Below, piece by piece: positions 1 to 64,000 of a stretch of DNA of 64,000 bases (position 1 is its first letter; every line of letters begins with the position of its first letter). The position numbers and the translations under genes were made by a program. The DNA is from Candidatus Latescibacterota bacterium (GTDB lineage Bacteria; Latescibacterota; UBA2968; UBA8231): positions 3,968,001-4,032,000 of the forward strand of contig CBDETK010000013.1 in NCBI GenBank assembly GCA_965242865.1, in the 5' to 3' direction. The notes below the pieces were generated by a model. That model was not told the origin of the DNA, did no database searches, and saw only the letters and a list, made by a program, of their open reading frames with translations.

Positions 1-2
1 TC

Positions 3-953
3 GTGCTATCCAGCTTGTGGAGCGGGCGGCAGCACCTCCGCCAAGTCTGGCGCAAGGCCCTGCGCGGCGACGACTCCATCGACGACAGCGGGGAATTGCT
101 CTCGTACCGGGTCGCGGTCTTTGGCTTTATCGCCAGTTTCTCCCTCGGCCTGTTCGCGCTCTACGCCGCCAACATGAACCTGCCGACCGCCGTTGTCTTT
201 CAGCTTTCGGCCCTCGTGATCTTCGTCGGCTTGGCTCGCATCATCTCGCAGGCCGGGCTGGCCTATTGCCGCGCTCCGGTGGCACCGGCCGTATTTACCG
301 TCAACACGCTCGGGTCGTCGGCAGTGGGGGCTCCGGGCCTAACGGCGCTGGCACTCAACTTCCCGTGGTCGGCCGACATCCGCACCTTTGTCATGGCCTC
401 GGCCGCGACCGGCCTCAAGCTGGCGGAAGTGACGCGCTTGGAGTATCGGCGCGTGTTCTGGGCCATTGCCGCGGCCATTGTCGTCACCCTCGTCGGCTCG
501 GTCACCGCAGTTATCCACCTCGCGTACACCTACGGCGGCATCAACCTGAGCAGTTGGCAGTTCGGCTATATGACGACCTATACCGGCAATTGGATCACCA
601 ACAACATCAACACCATGCAGCCCACCCATATTTGGCATCTATCCTTTGCCGGGCTCGGCGCGTTCTTGATGGGCCTGTTGACGTTTGTGAAAAACCGCTT
701 CGTCGGCTTTCCCATTCACCCCATCGGCTTGGCCATTGGGCTGCCGCATCCCGTGCAGCTAATCTGGCCATCGGTCTTTATGGCTTGGCTGCTCAAGGCA
801 CTCATTCTCAAATACGGCGGCCCTCGGCTCTACACCCGCCTGCGACCGTTCTTTTTGGGGCTGGTGCTCGGCGCGTTTGGCACGGCCGGCCTCTGGCTCA
901 TCATCGACTCCTTCACCGGCCTAACGGGCAATCGGCTGATTACCATTACCTAG
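3..953 (+). CDS. Polytopic membrane protein, 5'-truncated by window edge (DUF6785/DUF6784-like putative transporter)
   Basis: Many hydrophobic segments; C-terminal 'GFPIHPIG...WLLKALILKYGG.RLY..LRPFFLGL.LG' motif recalled for this family. Confidence 0.6.
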   Translation: MLSSLWSGRQHLRQVWRKALRGDDSIDDSGELLSYRVAVFGFIASFSLGLFALYAANMNLPTAVVFQLSALVIFVGLARIISQAGLAYCRAPVAPAVFTVNTLGSSAVGAPGLTALALNFPWSADIRTFVMASAATGLKLAEVTRLEYRRVFWAIAAAIVVTLVGSVTAVIHLAYTYGGINLSSWQFGYMTTYTGNWITNNINTMQPTHIWHLSFAGLGAFLMGLLTFVKNRFVGFPIHPIGLAIGLPHPVQLIWPSVFMAWLLKALILKYGGPRLYTRLRPFFLGLVLGAFGTAGLWLIIDSFTGLTGNRLITIT

Positions 954-1992
954 CGCGACCTCCCGCGCCGTGATCAATGCCCAGCTTGATCGAGCGGTCG
1001 GGATGCTGGTTGATCTCCATATACGCGGCGGCCGCCTGTGCAAAGGGCACAATCGGGTCAATGAGGTCGTCGGCTTGCAACCGGCCCTTGACCAGCAGGG
1101 CCAGCGACTCTGCGCGGATGCGGGCGAAATCCCAACTCGCCTGTGGCAAAGGCTCGCTGCAAGCGCGGCTGGAGACGACCTGAATGCGGTTGCGATGCCA
1201 CTCGCCGGCCAAGCGCAAGCCCTGCTCGCCGTGGTAATACGCGGTCGAGACCACGGTGCCGGCGTAGCAAGTGGCGCGCAGGGCGTCTTCAAAGGCGCGG
1301 TAGGAACCGCTCGTTTCAAAGGCGATGTCCGCGCCGATTTTGTCGGTGTGCTGCTTGATTGCCAAGCCAGCGTCCATGGCCCCCGGGTCCAGCGCCAAGT
1401 CGGCGCGGTGGCGCAGGGCCGCGGCGCGCCGCCGCTCAATGGGATCGACGACCCCTACCCAACGCGCCCCGCACAGCCGTGCGGCCTGCGCCACCATGAG
1501 CCCGATGGCCCCCAGCCCAAAGACCGCGACGCGATCTCCCAAGCGCACTGCGCCATCGCGCACCGCGCCGACGGCAAAGTCGGCCGGGTCCCAATACATG
1601 ACGGCTTGCGGCGAGATTCCGGCTGGGGCTTTTTGCACGCGCCCCGCCGCTACGGTGTGGGTTTCGCGGATGGACAAATGCGCGAAGACCCGGTCGCCTT
1701 CTCGCAGCGCAGCAACCTCGGCCCCCACTTGGACGACCGCGCCCAAGCATATATTCCCGAGGCGGCGGGGGAAGCCATCGGCAGCCGATTCGCCGCGGCG
1801 GTGCAGGCGCAGGTCGCCGTCCCAGCGGTCGGATGCGTCGGGCGTGTCGGCGCGGAAGCCGCGCAATTCAGTGCCGTGCTTAACCGAACTGAAGAGGCTT
1901 TGGACGCGGATTTGGTCCGCGGCTAAGGGCGGTTCTTGGTACGAGCGGAAGACCGCGTGGCCGGGGCGGTCGGCGATCAATTCGAGCGGCAT
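946..1992 (-). CDS. Zinc-type alcohol dehydrogenase (MDR superfamily)
   Basis: 'SVKHGTE' N-terminal motif and Rossmann 'VAVFGLGAIG'. Confidence 0.8.
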   Translation of the reverse strand: MPLELIADRPGHAVFRSYQEPPLAADQIRVQSLFSSVKHGTELRGFRADTPDASDRWDGDLRLHRRGESAADGFPRRLGNICLGAVVQVGAEVAALREGDRVFAHLSIRETHTVAAGRVQKAPAGISPQAVMYWDPADFAVGAVRDGAVRLGDRVAVFGLGAIGLMVAQAARLCGARWVGVVDPIERRRAAALRHRADLALDPGAMDAGLAIKQHTDKIGADIAFETSGSYRAFEDALRATCYAGTVVSTAYYHGEQGLRLAGEWHRNRIQVVSSRACSEPLPQASWDFARIRAESLALLVKGRLQADDLIDPIVPFAQAAAAYMEINQHPDRSIKLGIDHGAGGRAR

Positions 1993-2160
1993 GAGGCAAA
2001 CTCCTGTTTCGTGACATTGGACATTTGTGGGATGTTATAACGGTTGCCGAGTGACCAGACGCGATTGCGCGAGTCAAATTCATAGGGGAAATTGTGAGGG
2101 CGGCTCGCGTTGCAAACCAGACCGCTCACCGGCTCATCAGACTAACAAGGAGAATTGGCG

Positions 2161-2421
2161 ATGGCAAATGCAGGGCAGAACGATATTGTATTGGAGAAGG
2201 TCGTCCAACGAGATATTGAAATCCACAGCGGCGATCTGGTTTTCACCGGTACGCGGGTCCCGGTGGACAACCTCGTGAGTTATCTCAAAGGAGGGCACTC
2301 TATCGAGGAATTTCTTCAAGATTATCCCACGGTCGAGCGGTGGCAGCTAGAGTCTTATCTTGAGCTTTCGCCCCAAGGACTGGATTACTTGAGAGCGCAA
2401 GATGCAAGTGCTTCTCGATGA
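2161..2421 (+). CDS. DUF433 antitoxin (VapB45-like)
   Basis: 'IHSGDLVFTGTRVPV..L..G.SIEEFLQDYP' motif; AAGGAG RBS before ATG 2161; overlaps the next gene. Confidence 0.85.
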   Translation: MANAGQNDIVLEKVVQRDIEIHSGDLVFTGTRVPVDNLVSYLKGGHSIEEFLQDYPTVERWQLESYLELSPQGLDYLRAQDASASR

Positions 2422-2728
2422 GGATATTCCGATCCGACTGAGACTGTACTTCCAAACAGTGGAAGTCGAAACGGTAGAGTACCGCGGCTGGAAAGGTCTT
2501 AAGAACGGCACATTGCTGCGCACCGCTCAAGAGCATTTCGATGTTCTTGTAACGATGGATAATAACCTCCCTGACCAGCAACCACTCCAACAATTCGATA
2601 TAGGCGTTGCGATCTTACGCGCTCCCAGCAAGACGCTTGAGGATTTGGCGGCACTGGTGCCCGAACTCGAGCGATTGATTACTAAAATCCGGCCTGGAAA
2701 TGCGGTGCGGATCTATCCTCCTGTCTAA
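2402..2728 (+). CDS. DUF5615 PIN-like toxin (VapC45-like)
   Basis: 'VLLDEDIP...GWKGLKNGTLL..A...FDVLVTMD.NL..QQ' motif; paired with DUF433. Confidence 0.85.
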   Translation: MQVLLDEDIPIRLRLYFQTVEVETVEYRGWKGLKNGTLLRTAQEHFDVLVTMDNNLPDQQPLQQFDIGVAILRAPSKTLEDLAALVPELERLITKIRPGNAVRIYPPV

Positions 2729-3846
2729 TGAACGCCTACCAACGCTTCGCCCGCCCCCTCCTGTTCCGCTGCGATCCAGAGCGCGTCCATGAGCAAACCC
2801 TCGCGCTGGGCGAGCGGATTGGTTCTTCTGCGCTGGGCCGCCATCTGCTTTCGCGTCTCTTTGCCTTTGTGGATGAGCGGTTGGCGACCCAAGTGGGCGG
2901 CTTGCGCTTTGCCAATCCGCTGGGCATGGCGGCGGGATTCGATAAAAATGGCCGGATGATCCAAGCGCTTGCGGCCATGGGCTTTGGGTTTGTGGAGGTG
3001 GGGTCGGTATCGGCTCATCCTTCGGCTGGGAATCCGCGCCCTCGGCTGTTTCGCCTGCCCTTAGACGAGGCCATCGTCGTCAACTATGGGGTGCCCAACG
3101 ACGGGGCTGCGGGCGTGGCGGCCCGCGTCGCTCAACAGCCGACCGCCGCCCCTTTGGGGATCAACCTCGTCGAAACCAATACCGGGCGGGCTGTCGCGCC
3201 GGACGCGGTCGTCGCCGAACTGGCCTCGGCCATCGCGCCCTTTGTCGGGCGGGCCTCCTACATCGCGTTCAACCTCAACTGCCCCAACACCTCGGCCGGG
3301 GCCAGTCCATTCAACAGCGGCCGTGCCTTGGGCGACTTGCTCCGCGAATGCGCTGCCATCGGCAACCTGCCGCCGGTCTTTCTCAAGCTCACCGCGCACA
3401 CCGACCCGGCGCGGCTCGATTGGATGCTGGAGACGGTCGATCTGTTTGCTTTCGTCAAGGGCTTCATCTTCAACCTGCCGCCGGGAACCAACTACCCGCT
3501 CAAGTCGCCAGCCCATCTCATCGCCGCCCTGCCCGGAACCTTGTGCGGCCGGCCCGTTCAGACCCGGATCGACGAAACCGTGCGCTTCTGGTACGAGCGG
3601 ATCGACCGCCAGCGGCACGCGATCATCGGCGTGGGCGGGATTTCATCGGCCGAGGACGCCTACCGCAAAATTCGCCTCGGGGCCTCGCTCGTGCAGCTAT
3701 ACTCCGCGCTGATTTTCAGAGGGCCGGGAATCGTGCGGCAAATCAACGCAGGGTTGGCGTGCCTGTTGGAACGGGATGGGTTTGCCCGGGTGGGCGACGC
3801 CGTGGGAATCGACAGTCGAGACACCACTAACCAACGCGGGCGTTGA
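2728..3846 (+). CDS. pyrD: Quinone-dependent dihydroorotate dehydrogenase
   Basis: 'NPLGMAAGFDKN', 'GNPRPRLFRL', 'NLNCPNT', 'IIGVGGI', 'GASLVQLYS' motifs. Confidence 0.88.
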   Translation: MNAYQRFARPLLFRCDPERVHEQTLALGERIGSSALGRHLLSRLFAFVDERLATQVGGLRFANPLGMAAGFDKNGRMIQALAAMGFGFVEVGSVSAHPSAGNPRPRLFRLPLDEAIVVNYGVPNDGAAGVAARVAQQPTAAPLGINLVETNTGRAVAPDAVVAELASAIAPFVGRASYIAFNLNCPNTSAGASPFNSGRALGDLLRECAAIGNLPPVFLKLTAHTDPARLDWMLETVDLFAFVKGFIFNLPPGTNYPLKSPAHLIAALPGTLCGRPVQTRIDETVRFWYERIDRQRHAIIGVGGISSAEDAYRKIRLGASLVQLYSALIFRGPGIVRQINAGLACLLERDGFARVGDAVGIDSRDTTNQRGR

Positions 3847-4714
3847 TCTGCAAGTCCCACTTTCGCCAATAGTACTTGAGCGGGTCGTCCTCATCCCACT
3901 CGGCGTAAATGTGCTCCCAATCCGTAAAGTGCATGTGCGGCTCCAGCGAGTCGGCGCGCACCGGATGGCTCATGGGCTGGTAGCGGTAGTCGAGCGAGAC
4001 GCGCAGGCGGTCGCCGGTTTGGTTGTCTTGGCCCTGATGAGCGGTCAGACTGTGGCATATAAGCACGTCGCCCGCCAAAAAGTCGCCGCCCGCCCACAGC
4101 GTGTCCTCGGGCAGCGCGACCGCATGGCCCCCCGCGCCGGTCGCCTTTGTAACGCCTAATTGGCCCAGCTTGTGGCTACCCGGCGCCACCGCCAAACTGC
4201 CCAGCGCGGCCGGGCAGTCGCCGGCCGGAATCCAAGCGGTCCACGTCTCGTCGGTGCCGCCGATGTAGAAATTGTCTTGGTGCGGCGGGGTGGTGTGCGC
4301 GAGGGCGTTGGGAAAAATGACTCGGCAGATATTGCGGCTGTGGGGCAGGGCCTCCTCGCCGAAGAGGGTGGCGAACATCGCCAAGATCGCCGGGTGCAAG
4401 GCCAAGGCGTTGAAGGCGCGCAACCGCTGGACATCGATGTAAAAGGCGACCCACTCGGGCGATTGGCCTTCGATGAAAAGCTGGTCGTCGCGAGCGACTC
4501 CATCCATCAGGGACGCGCTGTCGTCGAGCCAGCCGTGCTGCTGACACACTTCGAGGATCTGACGGCGCAGGTCGAGCACTGGCTCCGGGGCCAGCAGCGA
4601 GCGGAAGAACAAATAGCCCTGCTCGGCCGCACGTTCGCGCAATGCGCTGGGCGCGGTGAGCAGGGGGGCGGAATCCACGAAAGGTTCGATGTTAGTCATG
4701 GTCTGTTGGGCCAT
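3827..4714 (-). CDS. Phytanoyl-CoA dioxygenase (PhyH) family Fe(II)/2OG dioxygenase
   Basis: 'TPPHQD' HxD motif, 'WTAWIP', 'HSLTAH', 'R.S.DYRY'. Confidence 0.85.
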   Translation of the reverse strand: MAQQTMTNIEPFVDSAPLLTAPSALRERAAEQGYLFFRSLLAPEPVLDLRRQILEVCQQHGWLDDSASLMDGVARDDQLFIEGQSPEWVAFYIDVQRLRAFNALALHPAILAMFATLFGEEALPHSRNICRVIFPNALAHTTPPHQDNFYIGGTDETWTAWIPAGDCPAALGSLAVAPGSHKLGQLGVTKATGAGGHAVALPEDTLWAGGDFLAGDVLICHSLTAHQGQDNQTGDRLRVSLDYRYQPMSHPVRADSLEPHMHFTDWEHIYAEWDEDDPLKYYWRKWDLQINARVG

Positions 4715-4719
4715 TGTGA

Positions 4720-5178
4720 TTACTCCTCTGGTCTGTCTCTAAAGGCGTGTAGCGTTTGAATGTACTCGGAGGAAAGTCCGTGTTCGGTCGCTCCTTGGAT
4801 GACGGCGTTGAGGTATTCCTCCGAGGGCGGGTAGTGGTGTCCGGCGTCGAGGCGAGAAAGATACGTCCACACCGGGCCGATTGGGGGTATTTCCAACTCG
4901 ACCCGCCGGTACTTGATCCCCTCGCTTTCGTAGTGGTCGAGGCGGGAAAAATCGCGCTCGGTCATCGCGTACACCACGCCTTCGACATAAGCGTCCTCCT
5001 TGAGCCGGATGCTGGCCACGCCCATGCCGCCTCGCGTAAAGGAGATCATCGGAAAGCACAACTCATAGCCTGCTAGACGCACCACCGAGTGGAGACGGGC
5101 GCCTGGGCAGCGAGCTTGCATTTGCCGCCAGAGCAAGTTGGACCCATAAGCAAAGTAGAGCGAAAGCGAATTAGCCAT
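4720..5178 (-). CDS. Gamma-glutamylcyclotransferase family protein
   Basis: 'YFAYGSNL...M..RCP', 'VEGVVY', 'LD.YE' motifs. Confidence 0.85.
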   Translation of the reverse strand: MANSLSLYFAYGSNLLWRQMQARCPGARLHSVVRLAGYELCFPMISFTRGGMGVASIRLKEDAYVEGVVYAMTERDFSRLDHYESEGIKYRRVELEIPPIGPVWTYLSRLDAGHHYPPSEEYLNAVIQGATEHGLSSEYIQTLHAFRDRPEE

Positions 5179-5270
5179 GACCAGCCTCTTGGGATTTCAA
5201 CTAAGGTGGTAGGACTTTAATGTTTTATATTACTTCGCTCAACCCACCCCCTCACCTCCACGGAGGAATC

Positions 5271-6359
5271 ATGGCCCAACAACGCTTTCAACGCACCGCA
5301 CCCGGCGACCTGCTCCGGGTGGGAATGATCACCGGCCCCGGCGGCCACACCTACGGCATCTGGGGCGAAAAGATGAATCCCCCGCCCGGTTCCCTTCGCA
5401 CGACCGGCATGATGATGACCCACGCCTGGTGCCTCGACGCGGGGATGCGCCAACGCTTTGCAGAAAAGTACCCCGAGGTCCGCATAGTAGCCGATCCCCG
5501 GGACATGATCGGCCAAATTGACGGAGTGTATATCGACGACATCAACGCGATTTCGCTCTATCCCCTGTTGGCCCGGCCCTTTTTGGAAGCGGGCATTCCG
5601 ACCTTTGTCAATCGCCCCTTTGCCACCTCTATGGCCAAGGGGCGGGAGATGGTGGAAACGGCCGCCCAATGCGGCACGGCCCTGTTGACCGCCTCGACGT
5701 GGGAATTTTCCGAGAGCGCGGGCGACCTGCGGGCCAAAGCCGCGGACCTGCCCGACATCAAGGGCTACGTGGCGCACAACTCCATGAGCGACTACTACAC
5801 CCACGGCTTGCACGGGGTCTGGTACATCCACTCGATTTTGCGCGACGAGATCGCCAAGGGGCGGGGCCGGCTGCGCGCTGCCGCGTACCACACCCCCAAC
5901 TGGCGCGTACCCGGCGGGATGGTCGTCTATGAGCACGAGGGAGCGACGCGCCCGTACTACGGGGCGCTGCATCAGAGTTCGGGCGCCGATGGCAACGCGT
6001 ACATGCGAATTTTCGGCGACCACCGGGGCGACGCTGAGGGGCGGATTCCAGCCCGGGCTGGCTACTTCATGTACAACGCTTGGAACGCGCTCCAACTCGG
6101 TATTCAGGAAATGTTCGAGACGGGCCAGTCGCCGGAGACGGGCGAGCAACTCTTGGAAAAGCTGCTGATGTTTCTCCTGCCCTTTTACTCGGCGTTGGAG
6201 CGCGGCGGTGCCCTAGTACAGCGGGAGGACTTGGGGGCTTGGGAAGTGCCGCCCCCGTCTGCCGTGCTCATGGAAAACGGCGAGCCAACCGACAGCGCCT
6301 TTGCATCGCCCTACACCCCAGCCCAGCTCGAAGAAGCGACGCGGACGCTGGGTGGGTAA
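5271..6359 (+). CDS. Gfo/Idh/MocA-like oxidoreductase
   Basis: GGAGG RBS before ATG 5271; 'ARPFLEAGIPTFVNRPFA' resembles the family 'xEKP' region. Confidence 0.6.
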   Translation: MAQQRFQRTAPGDLLRVGMITGPGGHTYGIWGEKMNPPPGSLRTTGMMMTHAWCLDAGMRQRFAEKYPEVRIVADPRDMIGQIDGVYIDDINAISLYPLLARPFLEAGIPTFVNRPFATSMAKGREMVETAAQCGTALLTASTWEFSESAGDLRAKAADLPDIKGYVAHNSMSDYYTHGLHGVWYIHSILRDEIAKGRGRLRAAAYHTPNWRVPGGMVVYEHEGATRPYYGALHQSSGADGNAYMRIFGDHRGDAEGRIPARAGYFMYNAWNALQLGIQEMFETGQSPETGEQLLEKLLMFLLPFYSALERGGALVQREDLGAWEVPPPSAVLMENGEPTDSAFASPYTPAQLEEATRTLGG

Positions 6360-6428
6360 TTGGGAATTGAGGTAGAACGCGCCTGATAGGCGATTCAGAC
6401 CACGGTACTGACTGAGGGATACAAAAAA

Positions 6429-9400
6429 ATGAACGCAGACTCACTTATGTCACAAAACCCAATCATCTGGATCAACGAGTTCCTGCACCGCCGAGGCCTG
6501 GATAGCCCGGATGGGCGAGCATTGTACGCCTACCGATGCACAGCTACCGAGTTCGACTCGCTGGCCGAGGTGCTCTCGCATAGCACTCCTGACAGTGCCA
6601 CAAATGGGGAAACTCGCGCATTTGTACTCTACGCGGCGGAGTGGTGGCAGCGACGATACGACGGGCACCATTGGGCTTGGGAACCGTTATTACGTCCATT
6701 AAGTGGCACATCCACTATCCCGATCTCTATGAGCCTGTACGCGTAGCTTTGCGCTGGTGGCAGGTCGATCTTGTGCGTCTGCCGACTTCGATTCGCTATC
6801 TCGGCACATTCGCCTGTCAAGGCGGCCTGCCGTTGGGTCTCGTCGGCGACGCAGACAGCAGGGTTGCACAGTACCTACGCGCTGTTCTTAAACACACCGC
6901 TGAGTATTGGAAGTTCGTTGATGATGCCATCGATCTGGCACGCGACCAGCAGCACCTGCTGCACCCGCCGACGCTACGTAGGGATTATGTGTTCCGCCTA
7001 GCAGCCGACCTAATTGAGGCGGTGCGCGACCTCCAGAACGATGCTCAAGGAGAAGATCCAATCAGCACCCTTGACCGGGTGCGTCCGGGTTGGTGCAAAA
7101 CCATGCCGCTAGCTATCGAGAATGAGCGGGCGCGAGACCTTCTAATCAGCCTGCTTCACGAAGCGGTGCAAGTCAGGCCTCCAGCCGATGACTTCCGCGT
7201 CGAGCGGTTTCTGCGTAGAACCAGTGTCGGATGGCGGCTCGGTGCCCGGATCCGGCTTCCCGCATCCATTTCGGCGAAACATCTCGAACATTACCTAAAC
7301 GTGTCGGAGGGAGACCTGCCATCTAGGCTGCAAGTACGTGTACATGGCGATCGCGTACGCAATGTCGGACTGTACGCTGCCGAGTTAGACAACTTCCTCT
7401 TAGTAGCACGAGACACACAATCCCAAACTGAAATCTGGGATACCGAAGCCGCCGCCGAGATTCGGCTTCAGTTCCTCTCCGGGGATGTGGTTGGCGAAGG
7501 AGTGGTTCCCTACCGAGGCACCTCCTTGGGAGAGTTGCCATGGGCGTTCCGGGGCGATTCCAATGAATGTCCCTTCATTGGCGAAGGCAGTGTCAGCAAC
7601 CGTGCATCGGAGATCGTCGTGTTAGCCCCGACAGATTGTACTACAGACCACGAGAGCGCGTTGGAGTCGTCTTTGGCGGGAGAGAGCGAGGGACTTGAGC
7701 CATTTGGACGAATTCTGTGGAGGATCACTGAATCGACCGCGATTAAAACAGTTCACGGGCGGTGCGTGGTAAGGCCATCTTCGGGGCAAATGGTCGAGGA
7801 AGACTACTGGCTGGAGGGTCAGCGATGCTACGATTTAGAATCTGTTCGGCCGTTGTCGTTGTTCTGCGGCACACCGAGGTTGCGCGTCGCCAAGGCCGAG
7901 CAGGACCCGCGTACCGTACCGACCAATGAGGTCAGTTGGCGGCAAACGGGAGGAGAGTGGCAACAACGTCCCAATACCTCTGGATTGTGGGAAATCCGGC
8001 ATATACGCGGTGGAGAGCTTCGGTATCTTAGCCGCGTTGGCATCCTTCCCGAACAATTCCGCTTGTCGCTCGCTTCCGGTTCGGACATGAGCGAAGGGTA
8101 TTTGATGTTGGACGGAGCGGAAGCTGTAAAGGTTTCGGCTCACAGCCAAGAAACCGTGGTGACGCCGCGAATTGAAGGAAACGGAGTTCGGGTCCACGTG
8201 GCCACCCGAAATGCGGCTACCCCGCCCGCGCACATGCACCTTCGCTTGCATTGGCAGGGGGCCGCGGGACTGGTCGTGCAGGTGCCCTTCCCTGGACACG
8301 GGGGGCACTTCCTGCGGGACGACAAGCCCTTGGACCGGGAACTTGTCGTTGATGATCTCTACGGGGTGCGGGCGATCGCACTGTCGCCGAATGACTCTCG
8401 GAAATTCTGGATCCGAGGTGAACTCAAGGCACTGGATCCGGATCTGGGTAGTAGTCTGCTTCTCGTCGCGCACTTCCGTCTTCCGCTGCGTAAGTCTGGC
8501 GTGACACATGAACTTCCGCTTATTGATTTGCGCTCCATGGTTCAACTGCTACTCTCTTCATCGTCGTCCGGCGAGGCGAGCGTTGCCCTGCGTATCGTGG
8601 ACGAGTTCCAGCATGAGTACGATGCCGTTCGAGTCAACCGATTTGCAGACACGCTTGAATATGACCCTAGCATGACCTTCGTCACTGCGCCGCTGACATC
8701 GAATGGCGATGAACCTGTGACCTTTGAAGCCGTGCCACTCGCTCGGCCAGATGCCGATCCTGTGTCTCTCGATGTCGTCAGTCCGGCCAATGCCCCGCAC
8801 GGTGCCGCATTGCCGCAAGACCTGAACATCAATGAACCTTGGTTAGTAGTAGCGCACCACGACGACCAGGTGCGTGTCCGGCCCGTTGTCATTGGTGGCA
8901 GGTCAGGCGAATCAGTTAGTTCGTCAACAGGGGACGCGGAGGTTTCCCGTTTATGCGAAGCCGTGAGCCTGCGCGATTACGATTCGCGGATACGATCCAT
9001 TGCCGCAGCAATGGACGCCATGTTGGACCCGGAAAATGCACACCGCGTTGAAGAAGAATGGGGCTTCCTAAATTATTCGTTGCTGCGTACCGAGGGGCTT
9101 CCAGCAACATCGCTCGACCTTCTCAAGGTTCTGGTGAAGAAACCGAGTCTCCTAGTTCGTTGCATGTTCCGGCTCGAAAGCGCACCTCGACAATTGCTCT
9201 GGCGACTGGAAGACGAACTGCCGTTTAGTTGGCTTCTGATCCAGCGTCAGGTCTGGTGGACCGAGGCTAGGCAGGCGTTCGAGCGACTCCGCGGTCAGAT
9301 GGCCGACATGCCGGACAGCAATCAAATCGCTAGCGATTATGTAAATTCGATTCTCACCGAAGGTGTCAAAGGTATCCGTCAGCTTCAGGGTTTATATACC

Positions 9401-9808
9401 GTGAAGTGTGACATCGGCTTTCGGTTAAATGGGGGCAGAATCCCCGGTCCGATTGTTGAGGAGGCTCGTAAGAAGCGGGACGCCAAGACCCAAGAGCAAC
9501 TCAATCTGCGATACAGCATGGAAGACTGGCCGCCAGGAGACGGGCGTAGCGAGTGGGCGGAAGAGCTTGAGCAAGGTGAGCTACTCAACAACCTCGCCAT
9601 CTGGCAACGCGAAGGCGACTCCCGAGAACGCCAACCCATTTTCGACACTCCTGTTGCCGCCGCATGGTGCTGTTTTCACTCCAAACCCACCGACCGCACG
9701 ACATTTCTCGTCAAACGCATTCGTACGCACGACCCTGAGTGGTTTGATTTAGCGTATGAAGCCGCTTGGTTCCAGCTAGCACTCAGACAGGACGAATCCA
9801 ACCGATGA
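6429..9808 (+). pseudogene. druH: Druantia type III DruH (STY4851/ECs_5259-like), split by a -1 frameshift near 6692
   Basis: N-terminal 'PDGRALYAYRCT..EF...FVLYAAEWWQRRY.G.HWAWEP' in frame 6429 continues as 'TSIKW...YLGTFACQGGLP' in frame 6641; stop overlaps the druE start (ATGA). Confidence 0.8.
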
Positions 9809-12800
9809 CCGAAACCATCAGCATCTCGAACCTCATTCAGGACCTCTCTACTCGCTCGGGCCGTGCCATCCTCTCGCAACTTGGCCTGCGCTCCCCGGCG
9901 TTACGCAAGTATCTCGCGAGTCTGTACGCACAGGAGCCCGGCGAGCCCGGTGCCTTGCTGGCCGACCCCATGCTGGAAGCGGCATTCGGGTGGAAAGTTG
10001 CCGATGTGGACATGCAGGGGCTCGTCAGAAGCGGCCTGCTTCGACAAGATCTGGTGTCGGCAATGAGCAAACCCAGACGAGAGTACCGGGAGTACGCATT
10101 TCCCTGCCGCCGCCATCCCTTCCGACATCAGCTCGACTGCTGGAAACTCCTCCTCAAAGATGTGCCCCATTCGGTGTTGGTTGCCAGCGGCACGGGATCC
10201 GGGAAGACCGAGTGCTTCCTAGTGCCGATTCTCGAGGACTTGGCCCGAGAACGCGCCACGGCTGGTGCCCTGACAGGTGCGCGGGCACTGTTCCTCTACC
10301 CGTTGAACGCCCTCATCAATAGCCAGCGTGACCGGCTTCGCGCTTGGTGCAACGGCTTCGACAACGACATTCGCTTCTGCCTCTACAACGGCGAGACACC
10401 GGAGACGGCACCGGCCCACGAGCAGATGCGAGCCGGAGCGGAGCAGATTTCAAGGCAGGCTCTCCGCGATGCCGCAGCACCAGTGCTCGTCACCAACTCG
10501 ACGATGCTGGAGTACATGCTCGTCCGCACTGAAGATCAACCGATTCTCGAACGGTCCCGCGGTAAGCTGCGCTGGATCGTTCTCGACGAGGCCCATACTT
10601 ACATTGGCTCCCAAGCCGCTGAGATGGCATTGCTGCTCCGGCGGGTCCTGCACCGCTTTGAAGTGGACTCGGCGAGTGTGCGCTTCGTCGCCACGTCGGC
10701 GACGATTGGCGATGCTGAAGCCAAGGAGGACTTGCAGTGCTTTCTAGCCGATATATCCGGTGCTCCCGCGGACCGCGTCCATGTCGTAACCGGAGATCAC
10801 TTCGTGCCGTCGTTGCCGCCGCTGGGTCCGAGCCAGACCGAGGAGACTCTTGACGGTCTGCCTGCCGGTCCGTTGTACGATGCCCTTTGTCACGATCCTG
10901 CTGCGAGGTCGATCCGCGCCCGTATGGCCAAGGAACCCGTCTCGCTCGGGGCACTACAGGAGGAATCTGGTCTCGATTTCGAGACAGTGACCGCACTGCT
11001 TGAAAAGGCTTCAACGGCTCGGCGTGAGGACGAAGCATTCCTACCCTTGCGCGTCCACCTTTTTCACCGGGCACAGCACGGTCTGTGGGCGTGTGTCAAT
11101 GCCTCATGCAACGGCCGAGACGCGGCTCTTGGCGATGGTTGGGCCTTCGGTGCCCTGTTCCCACAGCGTCGCACCCACTGCGAACACTGCTGCTATCCCG
11201 TCTTCGAGTTGGTGGTGTGCGTGGAGTGTGGTCAGGACTATCTGTCTGCTGAGGAGAAGATCTCAGGCGAGACAGGGGAGCAGAAACTGACGCCCTACAT
11301 TGAGGAAGTGGGAGTCGACGAGTTTCAACTCGAAATTGATCCCGGTGAAGATGACGAAGAGGAGCCTTCTACTCTGTCGGTCATTCGCAGGCTGATCTGC
11401 GGGCCTAGCTTTGATGAGGAGCAGATCGAAGAGTGGCATCTGAACCAAGATCAAACCCTCTCTAAGGATAGCGACGGAGTCCCGCTCCGTCTTTCGCCGA
11501 TCGAGACCGGCCCGATGACCTGCCCCCGCTGCGGCGGGAGGGACAATCGACGCCGGCTGTTCCGGGAACTCCGCATCGGCGCACCCTTCGCGCTATCGAC
11601 CATAGTGCCGACAGCCTTGGAGTACACGCCGCCGATGCGTTCGGGAGCCAAGCTCCCGAGCCAAGGCAGGCGGCTCCTAGGCTTCAGCGACTCGCGGCAA
11701 GGCTCCGCACGTCTAGCGGTGAGGCTTCAGCAGGAGGCGGAACGGAACCGGGTTCGCAGCGTACTTTATCACGCATTGGCCGCTGAACGGAAAACTATAG
11801 ACACCAGCGAGTTAGAGCGTCAGATAGCCGAACTCCAAAGAGTTGATAGTCCAGCCTTGCGTCCAATTCTCGAACAAAAGAAAGCCGAGTTGGCCCAAGC
11901 ACGTGCAGCGAGCAGCACCGGAACGCTGGCTTGGGGAGATGCCGTAAAGCGTCTCATTGGCGATGCTAGTCTGCGCCGAATGCACCAGTACTTCCAGGAG
12001 ACGAGCTACATCAAGCCCACGCTCGAAGAGTTCGCCAACTTCTGCCTGTACCGGGAGTTTTTTCGTCGGCCGAAGCGCATGAACTCCGCCGAGACGATGG
12101 GACTGATCTCGCTTCGATACCCCGCTCTGGAGGGCAAGACAGCACCGTCCGGTTGGCCGCTCCAGCCTGAAGATTGGTCCGTATTTCTGAAACTAGTTCT
12201 CGACTTCTTCATGCGCGATGTCAGTGCTGTTGACGTGGAGGATGGATACCTGCGTTGGATGGGGATACCCGTTCAGAAACGGTACGTTCAAGGCCCAGGC
12301 TTCGATAGAGAGTTGACGCAGAGGCAACGACTCTGGCCGTCAATGCGGTCAGGAAGGAGACCATCCCGGATGCCTCGTCTACTTCGACAAGCGGCTGGAC
12401 TAGACGACTCACCATCTAGCAAAGACAGAATCAACGAAGTGCTCGAACATGCTTGGACAGCATTGCGCCCATATTTGCAACCGGTCGGGGATGGCTATCT
12501 GCTCAAGCTCCGCGAAATCGCGGGGTTGAGCGAACTCTCGTCCGGCGAGATTTGTCCTTACACCGCACGGGTGCTGGACGCGACCCTGAACGGCTTGTCG
12601 CCCTACCTACCAGAGCGCGGAGAACCGGAGTATTGCCAACAGTTTAAGCCGCCCCGAGTCCCCAAGGCGTACTGGCGGGACTCGTCCGGCCGCGAGGCCG
12701 ACCGCGAGGAAATCGCCGAGTGGCTAGAAACCGACCCTCAGGTGCAGCAAGTGCGCGACCTCGGTGTCTGGTCCAATCTCAACGACCGAATAGTCGCCAA

Positions 12801-15800
12801 CACGCAGTACTTTGAAGCCGCCGAACACTCGGCTCAGCTCGACGGAGACCGTTTGCGCGGACTTGAACAACGCTTTAAGGATGGCGACCTGAATGTGCTC
12901 AGTTGCTCGACTACTATGGAAATGGGCGTCGATATCGGTGGGCTCTCGGCGGTGATCATGAATAACGCGCCGCCGAGCTCCACCAACTATCTACAGCGCG
13001 CCGGCCGGGCCGGGCGCCGAGGCGAGGGTGTATCGTTCGCGGTCACACTCTGTCCGAGCTCTCCACACGGTGAACAGGTATTCAACAATCCGCTATGGCC
13101 CTTTACGTCAAAGCCGGGCATTCCCCGCGTTGCCCTCGACAGTGAGCGCTTGGTACAAAGGCACGTCAACTCACTGTGCCTTGGTGCATTCCTCAATGGG
13201 CGAGATGTCCGTAGGCTCAAGACGGGCTGGTTTTTCCAGCACGATGAGTCTTCGGGGTCGGTCCCCGGCTGGCAGTTCGTCGAATGGTGCCGCACCGAAG
13301 CAGAGACCGACAGACGCCTCGTGCAGGGTCTGAGACAGCTAATTCAGGGCACCGCGTTGGCGACTGCTGAGACGACACAGTTATTGAACGCCAGCTCAAT
13401 CGCCTTGGCTCAAGCATTGACTGCATGGCAGGGCGAAGTTAAGGCCCTACGTAAAGACGCGGCCCAGTTCGAGGATGGGTCTCCGGCAGTCCTTGCGATA
13501 AAGCACCAACTCCGGCGATTGGAGGGAGAACACCTGCTGCGGGAACTTGCGAATCGGCAATTCCTGCCGGGCTACGGGTTCCCAATCGGAGTCGTCAGTT
13601 TTGTACCTATCACGATAGAGGCGTTGAAGCGAAGGCAATCAAACCGCGAGGACCGGGAAGAAGCGTTCGGCAAGCGGTTGGGATATCCCTCTCGGCAGAT
13701 GGAGATGGCGATCCGAGAGTACGCGCCCGGTGCGGAAGTCGTCATGGATGGCCGCGTGTACGAGTCCAGCGGCGTGACGCTTAATTGGCACATCCCGCCA
13801 AGCGTAGAGAGCGTCAACGAAGTGCAGGCACTTCGCCACGTCTGGCACTGCCGCGAGTGTGGAACCACCGGCGATAACCACTCGCCACCTGATCGGTGTC
13901 CGCAGTGCGATGGCGCGGTGACGCCGAGAAAGTACCTTGAGCCGGCCGGATTCGCAGTCGATATCCGCCATTCGCCTCACAACAATGTCGTCACTCCAAC
14001 CTACATTCCAGTGGAGTCGCCTTGGATTAGCTGCCCAACTCCTGAGTGGACTCCGTTGGCCGACCCGCACATCGGGCGCTTCCGGTACACTGACTCCGGT
14101 CACTTGTTTCATGGCAGTGGAGGAGTGGGCCACCATGGGTACGCTGTCTGCCTGCGTTGCGGTCGCGCCGCGTCTGAAGTTGGCCCGCCTTCGGAAACCG
14201 TGCTGCCCGAAGTGTTCCGAGACGGGCACTCGCGTTTGCGTGGAGGTAAGAACCTGGATGGCAGTAGCCAATGCGATGGCACCGGGTTTACCATCCAGCG
14301 TGGACTCTGGCTGGGAGGTAGCCGCATCACCGATGTCTTCGAGTTGCAACTTGCTGGGCTGAACGAGGAAGCGACAGCCTTATCGCTTGGCATTGCCTTG
14401 CGACGCGCCTTTTGCCGCCATCTTGGGATTGAGGAGGAGGAAGTCGGGGTCACTATACGCCAAAGCAAGTCTGCCGACAGCGCGATTCAGCAATCCATCT
14501 TCCTCTACGACGCAGCCACGGGTGGTAATGGCTATGTAGCGGCGTTGCGCGATCATATCGCCCTAGCGTTGCAGAAGTCGGTCGCAGTCCTCAACTGCGT
14601 AAAGAAATGTGATGCCGCCTGCCATGGCTGTCTGCTCACTTTCGACACTCAGTATGACTCGGCCAAGCTTGATCGGCACAAAGCCCAGGAGTTTCTGACC
14701 TCAGAGTGCCTCAATGGTCTTAGTCTCAATGAACGTGACCGCTTGCTCGGACCTGACTCCCGTGTGCTGACGCGCCCGTTGTTTCGCCATCTTCTCGAGG
14801 TCGCAGGCGAAACTGATGTGGAAGAAATTCGACTGTGGATGGGTGGTGCGCCGGATTCTTGGGATGTAGAGGACTTCCCTCTCTATCGAGATGTCCTGCG
14901 ATGGGGAGACGACCATCGTCAAGTTCGTCTCATCATCGCCCCAGCCACTTGGAATGGACTCAGTGAGGGGAACCGTCACTCGCTGGCCGCTCTGGTCACA
15001 GCAGGGAGAGGCTGCATTGAAGTGCATCACACGCCCGCGCCAACGGCCCATTTGGCCAGCGGCCAAGTGATTGCTACTGCCGGAGGAACCCGCAGACACG
15101 TTGCGTGGGCAACATCCAATGAAAACACGATGCCTATGAACGAAACATGGGGGCAGTCACCAGGGGATGCACAGACCGTCTTCGCACGGATTGCGGGTCC
15201 ATTGCCGCCGCTTCAAACTGATGCCGTCTCCATCAACCAATTGCGCCCACAGCCTGATAGTACCGTGGAAAATTTGCCTATCCAAAAGGAACTTGACGGA
15301 CCAACCAAAGGCTTTGGCTCTCGGTTCTGGACCCATATTCACAATCATTGCAGCCCGCTGAAGGAGCAATTCGGTGGGGGTCTGTTGACTCGTGTGAGCT
15401 ATTGCGACCGATATCTGGCCACGCCTTGGGGCGTACTGCTATTACGCGAGGTGCTACTTCGCTTGGTTCGAGAAGGGTGGGCAGATTCTAGGACAGCACT
15501 GAGGCTATTCACTAGGAAATTGCAGCGAGACCTACGCCCGAGGCGTGACGGACAGTCGATCAGCGGCCAATGGCAAAATGATGCTGACCGGAAGTTGTTC
15601 TTTGAGCAATCAATCAATACAGGCCGGGGCCGGTTGGGTTGGAATGGGCCATTCACGTTCAAGACGGGCGATGCGCCTCACTTCCGCGAGCTTCGACTCG
15701 AATGGGAGACGGGCGATATCTGGACGCTGAAGTTGGATCAGGGCTTGGGATACTGGAGATGCCGCCCATCTACAGACTTTCCTTTTGAAGAGCAGCCACA

Positions 15801-15903
15801 CGAGCAAGTGCATTCCCTGAACAAAATCGTCGAGACTCGGAAGGTCGTCGCCCAAGGCAACCACCCGACATACGTTTACATCACCAAGGAGCCATCCGAA
15901 TAG
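9805..15903 (+). CDS. druE: Druantia DruE, large SF2 DEAH helicase with C-terminal DUF1998 (MrfA-like Zn) domain
   Basis: Walker A 'SGTGSGKTECF', 'YPLNALINSQ', 'DEAHTY', 'TTTMEMGVDIG', 'QRAGRAGR', 'LYDAATGGNGY', 'C..KCDAACHGCL'; about 2030 aa; coupled to druH. Confidence 0.88.
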   Translation: MTETISISNLIQDLSTRSGRAILSQLGLRSPALRKYLASLYAQEPGEPGALLADPMLEAAFGWKVADVDMQGLVRSGLLRQDLVSAMSKPRREYREYAFPCRRHPFRHQLDCWKLLLKDVPHSVLVASGTGSGKTECFLVPILEDLARERATAGALTGARALFLYPLNALINSQRDRLRAWCNGFDNDIRFCLYNGETPETAPAHEQMRAGAEQISRQALRDAAAPVLVTNSTMLEYMLVRTEDQPILERSRGKLRWIVLDEAHTYIGSQAAEMALLLRRVLHRFEVDSASVRFVATSATIGDAEAKEDLQCFLADISGAPADRVHVVTGDHFVPSLPPLGPSQTEETLDGLPAGPLYDALCHDPAARSIRARMAKEPVSLGALQEESGLDFETVTALLEKASTARREDEAFLPLRVHLFHRAQHGLWACVNASCNGRDAALGDGWAFGALFPQRRTHCEHCCYPVFELVVCVECGQDYLSAEEKISGETGEQKLTPYIEEVGVDEFQLEIDPGEDDEEEPSTLSVIRRLICGPSFDEEQIEEWHLNQDQTLSKDSDGVPLRLSPIETGPMTCPRCGGRDNRRRLFRELRIGAPFALSTIVPTALEYTPPMRSGAKLPSQGRRLLGFSDSRQGSARLAVRLQQEAERNRVRSVLYHALAAERKTIDTSELERQIAELQRVDSPALRPILEQKKAELAQARAASSTGTLAWGDAVKRLIGDASLRRMHQYFQETSYIKPTLEEFANFCLYREFFRRPKRMNSAETMGLISLRYPALEGKTAPSGWPLQPEDWSVFLKLVLDFFMRDVSAVDVEDGYLRWMGIPVQKRYVQGPGFDRELTQRQRLWPSMRSGRRPSRMPRLLRQAAGLDDSPSSKDRINEVLEHAWTALRPYLQPVGDGYLLKLREIAGLSELSSGEICPYTARVLDATLNGLSPYLPERGEPEYCQQFKPPRVPKAYWRDSSGREADREEIAEWLETDPQVQQVRDLGVWSNLNDRIVANTQYFEAAEHSAQLDGDRLRGLEQRFKDGDLNVLSCSTTMEMGVDIGGLSAVIMNNAPPSSTNYLQRAGRAGRRGEGVSFAVTLCPSSPHGEQVFNNPLWPFTSKPGIPRVALDSERLVQRHVNSLCLGAFLNGRDVRRLKTGWFFQHDESSGSVPGWQFVEWCRTEAETDRRLVQGLRQLIQGTALATAETTQLLNASSIALAQALTAWQGEVKALRKDAAQFEDGSPAVLAIKHQLRRLEGEHLLRELANRQFLPGYGFPIGVVSFVPITIEALKRRQSNREDREEAFGKRLGYPSRQMEMAIREYAPGAEVVMDGRVYESSGVTLNWHIPPSVESVNEVQALRHVWHCRECGTTGDNHSPPDRCPQCDGAVTPRKYLEPAGFAVDIRHSPHNNVVTPTYIPVESPWISCPTPEWTPLADPHIGRFRYTDSGHLFHGSGGVGHHGYAVCLRCGRAASEVGPPSETVLPEVFRDGHSRLRGGKNLDGSSQCDGTGFTIQRGLWLGGSRITDVFELQLAGLNEEATALSLGIALRRAFCRHLGIEEEEVGVTIRQSKSADSAIQQSIFLYDAATGGNGYVAALRDHIALALQKSVAVLNCVKKCDAACHGCLLTFDTQYDSAKLDRHKAQEFLTSECLNGLSLNERDRLLGPDSRVLTRPLFRHLLEVAGETDVEEIRLWMGGAPDSWDVEDFPLYRDVLRWGDDHRQVRLIIAPATWNGLSEGNRHSLAALVTAGRGCIEVHHTPAPTAHLASGQVIATAGGTRRHVAWATSNENTMPMNETWGQSPGDAQTVFARIAGPLPPLQTDAVSINQLRPQPDSTVENLPIQKELDGPTKGFGSRFWTHIHNHCSPLKEQFGGGLLTRVSYCDRYLATPWGVLLLREVLLRLVREGWADSRTALRLFTRKLQRDLRPRRDGQSISGQWQNDADRKLFFEQSINTGRGRLGWNGPFTFKTGDAPHFRELRLEWETGDIWTLKLDQGLGYWRCRPSTDFPFEEQPHEQVHSLNKIVETRKVVAQGNHPTYVYITKEPSE

Positions 15904-16061
15904 TCTTCGACGATGAAGCGGGCGCGGGTTGAGTTATGTTGTGGACATCCATAACAACGTATGGATTTTTACTAGAAGCTCTAATTTATGAGGCGATCCC
16001 AGACTCACCTAGCTGGTCGTAAACTCACTTAGTTGCTGCAAACCAAAACAAAGGCATTGAG

Positions 16062-16320
16062 TTGGCGGCCTGCCCGCCTGACCACGTACTCGTCGAGCCG
16101 CTGGTCGTTCAACCCAGCGCGACCGAAGCCCAGTTCGCCTTTGGGATTCCGACCCTCTCCTACGACCACATTAAGGGCCGACTGGCGACGGACGCGCCGA
16201 CCCAGCTCTTCGGCCACGAGTTTTGCGCCCGCATCTTAGAGGTCGGATCGGCTGTCGCGGGGTACGCACCCGGCGATCTCGTAGCGGCTCGCGCCAAGCT
16301 GCCCTGCGGCGACTGCCTCC
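16062..16320 (+). pseudogene. Internal fragment of a zinc alcohol dehydrogenase
   Basis: 'FGHEFCA.ILEVG..V.G..PGD.V......PCGDC' GHE motif; lacks a normal N-terminus and the whole Rossmann domain. Confidence 0.75.
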
Positions 16321-16338
16321 GGGAGGTTTTGTTATGGA

Positions 16339-16575
16339 ATGAAAACTAGTGCCCGTTACGCCAAAATTGTAGCATGGTCTGATGAAGATCAGTGCTACGT
16401 TGGCCGTTGTCCCGGTCTCTTTTACGGTGGGTGCCACAGCGATGATGAACAAGCGGTGTTCTCAGCATTGTGTCGCATCGTCGAGGAGACCATTGAACTA
16501 TACAAGCGAGACGGCAGGCCGCTGCCTTCACCGGCTGCTAAAAGGGACTATGCCGACGAGATGTTGTCGGTATAA
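16339..16575 (+). CDS. HicB-family antitoxin-like protein (no hicA partner visible)
   Basis: 'Y.KIV.WSDEDQCYVG.CPGL..GGCH.DDE..V...L...VEE.I......GRPLP.P' HicB pattern. Confidence 0.8.
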   Translation: MKTSARYAKIVAWSDEDQCYVGRCPGLFYGGCHSDDEQAVFSALCRIVEETIELYKRDGRPLPSPAAKRDYADEMLSV

Positions 16576-16583
16576 TCCGGCCT

Positions 16584-17438
16584 CTAGGGCATGTCTGGAT
16601 AATTCAACGGCATCCCCGTCTTGCCCAGCTCGTAGTGCGCTAGGTGCCAACGCCCCAAGTTGGCACTGAGAAAAAGCGACCGATCCGCGCCGCAGAAGGC
16701 GATATTGGTCGGGGCCGCCATGGCCGTGCCCTCGTAATCGTCGGCCAAAACGTCGAGTTGGCCATCGGCATACCGATAGATGCGGTCCGGGCGGTAGCAG
16801 GAGCAGTAGAGGGTGCCCTCGTCGTCAAAGGCGAGGCCATCGGGGACGGTCTGCGGGAGGTCGAACACGGTTTCGGCCGCACCAGCGCGACCATCGGCCT
16901 CGATTCTGATGCGGGCCACGCGGGGTTGGATGCTCATGGCCACGTAGAGATATTCGCCGGCTGCATCGAGTGCCGTGCCGTTGGGGAATTCTGGTAGGGC
17001 GCGGCTCCATACCTCGCCGACACCGCCCGGAGCGATCTTGCAAATCCAACCGTCGTTTTTGTGCCAGCCGCCAGAATTGGACACATAGAGATTGCCAGCC
17101 GCGTCAAAAACCGGGTAGTTCGCCCCGGTCAGCGGCACCTCGCCAGCGCGGTCGCAATACGTGCTGACCGCGCCGTCCGGCTCAACGCGCTTGACGCCGC
17201 TGCTACAGACGTACAAGCGGTGCTGGGCATCCTGACAGATGCCGCCGACAAAGCCGCCGACTTGGGCGAACTCCTCAAACTCGCGCCGGGCCAAGTCAAT
17301 GCGGTAGAGCTGGCCCGCTTCGCCGCCGGCATAAGCGTAGCCATCGCAGCCCCAAGCAATGCACTCGGGGTGATCGAGGCCGCTGCCAAAGTCGCCGATA
17401 ATCGCTGAAATTTGGGTGTGGGTATCGAGAAGGGCCAT
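16584..17438 (-). CDS. SMP-30/gluconolactonase/LRE family protein
   Basis: 'LDHPE', 'FPNG.ALD', 'VPDGLAFD.EG.LY', 'PTNIAFCG' beta-propeller motifs. Confidence 0.85.
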   Translation of the reverse strand: MALLDTHTQISAIIGDFGSGLDHPECIAWGCDGYAYAGGEAGQLYRIDLARREFEEFAQVGGFVGGICQDAQHRLYVCSSGVKRVEPDGAVSTYCDRAGEVPLTGANYPVFDAAGNLYVSNSGGWHKNDGWICKIAPGGVGEVWSRALPEFPNGTALDAAGEYLYVAMSIQPRVARIRIEADGRAGAAETVFDLPQTVPDGLAFDDEGTLYCSCYRPDRIYRYADGQLDVLADDYEGTAMAAPTNIAFCGADRSLFLSANLGRWHLAHYELGKTGMPLNYPDMP

Positions 17439-17490
17439 AGAAAATCCTTTCAAGTGAAAACTTCCTCATAACGGCTGAAACTCTATAGAA

Positions 17491-18645
17491 TTAACACTCG
17501 CTTTCGTCCCCGGCAAAATCCAAGTTAGCCACCCTAACCCCCCGCTGATGTTCATACGCCTCATCTACCGGCGCAATGATCCAAGCACTTTCCGGCTGCA
17601 AATCGCCGACCAACTCAAAGAACCCCCGCGATGGCCTAGGTGCTTTTGAGAACTTGCATTCAAAAACCACCGTCCTATTCCCTCGTTGCATTACCAGATC
17701 GATCTCCGCCCCGTTGCCCGTGCGGATAAACGACGGCCGCCAACGGGGCAGGGCAGCAATCAGATGCTCCAAGACCAAGCCTTCCCATGAAGCACCGACT
17801 AGCGGATGCCCGAGCAACTGGTCGTACCTTTCGATTTCGAGCAACGCATGCAAAATGCCGCTGTCTCTTACATACACTTTGGGCGAGCGGATCAAGCGTT
17901 TCTTCAGATTCGCCTCGCAGGGAGGCAAGAGGCGAATCATATACGTTTGCTCGAGAACGGCGAGGTACTTCTTTAGAGTCGGCACCGACACATCAACCGC
18001 TCCGGCCAGCTTGCTGTAATTGATCGTCTGGCCGTGGTAATGCGCCAGCATCTGCCATAGCCGCTGCACCACAGGCACCGGAAGAGTCAGGCCGAGGGCG
18101 GGAATGTCCCGCTCCAAAAAGGTCTGGATAAAGTCCTGACGCCAAGCGAAGCTATCCTCGGAATCTCCAGAGAGCAGGCTATCGGGAAACCCTCCGCGGA
18201 CCCACAGCGTTTGCCAATCGGCGACCTGACTCGTCTCGGACCGCAAAAACGGCGTCAACCGCAAATAGGCGATGCGGCCGGCCAGCGATTCGCTCGACTG
18301 TTGGATCAATTCCCGCGATGCCGAGCCGAGAATCAAAAAGCGCCCCGGACGCCGGTCGCGATCAATTTCGGAGCGCAATACGACAAAGAATTCCGGCAGG
18401 CACTGAATCTCATCCAGACACACCAGTTCTTGGCGATGTCGCTCGAGAAAGAGTTCGGGTTCGGCGAGTCTGTTGCGATCAATGCGGTTCTGTAAATCGA
18501 GATGGACCACGGACTGTCCTTTCAAATAGTGGCGGGCCAGTGTTGATTTACCGCATTGACGGGGACCGAGGATTGCAACGGCAGGGGAACGCCCCAAGGC
18601 TCGTTTTAACTCAGATTCTGCATTTCTCGGTAAATATCCATGCAA
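17491..18645 (-). CDS. AAA_14 ATPase with DUF4143 C-terminal domain
   Basis: 'GPRQCGKSTL', 'LDEIQ', 'LILGSAS', 'ESLAGR', 'RGGFP', 'SPKVY.RDSG', 'EIDLV...FECK'; probable TTG start. Confidence 0.88.
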   Translation of the reverse strand: MHGYLPRNAESELKRALGRSPAVAILGPRQCGKSTLARHYLKGQSVVHLDLQNRIDRNRLAEPELFLERHRQELVCLDEIQCLPEFFVVLRSEIDRDRRPGRFLILGSASRELIQQSSESLAGRIAYLRLTPFLRSETSQVADWQTLWVRGGFPDSLLSGDSEDSFAWRQDFIQTFLERDIPALGLTLPVPVVQRLWQMLAHYHGQTINYSKLAGAVDVSVPTLKKYLAVLEQTYMIRLLPPCEANLKKRLIRSPKVYVRDSGILHALLEIERYDQLLGHPLVGASWEGLVLEHLIAALPRWRPSFIRTGNGAEIDLVMQRGNRTVVFECKFSKAPRPSRGFFELVGDLQPESAWIIAPVDEAYEHQRGVRVANLDFAGDESEC

Positions 18646-18678
18646 TTTGCTAACATCCTTTATCGTTTTGCATGGATA
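18635..18678. promoter_or_regulatory. 11-bp perfect inverted repeat over the ATPase start (candidate operator)
   Basis: TATCCATGCAA (18635-18645) and TTGCATGGATA (18668-18678). Confidence 0.5.
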
Positions 18679-18812
18679 ATAGCCGAATTGGGACAAAGTT
18701 TCAAGTAGGGCCGCTCTTCTTTTATTATATTGAGACGCACCCCAACGGCGTCGCCGCGCCCCACCTGCGCGGCCGATAAAGCAAGGGTCGCATACTTAGG
18801 CATTGGAGCACT

Positions 18813-19721
18813 ATGAACGCTAACGACCGCGTCTTCTTCGGGCAGACCGATCTACAGGTCTCGCGCTTGTGCCAAGGCACCGCCTTCCGCCATCTGCCCC
18901 GCGCCGACAGCCCCCAGTCCCTAGCCGTGCTCCACCACTGCTTGGACCGCGGCGTCAACTTTTTCGACACTGCCCAAGCCTACGGTTGGGGTGGGGCCGA
19001 GGAGGTGCTGGGGCGGGCGGTCGCAGGTCGGCGCGACGAGGTCGTTATTTGCACCAAGGTTCCGGCGTCGCTGGCCGCTGGAAAGCGCGTCCCCTACACT
19101 CGCGCCCAGCTCACCGGTCGCCTCGAAGAAAGCCTGCGCCGCCTCCGCACCTCCTACGTCGATCTCTACCTGTTGCACCACCGCGACGGGGATACGCCGC
19201 CGGAGGCCATCGTCGAGGTCATGGAGGACTTGGTGCAGGCCGGCAAGGCCCGCTACTGGGGCGTCTCCAACCACCGCGCCGCCGAGGTCGAAGCCTTGCT
19301 CGCCCTCGCCCCGGTCGCCGGCGTTGAGGACTACTACAATATCGCCGGCAGCCATTGCGACGAAGCCGGTCGGTCGCGCGTGGCGATCTACGAGGAGGAA
19401 ATGCTGCCGCTGCTGCGGCGCACCGGCCTAGGGTGCTTAGCCTTCAGCCCGCTGGACACCGGCCTCCTAATCCGCCCCAACACCCCGGCCCTCGCCGCTT
19501 TGGTTGCGGCCATAGACCAAGTTGCTGCCGACTTGGGCACCGCCCGCGCGGCCGTCTGCGTCGCTTGGGTCCTGCATCAGGGCCTTACCTGTGTGCTCGC
19601 GGGTGCCGAGAGCATCGCGCACGTCAACGCCAATCTCCAAGGGACCGACCTCCACCTTCCCGCGGACGCCCTCGCCGCCCTCAACCAAGCGCGTCAGACT
19701 TACCGCGCCAGCCTCCCGTGA
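18813..19721 (+). CDS. Aldo/keto reductase
   Basis: 'GVNFFDTA.AYG.G.AEE.LG', 'ICTK', 'SLRRL.T.YVDLYLLH', 'GK.RYWGVSN'. Confidence 0.88.
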   Translation: MNANDRVFFGQTDLQVSRLCQGTAFRHLPRADSPQSLAVLHHCLDRGVNFFDTAQAYGWGGAEEVLGRAVAGRRDEVVICTKVPASLAAGKRVPYTRAQLTGRLEESLRRLRTSYVDLYLLHHRDGDTPPEAIVEVMEDLVQAGKARYWGVSNHRAAEVEALLALAPVAGVEDYYNIAGSHCDEAGRSRVAIYEEEMLPLLRRTGLGCLAFSPLDTGLLIRPNTPALAALVAAIDQVAADLGTARAAVCVAWVLHQGLTCVLAGAESIAHVNANLQGTDLHLPADALAALNQARQTYRASLP

Positions 19722-20599
19722 ACATCGTCGATGCCCATATCCACGTCTGGTCCTCGGACTTCGACCGGTATCCACTGGCCCCCGGCTTTGCGCCCGCGGA
19801 CTTGTGGCTGCCCTCCTTTACGCCCGCCGACCACTTTGCGTATAGCCGCAAGGTCGGCAAGGTCCGCCTCAACCTAGTGCAGATGACTTGGTACGGCCTC
19901 GACCACCGCTACATCCTCGACCTGATCGCCGCGGACCCTGAGACCTACGCGGGCACCGGCATTGTCCCGGGGGTCTCCGACGTGTCGCTGGCCGATCCGG
20001 GCAAGGCCATGCTCGCCTTGGCCGAGGGCGGCATTTGTGCCTTTCGCGTGCGCGGCGGCAAGACGGGGCGTCCGACCGCCTTTGGCCGGTTGGACCGCTG
20101 GCTCGACTATCCGGGCTATGAATCGATGTTCCGCACCGGGGCCGAGCACAATCTGGCCCTCAGCTTCCTCATGGGACTCGCGGACCTACCCGGGCTGGTC
20201 CGCCTCTGCCGCCGCTTCCCGGAGACCCCGGTCATCCTCGACCATCTCTGCGGGGTGCGCCTCCGCGACGGCGTCTGGCCCGAAGGCGACATCCGCACCC
20301 TCTGTGCCATGGCTCGCTACCCGCGCGTCATGGTCAAGCTCGGTCCGTTCCAAGCCCTCGGCAACGGCGAGGCCCCCTATCTAGACCTCCTGCCCCTCAT
20401 CAAGCGCGTCGTCGATGCCTTTGGCCCGGAGCGCGTCATGTGGGAAAGCGACAGCGGCGGCCCCGTCCGCATGAAAAACCCCGCAAACGACTTTGCCGCG
20501 GCCATAGCCCTGATCCGCGACCACGCCGATTTTCTCAGCCAAGGCGACAAGGAATACATCCTCGGCAAGACGGCCGAGGACTTCTTCTTTAACCGCTAA
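19718..20599 (+). CDS. Amidohydrolase_2 family protein
   Basis: GTG start overlapping the previous stop; 'IVDAHIHVW', 'VILDH', 'AFGPERVMWESD'. Confidence 0.85.
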   Translation: MNIVDAHIHVWSSDFDRYPLAPGFAPADLWLPSFTPADHFAYSRKVGKVRLNLVQMTWYGLDHRYILDLIAADPETYAGTGIVPGVSDVSLADPGKAMLALAEGGICAFRVRGGKTGRPTAFGRLDRWLDYPGYESMFRTGAEHNLALSFLMGLADLPGLVRLCRRFPETPVILDHLCGVRLRDGVWPEGDIRTLCAMARYPRVMVKLGPFQALGNGEAPYLDLLPLIKRVVDAFGPERVMWESDSGGPVRMKNPANDFAAAIALIRDHADFLSQGDKEYILGKTAEDFFFNR

Positions 20600-20707
20600 A
20601 CCACCAGCGTTTGCGGAGCAGACCGCTTCTGAGGATTGCCGTAGAAGTACAGGTTGCGGCTTCTGCGTTTAGGCTTTTATTTAACGACGGCAAAGAACCT
20701 ACAATCA

Positions 20708-20845
20708 GGGGCGGCCCCCCGTGCCTGCCCGTTAGAATTCCGTTGGGGCAGGCCCCCGTGCCTGCCCGTTAGAATTTCGTTGGGGCAGGCCCCCGTGCCT
20801 GCCCGTTAAAATTTCGTTGGGGCAGGCCCCCGTGCCTGCCCGTTA
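20708..20845. repeat. Tandem array of about 3.7 x 37-bp units, each holding a REP-like hairpin
   Basis: Unit GGGGCAGGCCCCCGTGCCTGCCCGTTAGAATT(C/T)CGTT at 20708, 20745, 20782, 20819; stem GGGCAGGC/GCCTGCCC with 6-nt loop. Confidence 0.9.
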
Positions 20846-20969
20846 CAGCGGCCCATTTGGGGTTGGCAGATGAACGAGACGATGGTTAAGCATTTCACAT
20901 CAAGCAGGGGCCTTGCTGTGGGACAAAACCCTGTTGAGTGCTTGGATTCATCGTCGGATTTAATGTGTC

Positions 20970-21020
20970 GTAAGTCCTTGAAAAACAACAACTTACCCCC
21001 CCCCCCCCCCTCCCCCCCCC
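20970..21020. repeat. Imperfect palindrome followed by a C15-T-C9 homopolymer
   Basis: GTAAGTCCTTG-AAAAA-CAACAACTTAC, then C-run 20996-21010, T, C-run 21012-21020. Confidence 0.85.
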
Positions 21021-21373
21021 GAAAATTCTCCGCTAGCACCAAGCACTAAGCTCTCTACTTCTCAGCATAGGCCGACGGATTGTGCGCGGCTGTTGGGCGG
21101 CGCGTCGGTCTGGTCGCACGACCCCAAGCGCACACTACCGTGCGGCCTTTGTGCTGATCCACCTTTACAGCACCACCCCCGCAATCAGTCTGCCAAGGAC
21201 CGAGAGCGGAATCTCTTCGACCCAGACACCGCGAGAACACTAGCAAAGGCGCACCCACAGCAAGGGGCGCGTCCTGAGCGCTCCAAGTATAGCCCTAGGG
21301 CTAGCTCTGCCTCTTTCGGTGCGTCATGCCTCTCTTCCAGTTTCCACACCATATCCATACAAAGGAGCAAAAA

Positions 21374-23086
21374 ATGTCTTCGTTGAAATCGATGAAAACC
21401 CTGCTTGCGTTCGTCCTTTTGGGCATCGTCGCTGCTTGGATGGGCTGCTCAGACTCCGCGCCGGTGGCCTCTCGGCCGGCGGGCAAAGCCACCTGTTCCT
21501 TATGCGAATTCTTGGGCGACGACACCTATACCGCTACCGATGGGCTGCCCGCCCCCGAAAGCCCTGACACCACCCAAACCGACGCTGACGCCGACGCCGA
21601 TAGCACACAGACCGACGCTGATGCTGACAGCACCCAATCGGCCACCGTGGAGTTTGCCGACGCCAATCTGGAGCGAGCGGTGCGGGAGGCGTTGGACCGC
21701 CCGCAAGGGCCGATTACCCCGGCGGACTTAGCGGCCCTAACCGAACTCGACGCTAGCTATAAAAACATTGAGAGCGTGGCCGGCCTCGAACACGCGACAG
21801 CACTGACAACGCTGTATCTGCGGGGCAACGCGATTACGGACGTCAGCCCGTTGGCCAGTCTGACCAATCTGCACACGCTGTCGCTGTGGGGGAACAAGGT
21901 GGCGGATGCGAGCCCGCTGGCCAGCCTGATCAGCTTGCGCAAGCTGGATATGTGGGGCAACGAGATTACCGACGTGCAGCCGTTAGCTCGCCTAACGAAC
22001 CTGCAATTTCTCCAGCTAGGAGACAACGAGATTGCGGATGTCAGTCCCTTGGCCAGCCTGACCAACCTGCAATGGCTGGGCGTGATGGAAAACGCCCTCA
22101 GCCAGCACGCGGCCAACCAACAACTCGCCGCCGCGATAACAAGCGGCCTCCGCGTCGTAGCGGTGATCGAAAAATACCCCCGCGTCGAAACCATCCAAGT
22201 CTATCCAGAACCGGAACCGACGGGACCGACAGAACCAATCCGCGAACTGATCGCCCTATACTGGACGGACTATACCGCGGGTACGATTCAGCGTGCCGAC
22301 CCGGATGGCACAGACGTCACAACCGTCGTCACCATCACGGGATCGAATCCATCGGGCATCGCACTGGATCTAGAGAACAGAAAGGTGTACTGGGCGGACG
22401 CTGGCGGGCATAAAATTAAGCGGGCCGACCTCGATGGCTCAGGCGTCGAAACCCTCATCATGGGATTGAGTGGTCCATCGGGCATCGCGCTGGATGTGGC
22501 GGGCGGAAAGATGTACTGGGCGGAAACGAGCGGGAGAAAAATTCAGCGGGCCAACCTCGATGGCATAGGCGGTGCCGAAGACCTCACCAACGCAGACATG
22601 GAATTGAGTTTTCCAGCGGGCATCGCGCTGGATGTGGTGGGCGGAAAGATGTACTGGACGGACCAAGGGTCGGATAAAATTCAGCGGGCCAACCTCGATG
22701 GCTCAGGCGTCGAAACCCTCGTCACCTTAGAGAGCGTTTCGGCGGATGCGTTGCTTACTCCAGTGCGCATCGCGCTGGACCTGTGGGGCAGAAAGATGTA
22801 CTGGACGGACCAAGGCGCGTCGGAGACCCCGAACTCAGTAAAAATTCAGTATGCCAACCTCGATGGCTCAGACGTAGAAACCCTCGTCAACACGGGATTG
22901 GTTGAGCCATTTGGCATCGCGCTGGGGCCGCCGGATGAGGCGGGCGAAAAAAAGATGTACTGGGCGGACTATGGCACGGATAAAATTGAGTATGCCAACC
23001 TCAATGGCTCAGAAAGGAGAACCCTCATCGACATGGCCGACTTAGGATTGACGCTTCCATCGACCATCGCGCTGGAGATTCGGTAG
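21374..23086 (+). CDS. Secreted lipoprotein with internalin-type LRRs and an LDL-receptor-class-B (YWTD) beta-propeller
   Basis: AAGGAG RBS; signal ending 'AAWMGC'; 'FADANLERAVR' LRR cap; 22-aa 'L..L.L.GN.I.D.SPLA.LT.' repeats; six YWTD/YWAD/YWAE blades. Confidence 0.85.
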   Translation: MSSLKSMKTLLAFVLLGIVAAWMGCSDSAPVASRPAGKATCSLCEFLGDDTYTATDGLPAPESPDTTQTDADADADSTQTDADADSTQSATVEFADANLERAVREALDRPQGPITPADLAALTELDASYKNIESVAGLEHATALTTLYLRGNAITDVSPLASLTNLHTLSLWGNKVADASPLASLISLRKLDMWGNEITDVQPLARLTNLQFLQLGDNEIADVSPLASLTNLQWLGVMENALSQHAANQQLAAAITSGLRVVAVIEKYPRVETIQVYPEPEPTGPTEPIRELIALYWTDYTAGTIQRADPDGTDVTTVVTITGSNPSGIALDLENRKVYWADAGGHKIKRADLDGSGVETLIMGLSGPSGIALDVAGGKMYWAETSGRKIQRANLDGIGGAEDLTNADMELSFPAGIALDVVGGKMYWTDQGSDKIQRANLDGSGVETLVTLESVSADALLTPVRIALDLWGRKMYWTDQGASETPNSVKIQYANLDGSDVETLVNTGLVEPFGIALGPPDEAGEKKMYWADYGTDKIEYANLNGSERRTLIDMADLGLTLPSTIALEIR

Positions 23087-23213
23087 GCATGGAAATAGAC
23101 CCGTCTGGGCAGACAACGTGGCCTAGAAACAGTGCTTGTCAAAGGGAGCTTTTTTACTAGATTACCCCAGCACTCAATCAATCTCCTCCATCGCTCGCAA
23201 AGGAGTCTCAATC

Positions 23214-24020
23214 GTGAAAATCGGCCTCTACGCCTCCATGTTCGGCAAAGACGATCCACCCGCCCTGCAGAGCATCGAAAGTTACATCGCCCACGCCTAC
23301 GACCTCCGTCTCGACTTGATCGACTTCCGCCGCGACCGCGGCTTTAGCTCCGAAGACGCTTCCTACCTGATCGAGACCAAGCTGGCCTGCATCGAAAAGG
23401 GGCTTGCCATCGGCTACTTGGCTTCCGGTGGGCACTTTGTCGGCAGCGACGAAGACCTGCGCGACAAGGTCGCCACCGCCAAGGCCGACATGGACATCGC
23501 GCTGATTTTGGGCGCACCCATGATCCGCCTGTTCTGCGGCCAGCCCCTCACCGACCCGCAGGAGCGCGCCCGCGAAATTCGCTGTTTTCAAGAAGTGGCC
23601 GACTACGGCCTCGAAATAGGCATCGCCATCGGCTTGCAGAACCACCCCTCCACCGGCGACGACGTCATCCGCATCATTGAAGAAACCGACCGGCCCAACT
23701 TTAGCTTTCTGCTCGACACCGGCCAGTGGTGTGGTTCGCCGGCCCGCAACCGCGGCCTTCCCGACCCAGATCACGACATCTACGCTTACATGCAGCAGAC
23801 CGCCCACCTAGCCACCCACGTCCGCGCCAAGTTCTACAAGATCGACAGCGGCAAGGAGGAGTGGATCGATTACGAGCGCATCGTCCCCATCCTCGCCGAG
23901 GCCGAGTACAACGGGCCGCTCTCGGTCGTCTTTGAGGGCCAAGCCATCAACGATTGCGACGACAAAGAAGTCGTGCGCTTGGCGGCCGCCCACCTGCGGG
24001 AGGTGACGGCCCGGCTCTAG
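23214..24020 (+). CDS. Sugar phosphate isomerase/epimerase (AP endonuclease 2 TIM barrel)
   Basis: AGGAG RBS with GTG start; 'GLQNH', 'LLDTG', 'HVRAK', 'YNG.LSV.FEG'. Confidence 0.8.
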   Translation: MKIGLYASMFGKDDPPALQSIESYIAHAYDLRLDLIDFRRDRGFSSEDASYLIETKLACIEKGLAIGYLASGGHFVGSDEDLRDKVATAKADMDIALILGAPMIRLFCGQPLTDPQERAREIRCFQEVADYGLEIGIAIGLQNHPSTGDDVIRIIEETDRPNFSFLLDTGQWCGSPARNRGLPDPDHDIYAYMQQTAHLATHVRAKFYKIDSGKEEWIDYERIVPILAEAEYNGPLSVVFEGQAINDCDDKEVVRLAAAHLREVTARL

Positions 24021-24046
24021 GTACTGTTCAAGGGGCTATGCCAAGA

Positions 24047-24685
24047 CTACACGTTACCCGACTGTTGGTGTTGTGTAGTTAGGGCGGAGGTACGTTCCCA
24101 AGTTCGCGCAACCAACGGCACAGTATTACTCCCAGGGGCATTCGAGGCAATGTGCTGCGACAGAGACTCGATACTGAGATGGATCGCCCTACGGCTTCGA
24201 TGGTATAGAGCCTGAACCAACAGGCTGCATAGCTCATACGCTACGTATAGCATCAGAATGGGAGCACCGGTTGTGATGTGCCAAAATACCGATAGCATCA
24301 TGCGTTGATAAATGTCCTGCACGAACTTCCTGTATTCTTCGTTGTGCAAGGCTGCTAATTGATCGTCCAAATCATCAGAAAAAGGTCGTTCTTCTCGCGA
24401 GTCTTTTCTCAACCCCCAATAGGCCGCCAGCACTCCCCAAATACTCACTCGATGACCGTGACGCAATAATCCATTGAGGGTTTGCCGCATCGTCACATAC
24501 GAGGGAGTGTCTAAGGGAATGCCCATACTGTGGGTCTTTATAAAAAGCAAATCTCGCAACACAAATAGCTTGTGTCGCAGTAGGTCGATCCGAAATTTGC
24601 GGTATCCCCAAAAGTAAATTATCCACCCAATTAATACATAAATCACCAGCCTGATACCGGCGATCGCTTCCATTTCAGTAGTCAT
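24047..24685 (-). CDS. Hypothetical membrane protein
   Basis: 212-aa lower-GC ORF with hydrophobic segments; ATG overlaps the upstream gene's TGA (ATGA). Confidence 0.7.
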   Translation of the reverse strand: MTTEMEAIAGIRLVIYVLIGWIIYFWGYRKFRIDLLRHKLFVLRDLLFIKTHSMGIPLDTPSYVTMRQTLNGLLRHGHRVSIWGVLAAYWGLRKDSREERPFSDDLDDQLAALHNEEYRKFVQDIYQRMMLSVFWHITTGAPILMLYVAYELCSLLVQALYHRSRRAIHLSIESLSQHIASNAPGSNTVPLVARTWERTSALTTQHQQSGNV

Positions 24686-25110
24686 GGCTCGTCCTCCGGA
24701 TGTGTGTCCCCTGTTTCCGTCAGGTTACTAGATGTGCGGTTGGGATCTATGTGCTTTTCAAGTTCCTTTGTATATGCTGCTCTATGCTTTGTGTTTCTTT
24801 TTCGCAGTCTGCGCTCTCTTATCGCCCAAAGAGTTGTACCGCCTGTGAGCAAGTATAAAATACCTCTGTCAAGTTTTAAGTCGGTAATAGCTTTGAGTGC
24901 AATATCTGTAGCAGTGGTTTTGCCGGCTAGACTATCTACCATTAAATACAAGAAATAGAAACATACAATGATACCTACCCAACGTATCAGCCCATTAAAA
25001 ATCCCCCCAATAATGTCCCATTTTTTATAGTATTTGGCCCATTCAAGCTCGGCATTAGTTCGCGATCTTTCTGAAAAACCTTCACCCTTGCGACGACGAC
25101 GTTTCGCCAT
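24682..25110 (-). CDS. Hypothetical two-TM membrane protein
   Basis: GGAG RBS before ATG 25110; basic N-terminus, two hydrophobic helices, 'LEK.IDP.RTSS.LT..G.T.PED' tail; low GC. Confidence 0.7.
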   Translation of the reverse strand: MAKRRRRKGEGFSERSRTNAELEWAKYYKKWDIIGGIFNGLIRWVGIIVCFYFLYLMVDSLAGKTTATDIALKAITDLKLDRGILYLLTGGTTLWAIRERRLRKRNTKHRAAYTKELEKHIDPNRTSSNLTETGDTHPEDEP

Positions 25111-25339
25111 ATCTAACTCCTTAGAAGCGTTCTTAAAACTAGGGTTTCGGTCGCTCAATCGGCCCAAAATATCTAGGACCGAGGGCGTCTCGCCTTATGA
25201 AAAACGTTGGACGCCAAGGCCGCTCAACAGCCCTACCCAGCGTCCAACGGGGGTCTTAAAAACGCTTCTTATCCTTATTGTTGAGAATATATGCTGGACG
25301 TTGGACCCGATCAACTTTGGGATGTTGTCAGGCAGGCAC

Positions 25340-26221
25340 TCACCCCCCACCTAACCCCTCGTGGGCGTAGTGCCAGTCCTCCAAATGGTTGAGCAACACG
25401 CCTGCAGTCCAAGTCGGGGGACGCTGCAAGGTGGCGTGGATCTCGGCCTGCTTGGCGGCGATGTGATCGCGCTCGAGCAGGCGTTGGTTGAAGGCCGCTA
25501 TTGCCTCTTCCTCGATAGTGCCCTCCCGTCGCACCCAGTCCTCGAAAGCGAGATAGGTCGGCAGCTCTTCGCGGAGCAACGTTAGGGCCGCGTCTTGATC
25601 CACCTGCAAGGTCTGCAAGCAGCGCTGGTCGAGGCTGCCCTCGGCGCAGTCCGGGTAGTCGGGATGCAGCAGGCTCTGGGCACGCAGGCAGGTCTTGAGC
25701 CAAGTACGGGGAAGCTGACAGACGCCCAACGGGCCTCGGTCAATGCTGCTGAGGGTTGGGGCCACAGGCCCGGACAGGCCCGGGACATCAGGCGCGAAGA
25801 CGCGACGATGGAAAAGGTGCCAATCCTGTAGGCAGTTGAGCAACACGGCCGATACTTCGGTCGTCTCCTCCGGCGACCAGCCTATATCCCGATAGGTCTC
25901 GTCAATTTTGGCCGGGATATAGTGAGTGCGCTGCACCAGCGACTTGTTCCAGCGTGCGATGCGGAGGGCCTCGCAGGAGCCTTCGGCCGCTACCCACTCC
26001 TCAAACTGTAGGTACGTAGGCCGCTGGTCCCACAAAAAGCGCAAGGCGCGCTCCTCGTCGAGACGCAGCACCTCCAGCACGTATTTGTCGAGACCGCGGC
26101 TGCAAAAGGGATAGTCCTCGTCGAGTTGTCCGGCTTGGTGGAGGCGGTTTTTCCACCACAGACGCGGCAGTTGGGCCACGCCTAGCGGGCCTTGACAGAG
26201 GGTGCTGACCAATGGGATCAC
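25340..26221 (-). CDS. DUF5069-like protein with two tandem homologous halves
   Basis: 'GPLGVAQLPRLWWK...DYP.C..GLD' repeated as 'GPLGVCQLPRTWLK...DYP.C..GSLD'; AAAGGAG RBS. Confidence 0.7.
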   Translation of the reverse strand: MIPLVSTLCQGPLGVAQLPRLWWKNRLHQAGQLDEDYPFCSRGLDKYVLEVLRLDEERALRFLWDQRPTYLQFEEWVAAEGSCEALRIARWNKSLVQRTHYIPAKIDETYRDIGWSPEETTEVSAVLLNCLQDWHLFHRRVFAPDVPGLSGPVAPTLSSIDRGPLGVCQLPRTWLKTCLRAQSLLHPDYPDCAEGSLDQRCLQTLQVDQDAALTLLREELPTYLAFEDWVRREGTIEEEAIAAFNQRLLERDHIAAKQAEIHATLQRPPTWTAGVLLNHLEDWHYAHEGLGGG

Positions 26222-26233
26222 GGGTTGCTCCTT

Positions 26234-27088
26234 TCAGGTGGCCGCCAACTCAAACAGCGGCGCGTTCCCCTCGGCGCGGCCCCGCAAGTCTTCCACTTCG
26301 GCGGCCGTGAGCGGCGCGAGGCGGTCGGCCATGTCCAAGGCCATTGCAAAGAGGGGGGCCTCACCGGGCGGCAGGGCGGCGGTGATGGGTTGCGATAGGG
26401 CGAAGCGCAGGGCCAGTTCGGCTAATGCGGGATCGTCAATGGGATCGTACCAGCATTTGGCGTAGCGTTTCGTCGCCCCTTGGGGCAGGCGCGAGCGGGC
26501 CATGGCTTTGAGCGCTAGGCAGGCGACGCCGCGCTCTTGAGCCTTGGCCACGACTTGGGGGCCGAAGTCGGCTTGGAAGTAGTTGACCCAGTTGACCGGG
26601 AAGAGCACTGAGTCAAAGGGGAAATAGTCCAGCAGTTGCAGGGCGATTTCGGCCGAGTGGGCTGAAAAACCGATATAGCGCACCAAGCCTTGGTCGCGGG
26701 CCTCCACGAACGCGGCTAAGGCGCCGTCGGGGGCTGTCGCCACGGCGAAATCCTCGGCTGTCGTCATGGCGTGCAACTGGTACAGATCGAAGTGATCGGT
26801 GCGCAGGGTTTTGAGAGATTGGCGCAACTCGGCCGCGGCGCCGGTTCGCGTGCGCTCGGTAGTCTTGCAGGCGAGGAATACGTCGCGGCGAAACGGCTCC
26901 AAGGCCGGTCCCAGACGCTCCTCGGCGTTGCCGTAGGTCGGAGCCACGTCAAAGTAATTGACGCCGCGCTCGACCGCTCGCCGCACTAAGCGGGCGGCCT
27001 CGGCCGCTTCCACTTGGCTGACGACGATGCCGCCAAAGCCGAGTACGGAAAGGTGCTCCCCCGTGGTGCCGTAGGGACGTCGCTGCAT
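26234..27088 (-). CDS. Aldo/keto reductase
   Basis: AGGAG RBS before ATG 27088; 'LSVLGFGG', 'GVNYFDVAPTYG', 'FLACKT', 'TDHFDLYQLH'. Confidence 0.88.
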   Translation of the reverse strand: MQRRPYGTTGEHLSVLGFGGIVVSQVEAAEAARLVRRAVERGVNYFDVAPTYGNAEERLGPALEPFRRDVFLACKTTERTRTGAAAELRQSLKTLRTDHFDLYQLHAMTTAEDFAVATAPDGALAAFVEARDQGLVRYIGFSAHSAEIALQLLDYFPFDSVLFPVNWVNYFQADFGPQVVAKAQERGVACLALKAMARSRLPQGATKRYAKCWYDPIDDPALAELALRFALSQPITAALPPGEAPLFAMALDMADRLAPLTAAEVEDLRGRAEGNAPLFELAAT

Positions 27089-27249
27089 GGGTCTTCTCCT
27101 ATTTTTTAGTGGAATTCTACAGGTTAGTTGGCGTCTTGCAACGTCGAAGCACCGCTGGTTGAGACGCTGCCTCCCGACGAACCGCTCAGTGCCAAGAGCA
27201 TTGCTATCGCGATTAGATTCGTCTGCCGCATGAGAAACCTCCTCGTTTG

Positions 27250-27465
27250 CCGCAATCGGCCGGGCACCTGGCCCAGATTCACCGCCGACGATAACCCCGT
27301 CAAGTCCCGTCAAGTCCATATCATACAAAGGGCCGAGCAAAGGTTCGAGGGACAGGAACTTCGTCTTTGCCCCGGTTGCCTTGAGCCGCGCCATTCGATC
27401 CAACCATCTTGAAGATTCAATGCTTGTGCCAAGCCAGATACTCGGCGTCCAGTTTAGCCTTTCAT
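27250..27465 (-). pseudogene. Fragment of a DUF5131 (phage Gp37/Gp68-like) gene
   Basis: 'IWLGTSIES...R...L..T.AK.KFLSLEPLLGPL..MDL.G.D.VIVGGESGPGARP' without the N-terminal CxxxCxxC region. Confidence 0.8.
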
Positions 27466-27659
27466 CTCCTAGCCTGATCGACCAAGACCGGCAGCCTCTG
27501 TGCGAATATAGCAAGCGTTGGGTGCGGTGCAATGTCGTCAGGATAAGCCCGCTAGGACGAACAGAGAAGCGGAAATCGCCTTTTGCCCTATATTGTATTC
27601 GTCCTCACCTCTAGACGAAAGGACCACAGAATGTCCAAACGAGAGAACATGACGCCCGA

Positions 27660-27789
27660 GGGGAGCGAAGATGGCCGCGTCTTGGCCCTAGAGTTCGGTG
27701 CCAGTGCCGAGGATGTGGCCCGCACCGTCCACGCGCATCCCGCGCTGTCAGAGGTCGTAGGCGAGGCGGCGCGGGCCGCTGTGCCATGA
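27660..27789 (+). pseudogene. lpdA: C-terminal remnant of dihydrolipoamide dehydrogenase
   Basis: '[29 protein letters not shown]' matches the HAHPxLSE C-terminal motif; its TGA overlaps the SDR ATG. Confidence 0.8.
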
Positions 27790-28559
27790 GACTCGCCGAC
27801 AAAGTCGTCCTCATCACCGGCGCGGGCGCGGGCATTGGCCGCCAAACCGCGCTGCACTGTGCCCGCGAAGGCGCGCACATTGTGGCCGTTGATGTCAACG
27901 CGGCCACGGCTGAGCAAACGGCCGAGGCCATTGCGGCCGACAACGGGCAGGCCATGGCCATCGCGGCCGACGTGGCCTGTGCCGCCGACTGCGAGCGCAT
28001 GGTACAGCAAGCCGAAGCCGCGTATGGCCGCCTCGACGTGTTGTTCAACAACGCTGGCATCTCACACCACGCCGACGCCGACGCCATCGCTACCGAAGAA
28101 GAGGTTTGGGACCTGACCATGGCCGTCAATCTCAAAGGCGTCTTTTTGGGCTGCAAATACGGCATTCCGGCCCTGCGTCGCGCCGGCCGCGGCGCGATCA
28201 TCAACACCGCCTCTTTTGTCGCTTTGCTCGGAGCGGCCACGCCTCAACTGGCCTATACCGCCAGCAAGGGCGGCGTCCTCGCCCTGACGCGCGAGTTGGC
28301 CGTTGTCCACGCGCGCGAAAACATCCGCGTCAACGCGCTCTGCCCCGGCCCCTTGCGCACCGAGCTACTGATGCAATACCTCGACAGCGAAGAAAAACGC
28401 CAGCGCCGCTTGGTCCACATCCCCATGGGCCGCTTTGGCGAGGCCGAGGAAATCGCCCGCACGGTCGTCTTCTTGGCCTCGGACGACGCCTCCTTCATCA
28501 CTGGCGCGACCTTTGTCGTCGATGGGGGCATCACCGCCGCGTACGTAACTCCAGCGTGA
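27786..28559 (+). CDS. Short-chain dehydrogenase/reductase
   Basis: 'TGAGAGIG', 'NNAG', 'YTASKGG', 'VNALCPG'. Confidence 0.92.
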
Positions 28560-28599
28560 GGCCGCTTGTACCCACCGCACAACTCAGAAAGGGCAAACC

Positions 28600-29913
28600 A
28601 TGAGCGAATTTTTTAAGGGCATTAAAAAAATTGCGTACGAAGGCCCGGATTCCAAAAACCCCCTCGCCTTCAAGCACTACGACGCCGAGGCACTGGTCGG
28701 CGACAAAACCATGGCCGAGCACTTGCGCTTCTCCGTGGCCTTTTGGCACAGCTTTAAGGGCGGGGGCATCGATCCCTTCGGCCCAACTCCGGTGTACGAC
28801 CGGCCTTGGGACCGCGCCGCCGACTCCATGCAGCGCGCCGAGGACACCCTGTGTGCGGCCTTTGAGTTCATTACCAAGTTAGGCGCGCCGTTCTACTGCT
28901 GGCACGACCGCGACATCGCCCCCGAGGGCGCGACCCTCCAAGCGACCAACGACCGCCTCGACCGCATCGTGGGGCTGGCCGAGCAATTGCAAGCCGACAC
29001 GGGCGTCCGCTTGCTCTGGGGCACCTCCAACTGTTTCTCGCACGCACGCTTTACCCACGGGGCCGCCACCAACCCGGACGCTCACGTCTTCGCTTGGGCC
29101 GCGGCTCAGATCAAGAAAGCCATGGAATGCACCCAGCGGCTCGGGGGGGCCAACTACGTGTTTTGGGGTGGGCGCGAGGGGTACTCCAGCTTGCTCAACA
29201 CCAACATGGCCCAAGAGCAGGACCAACTCGCGCGCTTGTTGCAGATGGCTGTCGAACACAAAAAGGCGATTGGCTTTACCGGCACCCTGCTCGTGGAGCC
29301 CAAACCCAAAGAGCCGACCAAGCACCAGTACGACTACGACGCCGCTACGGTCTTGAGCTTTCTCCGCAAATACGACCTGTTGGACGAGTTCGCGCTCAAC
29401 ATCGAAGCCAACCACGCCACCTTGGCCGGCCACACCTTTGAACACGACCTCCAACTCGCCTCGGCCGAGGGCAAACTGGGCAGCATTGACGCCAACCGCG
29501 GCGATTACCTGCTCGGCTGGGACACCGACCAATTTCCCACCGACCTCTACTCCACCACCCACGCCATGCTGGTGATTCTCAACCAAGGCGGCATCCGGCC
29601 CGGCGGTATCAACTTCGACGCCAAGGTGCGGCGCGGCTCTTGCGATTTGGAGGATCTCTTCCACGCCCACATCGGCGGCATGGACTCGTTTGCCCGCGGG
29701 CTAACGCTGGCCCAGCGCATCATCGACGACGGTGCCCTCGCCGCCTTTGTGGAAGCGCGCTACGCCTCATACCGCAACGGCTTCGGCGAGAAAATCATGC
29801 GCGGCGAAACCAGCTTCGCCGAGTTGGAAGCCTACGTCCACCAGCACGGCGAGCCGGAACGGCGTAGCGGTCGAGAGGAAATGCTGGAAAACATCGTCAA
29901 TAGCTATCTGTGA
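28600..29913 (+). CDS. xylA: Xylose isomerase (class II)
   Basis: 'LRFSVAFWH', 'WHDRD', 'VFWGGREGY', 'EPKPKEPTKHQYD', 'NIEANHATLAGH', 'GWDTDQF'. Confidence 0.96.
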   Translation: MSEFFKGIKKIAYEGPDSKNPLAFKHYDAEALVGDKTMAEHLRFSVAFWHSFKGGGIDPFGPTPVYDRPWDRAADSMQRAEDTLCAAFEFITKLGAPFYCWHDRDIAPEGATLQATNDRLDRIVGLAEQLQADTGVRLLWGTSNCFSHARFTHGAATNPDAHVFAWAAAQIKKAMECTQRLGGANYVFWGGREGYSSLLNTNMAQEQDQLARLLQMAVEHKKAIGFTGTLLVEPKPKEPTKHQYDYDAATVLSFLRKYDLLDEFALNIEANHATLAGHTFEHDLQLASAEGKLGSIDANRGDYLLGWDTDQFPTDLYSTTHAMLVILNQGGIRPGGINFDAKVRRGSCDLEDLFHAHIGGMDSFARGLTLAQRIIDDGALAAFVEARYASYRNGFGEKIMRGETSFAELEAYVHQHGEPERRSGREEMLENIVNSYL

Positions 29914-29917
29914 GGGG
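29806..29917 (+). repeat. Direct repeat copy 1 (xylA 3' end, 112 bp)
   Basis: Matches 31961-32072 with 7 mismatches counted by eye. Confidence 0.92.
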
Positions 29918-29965
29918 ACGTAAATCCACAAGACGCAAGACGAGAAACGGACACACAACGGGGTT

Positions 29966-30880
29966 GTGGTGATTGCCAAAGAACAAGTGGAGAACCGAAA
30001 GTACTGGATTGACCAGATAAGTCGCCTAAGTGGCGATTTTGGCGTTGATGCCGCAAGGATCGAGCAAGAGCTGGCGCAGGAAATCCAAGTACAAGGGATT
30101 GGCTCGCTGCTTGGACATCTGCGTTTATGTGGTGCAATCCCGGAGTGCTATGAGCACGACACCAGCGAAGAGAAGCTATACTCCAAATACACTGATGTTG
30201 TAATTCACGCAGCATACACTGCAATGGGGTTTACAAGCTTGGTTCTCAAGGAGCGAGCTAATGTAGCTGATGTTGAGTGCGTCACTGACGACTACGGTTT
30301 TGTCGCCGATGCAAAAGCATTTAGACTGAGCCGCACCGCGAAGAATCAGAAGGATTTCAAAGTGCAAGCAATGGACGACTGGAAGCATGGGAAGCCCTAT
30401 GCAATGGTTGTTTGTCCGGTGTATCAATTGCCGTCTCGGACGAGTCAGATATACAAACAGGCTGCCGAGCGGTCCGTCTGCATTGCGACGTACACCCATC
30501 TAGCTGTGCTTGTTCGCTATGCCCAAGAATCAACGAGGAACAAGGCAATGGAGTTGATTCGCGAGGTGTTTAGAACGGTCGAAGCGATGAATCCGTCAAA
30601 GAATGCAGCTAGCTACTGGCAGACGGTGAATCGCACACTCTTGGACTTTGACGAAGTAATCGGCGCAATATGGCGGGATGAGAAACTCGCATCAAACGAG
30701 GCCATAGGCATCTCGAAAGAAGAAGCACTTACTTTTCTCGCTACGGAGCGAGAGCGAATCATGAGATTATCTCGCGCTGACGCGATAAAGGAGGTGCTGA
30801 AGTGGAGGACACTCGACAACAAGGTTCAAAAGGTTCAATCCGTTGCCAAAAACGACATCCTTGACTTGGAGGCAGCATGA
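29966..30880 (+). CDS. HindIII-family type II restriction endonuclease
   Basis: 'CGAIPE.Y.HD.SEEKLYSKY.D', 'ADV......FVADAKAFRLSRTAKNQKDFKV', 'YQLP...SQIY.QA'. Confidence 0.85.
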   Translation: MVIAKEQVENRKYWIDQISRLSGDFGVDAARIEQELAQEIQVQGIGSLLGHLRLCGAIPECYEHDTSEEKLYSKYTDVVIHAAYTAMGFTSLVLKERANVADVECVTDDYGFVADAKAFRLSRTAKNQKDFKVQAMDDWKHGKPYAMVVCPVYQLPSRTSQIYKQAAERSVCIATYTHLAVLVRYAQESTRNKAMELIREVFRTVEAMNPSKNAASYWQTVNRTLLDFDEVIGAIWRDEKLASNEAIGISKEEALTFLATERERIMRLSRADAIKEVLKWRTLDNKVQKVQSVAKNDILDLEAA

Positions 30881-31848
30881 ACGAGGAATACTTGGACCAA
30901 ATCACACGCGGCGACTGTCGGGATCACATTTCGCGCTTGGCCGACGACAGCATTGAACTTTTCCTCTCGGACATTCCCTATGGCATCAGTCTAGACGACT
31001 GGGATGTCTTACACGACAATACGAACTCGGCACTGTTGGGGCAGTCGCCCGCGCAGGCTGGAAAATCGGCCTTTAAGAGGCGAGGCAAACCCATCAATGG
31101 CTGGTCGCAGGCCGATAGGAACATTGGCCGGGAGTATCAGCAGTGGTGTCAAAGCTGGACTGAACGGCTTTTGCCAAAAATGAAGCGCGGCGCATCACTT
31201 TTCGTCTTCGGCGCACGCCGCACCATACACCGCGTCGTCAACGCCTTTGAAGACAGCGGCTTTCTGCTCAAGGACATGCTCGCTTGGCAGAAAGAATCGG
31301 CGCACCATCGAGCGCAAAGGGTGAGCATTGTCTTTGCAAGGCGTGGGTTAGAAGCCGAGGCCAAAGCGTGGCGCGGCTGGCGTTTGGGAAACCTCGCCCC
31401 CGTATATGAGCCGATTGCTTGGTTCGTAAAGCCCTACAAGATCGGCGGAACTATTGCCGACAACATCCTCGAACAAGGCGTAGGGGCCATGAACCTAGAA
31501 GCGTGTCAAAGCCATGGCGCGGCCCCAACCAATCTCTTGGCGTTTGGTTTCCAAAAGGGCGAACAAAAAATTCACGAGGCCCAGAAGCCGCTGCAGCTCA
31601 TTGAGTTCCTGATCAGGCTCACAACGCAAGAGGGCCAAGCGGTATTGGACCCATTCATGGGCAGCGGCACTACGGCTATTGCCGCGCGGCGACTCAACAG
31701 GCACTTCATAGGCTTTGAGATCTCGCCCAATTTTCATCGGGCCGCACTTCAGCGGTTGGATTCAGAATGCGGAACGGGAAATGCGAAAGATGCCCCATCG
31801 CTCCAGCAAATGCTCTTTGAAAGAGCGCGCGGTAAGTACAAGAGCTAA
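30877..31848 (+). CDS. HindIII-like N6-adenine DNA methyltransferase (beta class)
   Basis: 'LSDIPYG' motif IV precedes 'H..QKP...VLDPFMGSGTT' motif I; ATGA overlap with the endonuclease. Confidence 0.88.
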   Translation: MNEEYLDQITRGDCRDHISRLADDSIELFLSDIPYGISLDDWDVLHDNTNSALLGQSPAQAGKSAFKRRGKPINGWSQADRNIGREYQQWCQSWTERLLPKMKRGASLFVFGARRTIHRVVNAFEDSGFLLKDMLAWQKESAHHRAQRVSIVFARRGLEAEAKAWRGWRLGNLAPVYEPIAWFVKPYKIGGTIADNILEQGVGAMNLEACQSHGAAPTNLLAFGFQKGEQKIHEAQKPLQLIEFLIRLTTQEGQAVLDPFMGSGTTAIAARRLNRHFIGFEISPNFHRAALQRLDSECGTGNAKDAPSLQQMLFERARGKYKS

Positions 31849-31856
31849 CTACAAGC

Positions 31857-31960
31857 TCAACTGTCCCTCGGCACGGCCATCATTCGCTCCAACGCCCGCC
31901 GCGCCCCCGCAATCACTTCGTCGTCTAGCTCGATTTCGTAGCGCTCGTAGAGCAGCGAAA
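31857..31960 (-). pseudogene. Orphan 3' end resembling quinolinate synthase NadA
   Basis: Minus strand reads 'SLLYERYEIELDDEVIAGARRALERMMAVPRDS*', resembling the NadA C-terminus as recalled. Confidence 0.6.
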
Positions 31961-32072
31961 GAGACCAACTTTGCCGAGTTGGAAGCCTACGTCCACCAGC
32001 ACGGCGAGCCGGAACGGCGCAGCGGCCGCGAGGAAATGCTGGAAAACATCGTCAATAGCTATTTGTGAGGGG
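31961..32072 (+). repeat. Direct repeat copy 2 (orphan xylA 3' end)
   Basis: Encodes 'ETNFAELEAYVHQHGEPERRSGREEMLENIVNSYL*', nearly identical to the XylA tail. Confidence 0.92.
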
Positions 32073-32083
32073 GTATTCCTTCC

Positions 32084-32815
32084 CTAAGCGTCGATCATCG
32101 CCTGCATCTTCGCGGCGACCCAGTCAATGGCCACATCGGCCATCACCCGGCCTTTCTTGGGTGTGGCCAAGTCGCGGCCCGCCTCAAAGTAGATCGGGTC
32201 GCGCGGAGCGTAGCTTTCGCTCTTGATGTCGAGGTTGGCCGCTGCGTAATCAACCCCTTTCCACTGCACGTTCTCGGGAAACGCCGCCATGGCAAACGAG
32301 GTCTCAAACTCGGCCGCATGCGCCGGGCAATCCCCCGAGTCCAGCACTTGGGCGACCAACTCCTCTGAATACGCGGCCCAATACGAATAAAACTGCACGT
32401 CCATACCCAGCCCCTTGCTGAAGTCCTCGACTTGGCCGCCCAAGGGGCTGTTGCCGGCGTGGCCATTGCATATCAGGACGCGCTCAATCCCGTGCCGCTT
32501 GAGCGACTCGCACACGTCGTAGGCTACGGCAAAGAAGGTCTCCGGCCGCAGGCTCAAGGTGCCGGGGAATTCCATCCAGTGCTCGGAGATGCCTACGGAC
32601 AGGGGCGTGGCCACCACCACTTGCGGATAGAGCTGTAAGGCCGCTTGGTGCGCGACATGCGCCGCGCTGGCGGTGTCGTGCTCCATCGCCAAGTGCTCGT
32701 TGTGCTGCTCCGTGCTGCCGGTGGGCAAAATCGCGCCCTTGATCAGGCCCTGTTCCAGCCGCTCGCGCATGTGGCGGCGGGTCAATTTCCACAGCCGTAC
32801 TTCTTCGACGATCAT
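32084..32815 (-). CDS. Creatininase family protein
   Basis: 'LPTGSTEQH..HL...D', 'G.S.H...FPGTLSL', 'NGHAGN', 'HA.EFETS'. Confidence 0.9.
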   Translation of the reverse strand: MIVEEVRLWKLTRRHMRERLEQGLIKGAILPTGSTEQHNEHLAMEHDTASAAHVAHQAALQLYPQVVVATPLSVGISEHWMEFPGTLSLRPETFFAVAYDVCESLKRHGIERVLICNGHAGNSPLGGQVEDFSKGLGMDVQFYSYWAAYSEELVAQVLDSGDCPAHAAEFETSFAMAAFPENVQWKGVDYAAANLDIKSESYAPRDPIYFEAGRDLATPKKGRVMADVAIDWVAAKMQAMIDA

Positions 32816-32957
32816 CGTTTTACTCCTTTGGATTCGCGTTTGATAGGGCAACTTGCAGGGCCTATCATGCAAAATTAATCGACCGCAGACAACGCCCATG
32901 CCCATCGCTTGCTGTTTTTTGCTCTTGGCCGCTCTGTATTGAGGGCCGACTAGCGGC

Positions 32958-34433
32958 TCAAGCCCGCCACAAGTCGAGCTGCGGTCGGTCGCCGATTTGG
33001 ATTAGCGATCCAGCCGCTTCAAAGGGCATGCGCCCGCCAATGCAGTACGTACACAAGGCGCGCTCGGGCAGGCCAGCCTGTGCAAAGGCATTGAGCATCC
33101 CCTGCTGCGACAAGTAAATCACCGGCATTCCCATTGCCTCGCCAATGGCCTCGGCCGTGCGCCCCCGTGCGATAAACTCGTCGCCCGGCGGCGGGTCTGG
33201 CGGCATATCCACCCCAAAGGTGCATCCCCTCGGTACGCCATCGTCGCCGATGATGCCAATCGGCGGCGTGTAACTCACCAAATAGGCTCGCTCAACGCCA
33301 GCCTCCTCGTAGAGCAGGTCGCAGGCCCGCTTGGAATTGTTGCCGCGCACGATGCTGTCGTCAATCAGGATCACGGTCTTGCCCTGGAGCTTTCGCGCCA
33401 TCCCGGGCAAAAGGTGCAAGTTCTGGCCAATCGAGTCCTTGCGATCGTCAGCGGTTGAACCTTGGAACGAGCGCTCGCCGCGCATCTTGTAGAACACGGG
33501 TTCAAAGGGCAATTCCGCCTGCTTGGCGTAGGCGCGGGCCGCCACCTCGGGACAGCGCGGCAGATACGTGACCAGATCGCCGTCGGGCGGCAGAAATTCC
33601 TCGCTGAGCATCTCGCCTAGGGATTCGCGGATGCGGCGCACGCTGACGCCGTTGATGATCGAGTCGAGGTCGGTGATGTAGTTCCATTCAAAAAAGCAAT
33701 AGGCCGGGTTGGTCTTGACCACGACTTCCTTGCGGTAATCCCCTTCGGGCGTGAGATAGTAGATCGCTCCCGGCTCCAAGTCCTCGACGTATTCGCCGCC
33801 GTTTTTGCGGAAGGCGATGTCCTCCGAGGCCATCACGTGCTTGCCGTCCTTCCAACCGAGGACTCCGGGTTTGATCCCGGTGCGATCGCGTATTGCGATC
33901 ACGTCGCGTTCGCGCTTGTCGGCAATGGCCAAGGTATAGGCTCCGGGCACCTCCTTGAGGAAGTTGTACGCGCCGCGCTCGCGGTAGAGGTACAGCAGGG
34001 CCTCTGTGTCGCAGCTCGAATACAAGTGCAAGGGCGCCGAGTCCTCGAAGAAGACCCGGTCGATTTGGCCGTTGTGGACAGCCGCTAGGTCGCAGTCCCA
34101 GATCAGGATGTGGTTGTCGCGGTGTTCGACCGTGCCGCCGATGACGTGCGGATGCGCCTCCTCGAGGATTTTGTCCTTTGAGCCGCGGGTGGCGTAGCGC
34201 ACGTGGGCCATGTACGTGTGGTAGTTGGGGCTGAGGAAAATTTTGTGGAGATCGGTTACGTCAAAGCGCGAAACCCCGCCCTTCCACTTGATCACGTCGA
34301 TGCGGTCGTCCCCGACAGCCGCAATGCCGGCCGCCTCGCGGCCTCGATGCTGGAGCGAATGGATAAAGCGGTAGGCGTCGTGGAGAGAGTGAGCTATGGT
34401 CAGACCACAGTTGTGGCGCACGACCTCGGCCAT
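32958..34433 (-). CDS. purF: Amidophosphoribosyltransferase (divergent)
   Basis: Short propeptide then 'CG'; 'LQHRG.EAAG', 'HVRYAT', 'HNG', 'CFFE', 'LIDDSIVRG', C-terminal 'CTYC'. Confidence 0.82.
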   Translation of the reverse strand: MAEVVRHNCGLTIAHSLHDAYRFIHSLQHRGREAAGIAAVGDDRIDVIKWKGGVSRFDVTDLHKIFLSPNYHTYMAHVRYATRGSKDKILEEAHPHVIGGTVEHRDNHILIWDCDLAAVHNGQIDRVFFEDSAPLHLYSSCDTEALLYLYRERGAYNFLKEVPGAYTLAIADKRERDVIAIRDRTGIKPGVLGWKDGKHVMASEDIAFRKNGGEYVEDLEPGAIYYLTPEGDYRKEVVVKTNPAYCFFEWNYITDLDSIINGVSVRRIRESLGEMLSEEFLPPDGDLVTYLPRCPEVAARAYAKQAELPFEPVFYKMRGERSFQGSTADDRKDSIGQNLHLLPGMARKLQGKTVILIDDSIVRGNNSKRACDLLYEEAGVERAYLVSYTPPIGIIGDDGVPRGCTFGVDMPPDPPPGDEFIARGRTAEAIGEAMGMPVIYLSQQGMLNAFAQAGLPERALCTYCIGGRMPFEAAGSLIQIGDRPQLDLWRA

Positions 34434-34511
34434 GGACGGACCTCGCGAGAATTGAGCAGAGAATGTAGCAAAAAATTACAGGCGATGGCGCGGCGCGGCA
34501 AGGCCGCAGGG

Positions 34512-35882
34512 CTACAACGTCAGAATCAGCCCTTGTGCCAAGAGCGACTCAACCGTCTGGGCAAACGCCGCGGTCGATTCTTCGATGTCTTGGGCCGTGT
34601 GGGCCGACGAGAGTACGCCGCCGGTGGAGCTCATGTTATCGACCCCGTAAAAGCGCAAATTGCGCTGGTACTCTTCGATCAGCTTCCCCGGCATCCCCTT
34701 GAGCCGCTCAGCCTCGGTCGTGTGCAAATCCGCCCGGCTATGGGCCTTTTGTGCGTGCGGGTGCTCGGTTTCAAAATAGACGTGAAAGGTCGAACACGCG
34801 CCATATACGTACCCCGCGATGCCGCGGCGTTCCAAAACTTCGTCCCAAGCAGCGCGCAGGTCCGCGGCGCGGGCGTTGGCTTGGTCTATCGGCTCGCCCG
34901 TGGCCACGCGCTTGAGCACGGCAATTCCAGCCGCAGCCGAAAGCGGTGCTCCGTTAAAAGTCCCTTGGTGCGTCACGGGCGGGCGGGAATCGCCCGACAC
35001 ATCGAAGAGCTCCATAATGTCCGCTCGTCCCACCACAGCCCCGCCGGGCATGCCGCCGGCTACCACCTTGGCAAAACAAGATAGATCCGGCCGCAGCCCG
35101 TAGAGCACTTGGGCACCGCCCGGACTGAAGCGAAAGCCGGTGACGACCTCGTCGAAAATCAGCACCACCCCGCGGGCGCGGGTTATTGTTTGTAGATCGC
35201 GCAAAAACTCCGGTGCTAGGGGCACCCGGCCCCACGAGCCGCCCGATGGCTCAATGATCGCCGCAGCAATATCGCCCTCTGCATCGAGGACGTCGGCGAC
35301 TTGGGCTGCATCCCCGGCCGGTACGCAGACGATGCGGTCGCGCACCTGGGGGGGAATGCCCAACGAGCCATCCGCATCAAAGGGCGGCTGAACGCCGCGC
35401 ATCACGTCGTCGTGCCACCCGTGGAAGTGGCCGGCAAAGCGCAGGACTTTGGGGCGGCCGGTAAAAGCCCGCGCCAAGCGCAGCGCTAGCAAGGTCGCCT
35501 CCGTCCCCGAATTGACCAAACGCACTCGTTCGGCCGAGGGGACCAGGGCTTGGATGCGCTCGGCCCACTCGAGGTGCAATGGATGGTCGTTGCCAAAGTG
35601 CGTCCCGCGCTCCACCGCCGCGGCAATGGCCGCTACGACTTCGGCTGGCGCGTGTCCCAAGAGCAAGGCCCCGTTGCCGAGCAGAAAGTCGATGAACTCG
35701 TTGCCATCGACATCCCACTTGCGGCCGCCGCTCCCCCGCTCGATATAGAGCGGCACCGGCGTTGCGTAGCGCAGGTCGTGCCCGGCCTTGCCGCCGAGCA
35801 CCTTGCAAGCGCGAGCAAAGTACTCCTGCGACCGGGGACGCGCTGCGGCGTAGGCCGCGTATATTTCGCTGTGCATTGCCAT
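34512..35882 (-). CDS. Class III aminotransferase (glutamate-1-semialdehyde aminomutase-like)
   Basis: 'WDVDGNEFID', 'NSGTEAT', 'HFHGWHD', 'LIFDEVVTGFR', 'AKVVAGGMPGGA', 'GTFNG'. Confidence 0.88.
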   Translation of the reverse strand: MAMHSEIYAAYAAARPRSQEYFARACKVLGGKAGHDLRYATPVPLYIERGSGGRKWDVDGNEFIDFLLGNGALLLGHAPAEVVAAIAAAVERGTHFGNDHPLHLEWAERIQALVPSAERVRLVNSGTEATLLALRLARAFTGRPKVLRFAGHFHGWHDDVMRGVQPPFDADGSLGIPPQVRDRIVCVPAGDAAQVADVLDAEGDIAAAIIEPSGGSWGRVPLAPEFLRDLQTITRARGVVLIFDEVVTGFRFSPGGAQVLYGLRPDLSCFAKVVAGGMPGGAVVGRADIMELFDVSGDSRPPVTHQGTFNGAPLSAAAGIAVLKRVATGEPIDQANARAADLRAAWDEVLERRGIAGYVYGACSTFHVYFETEHPHAQKAHSRADLHTTEAERLKGMPGKLIEEYQRNLRFYGVDNMSSTGGVLSSAHTAQDIEESTAAFAQTVESLLAQGLILTL

Positions 35883-35898
35883 AGCCTTTATAGCCTTT

Positions 35899-36471
35899 CT
35901 ACCTACGACCGTCCGCCGCAAGCGGTAATCGTCTGTCCGGTGATTCTTCTTTAGTGAACCTATTGAGTTCATCCGGGAACCATTCTACGAAAGCCTTCGC
36001 ATCAGAGTAGAGTTTGTATATTTCTTCGGAGGTTTTCTCAAGTGAGAAGCTGCCATAGTCGCCATGAACAAGACGATTTCTCTCACGACCAATTTCTAAG
36101 AATGCCTGTATAGATAGTTCTACGTCGTTATTCGTTTTCACCTTTTCCGTTATGTGATTCTTGAAGGAATCTCCAAATAGACTAAAAAACCTATTGGCAT
36201 TCTTCTTCTCCCAATCAAACCATGTGTGGTACTGGCGACTCACTGCTTTGTTTTGCACAAGCCACTTTATAGGATGATCTTTTCCAGTAACCTGTTCCAC
36301 AAAATTGACCACTACCTCCGTCATAGACCGTTCAAAATAGCTCGCGGCAGCTACCAACAATACTTTCCTGAAGTTTTCATCTGCAACACTGCGCCATGAA
36401 ATTTCGCCTGACTTGTACAAGAAGGTCAATATATCAGAGAAATCCTTGTATAAGCCATCAATAACACTCAT
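35899..36471 (-). CDS. HEPN-domain protein (predicted RNase)
   Basis: 'LLVAAASYFE' helix and RxxxxH motif 'RNRLVH'; low GC; start overlaps the DUF262 stop. Confidence 0.78.
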   Translation of the reverse strand: MSVIDGLYKDFSDILTFLYKSGEISWRSVADENFRKVLLVAAASYFERSMTEVVVNFVEQVTGKDHPIKWLVQNKAVSRQYHTWFDWEKKNANRFFSLFGDSFKNHITEKVKTNNDVELSIQAFLEIGRERNRLVHGDYGSFSLEKTSEEIYKLYSDAKAFVEWFPDELNRFTKEESPDRRLPLAADGRR

Positions 36472-37643
36472 CAGAATTCGGCTCCCCCCACAAGTTCTCG
36501 TGCCCTATTCAGTCTCTTATGTACATTTGAGGTGGCCGTAGTGCCTACTCGGCTCGCTTCAGCGAACTCCTTGTCTTTTTCGAGTGCTTGCAGGTGCTCT
36601 ATGTCTATTTCACCAGCGACGACGCGTCGTTCTGCAAATGCCTTCTCACAGACAACCGTAAAAACTGACTCATAGAGCGCAACGTTAAACCGATTGTTTA
36701 TCTTATTTTTGAAAGCAATGTCCGGCAAATTGGAGCATGCCTCTAGGAAAGACTCAAAAAGTTTCCGGCAGTACACATTCTGCTCTGGACGTTGATCTTT
36801 ACATTTTCTAGAAAACTGGTTCAAGAATTTGGCCAGAGAAGGCGCGTAATTATCGCCATCGACAAGTGTGGCAAACCCACGAAGAAGAAATTCAATGTCC
36901 CTCATATGTAAATCAGGTATGGATTGTCCCAAAATTCTCCGCCACTTCGGCAGATTATTAATATCGTACAGTACATTGTAGAAATCCGAGTGATACATAC
37001 TAGTGCGAATTTCTTGTGGACTCAGGGTTATACCGCCCGTATTGAGTCGGTTAAATATCTCATATATTGAGGAGTCGTCGGAGGGCGTATTCTGTTTGAC
37101 GACAATATTTCTTATTGGTCGTAAATCGAACTGGGTCTTGTAGTCACCAAGCGTCGCGTAGTTCAGACCCTTAAACATATTTGGATGATTGGGAATTTTT
37201 TCAGGCAGCCGGAGGTTGAAAGGCTGAAAATAGCTAGCGTCGTGCAGTATTTCTTCTGGAATATATCCCTCTTTATCGAATATAGAGCGAAGTTTTACTC
37301 GCGTTTCTTTCCGCGGGAATCGCTTCTTGATAAAATAGTAAATCGACATCAGGCGCTGTTGGCCATCTATGACGAGAAACTTGTTATGATCCTGTTCGTA
37401 AAGGAACAGTTGTGGTACTGGTAGGCCGAGTATGAGGGATTCGATCAATTTAGAGGCACGCCCTAAATCCCAGACGAAGTTGCGCTGAAAGCCGGGAATG
37501 CGTACCGCACCAGATTCCACGAAGCTGTGCAATGTCATTACATTGAAATCGTTGGGAGATACGGTAATGTCGTACTCCTCGACTTGTACCTCGTCCGCGT
37601 CTTCTGCGTAATCATCAAACCAAGATTGTCCGTTTTCGTCCAT
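36471..37643 (-). CDS. DUF262 (ParB/GmrS-like) protein
   Basis: 'IPGFQRNFVW...ASKLIESL.LGLPVP', 'VIDGQQRL', 'IFNRLNTGG..LS.QEIR'. Confidence 0.9.
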   Translation of the reverse strand: MDENGQSWFDDYAEDADEVQVEEYDITVSPNDFNVMTLHSFVESGAVRIPGFQRNFVWDLGRASKLIESLILGLPVPQLFLYEQDHNKFLVIDGQQRLMSIYYFIKKRFPRKETRVKLRSIFDKEGYIPEEILHDASYFQPFNLRLPEKIPNHPNMFKGLNYATLGDYKTQFDLRPIRNIVVKQNTPSDDSSIYEIFNRLNTGGITLSPQEIRTSMYHSDFYNVLYDINNLPKWRRILGQSIPDLHMRDIEFLLRGFATLVDGDNYAPSLAKFLNQFSRKCKDQRPEQNVYCRKLFESFLEACSNLPDIAFKNKINNRFNVALYESVFTVVCEKAFAERRVVAGEIDIEHLQALEKDKEFAEASRVGTTATSNVHKRLNRARELVGGAEF

Positions 37644-37692
37644 CTTATCCTCTTTCTGATGAAGGGCTCTTAAAGCCCATTTCGGGCTCGGG

Positions 37693-37718
37693 GCCGAAGA
37701 CCTTGCAAGGTCTTCGGC
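37693..37718. repeat. Perfect 26-bp palindrome
   Basis: GCCGAAGACCTTGCAAGGTCTTCGGC. Confidence 0.9.
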
Positions 37719-37872
37719 AGCGCGTCCCGCATTTTCTTTAGTGAACTGGCCCGGACGGAAAGCCGGGATGCTATCCCTGTACGCTCCGCTCCTTTCACGC
37801 CCTGCCTATTAGAAGAAAGCGGCCACACCCGCTATGGATGCAGCCGCGTCGTCGAACTTCTGGCGCCGGGTG

Positions 37873-38211
37873 CTAAACAGCCGCGTCGCCGGTCTCCCCG
37901 GTGCGGATCCGCACTACTTCATCTACCGATAGCATGAAAATTTTGCCGTCGCCGATGCGCCCGGTCTGCGCGGCCTCGCGCACGGCCCCCAAGCACTGCT
38001 CGGCGAGGTCGTCCCGGACCACCACTTCAACCTTGATCTTGGGGGTAAAATCGACGACGTACTCGGCGCCGCGGTATATCTCTTTATGGCCCTTCTGGCG
38101 GCCAAAACCCTTGACTTCGCTGACCGTGATGCCTTGGATGCCCAACCCGCTCAACGATTCCTTGATCGCGTCTAATGCGTTGGGCCGCACTACGCACATT
38201 AGCAGTTTCAT
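37873..38211 (-). CDS. glnB: P-II nitrogen regulatory protein (GlnB/GlnK)
   Basis: 'GFGRQKGH.E.YRGAEY.VDF.PK', 'TG.IGDGKIF', 'IRIRTGE'; 112 aa. Confidence 0.93.
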   Translation of the reverse strand: MKLLMCVVRPNALDAIKESLSGLGIQGITVSEVKGFGRQKGHKEIYRGAEYVVDFTPKIKVEVVVRDDLAEQCLGAVREAAQTGRIGDGKIFMLSVDEVVRIRTGETGDAAV

Positions 38212-38331
38212 GTCGCCACCTCCTCGCGTGTCGGTGCTTAGGGAAGGGGAAGGTAGTTTGCCGCACTCTCTGGCGCAATAGGTGCAATCGCTTTAGACTG
38301 TTGGCTTTGCTTTTTCGCTACCTTCTATAAT

Positions 38332-40290
38332 ATGACGCTTGTGAATGCAGTGCCGGCCGGGTGCCTGCTGGTGCTCGTGGCCCTTCGGGCAAGTCAAGCG
38401 ACGCCCCCGCCGGCCGAGGGCGACATCCCTCGCACCGCGTGGCCCGAAAGCTGGTTCCACCCGCCGCGCACGGCCGCGGAAATCGGCTTGACGACCTTCG
38501 GCCAGTCGCCCATGCTCGACGAACTCGTGGCGGCCGGCGAACTGCCGCCGGTGGAGGAGCGGCTCCCGGACGACCCGATTGTCGTCGAGCCGCTCGACGG
38601 GATTGGGACGTATGGGGGCACCGCTCGGCTCTTCCTCGCCGGCGAGCAGCTCCTCAACGTGCCCGAAGGAACCCTGCGCCCAGGCCCGCAGCTCCAGCTA
38701 ACGCTGCCCAACTTTGCCGAGCGCGTCGAGTACCACGACGACGCCCACACCCTGACGGTCGCCCTCCGGCCCGGCCACAAGTGGTCGGATGGGCACCCGG
38801 TGACGGCCGACGACTTTGTCTTTTGGTTCGACCGCGTCCAGATGAACAAAAGCCTCACGCCCGTGGTGTCGCCGCGCTTTAAGGGGGCCCGCATTGAAAA
38901 ACGCGGTCCTCACCTCTTTAGCTATCACTTTCCCCAGCCGATGCCGCTTTTTGTCAAGCACCTCGCCCACAATAGCTCGCACCTGTCGGCCCCGGCGCAC
39001 TTTATGCGCCGCTACCATCCCGACTTTACCGACGCGGACCAGCTCGCACGCGAAGCAGCCGAGCTCGGCCTGCAAGACTGGCGCACGTACTTCCAAGCCG
39101 TTGTCAATACCCGCGACCTAATGGTCTTTCACAAGCCGGTGCAGACCGCTTATGTGGTGGTCAGCAAGACCTCGACGCGCGTCCGCTATCGCCGCAACCC
39201 CTATTACCCCAAAGTAGATCCAGCCGGCAACCAACTGCCCTACATAGATTACCTTGAAGTCCAGCGGGTTGACAGCCCCGAGATCATGGCGGCCAAGGCC
39301 GCCACCGGGCAGGTCGATTTTGCCGGGCGGCAGTTTAAGACCGCCGACATTCCGCTGTTTAAGCGCTTTGAACGAGACAATGGCTATGCGACGTACCTCT
39401 GGCCCCGTCCCTACGGCTCGGACGTGGCCCTGATGGTCAACATGACCCACCCCGATGCGCGTCTCAGGCAAATTTTTCAAGATGTGCGCTTTCGCCGCGC
39501 CCTCTCGCTGGCCATTGACCGCGCCGAGATCAACGACATTGCCTATTACGGGCAGGGCATGCCTCGGCAGTTGACGGTCGTACCGTCGAGCCGCTACTTT
39601 GAGCCGGCCTTTGCCACCGCTTGGGCCGAGCACGATCCACAGCGCGCCCGCGCCTTGCTCGACGAGATGGGGTTGGTAGATCGCGACGGCGATGGCCGGC
39701 GCGAGCATCCCGATGGCCGCCCGCTTGAAATCACGCTGGAGTACACGCTTGGGGAGACGCCTAAGCAAGTTACTGTGGATTTGGTAACGGCCCACTGGCG
39801 AGAAGTAGGGCTGCACATCAACCGCAAGCAAATAAGCGGCGCCCTGCAAGGCATCCGCACCCGAGGCGGAGTCATGGACATGAGCATCTGGCACGCCGAC
39901 CGCAACGCCGACATCCTCTTTCCCATCGAGCCTTTTTGGTACGTGCCCATGCACGTAGGGCAGGAGGTGACCCAGTGGCCGGAGTGGTCGCGGTGGTATC
40001 GGTCGGACGGAGGGCGCGGCTGGCTGCCGCCGGCCAAAGTCCGCGACCTAATCGCTTGGTGGGAGGTGCTCCGCCGCACCTCAGACCTCCAAGAGCGCAT
40101 TGCTATGGGCAAGAAAATTCTCCAGAGCCAAGCCGAAAACCTGTGGGCACTCGGCATCATCGGCCTAGGGCCACACCCGGTCATCGTCAGCAATCGGCTG
40201 CACAATGTCCCGCGCCAAGGCTATTGGGGGTGGGATTCGCGCTGGTCTTGGCCCTACTATCCAGAGACTTGGTATCTGCAACAAAACTGA
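38332..40290 (+). CDS. Peptide/oligosaccharide ABC transporter substrate-binding protein (family 5)
   Basis: 'LPPVEERLP..P', 'KWSDG.P.TADD', 'RNPYY.KVD.AGNQLPYID', 'FRRALSLAIDR'; exact start uncertain. Confidence 0.88.
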   Translation: MTLVNAVPAGCLLVLVALRASQATPPPAEGDIPRTAWPESWFHPPRTAAEIGLTTFGQSPMLDELVAAGELPPVEERLPDDPIVVEPLDGIGTYGGTARLFLAGEQLLNVPEGTLRPGPQLQLTLPNFAERVEYHDDAHTLTVALRPGHKWSDGHPVTADDFVFWFDRVQMNKSLTPVVSPRFKGARIEKRGPHLFSYHFPQPMPLFVKHLAHNSSHLSAPAHFMRRYHPDFTDADQLAREAAELGLQDWRTYFQAVVNTRDLMVFHKPVQTAYVVVSKTSTRVRYRRNPYYPKVDPAGNQLPYIDYLEVQRVDSPEIMAAKAATGQVDFAGRQFKTADIPLFKRFERDNGYATYLWPRPYGSDVALMVNMTHPDARLRQIFQDVRFRRALSLAIDRAEINDIAYYGQGMPRQLTVVPSSRYFEPAFATAWAEHDPQRARALLDEMGLVDRDGDGRREHPDGRPLEITLEYTLGETPKQVTVDLVTAHWREVGLHINRKQISGALQGIRTRGGVMDMSIWHADRNADILFPIEPFWYVPMHVGQEVTQWPEWSRWYRSDGGRGWLPPAKVRDLIAWWEVLRRTSDLQERIAMGKKILQSQAENLWALGIIGLGPHPVIVSNRLHNVPRQGYWGWDSRWSWPYYPETWYLQQN

Positions 40291-40293
40291 GCC

Positions 40294-41277
40294 ATGATCA
40301 ACTACATCATCCGCCGCGTCCTGATTATGATCCCCACGCTGCTGGCCGTGTCGGTGCTGGTCTTTGTCGTCATCCAGTTGCCGCCCGGGGACATCATCAC
40401 GTCGCGCCTGCAAGAGTTGCAGGCCGAGGGCCAAGACATCTCCGAGGAACAAATCGCCGCCTTGCGCGCCCGCTACCATCTCGACGACCCGCTGTTCATC
40501 CAATACTGCAAGTGGATGGGCGGCTTCCTACAGGGCGATATGGGCTATTCGGTGATGTATGGCCAGTCGGTCAACAACCTGATCTGGGAGCGGCTTGGCT
40601 ACACCTTGCTGATCACCTCGACCGCTACCTTGCTGACTTGGCTGGTGGCCTTCCCGGTGGGCGTCTATTCGGCCCTGCGCCAGTACTCAGCGCTCGACTA
40701 CACGGCCACGCTCGCGGCCTTCGTCGGCTTGGCCACGCCCAACTTCCTGCTCGCGCTGGTTTTGATGTACTTGGGATACGAGTGGTTTGGGATCGCCGTG
40801 GGCGGGTTGTTTTCGCCCGAGTACGCGAGTGCGCCGTGGAGCTTGGCCAAGCTCGCGGACTTGCTCGGGCACCTGTGGATCCCGGCCGTGGTCATCGGCA
40901 CGGCCGGCATGGCCGGGCTGATGCGGATCATGCGGGCCAACCTCCTCGACGAGCTGGGCAAGCCTTACGTGACGACCGCGCTGGCCAAGGGCTTGGGGCC
41001 GGTCCGCTTGGTGATTAAGTACCCGTTGCGCATTGCCATCAATCCCTTTATCAGCACCGTCGGCTGGATGCTGCCGCACCTGATCTCGGGCTCGGCTATC
41101 ACCAGCGTGGTGTTGAGCCTGCCGACGACCGGCCCCTTGCTGCTCGAATCCCTCCGCAACCAAGACATGTATTTGGCCGGCAGCTTCCTCCTCGTGCTCA
41201 GCGTCCTGACGGTCATCGGCACCTTGCTGTCGGACATTCTCTTGGCCATTGCCGACCCGCGCATCCGCTATGAGTGA
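40294..41277 (+). CDS. ABC transporter permease (DppB/OppB-like)
   Basis: 'YIIRR', 'LPPGD', 'GD.GYS', EAA-like 'YVTTALAKGL', 'DPRIRY'. Confidence 0.92.
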   Translation: MINYIIRRVLIMIPTLLAVSVLVFVVIQLPPGDIITSRLQELQAEGQDISEEQIAALRARYHLDDPLFIQYCKWMGGFLQGDMGYSVMYGQSVNNLIWERLGYTLLITSTATLLTWLVAFPVGVYSALRQYSALDYTATLAAFVGLATPNFLLALVLMYLGYEWFGIAVGGLFSPEYASAPWSLAKLADLLGHLWIPAVVIGTAGMAGLMRIMRANLLDELGKPYVTTALAKGLGPVRLVIKYPLRIAINPFISTVGWMLPHLISGSAITSVVLSLPTTGPLLLESLRNQDMYLAGSFLLVLSVLTVIGTLLSDILLAIADPRIRYE

Positions 41278-42376
41278 CGATCGCCCGGCCGCCCAACTGG
41301 CCGACGCCTCGCAGTGGCGGCTGATGTGGATGCGCTTCCGCCGCCATCGGCTGGCCCTAGCCGGTAGTGCGGCCCTGCTCGCACTCTACGGCCTCGCAGC
41401 CCTGTGCGAATTTATCTCGCCGTACCGGCCCGACCAGCGCCACGCCCAGTACGTCCTCTGCCCGCCGCAGTCGATCCGCTTCTTCGACGGCGAGGGGCGC
41501 TTTCACTGGCGTCCCTTTGTCCACGGCGTGCGGCGAGATACGACCGCCGGCCCGTGGCAGCGCGAGTACCGCGTCAACGCCGAGGCCGTGTATCCAATCC
41601 GCTTTTTTGTGCGCGGCCCGGCCTACGAGTTTTGGGGGCTTTTCAACGCGGACTTGCACTTGTTCGGCGCGGGTAGCGGGCCGTTGTTCCTCTTTGGCAC
41701 CGACGACTTGGGCCGCGATCTCTTCAGCCGAATCATACATGGGGCGCGCATTTCGCTCACCATTGGGCTGATCGGCGTGGCCTTGACCTTTCTCATCGGC
41801 ATCCTGCTGGGGGGGGTGGCTGGTTATTACAGCGGCTGGGTCGATGTGGTGGTGCAGCGCATGATCGAGGTCCTGATGGCCGTGCCGCAACTGCCCCTGT
41901 GGATGGCCTTGAGCGCGGCCCTGCCAGCGCATTGGCCGCCGCTGCGGATTTACTTTGGCGTCACCATCATTCTCTCGCTGATGGGCTGGACCGGGTTGGC
42001 GCGGGTGGTGCGCGGCCGCTTTCTGTCGTTGCGCGACGAGGATTTTGTGGTTGCCGCCCGCCTATCGGGCACCAGCGAGTTGAAAATCATTTTCAAGCAC
42101 CTGTTGCCGTCGTTCCTCAGCCACGTGATCACGTCGGCCACCCTAGCGGTGCCGGGCATGATACTCGGCGAGACCGCGCTGAGTTTTTTGGGGATTGGGT
42201 TGCGGGCTCCGGTAGTTAGCTGGGGCGTGCTGCTGCAAAAGGCGCAGAACTTTCAGGCCGTGGCCATGGCGCCGTGGCTGTTGTTGCCCGGGCTTTTCGT
42301 GGTCGTCGCGGTCTTGGCCTTCAACGTGGTCGGCGATGGGATGCGCGACGCGGCCGATCCTTACGCTAGCCGATAG
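41270..42376 (+). CDS. ABC transporter permease (DppC/OppC-like)
   Basis: 'FGTDDLGRD.FSR...GARISL', 'DFV.AAR..G', 'HLLP', 'LSFLG.G', 'GDGMRDA.DP'. Confidence 0.92.
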   Translation: MSDDRPAAQLADASQWRLMWMRFRRHRLALAGSAALLALYGLAALCEFISPYRPDQRHAQYVLCPPQSIRFFDGEGRFHWRPFVHGVRRDTTAGPWQREYRVNAEAVYPIRFFVRGPAYEFWGLFNADLHLFGAGSGPLFLFGTDDLGRDLFSRIIHGARISLTIGLIGVALTFLIGILLGGVAGYYSGWVDVVVQRMIEVLMAVPQLPLWMALSAALPAHWPPLRIYFGVTIILSLMGWTGLARVVRGRFLSLRDEDFVVAARLSGTSELKIIFKHLLPSFLSHVITSATLAVPGMILGETALSFLGIGLRAPVVSWGVLLQKAQNFQAVAMAPWLLLPGLFVVVAVLAFNVVGDGMRDAADPYASR

Positions 42377-42415
42377 CGGCTGGGGCCGCCCCGCCGAATG
42401 CTGTGAACAATTACA

Positions 42416-45400
42416 ATGCCGCGGATTTTCGACAACATTGAACAATCGCTCCGTCCAGCCCTAGCGGAAACCATGGGAGTTGCCGACCGGGCAGACTTCT
42501 GCGTGGGCTACTTCAACCTCCGCGGCTGGCGATCCATTGACGAATACGTCGAAAAATGGGATGGTGGAGACGGTCATTGCTGCCGTCTGCTGGTCGGCAT
42601 GCAGCGGCTGCCCCATGAAGAGCTTCGCATTGCGAGAAGTCTCTCGGCAAATGAAGAGTCGCTAGACAACCAGACGGCGTTGCAATTGAAGCGCAAGCTG
42701 GCGGAAGAGTTTCGAGAGCAACTGACGATTGGCGCACCCAACAACGCGGACGAGGCGGGCCTTCGCAGACTAGCGCGGCAGCTTGAAGCAAAGAAGGTCG
42801 TGGTCAAGCTGTTCCTCAAACACCTGCTTCACGCCACGCTCTACTTGTTGTTCCGCCCGGATCCGATCAATCCGACCGTCGGATATTTGGGCAGCAGCAA
42901 TCTCACGCAAGCGGGACTAGCTGGTCAGGGTGAACTCAACGTCGATGTGCTAGAGCACGACGCCTGTCAGAAGCTCGCTAAATGGTTTGAGGAACGGTGG
43001 AATGACCGTTGGTGCGTCGATATATCGAAAGAGCTGAGCGAAATCATCAATGAGAGTTGGGCGCGAGAGGAACCAATCCCGCCGTACCATATCTACGTTA
43101 AGATAGCCTACCATCTATCACAGGAAGCACGGGCTGGCCTAACCGAGTTTCGCATTCCCACAGACTTCGGCAACAAACTGCTCGACTTTCAGATGGCTGC
43201 GGTAAAAATCGCGGCCCATCTCCTGAACAAACGCGGCGGCGTCATTATCGGCGATGTTGTCGGGCTGGGTAAGACGCTCATGGCAACGGCTCTAGCGCGG
43301 GTATTTGAAGACGATTACGGGCTTGAGACCTTAATCATTTGCCCGAAGAATCTCGTTCCAATGTGGGAGGATTATCGCGAGCAGTACCGCATGCAGGCTC
43401 GCGTACTGTCGATCAGCCGCGTGATTAAAGAATTGCCCAACATGCGCCGTTACCGGCTGGTACTCATCGACGAGAGCCACAATCTGAGAAACCGCGAAGG
43501 CAAGAGATACCGCGCTATCCAAGAATACATCACGGAAAATGACAGCAAGTGCATCCTGCTGTCGGCGACCCCATACAACAAGACTTACCTAGATTTATCT
43601 AGCCAGCTTCGCCTATTTGTAGCCGATGATGCAGATCTCGGCGTTCGCCCGGAACGCTTGCTTAGGCAGATGGGTGAGACCGAGTTCGTGCGCCAGCACC
43701 AAGCCCCGGTTCGGTCCTTGGCAGCATTTGAAAAATCTGAATACGCCGCCGACTGGCGGGAGCTAATGCGCCTGTATCTCGTACGTCGGACTCGCAGCTT
43801 CATCCAAGACAACTATGCTGCCACAGATGAGAACAATGGGCGAAAGTATCTGACCTTTGAAGACGGTACGCGCTCCTATTTTCCAGCACGAGTCCCAAGG
43901 ACGCTTAGGTTTGATATAGATGAGCAATACGCCCGGCTGTTCGCGGACAACGTCGTTGAGGCCATAAACGGCTTGGAACTCCCGCGCTACGGTCTGGGCA
44001 ATTATGTCAAATCATCGCCGCCTACGCCTCCCACCGATACCGAAACAAAAATTCTAGACGACTTATCGCGTGCTGGTAAGCGCCTGATGGGCTTTTGCCG
44101 AACCAACCTGTTTAAGCGTCTGGAGAGCAGCGGTCATGCCTTTCTGCTGTCGGTCGAACGACACGTTCTCAGGAACTTCATTTTTCTTCACGCCATTGAT
44201 AATGACCTGCCGCTCCCCATCGGAACGATCGATGCCGGACTCTTGGATACGCAATCCTTCGACAGAGATGCTGATGAGGACGTCGGCGACTTCTTCGATG
44301 CGGAAGAGGAGGCCGATAGTGAAGGGCCCGGCGGAGCAATCGCGCTGAGGACCGAGGCCGGTTTCCGCCAGCGAGCCGCCGAGGTATATGCGCTCTATAC
44401 CAACCGCTACAAGAAGCGATTTCGCTGGTTGTCGCCACGCTACTTCGCCGCGGACCTCGGCCGTGCCCTAAAGGCCGACGCCAAGACGCTTCTCGACCTC
44501 CTAGCCCAATTCGGCGAGTGGTACGCGGCCAAGGACGCCAAGCTGGACGCGCTGGAAGAGTTGCTGAGGGCTGAACATGCGGACTGCAAAGTCTTGGTCT
44601 TTACCCAATTCGCCGACACGGTGCATTACCTAGAAAGCGAGTTGAAGGGACGCGGAGTGTCGAGCGTGACCGCTGTGACCGGGAATACGCCGGACGTGAC
44701 AAAACTCGCTTGGCGCTTCAGCCCAAGGAGCAACGAGAAAGACAGCTTTGGCCAAGAGGAACTACGCATACTGATTGCGACCGACGTGCTCAGCGAAGGG
44801 CAGAACCTGCAAGACTGCGCTGTCGTGGTGAACTACGACTTGCCGTGGGCCATTATCCGGCTGATTCAGCGAGCTGGCCGTGTTGACCGCATCGGCCAAC
44901 AGGCCGCCGAAATCCTGTGCTATTCCTTTCTCCCGGCTGATGGAATCGAACGCCTGATCGGGCTGCGGGAGCGCGTGCGGGTGCGCCTCAACCAGAACGC
45001 CGAAGTAGTAGGAACGGACGAGGCATTCTTTGAAGATGAAGACCAACAGGCCGTACTCGACCTCTACAACGAGAAGGCCGGTATTCTCGATGGCGACGAC
45101 GATACAGAAGTTGATCTCTCATCCTACGCCTACCAAATCTGGAAAAACGCAACCGATGCCGACCCATCGCTCAAAAAGAAGATTGAGGACTTGCCATCTG
45201 TAGTGTATTCCTCGAAAGCCTACCATGAACGGCTAGAGCAACCGGAAGGGGCTCTCGTTTATATGCGTACCACACAGGGGAACGATGCGTTGGCTTGGCT
45301 TGACCGCGATGGTAGCAGCGTTACCGAGAGTCAATTCGAGATTCTGCGGACGGCCGAGTGCTCGCCCGACACGCCGGCCTTACCGCGTCGCGACACCCAT

Positions 45401-45778
45401 CACGATCTGGTCAGTAAGGCCGCAGAGCACATTGCCCGCGAGGAAAAACAGGTCGGCGGCCAACTGGGGCGACCGTCTGGAGCTCGGTTCCGCACTTACG
45501 AACGCCTCAAGAACCATGCCGAACAGGTAGAAGGCACCCTGTTCGATACAGGACCTCTACGTCGGGCAATTGACGACATCTATCGCTATCCCTTGCGCCA
45601 AGCTGCGCTGGATACCCTGAACCGGCAGTTGCGTAGCGGGATTGCCGATGAGGCACTGGCCGAATTGGTCATCACGCTCAGGGACGAGGACCGACTCTGC
45701 ATCGTCCACAAAGAAGATGAACGCCAAGAACCAAGCATTATCTGCTCGCTGGGCCTTATTAAACAGGACAGGATCTAA
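42416..45778 (+). CDS. PLD-domain + SF2 (SNF2-like) helicase of an RM/DISARM-related system; PLD HxK motif altered to HxT
   Basis: 'VGYF', 'LHATLY', 'GSSNLT.AGL...ELN', 'GDVVGLGKT', 'IDESHN.RN', 'LSATP', 'TDVLSEGQNLQ', 'QRAGRVDRIG'. Confidence 0.85.
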   Translation: MPRIFDNIEQSLRPALAETMGVADRADFCVGYFNLRGWRSIDEYVEKWDGGDGHCCRLLVGMQRLPHEELRIARSLSANEESLDNQTALQLKRKLAEEFREQLTIGAPNNADEAGLRRLARQLEAKKVVVKLFLKHLLHATLYLLFRPDPINPTVGYLGSSNLTQAGLAGQGELNVDVLEHDACQKLAKWFEERWNDRWCVDISKELSEIINESWAREEPIPPYHIYVKIAYHLSQEARAGLTEFRIPTDFGNKLLDFQMAAVKIAAHLLNKRGGVIIGDVVGLGKTLMATALARVFEDDYGLETLIICPKNLVPMWEDYREQYRMQARVLSISRVIKELPNMRRYRLVLIDESHNLRNREGKRYRAIQEYITENDSKCILLSATPYNKTYLDLSSQLRLFVADDADLGVRPERLLRQMGETEFVRQHQAPVRSLAAFEKSEYAADWRELMRLYLVRRTRSFIQDNYAATDENNGRKYLTFEDGTRSYFPARVPRTLRFDIDEQYARLFADNVVEAINGLELPRYGLGNYVKSSPPTPPTDTETKILDDLSRAGKRLMGFCRTNLFKRLESSGHAFLLSVERHVLRNFIFLHAIDNDLPLPIGTIDAGLLDTQSFDRDADEDVGDFFDAEEEADSEGPGGAIALRTEAGFRQRAAEVYALYTNRYKKRFRWLSPRYFAADLGRALKADAKTLLDLLAQFGEWYAAKDAKLDALEELLRAEHADCKVLVFTQFADTVHYLESELKGRGVSSVTAVTGNTPDVTKLAWRFSPRSNEKDSFGQEELRILIATDVLSEGQNLQDCAVVVNYDLPWAIIRLIQRAGRVDRIGQQAAEILCYSFLPADGIERLIGLRERVRVRLNQNAEVVGTDEAFFEDEDQQAVLDLYNEKAGILDGDDDTEVDLSSYAYQIWKNATDADPSLKKKIEDLPSVVYSSKAYHERLEQPEGALVYMRTTQGNDALAWLDRDGSSVTESQFEILRTAECSPDTPALPRRDTHHDLVSKAAEHIAREEKQVGGQLGRPSGARFRTYERLKNHAEQVEGTLFDTGPLRRAIDDIYRYPLRQAALDTLNRQLRSGIADEALAELVITLRDEDRLCIVHKEDERQEPSIICSLGLIKQDRI

Positions 45779-45915
45779 AGTAATTACTCAGTACTTTGTA
45801 GCGATCCATTGGGCATATTTTGTCAAATACGCTATTCATAAGTTAATTTGTTGCGGATGCGGTCCATACCCGCCTCTAAAGGCTAAAAACGAACAGTTAA
45901 TCCGGGACATTCCCA

Positions 45916-48900
45916 ATGCCCACACACCTCGACCATAAGAAAATCAGAGAATATCTAGCGAATTTCGATCTCCAATCCTTGTTTATTGAGGAGCTCGGTT
46001 GGGACCGTGGCGGCGAGAATCTGGAAGTCCCCGTCGCTAATACGAGATATGCTCTCAAACCCATTGCCCATAAGCGCGGCTTGGTGGCCTACCAGTACGT
46101 CGCTAACGCGGACGACGTCCTCCCCGATCATCCCACTCGCCAGAAGATCGAAAGAGCTGTCGCCAAAATTGTTCGCGAGCACATCATCGTGTACGCCTCG
46201 CCCGACCGGAGTACGCACTATTGGCAATGGGTGAAGCGCGAACCCGGCCAGCCTGACCGCTCGCGCTCGCATCTTTACCAAAAGGGGCAGGCGGGAGAAG
46301 CACTGATTCAGAAGTTGGAGCGGATCGTCTTCACGCTGGACGAGGAAGACGATCTGACCATCGTCGATGTGTCGGGGCGGGTGCGGGCGGCCTTCGATGT
46401 TGAGAAGGTCACAAAGAGGTTCTACGACCGCTTCAAGAAGGAACACCTCGCTTTCCTCAGCTTCATCGAAGGAATCGAGAACGTAGCCGATCGCGAGTGG
46501 TACGCCTCGTTGATGCTCAACCGGATGATGTTCATCTACTTTTTTCAGAAACGGGGCTTTCTCGATGGCGACGCGGACTATCTACAAAACCGCCTACAAA
46601 AAGTGCAGCAACAGCAGGGTAACGGAAACTTCTACGGCTTCTACCGGCTATTCCTGTTGCGGCTGTTTCACGAGGGGCTGGGACAGCCGGAGGCTGACCG
46701 CACCCCCGAATTGGCGGCCTTGCTCGGGGAGGTTCCGTATCTCAACGGCGGCCTCTTTGAAGTCCATGACCTAGAACGCGACAACCAAAACATCCACATC
46801 CCGGATGAGGCGTTCCAGAAAATTTTCGATTTCTTCGACGCCTACCAGTGGCATCTCGACGACCGGCCGCTTCGCAACGACAACGAGATCAACCCGGATG
46901 TCCTCGGTTACATCTTTGAGAAATACATCAACCAGAAGCAGATGGGGGCCTACTATACCAAGGAGGACATTACCGGGTATATCAGCCGCAACACCATCAT
47001 TCCCTTCCTGTTCGACCGGGCGAAGAAAGAGTGCTCCATCGCCTTCAAGCCCGGTGGCGGAGTGTGGCGGCTATTGGCGGACGACCCAGACCGATATTTT
47101 TACGAGGCGGTTCGCCACGGTATTACCTATGACATCCATAAAGGGAAGCCCCTTGCGGACAAGCGCGAGTTGCCGCCTGCGATAGCTGTTGGCCTGAACG
47201 ACGTGTCCAAACGCGAAACTTGGAACAAAGCGGCCCCGCCCGACTATGCTCTGCCGACCGAGACTTGGCGCGAGCACGTCGCCCGCCGCCAACGCTATGA
47301 AGAAGTCTATGCCAAGCTGGCCGCGGGCGAAGTCGCGTCAATCAACGACCTCATCACGTATAATCTGGACATCGAGAAATTCGCTCAAGACGCAATCGCG
47401 GGAAGCGAGGGGCCTGAACTCATTCGCGCCTTTTGGAAGGCGATTACTCAGGTCTCTATCCTCGATCCCACCTGCGGTTCCGGTGCCTTCTTGTTTGCCG
47501 CGCTCAACATCTTGGAGCCGATATACACGGCCTGCCTAGAGGCCATGCAGGGGTTCCTCGACGATCTGAAGCGTTCGACGCGCAAGCACCATCCTGAGAA
47601 AATGAGTGATTTCCGCAAGGTGCTGAAACAGGTCGCTAAACACGCTAGCGAACCGTATTTCACCCTCAAGTCCATCATCGTCAATAACCTGTACGGCGTG
47701 GACATTATGGAAGAGGCCGTGGAGATCTGCAAACTGCGTTTATTTTTGAAGTTGGTCGCGCAGTTGGAGAGTTACGAGCAGATCGAGCCGCTGCCCGACG
47801 TCGACTTCAACATTCGTGCCGGTAACACCCTCGTCGGCTTCACTTCGTTTGAAGAAGTAGAAAACGCGCTGAGTTTTGATCTGAGAAAACTGCCGGAACT
47901 CCCAAAGATCAAGGAACGCGCCGAAATTGCCGACCACGCCTTCCGTAAGTTCCGCGAAATGCAGACCGAACACGACATGGAAGCAGGCAAGTTTGCCGGC
48001 GCGAAAGCTGAATTGCGGAGGCGATTGAACGACCTGCGGGACGAACTGGATCAGTATTTGGCGGGTGATTACGGCGTCAAAGTGGATGACAAAAAGGGTT
48101 ACGCTACATGGCGTGACAGCCACCAGCCGTTTCACTGGTTCGTCGAGTTTTATGGGATTATGGACGACGGAGGGTTCGACGTGATTGTTGGGAATCCGCC
48201 GTATCTGGAAATACGGGAGGTTCCTTACTCAACGCGGCATTTTGCCTGTGAGGAAAGTGGTGCCATTCACGCGATGTGTACTGAACGTAGCCTCGCCCTA
48301 TCTGGGAAGAGTGGATGCATAAGTATGATAGTGCCCCTAGCCTTAGTGTCTACTCAACGCATGACTATCTTGCAGGCCATGCTGGAGAAGGACCACGATT
48401 GCTGGTACTCGAACTTTTCTTGGAGGCCTAGAAAGCTGTTTGATACAGTGAATCGCGCTTTGACCATTTTCGTGATCACAAAGCCGCAAAATAAAAAAGA
48501 CACCTATTCCACAGCTTATCTCAAATGGAACTCTGATAATAGAGGTTATTTGACTTCAACTATAAGATATGCAGAGTGTCCAAGAGGTCGAAGATCATTT
48601 TGGGCACCCAAACTTGGAGAGAGTATCGAGAACTCGATACTACAAAAATGCATCTCAATTCACACAACAATGGGGACTTTTGTTGGGCGATCTAGGAACC
48701 TTGTATATTATCGCACAACGGGCGGCCTCTATTGGAAAGTTTTTACAAATTTTGCTCCAACATTCTGTGTCAACGGAGTAGTGGGAAAGTCGTCACGAGA
48801 AACGAGTTTTTCACTTGCGAACAAAGCACATGTTAAATCTGCTGTATCAATTCTAAGCAGTGACGTATTTTGGTGGTGGTACACAGTAACATCTAACTTG

Positions 48901-49335
48901 AGAGACCTTAATCCTTCTGATTGGAGGCATTTCCCCGTACCTGAATCCGCAATGAATGATTCCAAAGTACAGCGATTGGGAATAGAATATATTGCAGACT
49001 TACAAAGGAATAGCACTATTCTCATTCGTAACCAACGAAGTACTGGCGTGACAGAAACACAATCTTTCAAAGTTCAGAAATCCAAGCCTATCATTGAAGA
49101 AATAGACAAAATTCTTGCTGCACACTACGGCTTAACTGACGAAGAACTGGACTTCATCATCAACTACGACATCAAGTATCGCATGGGACTAAAAGCCTCT
49201 TTTGAAGCAAATACAAATACCAATGGCCTCCTCGAACTAGCGGCAAAGGTCTATGAGGGACTCTCCGATGCTGACTTGGACGATATGGAAGAAATCATTC
49301 ATGACCGTCGCAACTTTTTCGGAGATAGAACCTAA
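45916..49335 (+). CDS. Large N6-adenine methyltransferase (Eco57I/type IIG-like) with a C-terminal antitoxin-like extension
   Basis: 'VPYLNGGLF', 'LGYIFE', 'GAYYT', 'LDPTCGSGAF', 'LYGVDI', 'GFDVIVGNPPY', then a TRD, then 'FIINYDIKYRMG' and ~48 further residues. Confidence 0.88.
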   Translation: MPTHLDHKKIREYLANFDLQSLFIEELGWDRGGENLEVPVANTRYALKPIAHKRGLVAYQYVANADDVLPDHPTRQKIERAVAKIVREHIIVYASPDRSTHYWQWVKREPGQPDRSRSHLYQKGQAGEALIQKLERIVFTLDEEDDLTIVDVSGRVRAAFDVEKVTKRFYDRFKKEHLAFLSFIEGIENVADREWYASLMLNRMMFIYFFQKRGFLDGDADYLQNRLQKVQQQQGNGNFYGFYRLFLLRLFHEGLGQPEADRTPELAALLGEVPYLNGGLFEVHDLERDNQNIHIPDEAFQKIFDFFDAYQWHLDDRPLRNDNEINPDVLGYIFEKYINQKQMGAYYTKEDITGYISRNTIIPFLFDRAKKECSIAFKPGGGVWRLLADDPDRYFYEAVRHGITYDIHKGKPLADKRELPPAIAVGLNDVSKRETWNKAAPPDYALPTETWREHVARRQRYEEVYAKLAAGEVASINDLITYNLDIEKFAQDAIAGSEGPELIRAFWKAITQVSILDPTCGSGAFLFAALNILEPIYTACLEAMQGFLDDLKRSTRKHHPEKMSDFRKVLKQVAKHASEPYFTLKSIIVNNLYGVDIMEEAVEICKLRLFLKLVAQLESYEQIEPLPDVDFNIRAGNTLVGFTSFEEVENALSFDLRKLPELPKIKERAEIADHAFRKFREMQTEHDMEAGKFAGAKAELRRRLNDLRDELDQYLAGDYGVKVDDKKGYATWRDSHQPFHWFVEFYGIMDDGGFDVIVGNPPYLEIREVPYSTRHFACEESGAIHAMCTERSLALSGKSGCISMIVPLALVSTQRMTILQAMLEKDHDCWYSNFSWRPRKLFDTVNRALTIFVITKPQNKKDTYSTAYLKWNSDNRGYLTSTIRYAECPRGRRSFWAPKLGESIENSILQKCISIHTTMGTFVGRSRNLVYYRTTGGLYWKVFTNFAPTFCVNGVVGKSSRETSFSLANKAHVKSAVSILSSDVFWWWYTVTSNLRDLNPSDWRHFPVPESAMNDSKVQRLGIEYIADLQRNSTILIRNQRSTGVTETQSFKVQKSKPIIEEIDKILAAHYGLTDEELDFIINYDIKYRMGLKASFEANTNTNGLLELAAKVYEGLSDADLDDMEEIIHDRRNFFGDRT

Positions 49336-49337
49336 TA

Positions 49338-49751
49338 ATGGCCCGACAAAGCGTGGTATTGGACACGGATATTCTCTCCGCAATTATGCGCCAAAATCCT
49401 GCGGTCATATCTACAGCTCAAGCCTATCTCAGAGAGCACCACCAATTCCACTTTTCCATCATTACACAGTACGAGATTCTACGTGGTCTAAAAGTAAAGG
49501 AGGCGACTCAACAGATAGCAACTTTTGAGAATTTCTGTTCGCAGAATACCATCCTCCCTCTGAGTGAAGAAGTAATCTCAAAAGCCGCTGAAATATATGC
49601 AGATCTGCGAAAACGAGGAGAACCGGTTGGGGATGCAGATATTTTGATTGCAGCTACAGCAATAGTGAACAAATTCGGGATCGCCACCAACAATGAGAAC
49701 CATTTTCAAAGAATCTCCGGGCTTCATGTAGAGAACTGGTTAAAGGTTTGA
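49338..49751 (+). CDS. VapC-family PIN-domain toxin
   Basis: 'VLDTDILS', 'IT.YEI.RG', 'DADILIAATA', 'TNN..HF.RI.GL.VENW'; GGAG RBS inside the MTase tail. Confidence 0.9.
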   Translation: MARQSVVLDTDILSAIMRQNPAVISTAQAYLREHHQFHFSIITQYEILRGLKVKEATQQIATFENFCSQNTILPLSEEVISKAAEIYADLRKRGEPVGDADILIAATAIVNKFGIATNNENHFQRISGLHVENWLKV

Positions 49752-49772
49752 AGCTGTCTGATGAAATCAGCA

Positions 49773-49890
49773 ATACAATTTGTCTTAGTAGCCATTCGCC
49801 GCACTAGATGCTTAAAGACACAGGGCCACAAGAGGCACAAAAGACACAAAGATACAATCTGTCTTAGCAGCCATCGCCACACTAGACGCT
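49773..49890. repeat. Pair of ~40-bp imperfect direct repeats with a 39-bp A/C-rich spacer
   Basis: ATACAATTTGTCTTAGTAGCCATTCGCCGCACTAGATGCT (49773-49812) vs ATACAATCTGTCTTAGCAGCCATCGCCACACTAGACGCT (49852-49890). Confidence 0.8.
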
Positions 49891-50532
49891 ATGAATTCTG
49901 AGAACCGAATTCTTTTAAGACCCGATAATTCTTGCTATCCGACGGCGTTGCGGCGTTGTTCCGATGCTGGGCGTCTGCGAACGGTCACAGCACAAGGCGA
50001 CCTCGGCATCCTTGACAGGACCCGAATAGGCTTCTTCTGTTCTGTGCGCTGTCCGGGCGACGCAATCCTCAAGACCTACGATCTTGCGCGGATGCTGCGC
50101 CAAACTGACGTGACGATTGTCGGCGGTTTCCAGTCGCCGATGGAGAAGGAGTGTCTAGACCTGCTGTTGCGCGGCTCGGCGTCCGTGGTGGTCTGTCCGG
50201 CGCGGGGGCTTGGCCGGATGCGGGTTCCGAAAAGCTGGAAGGAGCCGCTGGCTGAGGGACGTTTGCTGATTCTGTCCTTTTTTGACGACGGCATTCGCCG
50301 CCCCACCGCCGATCTCGCAGTCAAGCGCAACGCCCATATCGCCGCGCTCGCCGACCGCATCCTTATTGCCCACGCCGAAAAGGGCGGAAAAACCGAGGCA
50401 TTGTGCAAGGAAGCACTCGCCCACGGAAAGTTAGTGTTTGCCATAGACTCGCCAGATAACGCACACCTCGTAGAACTCGGCGTTGTGCCGGTCCATGTCG
50501 AAGACTTCACATCTTTGGTTGTGGGGAAGTGA
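49891..50532 (+). CDS. DprA/Smf-like (SLOG) protein
   Basis: 'YP..L', 'GFFCSVRCPG', 'GGFQSPMEKECL..LLRG', 'RN...AALAD...IAHA..GG.T'. Confidence 0.78.
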   Translation: MNSENRILLRPDNSCYPTALRRCSDAGRLRTVTAQGDLGILDRTRIGFFCSVRCPGDAILKTYDLARMLRQTDVTIVGGFQSPMEKECLDLLLRGSASVVVCPARGLGRMRVPKSWKEPLAEGRLLILSFFDDGIRRPTADLAVKRNAHIAALADRILIAHAEKGGKTEALCKEALAHGKLVFAIDSPDNAHLVELGVVPVHVEDFTSLVVGK

Positions 50533-50581
50533 ATGCGATACTTGGCGTAGTCCCAGCCTTAACCCTATTTAGGAGGGAGCC

Positions 50582-51177
50582 ATGTTGCCGATAGTTGACA
50601 TATTCTCGAAACGCCAGAAGAGACTTCAGGGGAAGGTTCCTGAAGTCTATGTTTATGACAACTTGCCCGAGCCTCTCAGGTCGGCTATCAATTCGCCAAC
50701 GGGCAGATTATCCGCATCGACTCTGAGTTCACTCATGATGAAATTGTTAAGCCTGCGCTCAAGCTGCTCAATCAACAGCAGTATGCTGGAGCACAACAGG
50801 AGTTCTTAAAAGCTCATGAACACTATCGCAAGGGAAACGCTAAAGAAGCTCTCAGCGAGTGTCTAAAAGCATTTGAAAGCGTAATGAGAGCGATTTGTGA
50901 TAAGCGAGGCTGGAGTTACAGCAATAATGCAACAGCAAAATCCTTGATCCAAGCTTGTTTCGATAACGGGCTAATTCCATCGTTTTGGCAATCGCACTAT
51001 TCGTCCCTGAGAAATCTTTTGGAGAGTAGTGTACCTACCGGACGCAACAAGCTGAGCGGGCATGGTCAAGGCACAACTCCGGTCTCCGTGCCAAGTCACC
51101 TTGTCGCGTACATGTTGCACATGACGGCATCGGCTATTGTGTTTCTGACGGAAGCTGATATGAAAGGAAAATCGTGA
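50582..51177 (+). pseudogene. AbiJ-like (STM4504/CBY_0614-type) HEPN abortive-infection gene with internal deletion and frameshift near 50680
   Basis: N-terminal 'DIFSKRQK...PEVYVYD.LP.PLR' jumps out of frame to 'VGYQF.NG.IIRIDSEF.H.E.VKPAL...GAQ.EFLKAHEHYR.G...RNKLSGHGQG'. Confidence 0.75.
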
Positions 51178-51244
51178 AACTGCATGTCAATAAGAATTCC
51201 GACGCGCTCTACCCTCTTCGGAATTCAAAACCGCTTAGCCGCTT

Positions 51245-51628
51245 ATGACCTCTCCCCTCCTTGACGTCCACGACCTGAGCGTCCGTATCACCCGCGACGA
51301 GGGCGTGGTGCGGCCGCTCAACGGCGTCAGCTTCCGCATCAACGCCGGCCAAGCCGTGGGCATCGTCGGCGAAAGCGGGTGCGGCAAGACCACGACGTCC
51401 AACGCCCTGCTGCAAATTTTGCCGCCGGCCGCCGAGATTACCAGCGACCACATCCGCTACCGACGCAAGCTGGCGCAAGCTGGACGAGCGCGAGATCGAC
51501 CTCGCTGCGCTCGCCGCGCATAGCGACGAGATGCACCAGATCCGCGTCGGCGACATTTCCATGATATCGCCGACGAGCCGACTACGGCCCTCAACGTGAC
51601 CGTGCAGGCGCGGGTGCTCAAGCTGATG
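51245..51628 (+). pseudogene. Degraded DppD/OppD ABC ATPase of the upstream transporter operon
   Basis: 'GIVGESGCGKT', 10-bp tandem duplication CGCAAGCTGG x2 (51464-51483) shifting frame, 'ISMI' joined directly to 'ADEPTTALNVTVQA.VL.LM', then truncation. Confidence 0.85.
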
Positions 51629-51876
51629 TCTATACCGGCGGCTACGCGGGAACCGGCCGGGGCTTGGACGAATTCATCCGCCAGACTGACGCCGATCTAG
51701 ATCAGCGGCTCAAGCGGGAAATCCAGACCGCCATTGACGAGATTGGCCGCATTGAGCAGCCCTTCCGCGACGCCATTGCCTCCGATCAGGACCAAATCGA
51801 AACGGCGCAGGCGGCCGTGGCCCGCATCCAGCAGACCTTAGAGGAGGATATCCTGCCGCTGGTGTTGGGGAACTAA
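51628..51876 (+). pseudogene. C-terminal fragment resembling imelysin (peptidase M75/IrpA)
   Basis: 'VYTGGYAG...GLDEFI...DADLD.RL...I..AI..I..I..PFRDAI......IE.A..AV..I...LE..I.PL*'. Confidence 0.55.
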
Positions 51877-51996
51877 GTACGCGACCCCTGCTTTAAGTCC
51901 GCCTTTTCTGCGGTTCCTGCTGAACCGGGATCCAAGGCGTCCCGCCCTCGACGAGGGCAAGATGCCCTCGATCCGTGGAAGGGGGCCGTTACGGTC

Positions 51997-52043
51997 GGTT
52001 GCCGCCCGCCTATCGGGCACCAGCGAGTTGAAAATCATTTTCA
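51997..52043 (+). repeat. 47-bp exact copy of an internal segment of the dppC-like gene (42049-42095)
   Basis: GGTTGCCGCCCGCCTATCGGGCACCAGCGAGTTGAAAATCATTTTCA at both positions. Confidence 0.92.
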
Positions 52044-52161
52044 GGGTCCCCCAGCTAGGATATGGGCGTTCGTTCTGGTGAGTTGTCTGTTTGGACCCAA
52101 AAGTAGCGGCTTGTACAGCAGGGTGAAGCCAAAGTGCTTAAATGTTTGGCGGCATATCTAA

Positions 52162-53145
52162 TCAGCACACCATGCCCCGCTTGGCGCGGATGCCGTGCGC
52201 GGGCGGGTCGTTGCCGATCCAGCGCTCGTCTATGGGCTCGTGTGAACGCTGGTAGCGCGTATCGGCCGAGAGACGAATGCAGGCTGTCTGGTTGTCTGAG
52301 CTGGCATGCAGCAAATACATACTGAAGACCAGCAAATCCCCCATCTGGTACTCGGCCGTCAGCCAGCGGCCCCGTAGCTGCTCGCGCACGGCAATCGCGT
52401 CGGCCGAGTAGGCCCCGGACGAGTTCCAGCGAATTTGCTCGCGTTCTTGCTGGGTCAGTTCGCGGCCCTGTGCTTGGGCGGCCGCGACGATTTGGCGCGC
52501 GGTGGGGCCGTCGTTTTCGCAAAACGCATCCACATCGGTCTGGCCGTAGCCCTGCTTTAGGGCTTTGTTGCGGTGCGACCCCTCCAACACCATCAGCCCC
52601 CCCATCTCGTAGGGCACGTCGCTAAAGGGCGTCCACGACGTATAGAGGGCCTTGGTTCCTCGGCCCATATAGACGATGTCGCAATGCGGGGTCGTGGCCG
52701 TGGTGGTGCCCGGCTGCTTGGCGCGGAACCAAGTGTAGTCGTAATGCCGGACCGGGCCGCCCAAGAAGAATTCGTAAAAGGCCATCATCGGGCCGTCGTA
52801 GAGGACTTTGTCCAACGCCGGGTTGTTGCGGGCTAAAATGGGCATGAACGGGCCGGTGGCCGCCGGATTGACCGCCTTGCCCGAGGCCACTACGCCTTCT
52901 ATGGGCGGGTGCGCCGGGTCTAGCACCCCGAACTCAAAGAGGCGATCGCACAATACGGCCCGCGCCGCCACCACGGCGCGCCGGTCTAAATAGTGCGGCA
53001 AAAACAAATACCCGTCTTCTTCCATCCGCTCCCACAGCGCGTCCCGATCGTCGGTTATGTCGTCCGAGCGGCGGAGCTCGCCGACTTGCTCCATGGCGAG
53101 CGGCTGGCCGCTATACGTGAGTTGAGGTCTGGTTGCCGTAGTCAT
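52162..53145 (-). CDS. Phytanoyl-CoA dioxygenase (PhyH) family protein
   Basis: 'TPHCD', 'YTSWTP', 'GGLMVLEGSH', 'LHAS.DN', 'RLS.DTRYQ'. Confidence 0.85.
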   Translation of the reverse strand: MTTATRPQLTYSGQPLAMEQVGELRRSDDITDDRDALWERMEEDGYLFLPHYLDRRAVVAARAVLCDRLFEFGVLDPAHPPIEGVVASGKAVNPAATGPFMPILARNNPALDKVLYDGPMMAFYEFFLGGPVRHYDYTWFRAKQPGTTTATTPHCDIVYMGRGTKALYTSWTPFSDVPYEMGGLMVLEGSHRNKALKQGYGQTDVDAFCENDGPTARQIVAAAQAQGRELTQQEREQIRWNSSGAYSADAIAVREQLRGRWLTAEYQMGDLLVFSMYLLHASSDNQTACIRLSADTRYQRSHEPIDERWIGNDPPAHGIRAKRGMVC

Positions 53146-53312
53146 CGGTCGTCCTTTCTGGAGCTAAAACTATGCGGCGGATCCGCGCGGGCAAACCCCG
53201 CAGTGATTGATATAAAATGGCCGAGCTATTACATTTATAAGCACCCCTAAGCACCCCAATTTAGCATCCCCCGCGTTTTATGGTCCCCGTCCGCTTTTTG
53301 ATCGGAAGAACA

Positions 53313-54440
53313 ATGTACATCCGCTCACTGTGTGTCGCTCTATGCCTGTCGTATGTACCGCTGCAAGCCTCGGCCTTCAACCCCGGCCCGAACCCACCGT
53401 ATGCCGCGGCCATTTTGCTCGAAGCCGAAAGCGGTGCGGTGCTGTTTGCCCACAATCCCGATTTGCAGCGCTCGCCCGCCAGCACCCTCAAGCTGATGCT
53501 CGAGCTGGTGGTCATGGACTTGGTCAAAGCCGGTAAGATCGCGCTAGACGACCCGATCCAAGCCTCGCGCCGCGCCGCCCGAACCGGCGGCTCGCAGGTC
53601 TATCTAGCCCAAGGCGAAGTCTTTATGCTGGAGCAGCTCATGGAGGCTGTCGTCATTGTCTCGGCCAACGACGCCTGCGTCGCCATCGCCGAGCACGTTG
53701 GCGGCGCGACCGAGAGCTTCGTCGATCTGATGAACAGCCGCGCCCAAAGCCTCGGCTTGCAAAACACGCGCTACGTCAACGTCCACGGTCTCGACGATAC
53801 GCCGCGCAACAACAGCAACACCACGACAGCCCGCGACTTGTCCAAAGTAGCCCAGGCGCTCTTGGCATACCCCGAGATTTTGGCTTGGTCCTCCATTCGC
53901 TCCAAGCCGTTCCGCAACGGCAAATTTATACTCCGCGCCACCAACAAACTTTTGGGGAGGTTCCGGGGAGCGGACGGGTTTAAGACCGGCTATACCCGAC
54001 GCGCTGGGTACTGTCTAGTCGCCACGGCCGAGCGCCACGAGATGCGCCTGATCTCCGTGATCTTGGGTGCTCCATCGGCGCGCGTCCGCACCCGGGAGAC
54101 CAGTCGCCTATTGAGTTGGGGCTTTAATAGCTTCTCGCGCGTCCCCCTCGTCGAAACCGGCGAACTCATGGGCAAGGTCGTGCTCAGTTGGGGCATCGAG
54201 CCATCGGTGCGCGTTTTGGCCCAAGACACCGTAGTCGCCGTGCTCACGCCCGAACAGGAGCAACAGCTCGTCCGCCATCTAGAGTTGCCCGCGGAACTGC
54301 CCGCGCCGGTCGTTGCCGGCGACGAACTGGGCGAGCTAAGGGTCTCGCTGGGCGATAGCCTCTTGGCCGTGGTGCCCATCCACGCGGAAAAGAGCATCGG
54401 CCGCATGGGGCTTTGGGACAAACTAATGACGTACTTTTAA
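53313..54440 (+). CDS. D-alanyl-D-alanine carboxypeptidase (peptidase S11, DacA/DacF-like)
   Basis: Signal peptide; SxxK 'ASTLK', SxN 'SAND', 'HGL', KTG 'KTGYT..AG.CL'. Confidence 0.92.
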   Translation: MYIRSLCVALCLSYVPLQASAFNPGPNPPYAAAILLEAESGAVLFAHNPDLQRSPASTLKLMLELVVMDLVKAGKIALDDPIQASRRAARTGGSQVYLAQGEVFMLEQLMEAVVIVSANDACVAIAEHVGGATESFVDLMNSRAQSLGLQNTRYVNVHGLDDTPRNNSNTTTARDLSKVAQALLAYPEILAWSSIRSKPFRNGKFILRATNKLLGRFRGADGFKTGYTRRAGYCLVATAERHEMRLISVILGAPSARVRTRETSRLLSWGFNSFSRVPLVETGELMGKVVLSWGIEPSVRVLAQDTVVAVLTPEQEQQLVRHLELPAELPAPVVAGDELGELRVSLGDSLLAVVPIHAEKSIGRMGLWDKLMTYF

Positions 54441-54454
54441 GCGGGGCGGCTATT

Positions 54455-54883
54455 TTATTTGTGGTATCGCCCGCCGCTTAGAATGTCAAAGGAGCGGTAC
54501 AGGGCCTCCAACAACAGCAGGCGCGCAAGTTGGTGAGAAAAAGTTAGCGGCGACAGGGACCACCGCTCTTGTATTTGCGATTCGACCCCGGCCGGCATGC
54601 CCTCGGCCCCGCCGATTATTAGCACTAGGTGCGAGGGGCCTTGGTTCATGAGCCGCTGGAGCCGCTGCGCCAACTGCTCAGAGGTGAACCGCGTTCCTTG
54701 GACGTACAGACCGACGATATGCGTCCCTTTCAACAGCCGGTTCGGGAGGCCGCTGGATGCCTTGCCTTTTTGCGGACAGAGCGCGACCTGCGCCTGCCGC
54801 GAGAGACGCTTGATGTACTCCTGCTCGGCCGCGGCTAGCGCTGAGTTGCGATGTTTTTCGTAGGAGACAACGCTGATTTGCAT
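54455..54883 (-). CDS. rlmH: 23S rRNA (pseudouridine-1915-N3)-methyltransferase
   Basis: 'EY.KRL', 'IGGAEG', 'SLS.LTFSHQLARL.LLE.LYR.F.I..G..YHK'. Confidence 0.9.
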   Translation of the reverse strand: MQISVVSYEKHRNSALAAAEQEYIKRLSRQAQVALCPQKGKASSGLPNRLLKGTHIVGLYVQGTRFTSEQLAQRLQRLMNQGPSHLVLIIGGAEGMPAGVESQIQERWSLSPLTFSHQLARLLLLEALYRSFDILSGGRYHK

Positions 54884-54908
54884 GGGTGCTGGAGCAATCG
54901 ACGCAACC

Positions 54909-54937
54909 TTGACGCCGTTGGGCTGCCGGGATATATT
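54909..54937 (+). promoter_or_regulatory. Sigma70-type promoter for tRNA-Val
   Basis: TTGACG (54909-54914), 17 bp, TATATT (54932-54937). Confidence 0.7.
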
Positions 54938-54952
54938 ATTGGCCCTTCTACG

Positions 54953-55029
54953 GGGCGATTAGCTCAGCTGGCTAGAGCGCCTGCTTGACATGCAGGAGGT
55001 CACTAGTTCAAGTCTAGTATCGCCCACCA
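54953..55029 (+). tRNA. tRNA-Val (anticodon GAC)
   Basis: Acceptor GGGCGAT/ATCGCCC-A-CCA; D arm AGCTCAGCTGGCTAGAGC; anticodon arm CCTGC-TTGACAT-GCAGG; T loop TTCAAGT. Confidence 0.96.
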
Positions 55030-55344
55030 TCTTCTAAGCCCCTGATTTTTCAGGGGCTTTTTTAGTTCTCTTGGTTTTGTACCGGGATTCGCGGATGCAG
55101 AGGCCGATCGCGGACCCTGAGCTTCCTCTGGAGCCGAGCTGGAGTCGCGGTGCAAACCTTCGAGCAAGCCTTCAATGCGGGCCACGCGCTCGCCTAGCAC
55201 CGAAATCCTATTGCCCAGCGCGATCTCGACGGCCCCGATGCGCTCGGTGAGTCGCCGATCCAAGGCGGAAATATCCCCGCGAATTTTCCACAGAAATCCC
55301 AGAATGGCCACGACGCCGCCAATCGTAATCAAATTACTCTCCAT
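55003..55344 (-). CDS. Small TM + coiled-coil hypothetical protein whose ORF runs antisense into the tRNA
   Basis: GGAGG RBS before ATG 55344; 'ITIGGVVAILGFLW' TM then '.GERVARIEG.LEG' coil. Confidence 0.55.
   Translation of the reverse strand: MESNLITIGGVVAILGFLWKIRGDISALDRRLTERIGAVEIALGNRISVLGERVARIEGLLEGLHRDSSSAPEEAQGPRSASASANPGTKPRELKKPLKNQGLRRWWAILDLN
55036..55063 (+). terminator. Rho-independent terminator after the tRNA
   Basis: AAGCCCCTGA-TTTT-TCAGGGGCTT followed by a T-run. Confidence 0.85.
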
Positions 55345-55375
55345 CTTAGACCTCCTTGCGAAATTAGGTGCTTCG

Positions 55376-55927
55376 TCAGGGTGGGGCGAGCCTGAAGGAC
55401 GCGAAAAATCGCTCGATATCCGCCGGGTCGTCAAACGCTTGGGGAGCACCGACCGCCATTAAGCTGTAAAGCCGCTGGCCTACCTGTAAGCTCTGCAATC
55501 GCAAGCGGCTTTGGTCCGAGGCTTGGATCTGGGTCTGCCGAGCGGGATGCCCGGCCATCTCAACGGCGGCTTCCGACAGGATCGTCCCCTTCACCTTTTG
55601 CACGATGGCGTCGCGGCGTGCGGCAATCGCGCTGTCGGCTTGGACGGCCTCGGGCACGTCCCCGTAGGCAACGGCGTATTGCACGTCCGCACGCTCGAAC
55701 ATTAGGTATTGGAACTCTACCTCGCCAAAGGGCAACGGCTCGCGCAACTTGCGTAGATTGGGCCGACCGGCCATCTGCACGGCAAAGGCCCCCGCCTCAT
55801 AAGTCTGCGCCTCCCATTCCGGTGCGCCGCGCACCCAATCGACGATGTTGTAGGCGACGATGGCCCCTAGGACGACAAAGAAGAGCTTGACGGACCATAG
55901 GTCCGTTTTGGTTTTAGCTCGGCCCAT
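55376..55927 (-). CDS. Membrane-anchored hypothetical protein
   Basis: N-terminal TM; 'F.V.M.G.P', 'G.PAR', 'RLY.L', 'ERFF.SF' pattern. Confidence 0.65.
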   Translation of the reverse strand: MGRAKTKTDLWSVKLFFVVLGAIVAYNIVDWVRGAPEWEAQTYEAGAFAVQMAGRPNLRKLREPLPFGEVEFQYLMFERADVQYAVAYGDVPEAVQADSAIAARRDAIVQKVKGTILSEAAVEMAGHPARQTQIQASDQSRLRLQSLQVGQRLYSLMAVGAPQAFDDPADIERFFASFRLAPP

Positions 55928-55930
55928 TGG

Positions 55931-56749
55931 TCAGGCTAGCCCCAGCCTTTCTTCGGCGCTGTCGGCCGGAATATAGCCCAAGACCTCGCGCGGATGGTCG
56001 ATATCGACCCAACGCCAGCGGTTGTTGGACACTCCGTAGAAAATGTCAAAGCGCAAGTCCGCGGGAGCCTCGATGGCGCGTTGCACGAGTTGCACCACGT
56101 CGCGCTGGCTACACCAGATGGCACCGCCCCGCTCGTCGCGCGGGTGGTCCTCGGCATTGACCCAGCCGATGCGCAGACAGGGCACCGACATGGTGTGTAC
56201 GTCCGCGTAGTAGCGCGCTAGGGCCTCGCCCCAAATTTTAGTCGCCGGATAGAGGCCCGTCGGGCGCTGCGGCCATTCGTGGGTCACGCACTGGACCTGA
56301 CTGGCATCGACCGCGTCGAAGTGCCCTTCGGAGATGGCCTTGTACGGGTCTTCCTGCTGGTAGCCCCAAGACACCATGATCGAGCTCGCGAACACCACGC
56401 GCCCGACGCCAGCGCGGCGCGCGGCTTCCAGCACATTGCGCGGCCCGATGATATTGCTGCCGAGCAGGCTCTCCCAGCTCGCATCTGGCCGCGGATCGGC
56501 CGCGAGTTGCACGACCACGTCCATGCCCTCGACAGCTTGGGCCACCGCGTTGTAGTCGGTTAGGTCTGCGAGGGAAAGTTTTTCTTGGGGAATTTTCAAG
56601 GCGGCGTCTTTAGGGGTGCGCGCCGAAGGCTGGAACCGCCGAGCTAGGCCATAGAGGTCGTAGCGGTCGGGTTGGGTGTTCAGGTGCTGATACACGGCGC
56701 CGGCAATCAAGCCATAGACGCCGGTGATTAAGACTTTTTGGGGGGCCAT
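55931..56749 (-). CDS. NAD-dependent epimerase/dehydrogenase (uronate dehydrogenase-like)
   Basis: 'VLITGVYGLI', 'NIIG..NV.EAAR..GV.RVVFASS', 'Y.ATK..GE', 'LRIG', 'W.S.RD'. Confidence 0.85.
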   Translation of the reverse strand: MAPQKVLITGVYGLIAGAVYQHLNTQPDRYDLYGLARRFQPSARTPKDAALKIPQEKLSLADLTDYNAVAQAVEGMDVVVQLAADPRPDASWESLLGSNIIGPRNVLEAARRAGVGRVVFASSIMVSWGYQQEDPYKAISEGHFDAVDASQVQCVTHEWPQRPTGLYPATKIWGEALARYYADVHTMSVPCLRIGWVNAEDHPRDERGGAIWCSQRDVVQLVQRAIEAPADLRFDIFYGVSNNRWRWVDIDHPREVLGYIPADSAEERLGLA

Positions 56750-57315
56750 TGCGCGGGGTCTCCTCTGGTGGGTTCGATGGCGGCGATGTGGGGCAGGGCG
56801 CGGTAGCACTGGTCGCAATCCATGCCGTAGCCGACGACGAACGCGTCTTCAATTTCAAAACCACAGTAATCTATCGGCACTGGAACCTCCCGGCGAGCGC
56901 GCTTGTCCAGCAGCGTACATACTCTGAGCGAACCGGGTTGCCGCGCCTTGAGCATGGCCAGCACAAAATCTAGGGATCGGCCCGTATCGACGATGCCATC
57001 GACGACGAGCACATCCCGGCCGGCCACGGCCACGACGAGGTCTTTGGCCTGTGCGATCTGCCCGGTGTTCTCCGTGCCCTGATAGCTCGAAACGTCGACG
57101 AAGTCGTAGGCCAACCGCGCCAACAGCTCCTCGGGCAGGCGGCTTATCAAGGCCATCATAAACGGCACTGCTCCGTTGAGGAGGCCGACAAATAAGGGAG
57201 CGGCCCCAGCGTAGTCGCTGGCTAGCTGCTGGGCCAACTCGTCGATGCGCCGCTCTACTTGCTCGCGCTCGAGCAGCACTTTTAAGGCTGGGGGTTCCAA
57301 TGAACTGCGGGGCAT
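56728..57315 (-). CDS. hpt: Hypoxanthine phosphoribosyltransferase
   Basis: 'VGLLNGA', 'VSSY', 'LVVDGIVDTG.SL', 'LLDK..RR', 'FVVGYGMD..Q.YR.LP'. Confidence 0.88.
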   Translation of the reverse strand: MPRSSLEPPALKVLLEREQVERRIDELAQQLASDYAGAAPLFVGLLNGAVPFMMALISRLPEELLARLAYDFVDVSSYQGTENTGQIAQAKDLVVAVAGRDVLVVDGIVDTGRSLDFVLAMLKARQPGSLRVCTLLDKRARREVPVPIDYCGFEIEDAFVVGYGMDCDQCYRALPHIAAIEPTRGDPAQWPPKKS

Positions 57316-57408
57316 ACCTTTGATTATACGGCTTGCGAGCTATTCTTTGCAAAACGCACAAAACGCAGCCGGGGCTTCAACGCTGAGTGCGGAAATAATT
57401 TTAGCTAG

Positions 57409-57816
57409 TTAGGTCAGATCCATAAACGGATTGTACGCAATTTCCCAAAGGTATTCGTCGGGGTCCGCAATGTAGCCGGAGTAGCCACCCCAGAACACCT
57501 CCTGGGGCTCCTTGAGCACTTTCGCGCCGGCCGAGGCGGCCAGCCGCACAACGGCATCCACTTCCTCTTTTGTTTTCACGTTGTGGGCGAGCGTGAACCG
57601 GGGAGCGTCTCCAGCCGATCCTGCTTCGCCAACGCCCTCACCGACAAACTGGTCTCTCGGGTATAGCGAGAGCCACGTGCCCTCCAATGAGAAGAAGGCG
57701 ATGCTCCCGTCGTCTTTTGAGTTGTACATCTCAAAGCCAAGGCCATCCCGATAGAACGATATAGATTTTTTTAAGTCGGCAACCAGCAGGGTGACGAGGC
57801 TTATTTTGCCCTTCAT
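57409..57816 (-). CDS. VOC/glyoxalase family protein
   Basis: 'ISLVTL.V.DL..S..FY..GLG', 'TLAHNV', 'FWGGYSGY.ADPD..LWEIA.NP'. Confidence 0.9.
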   Translation of the reverse strand: MKGKISLVTLLVADLKKSISFYRDGLGFEMYNSKDDGSIAFFSLEGTWLSLYPRDQFVGEGVGEAGSAGDAPRFTLAHNVKTKEEVDAVVRLAASAGAKVLKEPQEVFWGGYSGYIADPDEYLWEIAYNPFMDLT

Positions 57817-57823
57817 GGCTTGG

Positions 57824-58087
57824 TCAGGCGGCTTGACGGGTGTGGTTGTGTCGCATTTCCCGCCGATCTAAGAGAGCCTCGGCGGGGATGCTCGGTTGCT
57901 CGGGCACCTTCAGAGCGGCGGCCGCGACCAAGGCACTCAGCTCGTCGGCGCTGGACAAGTCGAGCGTTCCGCGCTGGTAGGCGGCGTCGATGTGCCCACA
58001 CAACACCTCTAAGTCGGCCCAAGAGCGGGCTTGCCCAATGCGCGCCTGCAAGGGGATGGCGGCGGGGCTTAGTTTGGCAGTCTGCAT
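57824..58087 (-). CDS. Hypothetical protein
   Basis: Strong AAGGAGGT RBS before ATG 58087; 87 aa; no motif recognised. Confidence 0.55.
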   Translation of the reverse strand: MQTAKLSPAAIPLQARIGQARSWADLEVLCGHIDAAYQRGTLDLSSADELSALVAAAALKVPEQPSIPAEALLDRREMRHNHTRQAA

Positions 58088-58105
58088 GATGTTACCTCCT
58101 TGGGG

Positions 58106-58228
58106 AAGTTCAGGAGTTCGCGCGGATGCGATGGGCCTCGGTTGGGGCTAGCCACTGTGCCAGCCCAAGTGCCTTAGTTGGGGCTGGCCACTGTGCCAGC
58201 CCAAGTTCAGGAGTTCGCGCGGGTGCGA
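58106..58228. repeat. Two REP-like hairpins enclosed by a 26-bp direct repeat
   Basis: GTTGGGGCT(A/G)GCCACTGTGCCAGCCCAAG at 58141 and 58177; AAGTTCAGGAGTTCGCGCGG(A/G)TGCGA at 58106 and 58203. Confidence 0.85.
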
Positions 58229-58294
58229 GGTGCTGGGCCACTTTAGCGTGGGGTCTCCAGCAGCCTTGGCACCTCGACCCGCGAGAGCGTAGGG

Positions 58295-59404
58295 CTAGGC
58301 CAGCGCGGCCTCTGCTTCTTTGCTTTCAATCCGCTCCTCTGCGCCAAAGCAAGGGGCGACTTCTGCGACCTTTAGGTTGAGGGCTTGGCGCACCTCGGTC
58401 TCTAGGCGCGTGCGGACCTCGTGGTTGTCGCGGAGGAAGACGCGGGCGTTTTCGCGCCCTTGGCCCAGCCGCTCGTCACCGTAAGAAAACCAAGTGCCGC
58501 TTTTGGCGACGCAGCCGCTGTGGACGCCCAAGTCGAGCAAATCGCCCTCGCGCGATATGCCCACGTCGTCGCCGCGGAACATGATGTCGAACTCGGCCTC
58601 GCGGAAGGGCGGGGCGACCTTGTTCTTGACGACCTTGACGCGGGTGCGCCGGCCGATGATTTCGTCGCCATCCTTGATCGCGCCAATGCCGCGGATGTCG
58701 AGGCGGACCGAGGAATAGAAGTTTAGAGCGCGACCGCCGGTGGTGGTCTCGGGGCTACCGAACATCACGCCGATCTTCATCCGCAACTGGTTGATAAAGA
58801 TCACCGTGGTCCCCGACTTCTGGGACGACCCGGTGAGCTTGCGCAGGGCTTGGGACATCAGCCGCGCTTGCAGCCCTACGTGAGAATCGCCCATATCGCC
58901 TTCGAGCTCGGCCTTGGGCACTAGGGCCGCGACCGAATCGATTACGACGAGGTCGAGGGCCCCGCTGCGCACCAGCGTGTCTGTGATCTCTAGGGCCTCT
59001 TCGCCCGAATCCGGCTGGGAGACGAGCAAGTTGTCGATGTCAACGCCCAGCCGGCGGGCGAAACTCACGTCGAGCGCGTGCTCGGCGTCGATGAAAGCCG
59101 CTGTGCCGGTCTGTTGCGCCTGAGAGACGATGTGCAACGCCAGCATGGTCTTACCCGCCGCTTCAGGCCCGAACAACTCGACGACTCGCCCTCTGGGCAC
59201 CCCGCCGACGCCAAGGGCCGCGTCGAGCGAAATGGCGCCCGTGGAAATGACGTCGATGTCCATGGCGGCTGCTTCGCCCAACCGCATGACGGCCCCCTTG
59301 CCAAACTGCCGTTCGATTTGGGCAAGCGCTAAGCCGATGGCCTTATCCTTATCCTCGCCTAAGTGCTTGCCGTTTGTACGAGCCCTGCTTTTACCCGCTG
59401 CCAT
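58295..59404 (-). CDS. recA: Recombinase A (with substitutions at several usually conserved positions)
   Basis: '[10 protein letters not shown]', '[23 protein letters not shown]', 'FIDAEHALD', 'SQPDSGE', '[11 protein letters not shown]', '[11 protein letters not shown]'; GAGGAGG RBS. Confidence 0.96.
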
Positions 59405-59442
59405 GATTTCCTCCTCGGGTGTCAGAATGTAGCACACCGCCA

Positions 59443-59482
59443 ACCTGAACAAAAAGATAGTGCATCAATGTTCAGGTGTCAA
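59443..59482 (-). promoter_or_regulatory. recA sigma70 promoter overlapped by a 9-bp inverted repeat (candidate repressor site)
   Basis: Minus strand TTGACA (59482-59477), 17 bp, TATCTT (59459-59454); ACCTGAACA (59443-59451) and TGTTCAGGT (59469-59477). Confidence 0.7.
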
Positions 59483-59886
59483 GATTTTTTTTAATTGAAG
59501 TGGATTAAGCTACTCTACCCGTTTACAACAAATTCCGTGCCAAGGGGCAATAATTCGCGCAATTTGTTGTTTAATAACGTGTTATAAAAATGAAGGGGAT
59601 ACTGCGGAAAGCAAAATTGTGGGAACTGCGAGAAACAACGCTGTGTAACCAACCAGCCACAGCACAAGCCCCCGATTTCGCCGCCCTCGAAGCCGAGATG
59701 TTCTGCTCGGCCCATAATCAGCTTTACGCCTGCCGCCACTATCTGCTTACCCCCGGCGGCCCGGCGACGTCCACAACAGCTTGACAAGCCAGTTCCAACG
59801 CCGCGCCCAACGGCGTAGGCGTCTATGTCTCCGAACTGGTAGCTGGCCGCATCGTAGCCTACTGGGTCAATTTCTGGGTCCGGTTA

Positions 59887-60387
59887 ATGCGGCAAGACCA
59901 ATTACCCCTAGGGCTTCGATTCACCAATGCAGAAAAAGCAAAGGGCAATCGCCGTTCCGCTCGCAGCCGCGCCAAGACCGCCAACGCCTTAGCCTACCGC
60001 GCCCACGCCCTAAGACGGGCCGGGCTATCCACCAAGCAAATAGCCGCCGCGCTTGGGCGTTCCGAACGGTCCATACAATCCTACCTCGCAACCCCGTTCA
60101 GCACCGTGCAAGCCACGCGCCAACGCATCGCAAGACCGCGACCGCGCCCCATGCTATACCAGCCAGCCACCGCGGCCATTTGCTATCTGTTAATGCCGCC
60201 CACTAAAGAAAGTTCTGAGAAGAAGGAAGAACCTAAAGATAGCAAATTGCCAAACCACGCCGATATTGACCCGCTGGCCGAACTTCAAAAGCATTGGGAA
60301 GCCCAAGACCGCCACAAAAGCCACAATTCGCCTAGTCGAGCACCCGATAAACCCACGCCAGAAACAAAAATCACGGATGCGCCTTGA
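59887..60387 (+). CDS. Hypothetical helix-turn-helix protein
   Basis: 'AHALRRAGLSTKQIAAALGRSERSIQSYL' HTH; low-complexity C-terminus. Confidence 0.55.
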   Translation: MRQDQLPLGLRFTNAEKAKGNRRSARSRAKTANALAYRAHALRRAGLSTKQIAAALGRSERSIQSYLATPFSTVQATRQRIARPRPRPMLYQPATAAICYLLMPPTKESSEKKEEPKDSKLPNHADIDPLAELQKHWEAQDRHKSHNSPSRAPDKPTPETKITDAP

Positions 60388-60465
60388 CCCGGTAAGCGAT
60401 TTTCACGTTCGTAATGCTGCTTTATGGCCAAATTAACCCACTATCAAAGGAGAAAAGAGAAAATC

Positions 60466-61497
60466 ATGTCAAAATCCCTCAAAACCCTGCTCGGGTTCGG
60501 CCTTTTGGGCTTCATCGGTGTTTGGATTGGCTGCTCGTCCGACTCCTCGCCAGTAGCCCCCCCCCATCCTGCTGGCAAAACCCACCTGACCTCGCAAGAC
60601 CCGACAGACCCGGCACCGACCTACGTTACGTTCGCCGACTCCAGTCTGGAGCGTGCGGTACGGACAGCACTAGGGGCCCAGGTGGGGGGGGACCCCACCA
60701 GCAGCTTGACGGACCCTACCGTGCCGCCCCTTAGAGTGACGGATCTGGCTACCCTGACCACGCTCAACGCGAGGAGTAGAGGCATTCAGAGCTTGGCGGG
60801 GCTTGAACATGCTACAAACTTGACCGCTCTGATGCTGGATAACAACAGCATTGCGGATATAAGCGACTTGGCCGGTTTGACCAAGTTGGAATATCTGAGT
60901 CTGATGGGCAACAGCATTGCGGGTATAGACTCTTTGGCCGATTTGCCCAAGTTGGAATATCTGTATCTGACGAGCAACAGCATTACGGATTTAAGCCCCT
61001 TGGCCGATTTGCCCAAGTTGAAACATCTGTATCTGACGAGCAACAGCATTACGGATTTAAGCCCCTTGGCCGGCCCCTTGGCCGATTTGCCCAAGTTGGA
61101 ATATCTGTATCTGGCGAGCAACAGCATTACGGATTTAAGCCCCTTGGCCAGTTTGACCAAGCTGAAAAGGTTGGCGCTAGGTGGGAATCCTTTTGGCGGG
61201 GATTTAAGCGACTTGGCCGGTTTGACCGAGTTGGAATGGTTAATGGTAAATTGGACCGGCGTTACGGATTTAAGCCCCTTGGAAGGCTTGACCAAGTTGA
61301 CATATCTGGACATAAGCAGTAACAGCGGGATTACGGATTTTAGCCCGTTGACATGCCTAGTGCCCACCTTGAAAAATCTGGCGCTTAGGGGTATGCCATT
61401 CTTTCAAATAGACGCGGCTGGGGGAAAAGTGCCTAAGCAGGACCAGACCGATCTCCTATACTTGGTAGCCAAAGGCGTCGCAATAAATTTCGAGTAA
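60466..61497 (+). CDS. Internalin-like LRR lipoprotein
   Basis: AAGGAG upstream; signal ending 'VWIGC'; 'FADSSLERAVR' cap; 22-aa 'L.KLEYL.L..NSITDLSPLA.' repeats. Confidence 0.88.
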   Translation: MSKSLKTLLGFGLLGFIGVWIGCSSDSSPVAPPHPAGKTHLTSQDPTDPAPTYVTFADSSLERAVRTALGAQVGGDPTSSLTDPTVPPLRVTDLATLTTLNARSRGIQSLAGLEHATNLTALMLDNNSIADISDLAGLTKLEYLSLMGNSIAGIDSLADLPKLEYLYLTSNSITDLSPLADLPKLKHLYLTSNSITDLSPLAGPLADLPKLEYLYLASNSITDLSPLASLTKLKRLALGGNPFGGDLSDLAGLTELEWLMVNWTGVTDLSPLEGLTKLTYLDISSNSGITDFSPLTCLVPTLKNLALRGMPFFQIDAAGGKVPKQDQTDLLYLVAKGVAINFE

Positions 61498-61562
61498 CAA
61501 CCCAATCCAAGCAGGACGCTGGCCGATACCGGCCACAAGGGGAAAAGCACCCTCTACTCATT

Positions 61563-61599
61563 GCTCCGTCTATCGTGCTAGCAGATAGACGGAGCTTTT
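61563..61599 (+). terminator. Rho-independent terminator
   Basis: GCTCCGTCTATC...GATAGACGGAGC followed by TTTT. Confidence 0.8.
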
Positions 61600-61664
61600 C
61601 TATGCCAAGCCCACGCCCAACAAAAACAAGAGCACCAAAAAGCGCATACTAAAAATCCTCCGTG
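61600..61664 (-). pseudogene. Truncated duplicate of the ankyrin gene 5' end (RBS, start, signal peptide)
   Basis: Minus strand CACGGAGGATTTTTAGT-ATG reads 'MRFLVLLFLLGVGLA*'; compare CACGGAGGAGATTTAGT-ATG 'MRYFWVLLLGLGVAG' at 62056. Confidence 0.65.
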
Positions 61665-61720
61665 AATGAGTGAAAATACTGACCGATTTTGACGCCACAA
61701 ACTGGCTTGGAGCGGCAACG

Positions 61721-62056
61721 CTACCCGCCCCCCGACTCGAGATACGCCACGACATCGGTATGGCCGTGGCTGGCTAAGCCTTTAGGCGTATAGCCGTCGT
61801 TGGTCGTCGCCGTTAGGCTGGCCCCTTGCCCCACTAAATACTCCACCACCGCCAAATCACCAGCCTCCGCCGCAGAGTGCAGAGCCGTCTCGCCTTTGAA
61901 GTCCGTAGCGTTGACGTCCGCCCCCTGCTCAACCAAATACCGAACCACCGCCAATTGACCATAATGCGCCGCCCAGTAAAGGGCGACAGTTTTCCCTTTC
62001 TCGCCGCCCACGCCCGCCACGCCCAACCCCAACAAGAGCACCCAAAAATAACGCAT
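61721..62056 (-). CDS. Small secreted ankyrin-repeat protein
   Basis: GGAGGAG RBS; hydrophobic N-terminus; 'ALYWAA..G.L.VV.YLVE.GADVN', 'G.TALH.AA..G', 'G.TP'. Confidence 0.85.
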   Translation of the reverse strand: MRYFWVLLLGLGVAGVGGEKGKTVALYWAAHYGQLAVVRYLVEQGADVNATDFKGETALHSAAEAGDLAVVEYLVGQGASLTATTNDGYTPKGLASHGHTDVVAYLESGGG

Positions 62057-62335
62057 ACTAAATCTCCTCCGTGGTAGCTGGCGGCGATTGCCGCGCTTGG
62101 CCGCTCGCTGCCCATGCCGCCCCAGTACGGCCGCTGGCCGCGCTTGGGACCCTGTACCGAATGGCCCTTGACAGGCCCAAACCGCTCGGTCAAGTGACGA
62201 CTTTTTGCACAAAAACGGCCCGTCAATTGCCCCCCCGGCCCCATGACCACGGCGTCTATCGCGGAGTTCGGATGATAAAACACTAGCACCATTGGTTAAA
62301 TACCGCTAAGAACAGTTCGTAGGGATTGCGCCCGT

Positions 62336-63703
62336 CTAACCCAGTGCGAGTGCTTCGACCGCCTCCATCCCCCCGACCCCGACGACCTCCATCTCCGCTG
62401 GCCGCTTCCACCCCTGCAGGTTGCTCCGCGCCACTAAGCACCGCTCAAACCCCAAACTCCGCGCCTCAGCCACCCGCCGGTCAATCTGGTTCACTGGCCG
62501 GATCTCGCCCCCCAGCCCAATTTCGCCGATGGTCACGGTCTGCGCGTCGATAGGCTCGTTGCGGAAGCTCGAGACAATCGCCAGCCCCACCCCCATGTCC
62601 ACGGCCGGCTCGTCGAGGCGAATGCCCCCTACGACATTGACGAAAATGTCCTCGCCCGACAGGTCGTGGCCGCAGCGTTTTTCGAGCACCGCGATGATAA
62701 TGGAGAGCCGCTTGGCGTCAATGCCGGTCGCAACCCGCTGGGGATACCCAAAACTAGAGCGCGAGACTAGGGCCTGAATTTCAATTAAGAGCGGCCGAGT
62801 GCCCTCGATGCTACAGACGATGGCCGAACCCGACACGCCCTCAGCGCGCTCGGCCAGCAAAATTTTGGAGGGGTTGGCGACCTCCATTAGCCCTTGGTCC
62901 CGCATCTCAAAAATCCCGATCTCGTTGGTTGAACCAAAGCGATTTTTGGCCGCGCGCAGGATGCGGAAGTGATGGTGCCGCTCGCCCTCTAAATAGAGCA
63001 CGGTATCGACTAAGTGCTCCAGCACGCGCGGCCCGGCCACCGTGCCTTCTTTTGTCACGTGCCCGACCAAAAACGTGGGAATGCCGCTCTCTTTGGCCAA
63101 ATAGACGAGCCGCGCCGCGCATTCGCGCACTTGGGTCACGCTGCCGGGGGCGCTCTCCAGCTCGGGCATGTAAATGGTCTGGATCGAGTCGATGACGATG
63201 ACCAGCGGGCCAGCGGATTGTAACTGAGCGAGAATGGCCGCGAGACTCGTCTCGGCCAGTACGTGCAGGCTTTCGCACAACGCGCCCAAGCGCCCGGCGC
63301 GCAGGCGAATTTGCGCGGCCGACTCCTCGGCGGAAATGTACGCGATGCGAACATCAGAGGCCGCGAGCTGGCCGGCCATCTGCAACAGGAGGGTCGATTT
63401 GCCAATGCCGGGATCGCCGCCGACTAATACGACCGAACCGGGCATGATGCCGCCGCCCAAGACCCGGTCAAACTCAGAGATACCGATGGGCAGCCGCTCG
63501 TGGTCTTGGTCGTCAACTTGGGTGATGGGCTGCAACTCGGAGCGGGGCGCCCTCGCTAGATGTTCGCGGCGGCTGTCGGCTTCCTGGGGCCGCTCTTCGA
63601 CGCAGGTGTTCCACTCGCCGCACGCCATACAGCGCCCAAACCAGCGTGCGGCGCTGTGCCCGCAGGCCTGGCAGACGTACGTGGAGCGGTTCTTTTTAGC
63701 CAT
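62336..63703 (-). CDS. radA: DNA repair protein RadA/Sms
   Basis: CxxC..CxxC zinc finger, 'GGDPGIGKSTLLLQ', 'DSIQT', 'KNRFG', 'GEIGLGGEIRPV'. Confidence 0.96.
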   Translation of the reverse strand: MAKKNRSTYVCQACGHSAARWFGRCMACGEWNTCVEERPQEADSRREHLARAPRSELQPITQVDDQDHERLPIGISEFDRVLGGGIMPGSVVLVGGDPGIGKSTLLLQMAGQLAASDVRIAYISAEESAAQIRLRAGRLGALCESLHVLAETSLAAILAQLQSAGPLVIVIDSIQTIYMPELESAPGSVTQVRECAARLVYLAKESGIPTFLVGHVTKEGTVAGPRVLEHLVDTVLYLEGERHHHFRILRAAKNRFGSTNEIGIFEMRDQGLMEVANPSKILLAERAEGVSGSAIVCSIEGTRPLLIEIQALVSRSSFGYPQRVATGIDAKRLSIIIAVLEKRCGHDLSGEDIFVNVVGGIRLDEPAVDMGVGLAIVSSFRNEPIDAQTVTIGEIGLGGEIRPVNQIDRRVAEARSLGFERCLVARSNLQGWKRPAEMEVVGVGGMEAVEALALG

Positions 63704-64000
63704 GTACAGCCCTTTGCGCGACGACGACTCGGGGGATTTGGTTTAAGTCCGGTCGGACCTCAACCGCTGTCAAGCGTTCCGAGCGCGTAAGCAGGTCCGC
63801 TACGGCCGCGCTTTGGCCGTCCCCTACCTCTAGTAGTAAATAGCCGCCGGGGCGCATAAAGTCGGCGGCCTCCTGCGCGATGCGGCGGTGGTACGCCAAG
63901 CCGTCCTCGCCTCCGTCTAGCGCGAGCTGCGGCTCGTAGTCGCGGACTTCCGGCGCGAGTTGCGCCAAGTCGCCACGGCGCACGTACGGCGGGTTCGCCG
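63696..64000 (-). CDS. prmC: Release factor glutamine methyltransferase, 3' part only
   Basis: 'NPPYV' at the window edge, 'EP.LALDGG.DGL', 'LEVG..Q', 'DL..IPRVV'. Confidence 0.88.
   Translation of the reverse strand, partial: ANPPYVRRGDLAQLAPEVRDYEPQLALDGGEDGLAYHRRIAQEAADFMRPGGYLLLEVGDGQSAAVADLLTRSERLTAVEVRPDLNQIPRVVVAQRAVHG

Follow-up and report, generated by a model that had tools for sequence, protein, structure and literature searches.

The locus lies in a 64,000-nucleotide stretch of DNA (the window, numbered from its first letter) and consists of a restriction-modification gene pair with a gene for a PIN-domain toxin directly behind it. The features are as follows:

42416..45778, + strand: PLD(HKD) nuclease with SNF2 helicase, presumed restriction partner (Pfam PLDc_2, SNF2-rel_dom, Helicase_C)
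45916..49335, + strand: Eco57I/IIG-type methyltransferase (MTase) ORF, 1139 aa (ORF list)
45916..49188, + strand: MTase body, residues 1-1091 (PF07669, PDLC03628, AlphaFold2)
49189..49335, + strand: fused tail, residues 1092-1139 and stop codon; linker LKASFEANTNTNG followed by an antitoxin C-terminal module
49228..49326, + strand: conserved tail core LLELAAKVYEGLSDADLDDMEEIIHDRRNFFGD, residues 1105-1137, predicted VapC contact
49321..49324, + strand: GGAG, possible ribosome-binding site of vapC, inside the part that codes for the tail, 13 nt 5' of the ATG
49338..49751, + strand: VapC, PIN-domain toxin, 137 aa (PF01850)

The MTase body comprises an N-terminal region, a gamma-class N6-adenine MTase domain (DPTCGSGAF, GNPPY), a target-recognition domain and a conserved C-terminal helix leading to YDIKYRMG. 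A sequence-only reading of this DNA had proposed that the MTase frame continues past YRMG into a tail, that an intact PIN gene starts 2 nt after the MTase stop from a ribosome-binding site inside that tail, and that a separate antitoxin ORF is absent, and all of this was borne out. The ORF ends in ...ELDFIINYDIKYRMG followed by LKASFEANTNTNGLLELAAKVYEGLSDADLDDMEEIIHDRRNFFGDRT (nt 49189-49332), and its stop codon TAA (49333-49335) is separated by TA from the vapC ATG at 49338. This 2-nt distance, which fits translational coupling, and the candidate GGAG recur in the sister loci G130 and G125. No other antitoxin-like ORF was found among the same-strand ORFs of at least 30 aa overlapping or adjacent to the tail and VapC, the remaining ones being an out-of-frame ORF (49253-49528) and a 46-aa ORF (49761-49901), and no second copy of the tail module was found in the genome assembly, which is 93.6% complete. 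The arrangement is that of a VapBC operon, in which the antitoxin gene lies directly 5' of the toxin gene with stop and start close together, except that the upstream gene here is the MTase ORF.

The MTase matched PF07669 (Eco57I, E = 1.3e-21) in Pfam and was assigned to the PADLOC family REase_MTase_IIG (PDLC03628; Eco57I-domain MTases of about 1090 aa paired with an HKD-SNF2 helicase) on the basis of an end-to-end match (1069 bits, residues 5-1092, profile positions 3-1096 of 1100) together with the SAM-binding and NPPY motifs. Ten residues (P518, T519, G521, S522, G523, A524, F525, N760, P761 and P762) were invariant in 60 MTase sequences. The profile match ends at residue 1092, just past YRMG, and the tail falls outside it. 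When the C-terminal 140 residues were used as query, 3033 homologues were obtained at E ≤ 1e-3, and among the best 120 of these, 108 end 0-19 residues past YRMG and 12 are tailed, which agrees with the earlier statement that this motif usually lies near the C-terminus. Thus, whereas ordinary members of the family stop within 19 residues of YRMG, the tailed clade adds a 48-residue antitoxin module.

The sequence-only reading had also pointed to a likeness of the tail to DUF104/AF2212-type antitoxins, and a separate search with the tail supported it. Among 5.8 billion sequences the tail alone found standalone 78-aa PF01954 proteins (P0003-P0005; 57-69% identity, E = 3.3e-8 to 1.6e-5), and with AF2212-type antitoxins of 78-85 aa the homology, which lies in their C-terminal half, reached E-values down to 4e-14. 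A profile of the module retrieved 425 representatives (E ≤ 1e-3), of which the best 150 are all 31-189 aa long, most of them carrying the module at or near the C-terminus. L18, G25 and R41 were invariant in the module alignment (A1). Against Pfam and NCBIfam the tail alone matched no family in either collection at E ≤ 0.1. In the standalone relative P0003 the PF01954 match covers residues 1-64, and only the C-terminal module is common to this protein and the tail. The possibility that the tail is a full member of PF01954/COG2880/DUF104 was rejected, the family profile with its N-terminal beta-strand domain not being matched. Nothing in the MTase corresponds to the AF2212-type domain, which makes up the first 35-40 or so residues of the standalone antitoxins; the tail is preceded by the C-terminal helix of the MTase instead, and the locus accordingly has no antitoxin N-terminal DNA-binding/dimerisation domain of the kind that autoregulates VapBC operons.

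In other phyla and families, VapC orthologues (63-71% identity) were found to have either AF2212-type antitoxins of 85-87 aa (L001, L002, L022, L024) or DUF433-type antitoxins of 129-130 aa (L021, L025) upstream, and antitoxins of both types all end in the module of the tail. By sequence comparison, the tail and the AF2212-type antitoxins found upstream of this VapC subfamily are true homologues, the shared part being the C-terminal half of the antitoxins.

VapC itself matched PF01850 (PIN, E = 4.2e-13) and no further Pfam family, its best NCBIfam matches were VapC models, every one below cut-off, and in the PDB it matched the tRNA(fMet)-specific VapC chains 9H6A and 3TND (E = 1.7e-11). All 56 columns invariant among eight VapC family members are intact in the window, including the acidic residues D9, E46, D99, D101 and E120, and in the alignment with the Shigella-type VapC 9H6A, D9, E46 and D101 pair with acidic residues. 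The conserved acidic active-site residues of a PIN toxin are hence in place among D9, E46, D99/D101 and E120.

The same YRMG/tail junction was found in 12 protein clusters with differing target-recognition domains, and the fusion is present in five species of the genus. Tailed clusters were 79-95% identical to the window over residues 1-500 and 84-94% identical in the tail, whereas the target-recognition domain of 10 of the 11 other clusters was only 21-32% identical. The fusion has thus been inherited across several species and across swaps of the recognition domain. On residues 1-830 the 12 tailed MTases formed one clade (support 1.0, 104 sequences), an exclusivity that may fail once further sequences are added, given that the hits had been picked by likeness to residues 1000-1139 and that the untailed orthologues G141, G134, G102 and G136 (66-73% overall identity) were left out; in the recognition-domain tree the tailed MTases were scattered. 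Homology at the DNA level to untailed MTase genes stops directly after the RMG codons.

An assembly artefact at the junction was rejected given that it recurs in independent assemblies and is bridged by contigs from read runs. A contig of run X4 spans both YRMG/tail (34 nt on the left) and tail/VapC, and one of run X5 spans tail/VapC; the two error-free contigs of run X3 (48600-49175 and 49166-49900) overlap by just 10 nt, so that this run gives no bridge across the junction.

Close VapC orthologues (67-100% identity) were present in three of 31 genomes of the genus, in all three directly 3' of a tailed MTase. The co-occurrence of tail and VapC is therefore asymmetric, as expected, with close VapC orthologues in these 31 genomes lying exclusively behind tailed MTases. 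No VapC-sized ORF was seen at the untailed syntenic loci G141, G134, G102 and G139 on inspection of ORFs of at least 90 aa. For the three of these that belong to the genus (G141, G134 and G139), the rest of the genome likewise gave no close VapC.

Genomic context was available for the window and four further fused loci, and VapC has been lost in three of the five tailed loci of the genus. G118 has MNT+HEPN behind the tail and lacks VapC, in G136 it remains as a 72-aa remnant ORF with VapC lost, and in G125 and P0280 VapC is interrupted or truncated, which indicates that the toxin is often lost and, as the tail persists without it, that VapC is dispensable. The sequence-only reading had held that a tail in homologues lacking vapC would speak against neutralisation of the toxin by the MTase. 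Such homologues do exist, but toxin loss after the fusion explains them and neutralisation is not thereby refuted. In three clusters (P0278, P0281, P0282) the tail instead continues the reading frame of a DUF772 transposase fragment, which suggests that the MTase need not be the carrier, and it is also present on a short 72-aa ORF (P0001). The sister loci thus form a natural series in which VapC is intact, broken or replaced, or the tail sits on a transposase fragment.

The tail core (33 codons) differs from G130 and G125 by 9-10 nucleotides in 99 nt, with dN/dS ratios of about 0.1 (0.039/0.367 and 0.039/0.446, respectively). By these substitution rates the core is under purifying selection, although recent common descent could be part of the cause of its conservation. 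For VapC the comparison between the window and G130 gave a dN/dS of about 0.55 (0.074/0.136), which may reflect relaxed constraint. In G118, which lacks VapC, the nearly invariant Y23 of the tail is replaced by Cys; the window keeps Y23.

In the AlphaFold2 model of the MTase (pTM 0.79, mean pLDDT 80) residues 1086-1139 have a pLDDT of 29-47 beside a confidently modelled body. The modelled complex of tail and VapC scored 0.74 against 0.00 for the best of three controls, passing a mark that 58 of 80 solved complexes and just 2 of 110 mismatched pairs had attained, and part of this pass may come from likeness to the VapBC complexes in the PDB that have been solved for related VapC proteins; the module itself had no sequence relative in the PDB. 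At least 91% of the contacts agreed between runs and the partner pLDDT was at least 70. The interface involves residues 11-45 of the 49-aa tail chain and residues 10-11, 46-47 and 98-101 of VapC, and the tail is thus predicted to sit over the acidic pocket of the toxin. The earlier proposal that the MTase itself neutralises the toxin is thus supported in part, by the homology of the tail, the lack of a separate antitoxin gene, the predicted binding and the asymmetric co-occurrence; the dispensability of VapC and the tail on a transposase fragment count against it.

Upstream, the gene of the presumed restriction partner is full length, and its product matched the PADLOC profile 'HKD+Snf2' (C3a139, E = 3.1e-48). 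Its HKD motif reads HAT in the window (H139-A-T141, ACG at 42836-42838; K141T) and HAK in all six orthologues examined. The lysine is catalytic in HKD nucleases, and by this general rule the restriction arm of the window may have lost its activity, with tail and VapC still intact. In G130 and G125, AbiEi/AbiEii lie between the helicase and the MTase, and sister species carry AbiEi/AbiEii, MNT+HEPN or MTaX1+HNH at the borders of the MTase gene at the same locus. AbiJ-like and PsyrA-like genes lie downstream. The AbiJ_NTD4/DUF7014 gene of the window is split into two ORFs (the G102 counterpart is intact, 307 aa) and of the flanking ABC ATPase there is a fragment of 92 aa. Judging by its gene content, the locus is a hot spot where cassettes of the abortive-infection and toxin-antitoxin kinds accumulate.

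The explanation that we favour, and consider likely, is that a VapBC cassette behind the MTase gene lost the N-terminus of its antitoxin and that the fused tail is now the sole antidote silencing VapC, the pair acting as an addiction device. The cassette would originally have stood directly 3' of the MTase gene, and a deletion or recombination would have removed the antitoxin promoter and N-terminal AF2212-type domain. What was left of the antitoxin, its linker and the C-terminal module that binds the toxin, would thereby have been fused in frame to the MTase at its last conserved residue (…YRMG|L…). From then on the antidote would be made solely as part of the MTase, whose 1139 aa end in it as a flexible tail of 48 residues, and vapC would be translated from the same mRNA, its start 2 nt past the MTase stop. 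By wrapping over the pocket that holds the acidic active site of VapC, the tail would keep the RNase silent. The MTase gene is then probably the source of the only antidote to VapC. We infer that VapC is toxic and is neutralised in this way, and that as long as vapC is intact, loss of expression or frame of the MTase 3' end would not be tolerated, so that through the toxin the cell would be addicted to its modification gene.

The fusion might instead be a matter of shared frame only, with a separate small antitoxin made from an internal start at the ATG of YRMG (49183-49185, 50-aa product) or released by proteolysis. This is unlikely, although an in-frame ATG does lie one codon 5' of the junction, short tail ORFs such as P0001 occur in nature, the tail also ends unrelated ORFs in frame, and Rpn proteins reportedly produce intragenic antitoxins from internal translation starts. 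The ATG is the conserved Met codon of the family (ATA in G134), the 45 nt preceding it lack a Shine-Dalgarno-like motif and are nearly identical in tailed and untailed genes, and promoter-like sites between 48700 and 50000 were at chance level (3 against 2.2 ± 1.6 expected). We regard it as quite improbable that the island is merely decaying, with an accidental fusion, an inactive or unexpressed VapC and a tail conserved through recent divergence. Decay in the window is evident from the split AbiJ_NTD4/DUF7014 gene, the helicase substitution and the ATPase fragment, and the VapC dN/dS ratio and the absent or broken VapC in G125, G118, G136 and P0280 point the same way. Against this stand the low dN/dS and few differences of the tail core, a frame retained across recognition-domain swaps, and the complete set of 56 invariant VapC residues; relaxation would be expected to resemble the Y23 to Cys change of G118, and the window has no such change.

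A guard function is also improbable. In this reading VapC would be a second line of defence, freed to cause abortive infection, as with PrrC/EcoprrI, when a phage anti-restriction protein binds, sequesters or destabilises the MTase or restriction complex, or when a phage disables or degrades the modification subunit or shuts off its synthesis. It would account for a latent RNase gene inside a restriction-modification locus whose modification subunit is predicted to hold VapC, and for the AbiE, MNT+HEPN, AbiJ-like and PsyrA-like cassettes crowding the locus; PIN and HEPN RNases beside BREX MTases have moreover been described as backup effectors in the part of PMC12839542 that treats them. The lost HKD lysine of the restriction partner and the tail on a transposase fragment argue against it, and given that VapC is gone from three of five tailed loci, an ordinary dispensable toxin-antitoxin cassette fits better than an integrated layer of defence.

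We read the MTase-tail/VapC pair as a new variant of the type II toxin-antitoxin systems. Antitoxins are modular, and toxin-antitoxin cassettes nest in restriction-modification operons. As in VapBC systems with AF2212-like (COG2880/DUF104/PF01954) or DUF433 (COG2442) antitoxins, the PIN toxin lies directly behind the module gene and is probably translationally coupled to it; COG2880 and COG2442 are named as PIN-associated predicted antitoxins in the relevant part of PMC2701414. Unlike the usual antitoxin, the module ends a 1139-aa MTase and lacks an N-terminal DNA-binding/dimerisation domain and a promoter of its own, so that the usual operator autoregulation by a toxin-antitoxin complex would not be possible. 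With PrrC-EcoprrI, where a type IC restriction-modification enzyme masks an anticodon nuclease, and with restriction-modification guardians such as PARIS the locus shares a latent RNase that is presumably inactivated by a restriction-modification subunit, a concept set out in PMC12707154. In those systems the masking occurs in a non-covalent complex of whole proteins, whereas here an antitoxin peptide, covalently fused, would do the masking. A PrrC homologue (ABC-ATPase N-domain and anticodon-nuclease C-domain) was excluded, VapC matching PIN alone in Pfam and VapC models alone in NCBIfam. The AbiE, MNT-HEPN and PIN/HEPN cassettes of restriction-modification and BREX operons, some of which the sister-species loci carry, are self-contained gene pairs, whereas here one partner is merged into the MTase frame. 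Literature searches found no case of a toxin-neutralising peptide built into a DNA methyltransferase.

If the tail neutralises VapC, the locus would be a natural case of an enzyme held hostage by a toxin, in which the expression and frame of a modification gene cannot be lost. It would provide a physical link between a restriction-modification subunit and an RNase, open to testing as a defence guardian. The 48-residue peptide would further offer a simple experimental handle on the question of how much antitoxin sequence neutralisation requires, and on how antitoxin turnover shifts once the peptide belongs to a protein that is large and stable.

The methyltransferase (MTase) gene of the locus extends 48 residues beyond the YRMG motif, and this extension (the tail) is directly followed by a gene for a PIN-domain toxin, VapC. 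The elements of this arrangement were all found where the sequence-only reading had placed them.

Features of the locus (window coordinates)
42416-45778, directly upstream of the MTase gene: HKD-nuclease/SNF2-helicase, 1120 aa (Pfam, PADLOC)
45916-49335, + strand: MTase ORF, 1139 aa, with Pfam Eco57I methylase PF07669 (E 1.3e-21) and MmeI_Mtase domain
49189-49332, + strand: tail beyond YRMG, 48 residues, LKASFEANTNTNGLLELAAKVYEGLSDADLDDMEEIIHDRRNFFGDRT
49321-49324, + strand: GGAG (sequence reading)
49333-49335, + strand: MTase stop codon TAA, followed after two bases by the ATG of a 137-aa ORF
49338-49751, + strand: VapC, 137 aa, PIN domain PF01850 (E 4.2e-13)

The PADLOC model PDLC03628 'REase_MTase_IIG' (1100 positions) matched residues 5-1092 of the MTase with 1069 bits, and given that the match ends at residue 1092, the MTase family ends one residue past ...NYDIKYRMG. 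The 5' two-thirds of the MTase gene have a GC content of about 56%, against 42-46% over 48000-49800, a drop that fits a replaced 3' part. For the 137-aa ORF, both the closest NCBIfam models (with scores below the cut-off) and the closest solved structures (E 1.7e-11) were tRNA(fMet)-specific VapC proteins, and the window retains all 56 residues that are invariant in eight family members, among them D9, E46, D99, D101 and E120. A 91-aa out-of-frame ORF at 49253-49528 was rejected as a gene, since similar out-of-frame ORFs occur over the same stretch in related loci, where they recur because the tail/VapC sequence is conserved.

Searched alone, the 49-aa tail had no match in Pfam or NCBIfam. Among small proteins it matched three 78-aa database proteins with PF01954 (AF2212-like; P0003-P0005) at 57-69% identity and E 3.3e-8 to 1.6e-5, PF01954 covering residues 1-64 of P0003, and this separate search bore out the DUF104/AF2212 likeness that the sequence-only reading had proposed for the tail. 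A scan of genome contigs with VapC gave three loci and was the source of cognate antitoxins. Upstream of VapC orthologues elsewhere (63-71% identity) lay one of two antitoxin types, the AF2212-like form or DUF433. The first type, of 85-87 aa, reads MKQ..AVYENGVF.PL...VR..VE... + ..LLELAAKVYEGLS...IDEIEKIA.DRR.FFG (fetched loci L002, L022 and L024; in L001 an antitoxin of this type is cut by the contig end), and the second, of 129-130 aa, carries the same C-terminal module behind a DUF433 domain at the N-terminus (L021 1489-1878, minus strand; L025 1228-1620). The module is common to two different antitoxin N-domains and to the MTase. In an alignment of 17 modules (A1) the mean column identity was 59%, with L18, G25 and R41 invariant, and the A1 profile had 425 matches at E<=1e-3 among 1.84 billion representatives; the best 150 of these 425 were all 31-189 aa long, most carrying the module at their C-terminal end or close to it. 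Judged from sequence, the tail consists of a linker followed by the C-terminal half of the antitoxin belonging to this VapC subfamily, with the N-terminal domain absent, and its antitoxin origin is well supported. The missing domain is described in PMC2701414 as AbrB-like, probably DNA-binding and PIN-associated. The module profile found nothing below E 0.25 among PDB sequences, the tail found just two weak, unrelated-looking loci among metagenome contigs, and junction plus tail had no tblastn match in plasmids. In the window's genome (assembly 93.6% complete) the module is present in one copy, with no second copy at E<=10, in agreement with the earlier claim that a separate antitoxin is absent.

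The C-terminal 140 MTase residues had 3033 homologues at E<=1e-3, of which the best 120 were inspected. In 108 of these 120 the protein ends 0-19 residues past YRMG, which confirmed that this motif usually lies near the C-terminus of the family, and 12 cluster representatives, the window's protein included, have the same junction and tail. A search for longer tail-bearing proteins returned these 12 again, together with several gene fragments and some special cases. In one of these (P0280) the stop between tail and VapC is gone and reading runs on into a truncated VapC; in P0278, P0281 and P0282 (185 aa, three 90%-identity clusters) a DUF772 transposase N-terminus of about 145 residues is in frame with the tail, which reads '...TNGLL(E/K)LAAKVYEGLS...NFFGDR(T/A)' in these three protein sequences.

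Identity of the other 11 tailed MTases to the window's protein
Residues 1-250: 79-91%
Residues 251-500: 88-95%
Residues 501-830: 67-89%
Residues 831-1050, target-recognition region: 21-32% in 10 of the 11; 75% in P0007
Tail: 84-94%

In a FastTree tree of residues 1-830 from 104 full-length sequences, which were picked by likeness to residues 1000-1139 and did not include the untailed genus orthologues of G141, G134, G102 and G136, identified later, the 12 tailed MTases formed one clade with support 1.0. Residues 831-1050 gave a tree in which they were scattered and the window's recognition domain was closest to that of the untailed P0008. The divergence of the recognition region together with the GC drop at the 3' end indicates that the MTase/tail frame was maintained while the specificity domain was exchanged several times. 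On these comparisons the fusion is taken to be inherited and not the accident of one assembly. A second, untailed MTase paralogue (54% identity over query residues 6-1086) lies outside the window in the same genome, at G000:C13:5255916-5259194.

The module was found in 21 of the 168 genomes of the window's phylum sample (the window's own counted) and in 4 of the 30 other genus genomes. The syntenic loci share the order helicase, MTase, variable slot and DprA/PsyrA-like gene.

Sister loci in related genomes
G130: tailed MTase and intact VapC (85% identity); AbiEi/AbiEii between helicase and MTase
G125: tailed MTase; VapC ORF ends after 81 aa, 135 nt short of the contig end
G118: tailed MTase, then a nucleotidyltransferase and HEPN pair in place of VapC; Cys at the nearly invariant tail Y23
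G136: 1112-aa MTase whose 3' end differs, followed by a 72-aa ORF (P0001) with '...IDYAVKCRMG' and tail; no VapC
G141: untailed MTase, then MTaX1+HNH
G134: untailed MTase, cut by an insertion; end YRIGRESGK
G102: untailed MTase; end YRMGRESER
G139: truncated MTase; no tail found

VapC residues 78-137 of G125 are found at the start of another contig, and with its parts split over two contigs the gene looks interrupted. Close VapC orthologues (67-100% identity) were present in only 3 of the 31 genus genomes (the window's, G130 and G125), always directly behind a tailed MTase; the remaining VapC matches in the 31 genomes were 27-35% paralogues at other genomic places, and inspection of ORFs of at least 90 aa revealed no VapC-sized ORF at the four untailed loci (G141, G134, G102 and G139). 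The expected co-occurrence of tail and VapC thus held in one direction, the close VapC always lying behind a tail, but not in the other, as G118 and G136 have the tail without VapC. This asymmetry, VapC never without tail and tail often without VapC, is the pattern predicted for a toxin and its antidote. VapC is readily lost, and the borders of the MTase gene form a hot spot of toxin-antitoxin cassettes. An AbiEi antitoxin and AbiEii nucleotidyltransferase toxin lie between helicase and MTase in G130 (L034 183-1677) and also in G125 and G102, and the slot behind the untailed MTase of G141 holds a 329-aa MTaX1 ('methylase-associated X1') + HNH protein (L028 4409-5398).

DNA homology to untailed MTase genes stops directly after the RMG codons. 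When contigs from sequencing runs were aligned to the window, many matched 49122-49187 only and then diverged, representing other MTase genes. One contig of run X4 covers 49153-49897 (21 differences; 3-nt gap at 49774), and one of X5 covers 49211-49541. Run X3 gave two error-free contigs that overlap by only 10 nt, the YRMG/tail junction being unbridged by any single X3 contig; contigs break in 49122-49187, a conserved stretch common to many other MTase genes.

In the tail core (33 codons) dN/dS was 0.039/0.367 against G130 and 0.039/0.446 against G125, which indicates purifying selection on the peptide in the MTase frame. VapC of the window and G130 gave 0.074/0.136, looser than the tail core. 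With its 33 codons the tail core is too short to reveal relaxation after loss of VapC, the dN/dS values of G118 and G136 (0.08-0.39) being indistinguishable from the others. An AlphaFold2 model of the whole MTase (60-row alignment) had pTM 0.79 and mean pLDDT 80, with pLDDT 29-47 at residues 1086-1139 and two unpacked helices (1104-1114 and 1118-1135), so that the tail is modelled as a free appendage. Modelling of tail with VapC, as the sequence-only reading had proposed, gave a score of 0.74 against 0.00 for the best of three controls. This mark was attained by 58 of 80 solved complexes and by 2 of 110 mismatched pairs, counts that are approximate because this analysis used alignments of its own. 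At least 91% of contacts agreed between runs, the partner pLDDT was at least 70, and the predicted interface took in residues 11-45 of the 49-residue tail and, on VapC, residues 10-11, 46-47 and 98-101. The model supports binding of the tail to VapC as a prediction, although its score may partly reflect likeness to the solved VapBC complexes of related VapC proteins. Neutralisation of VapC by the tail is likely.

The island around these genes has further defence-like features and signs of decay. The helicase HKD motif (42830-42844) reads H139-A-T141 in the window (codon ACG, 42836-42838) and HAK in G141, G134, G136, G130, G125 and G118; the two are one base apart (AAG/ACG), and in the window the restriction nuclease thereby lacks its presumed catalytic lysine. 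The helicase-MTase-VapC-DprA-like-AbiJ-like block (42416-51200) has 42-58% GC compared with about 61-64% in the flanks (41249-42376 and 51245-51523), and is bordered on one side by a gene for an oligopeptide-type ABC permease and on the other by a 92-aa fragment resembling an ABC ATPase N-terminus; it appears that insertion of the island disrupted a transporter operon. ORFs 50582-50809 and 50884-51177 jointly correspond to a 307-aa AbiJ_NTD4 + DUF7014 protein, intact in G102 (L030 385-1308, minus strand), and the split gene of the window is probably a pseudogene. The 213-aa DprA-like protein at 49891-50532 (PF02481, E 7e-9; PADLOC PsyrA, E 2.8e-15) comes after the variable slot in all sister loci examined and may be part of the defence island. 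Between vapC and this gene lie two imperfect copies, in direct orientation, of a sequence of about 38 nt (49775-49812 and 49853-49889; 87% identity over 52 columns of alignment with one indel). A second, separate defence-like pair, a GmrSD_N (DUF262) gene adjoining a RiboL-PSP HEPN gene, occupies 35899-37643 on the minus strand; the pair lies in a patch of 43-44% GC, its ORFs sharing one base.

Taken as a functional unit, the MTase gene probably supplies, via its C-terminal tail, the sole antidote to the co-translated VapC. A separately made small antitoxin is unlikely; as to an internal start, no Shine-Dalgarno-like motif precedes the in-frame ATG of YRMG, and this stretch does not differ between tailed and untailed genes; counts in a promoter and terminator scan of 48700-50000 were at chance level. 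The sequence-only reading had proposed that phage anti-restriction would release VapC in the manner of PrrC/EcoprrI. We consider this quite improbable, since the nuclease motif is HAT in this genome against HAK in six of six orthologues, tails are also borne by transposase fragments and VapC is frequently lost. Other decay in the island would suit a decaying remnant, but the low tail dN/dS and the retained MTase/tail frame make such a remnant very unlikely.

Compared with a type II VapBC pair, the locus would probably work in a similar way, but its antitoxin is without the DNA-binding domain that is a defining feature of such pairs. By the accounts in PMC12707154, PMC12839542 and PMC2701414, the MTase-tail-VapC locus bears a conceptual likeness to PrrC/EcoprrI and to toxin-antitoxin/Abi cassettes nested in RM and BREX loci. 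Full-text literature searches, from which subscription journals are absent, listed no paper on a DNA methyltransferase with a fused antitoxin module.

With the MTase gene as source of the antidote, the cassette would have lost its own promoter and DNA-binding domain, and the toxin would thereby make it hard for the cell to give up expressing the modification gene. If vapC also follows the transposase-tail ORFs, the need would be for translation of the tail, whatever its carrier.
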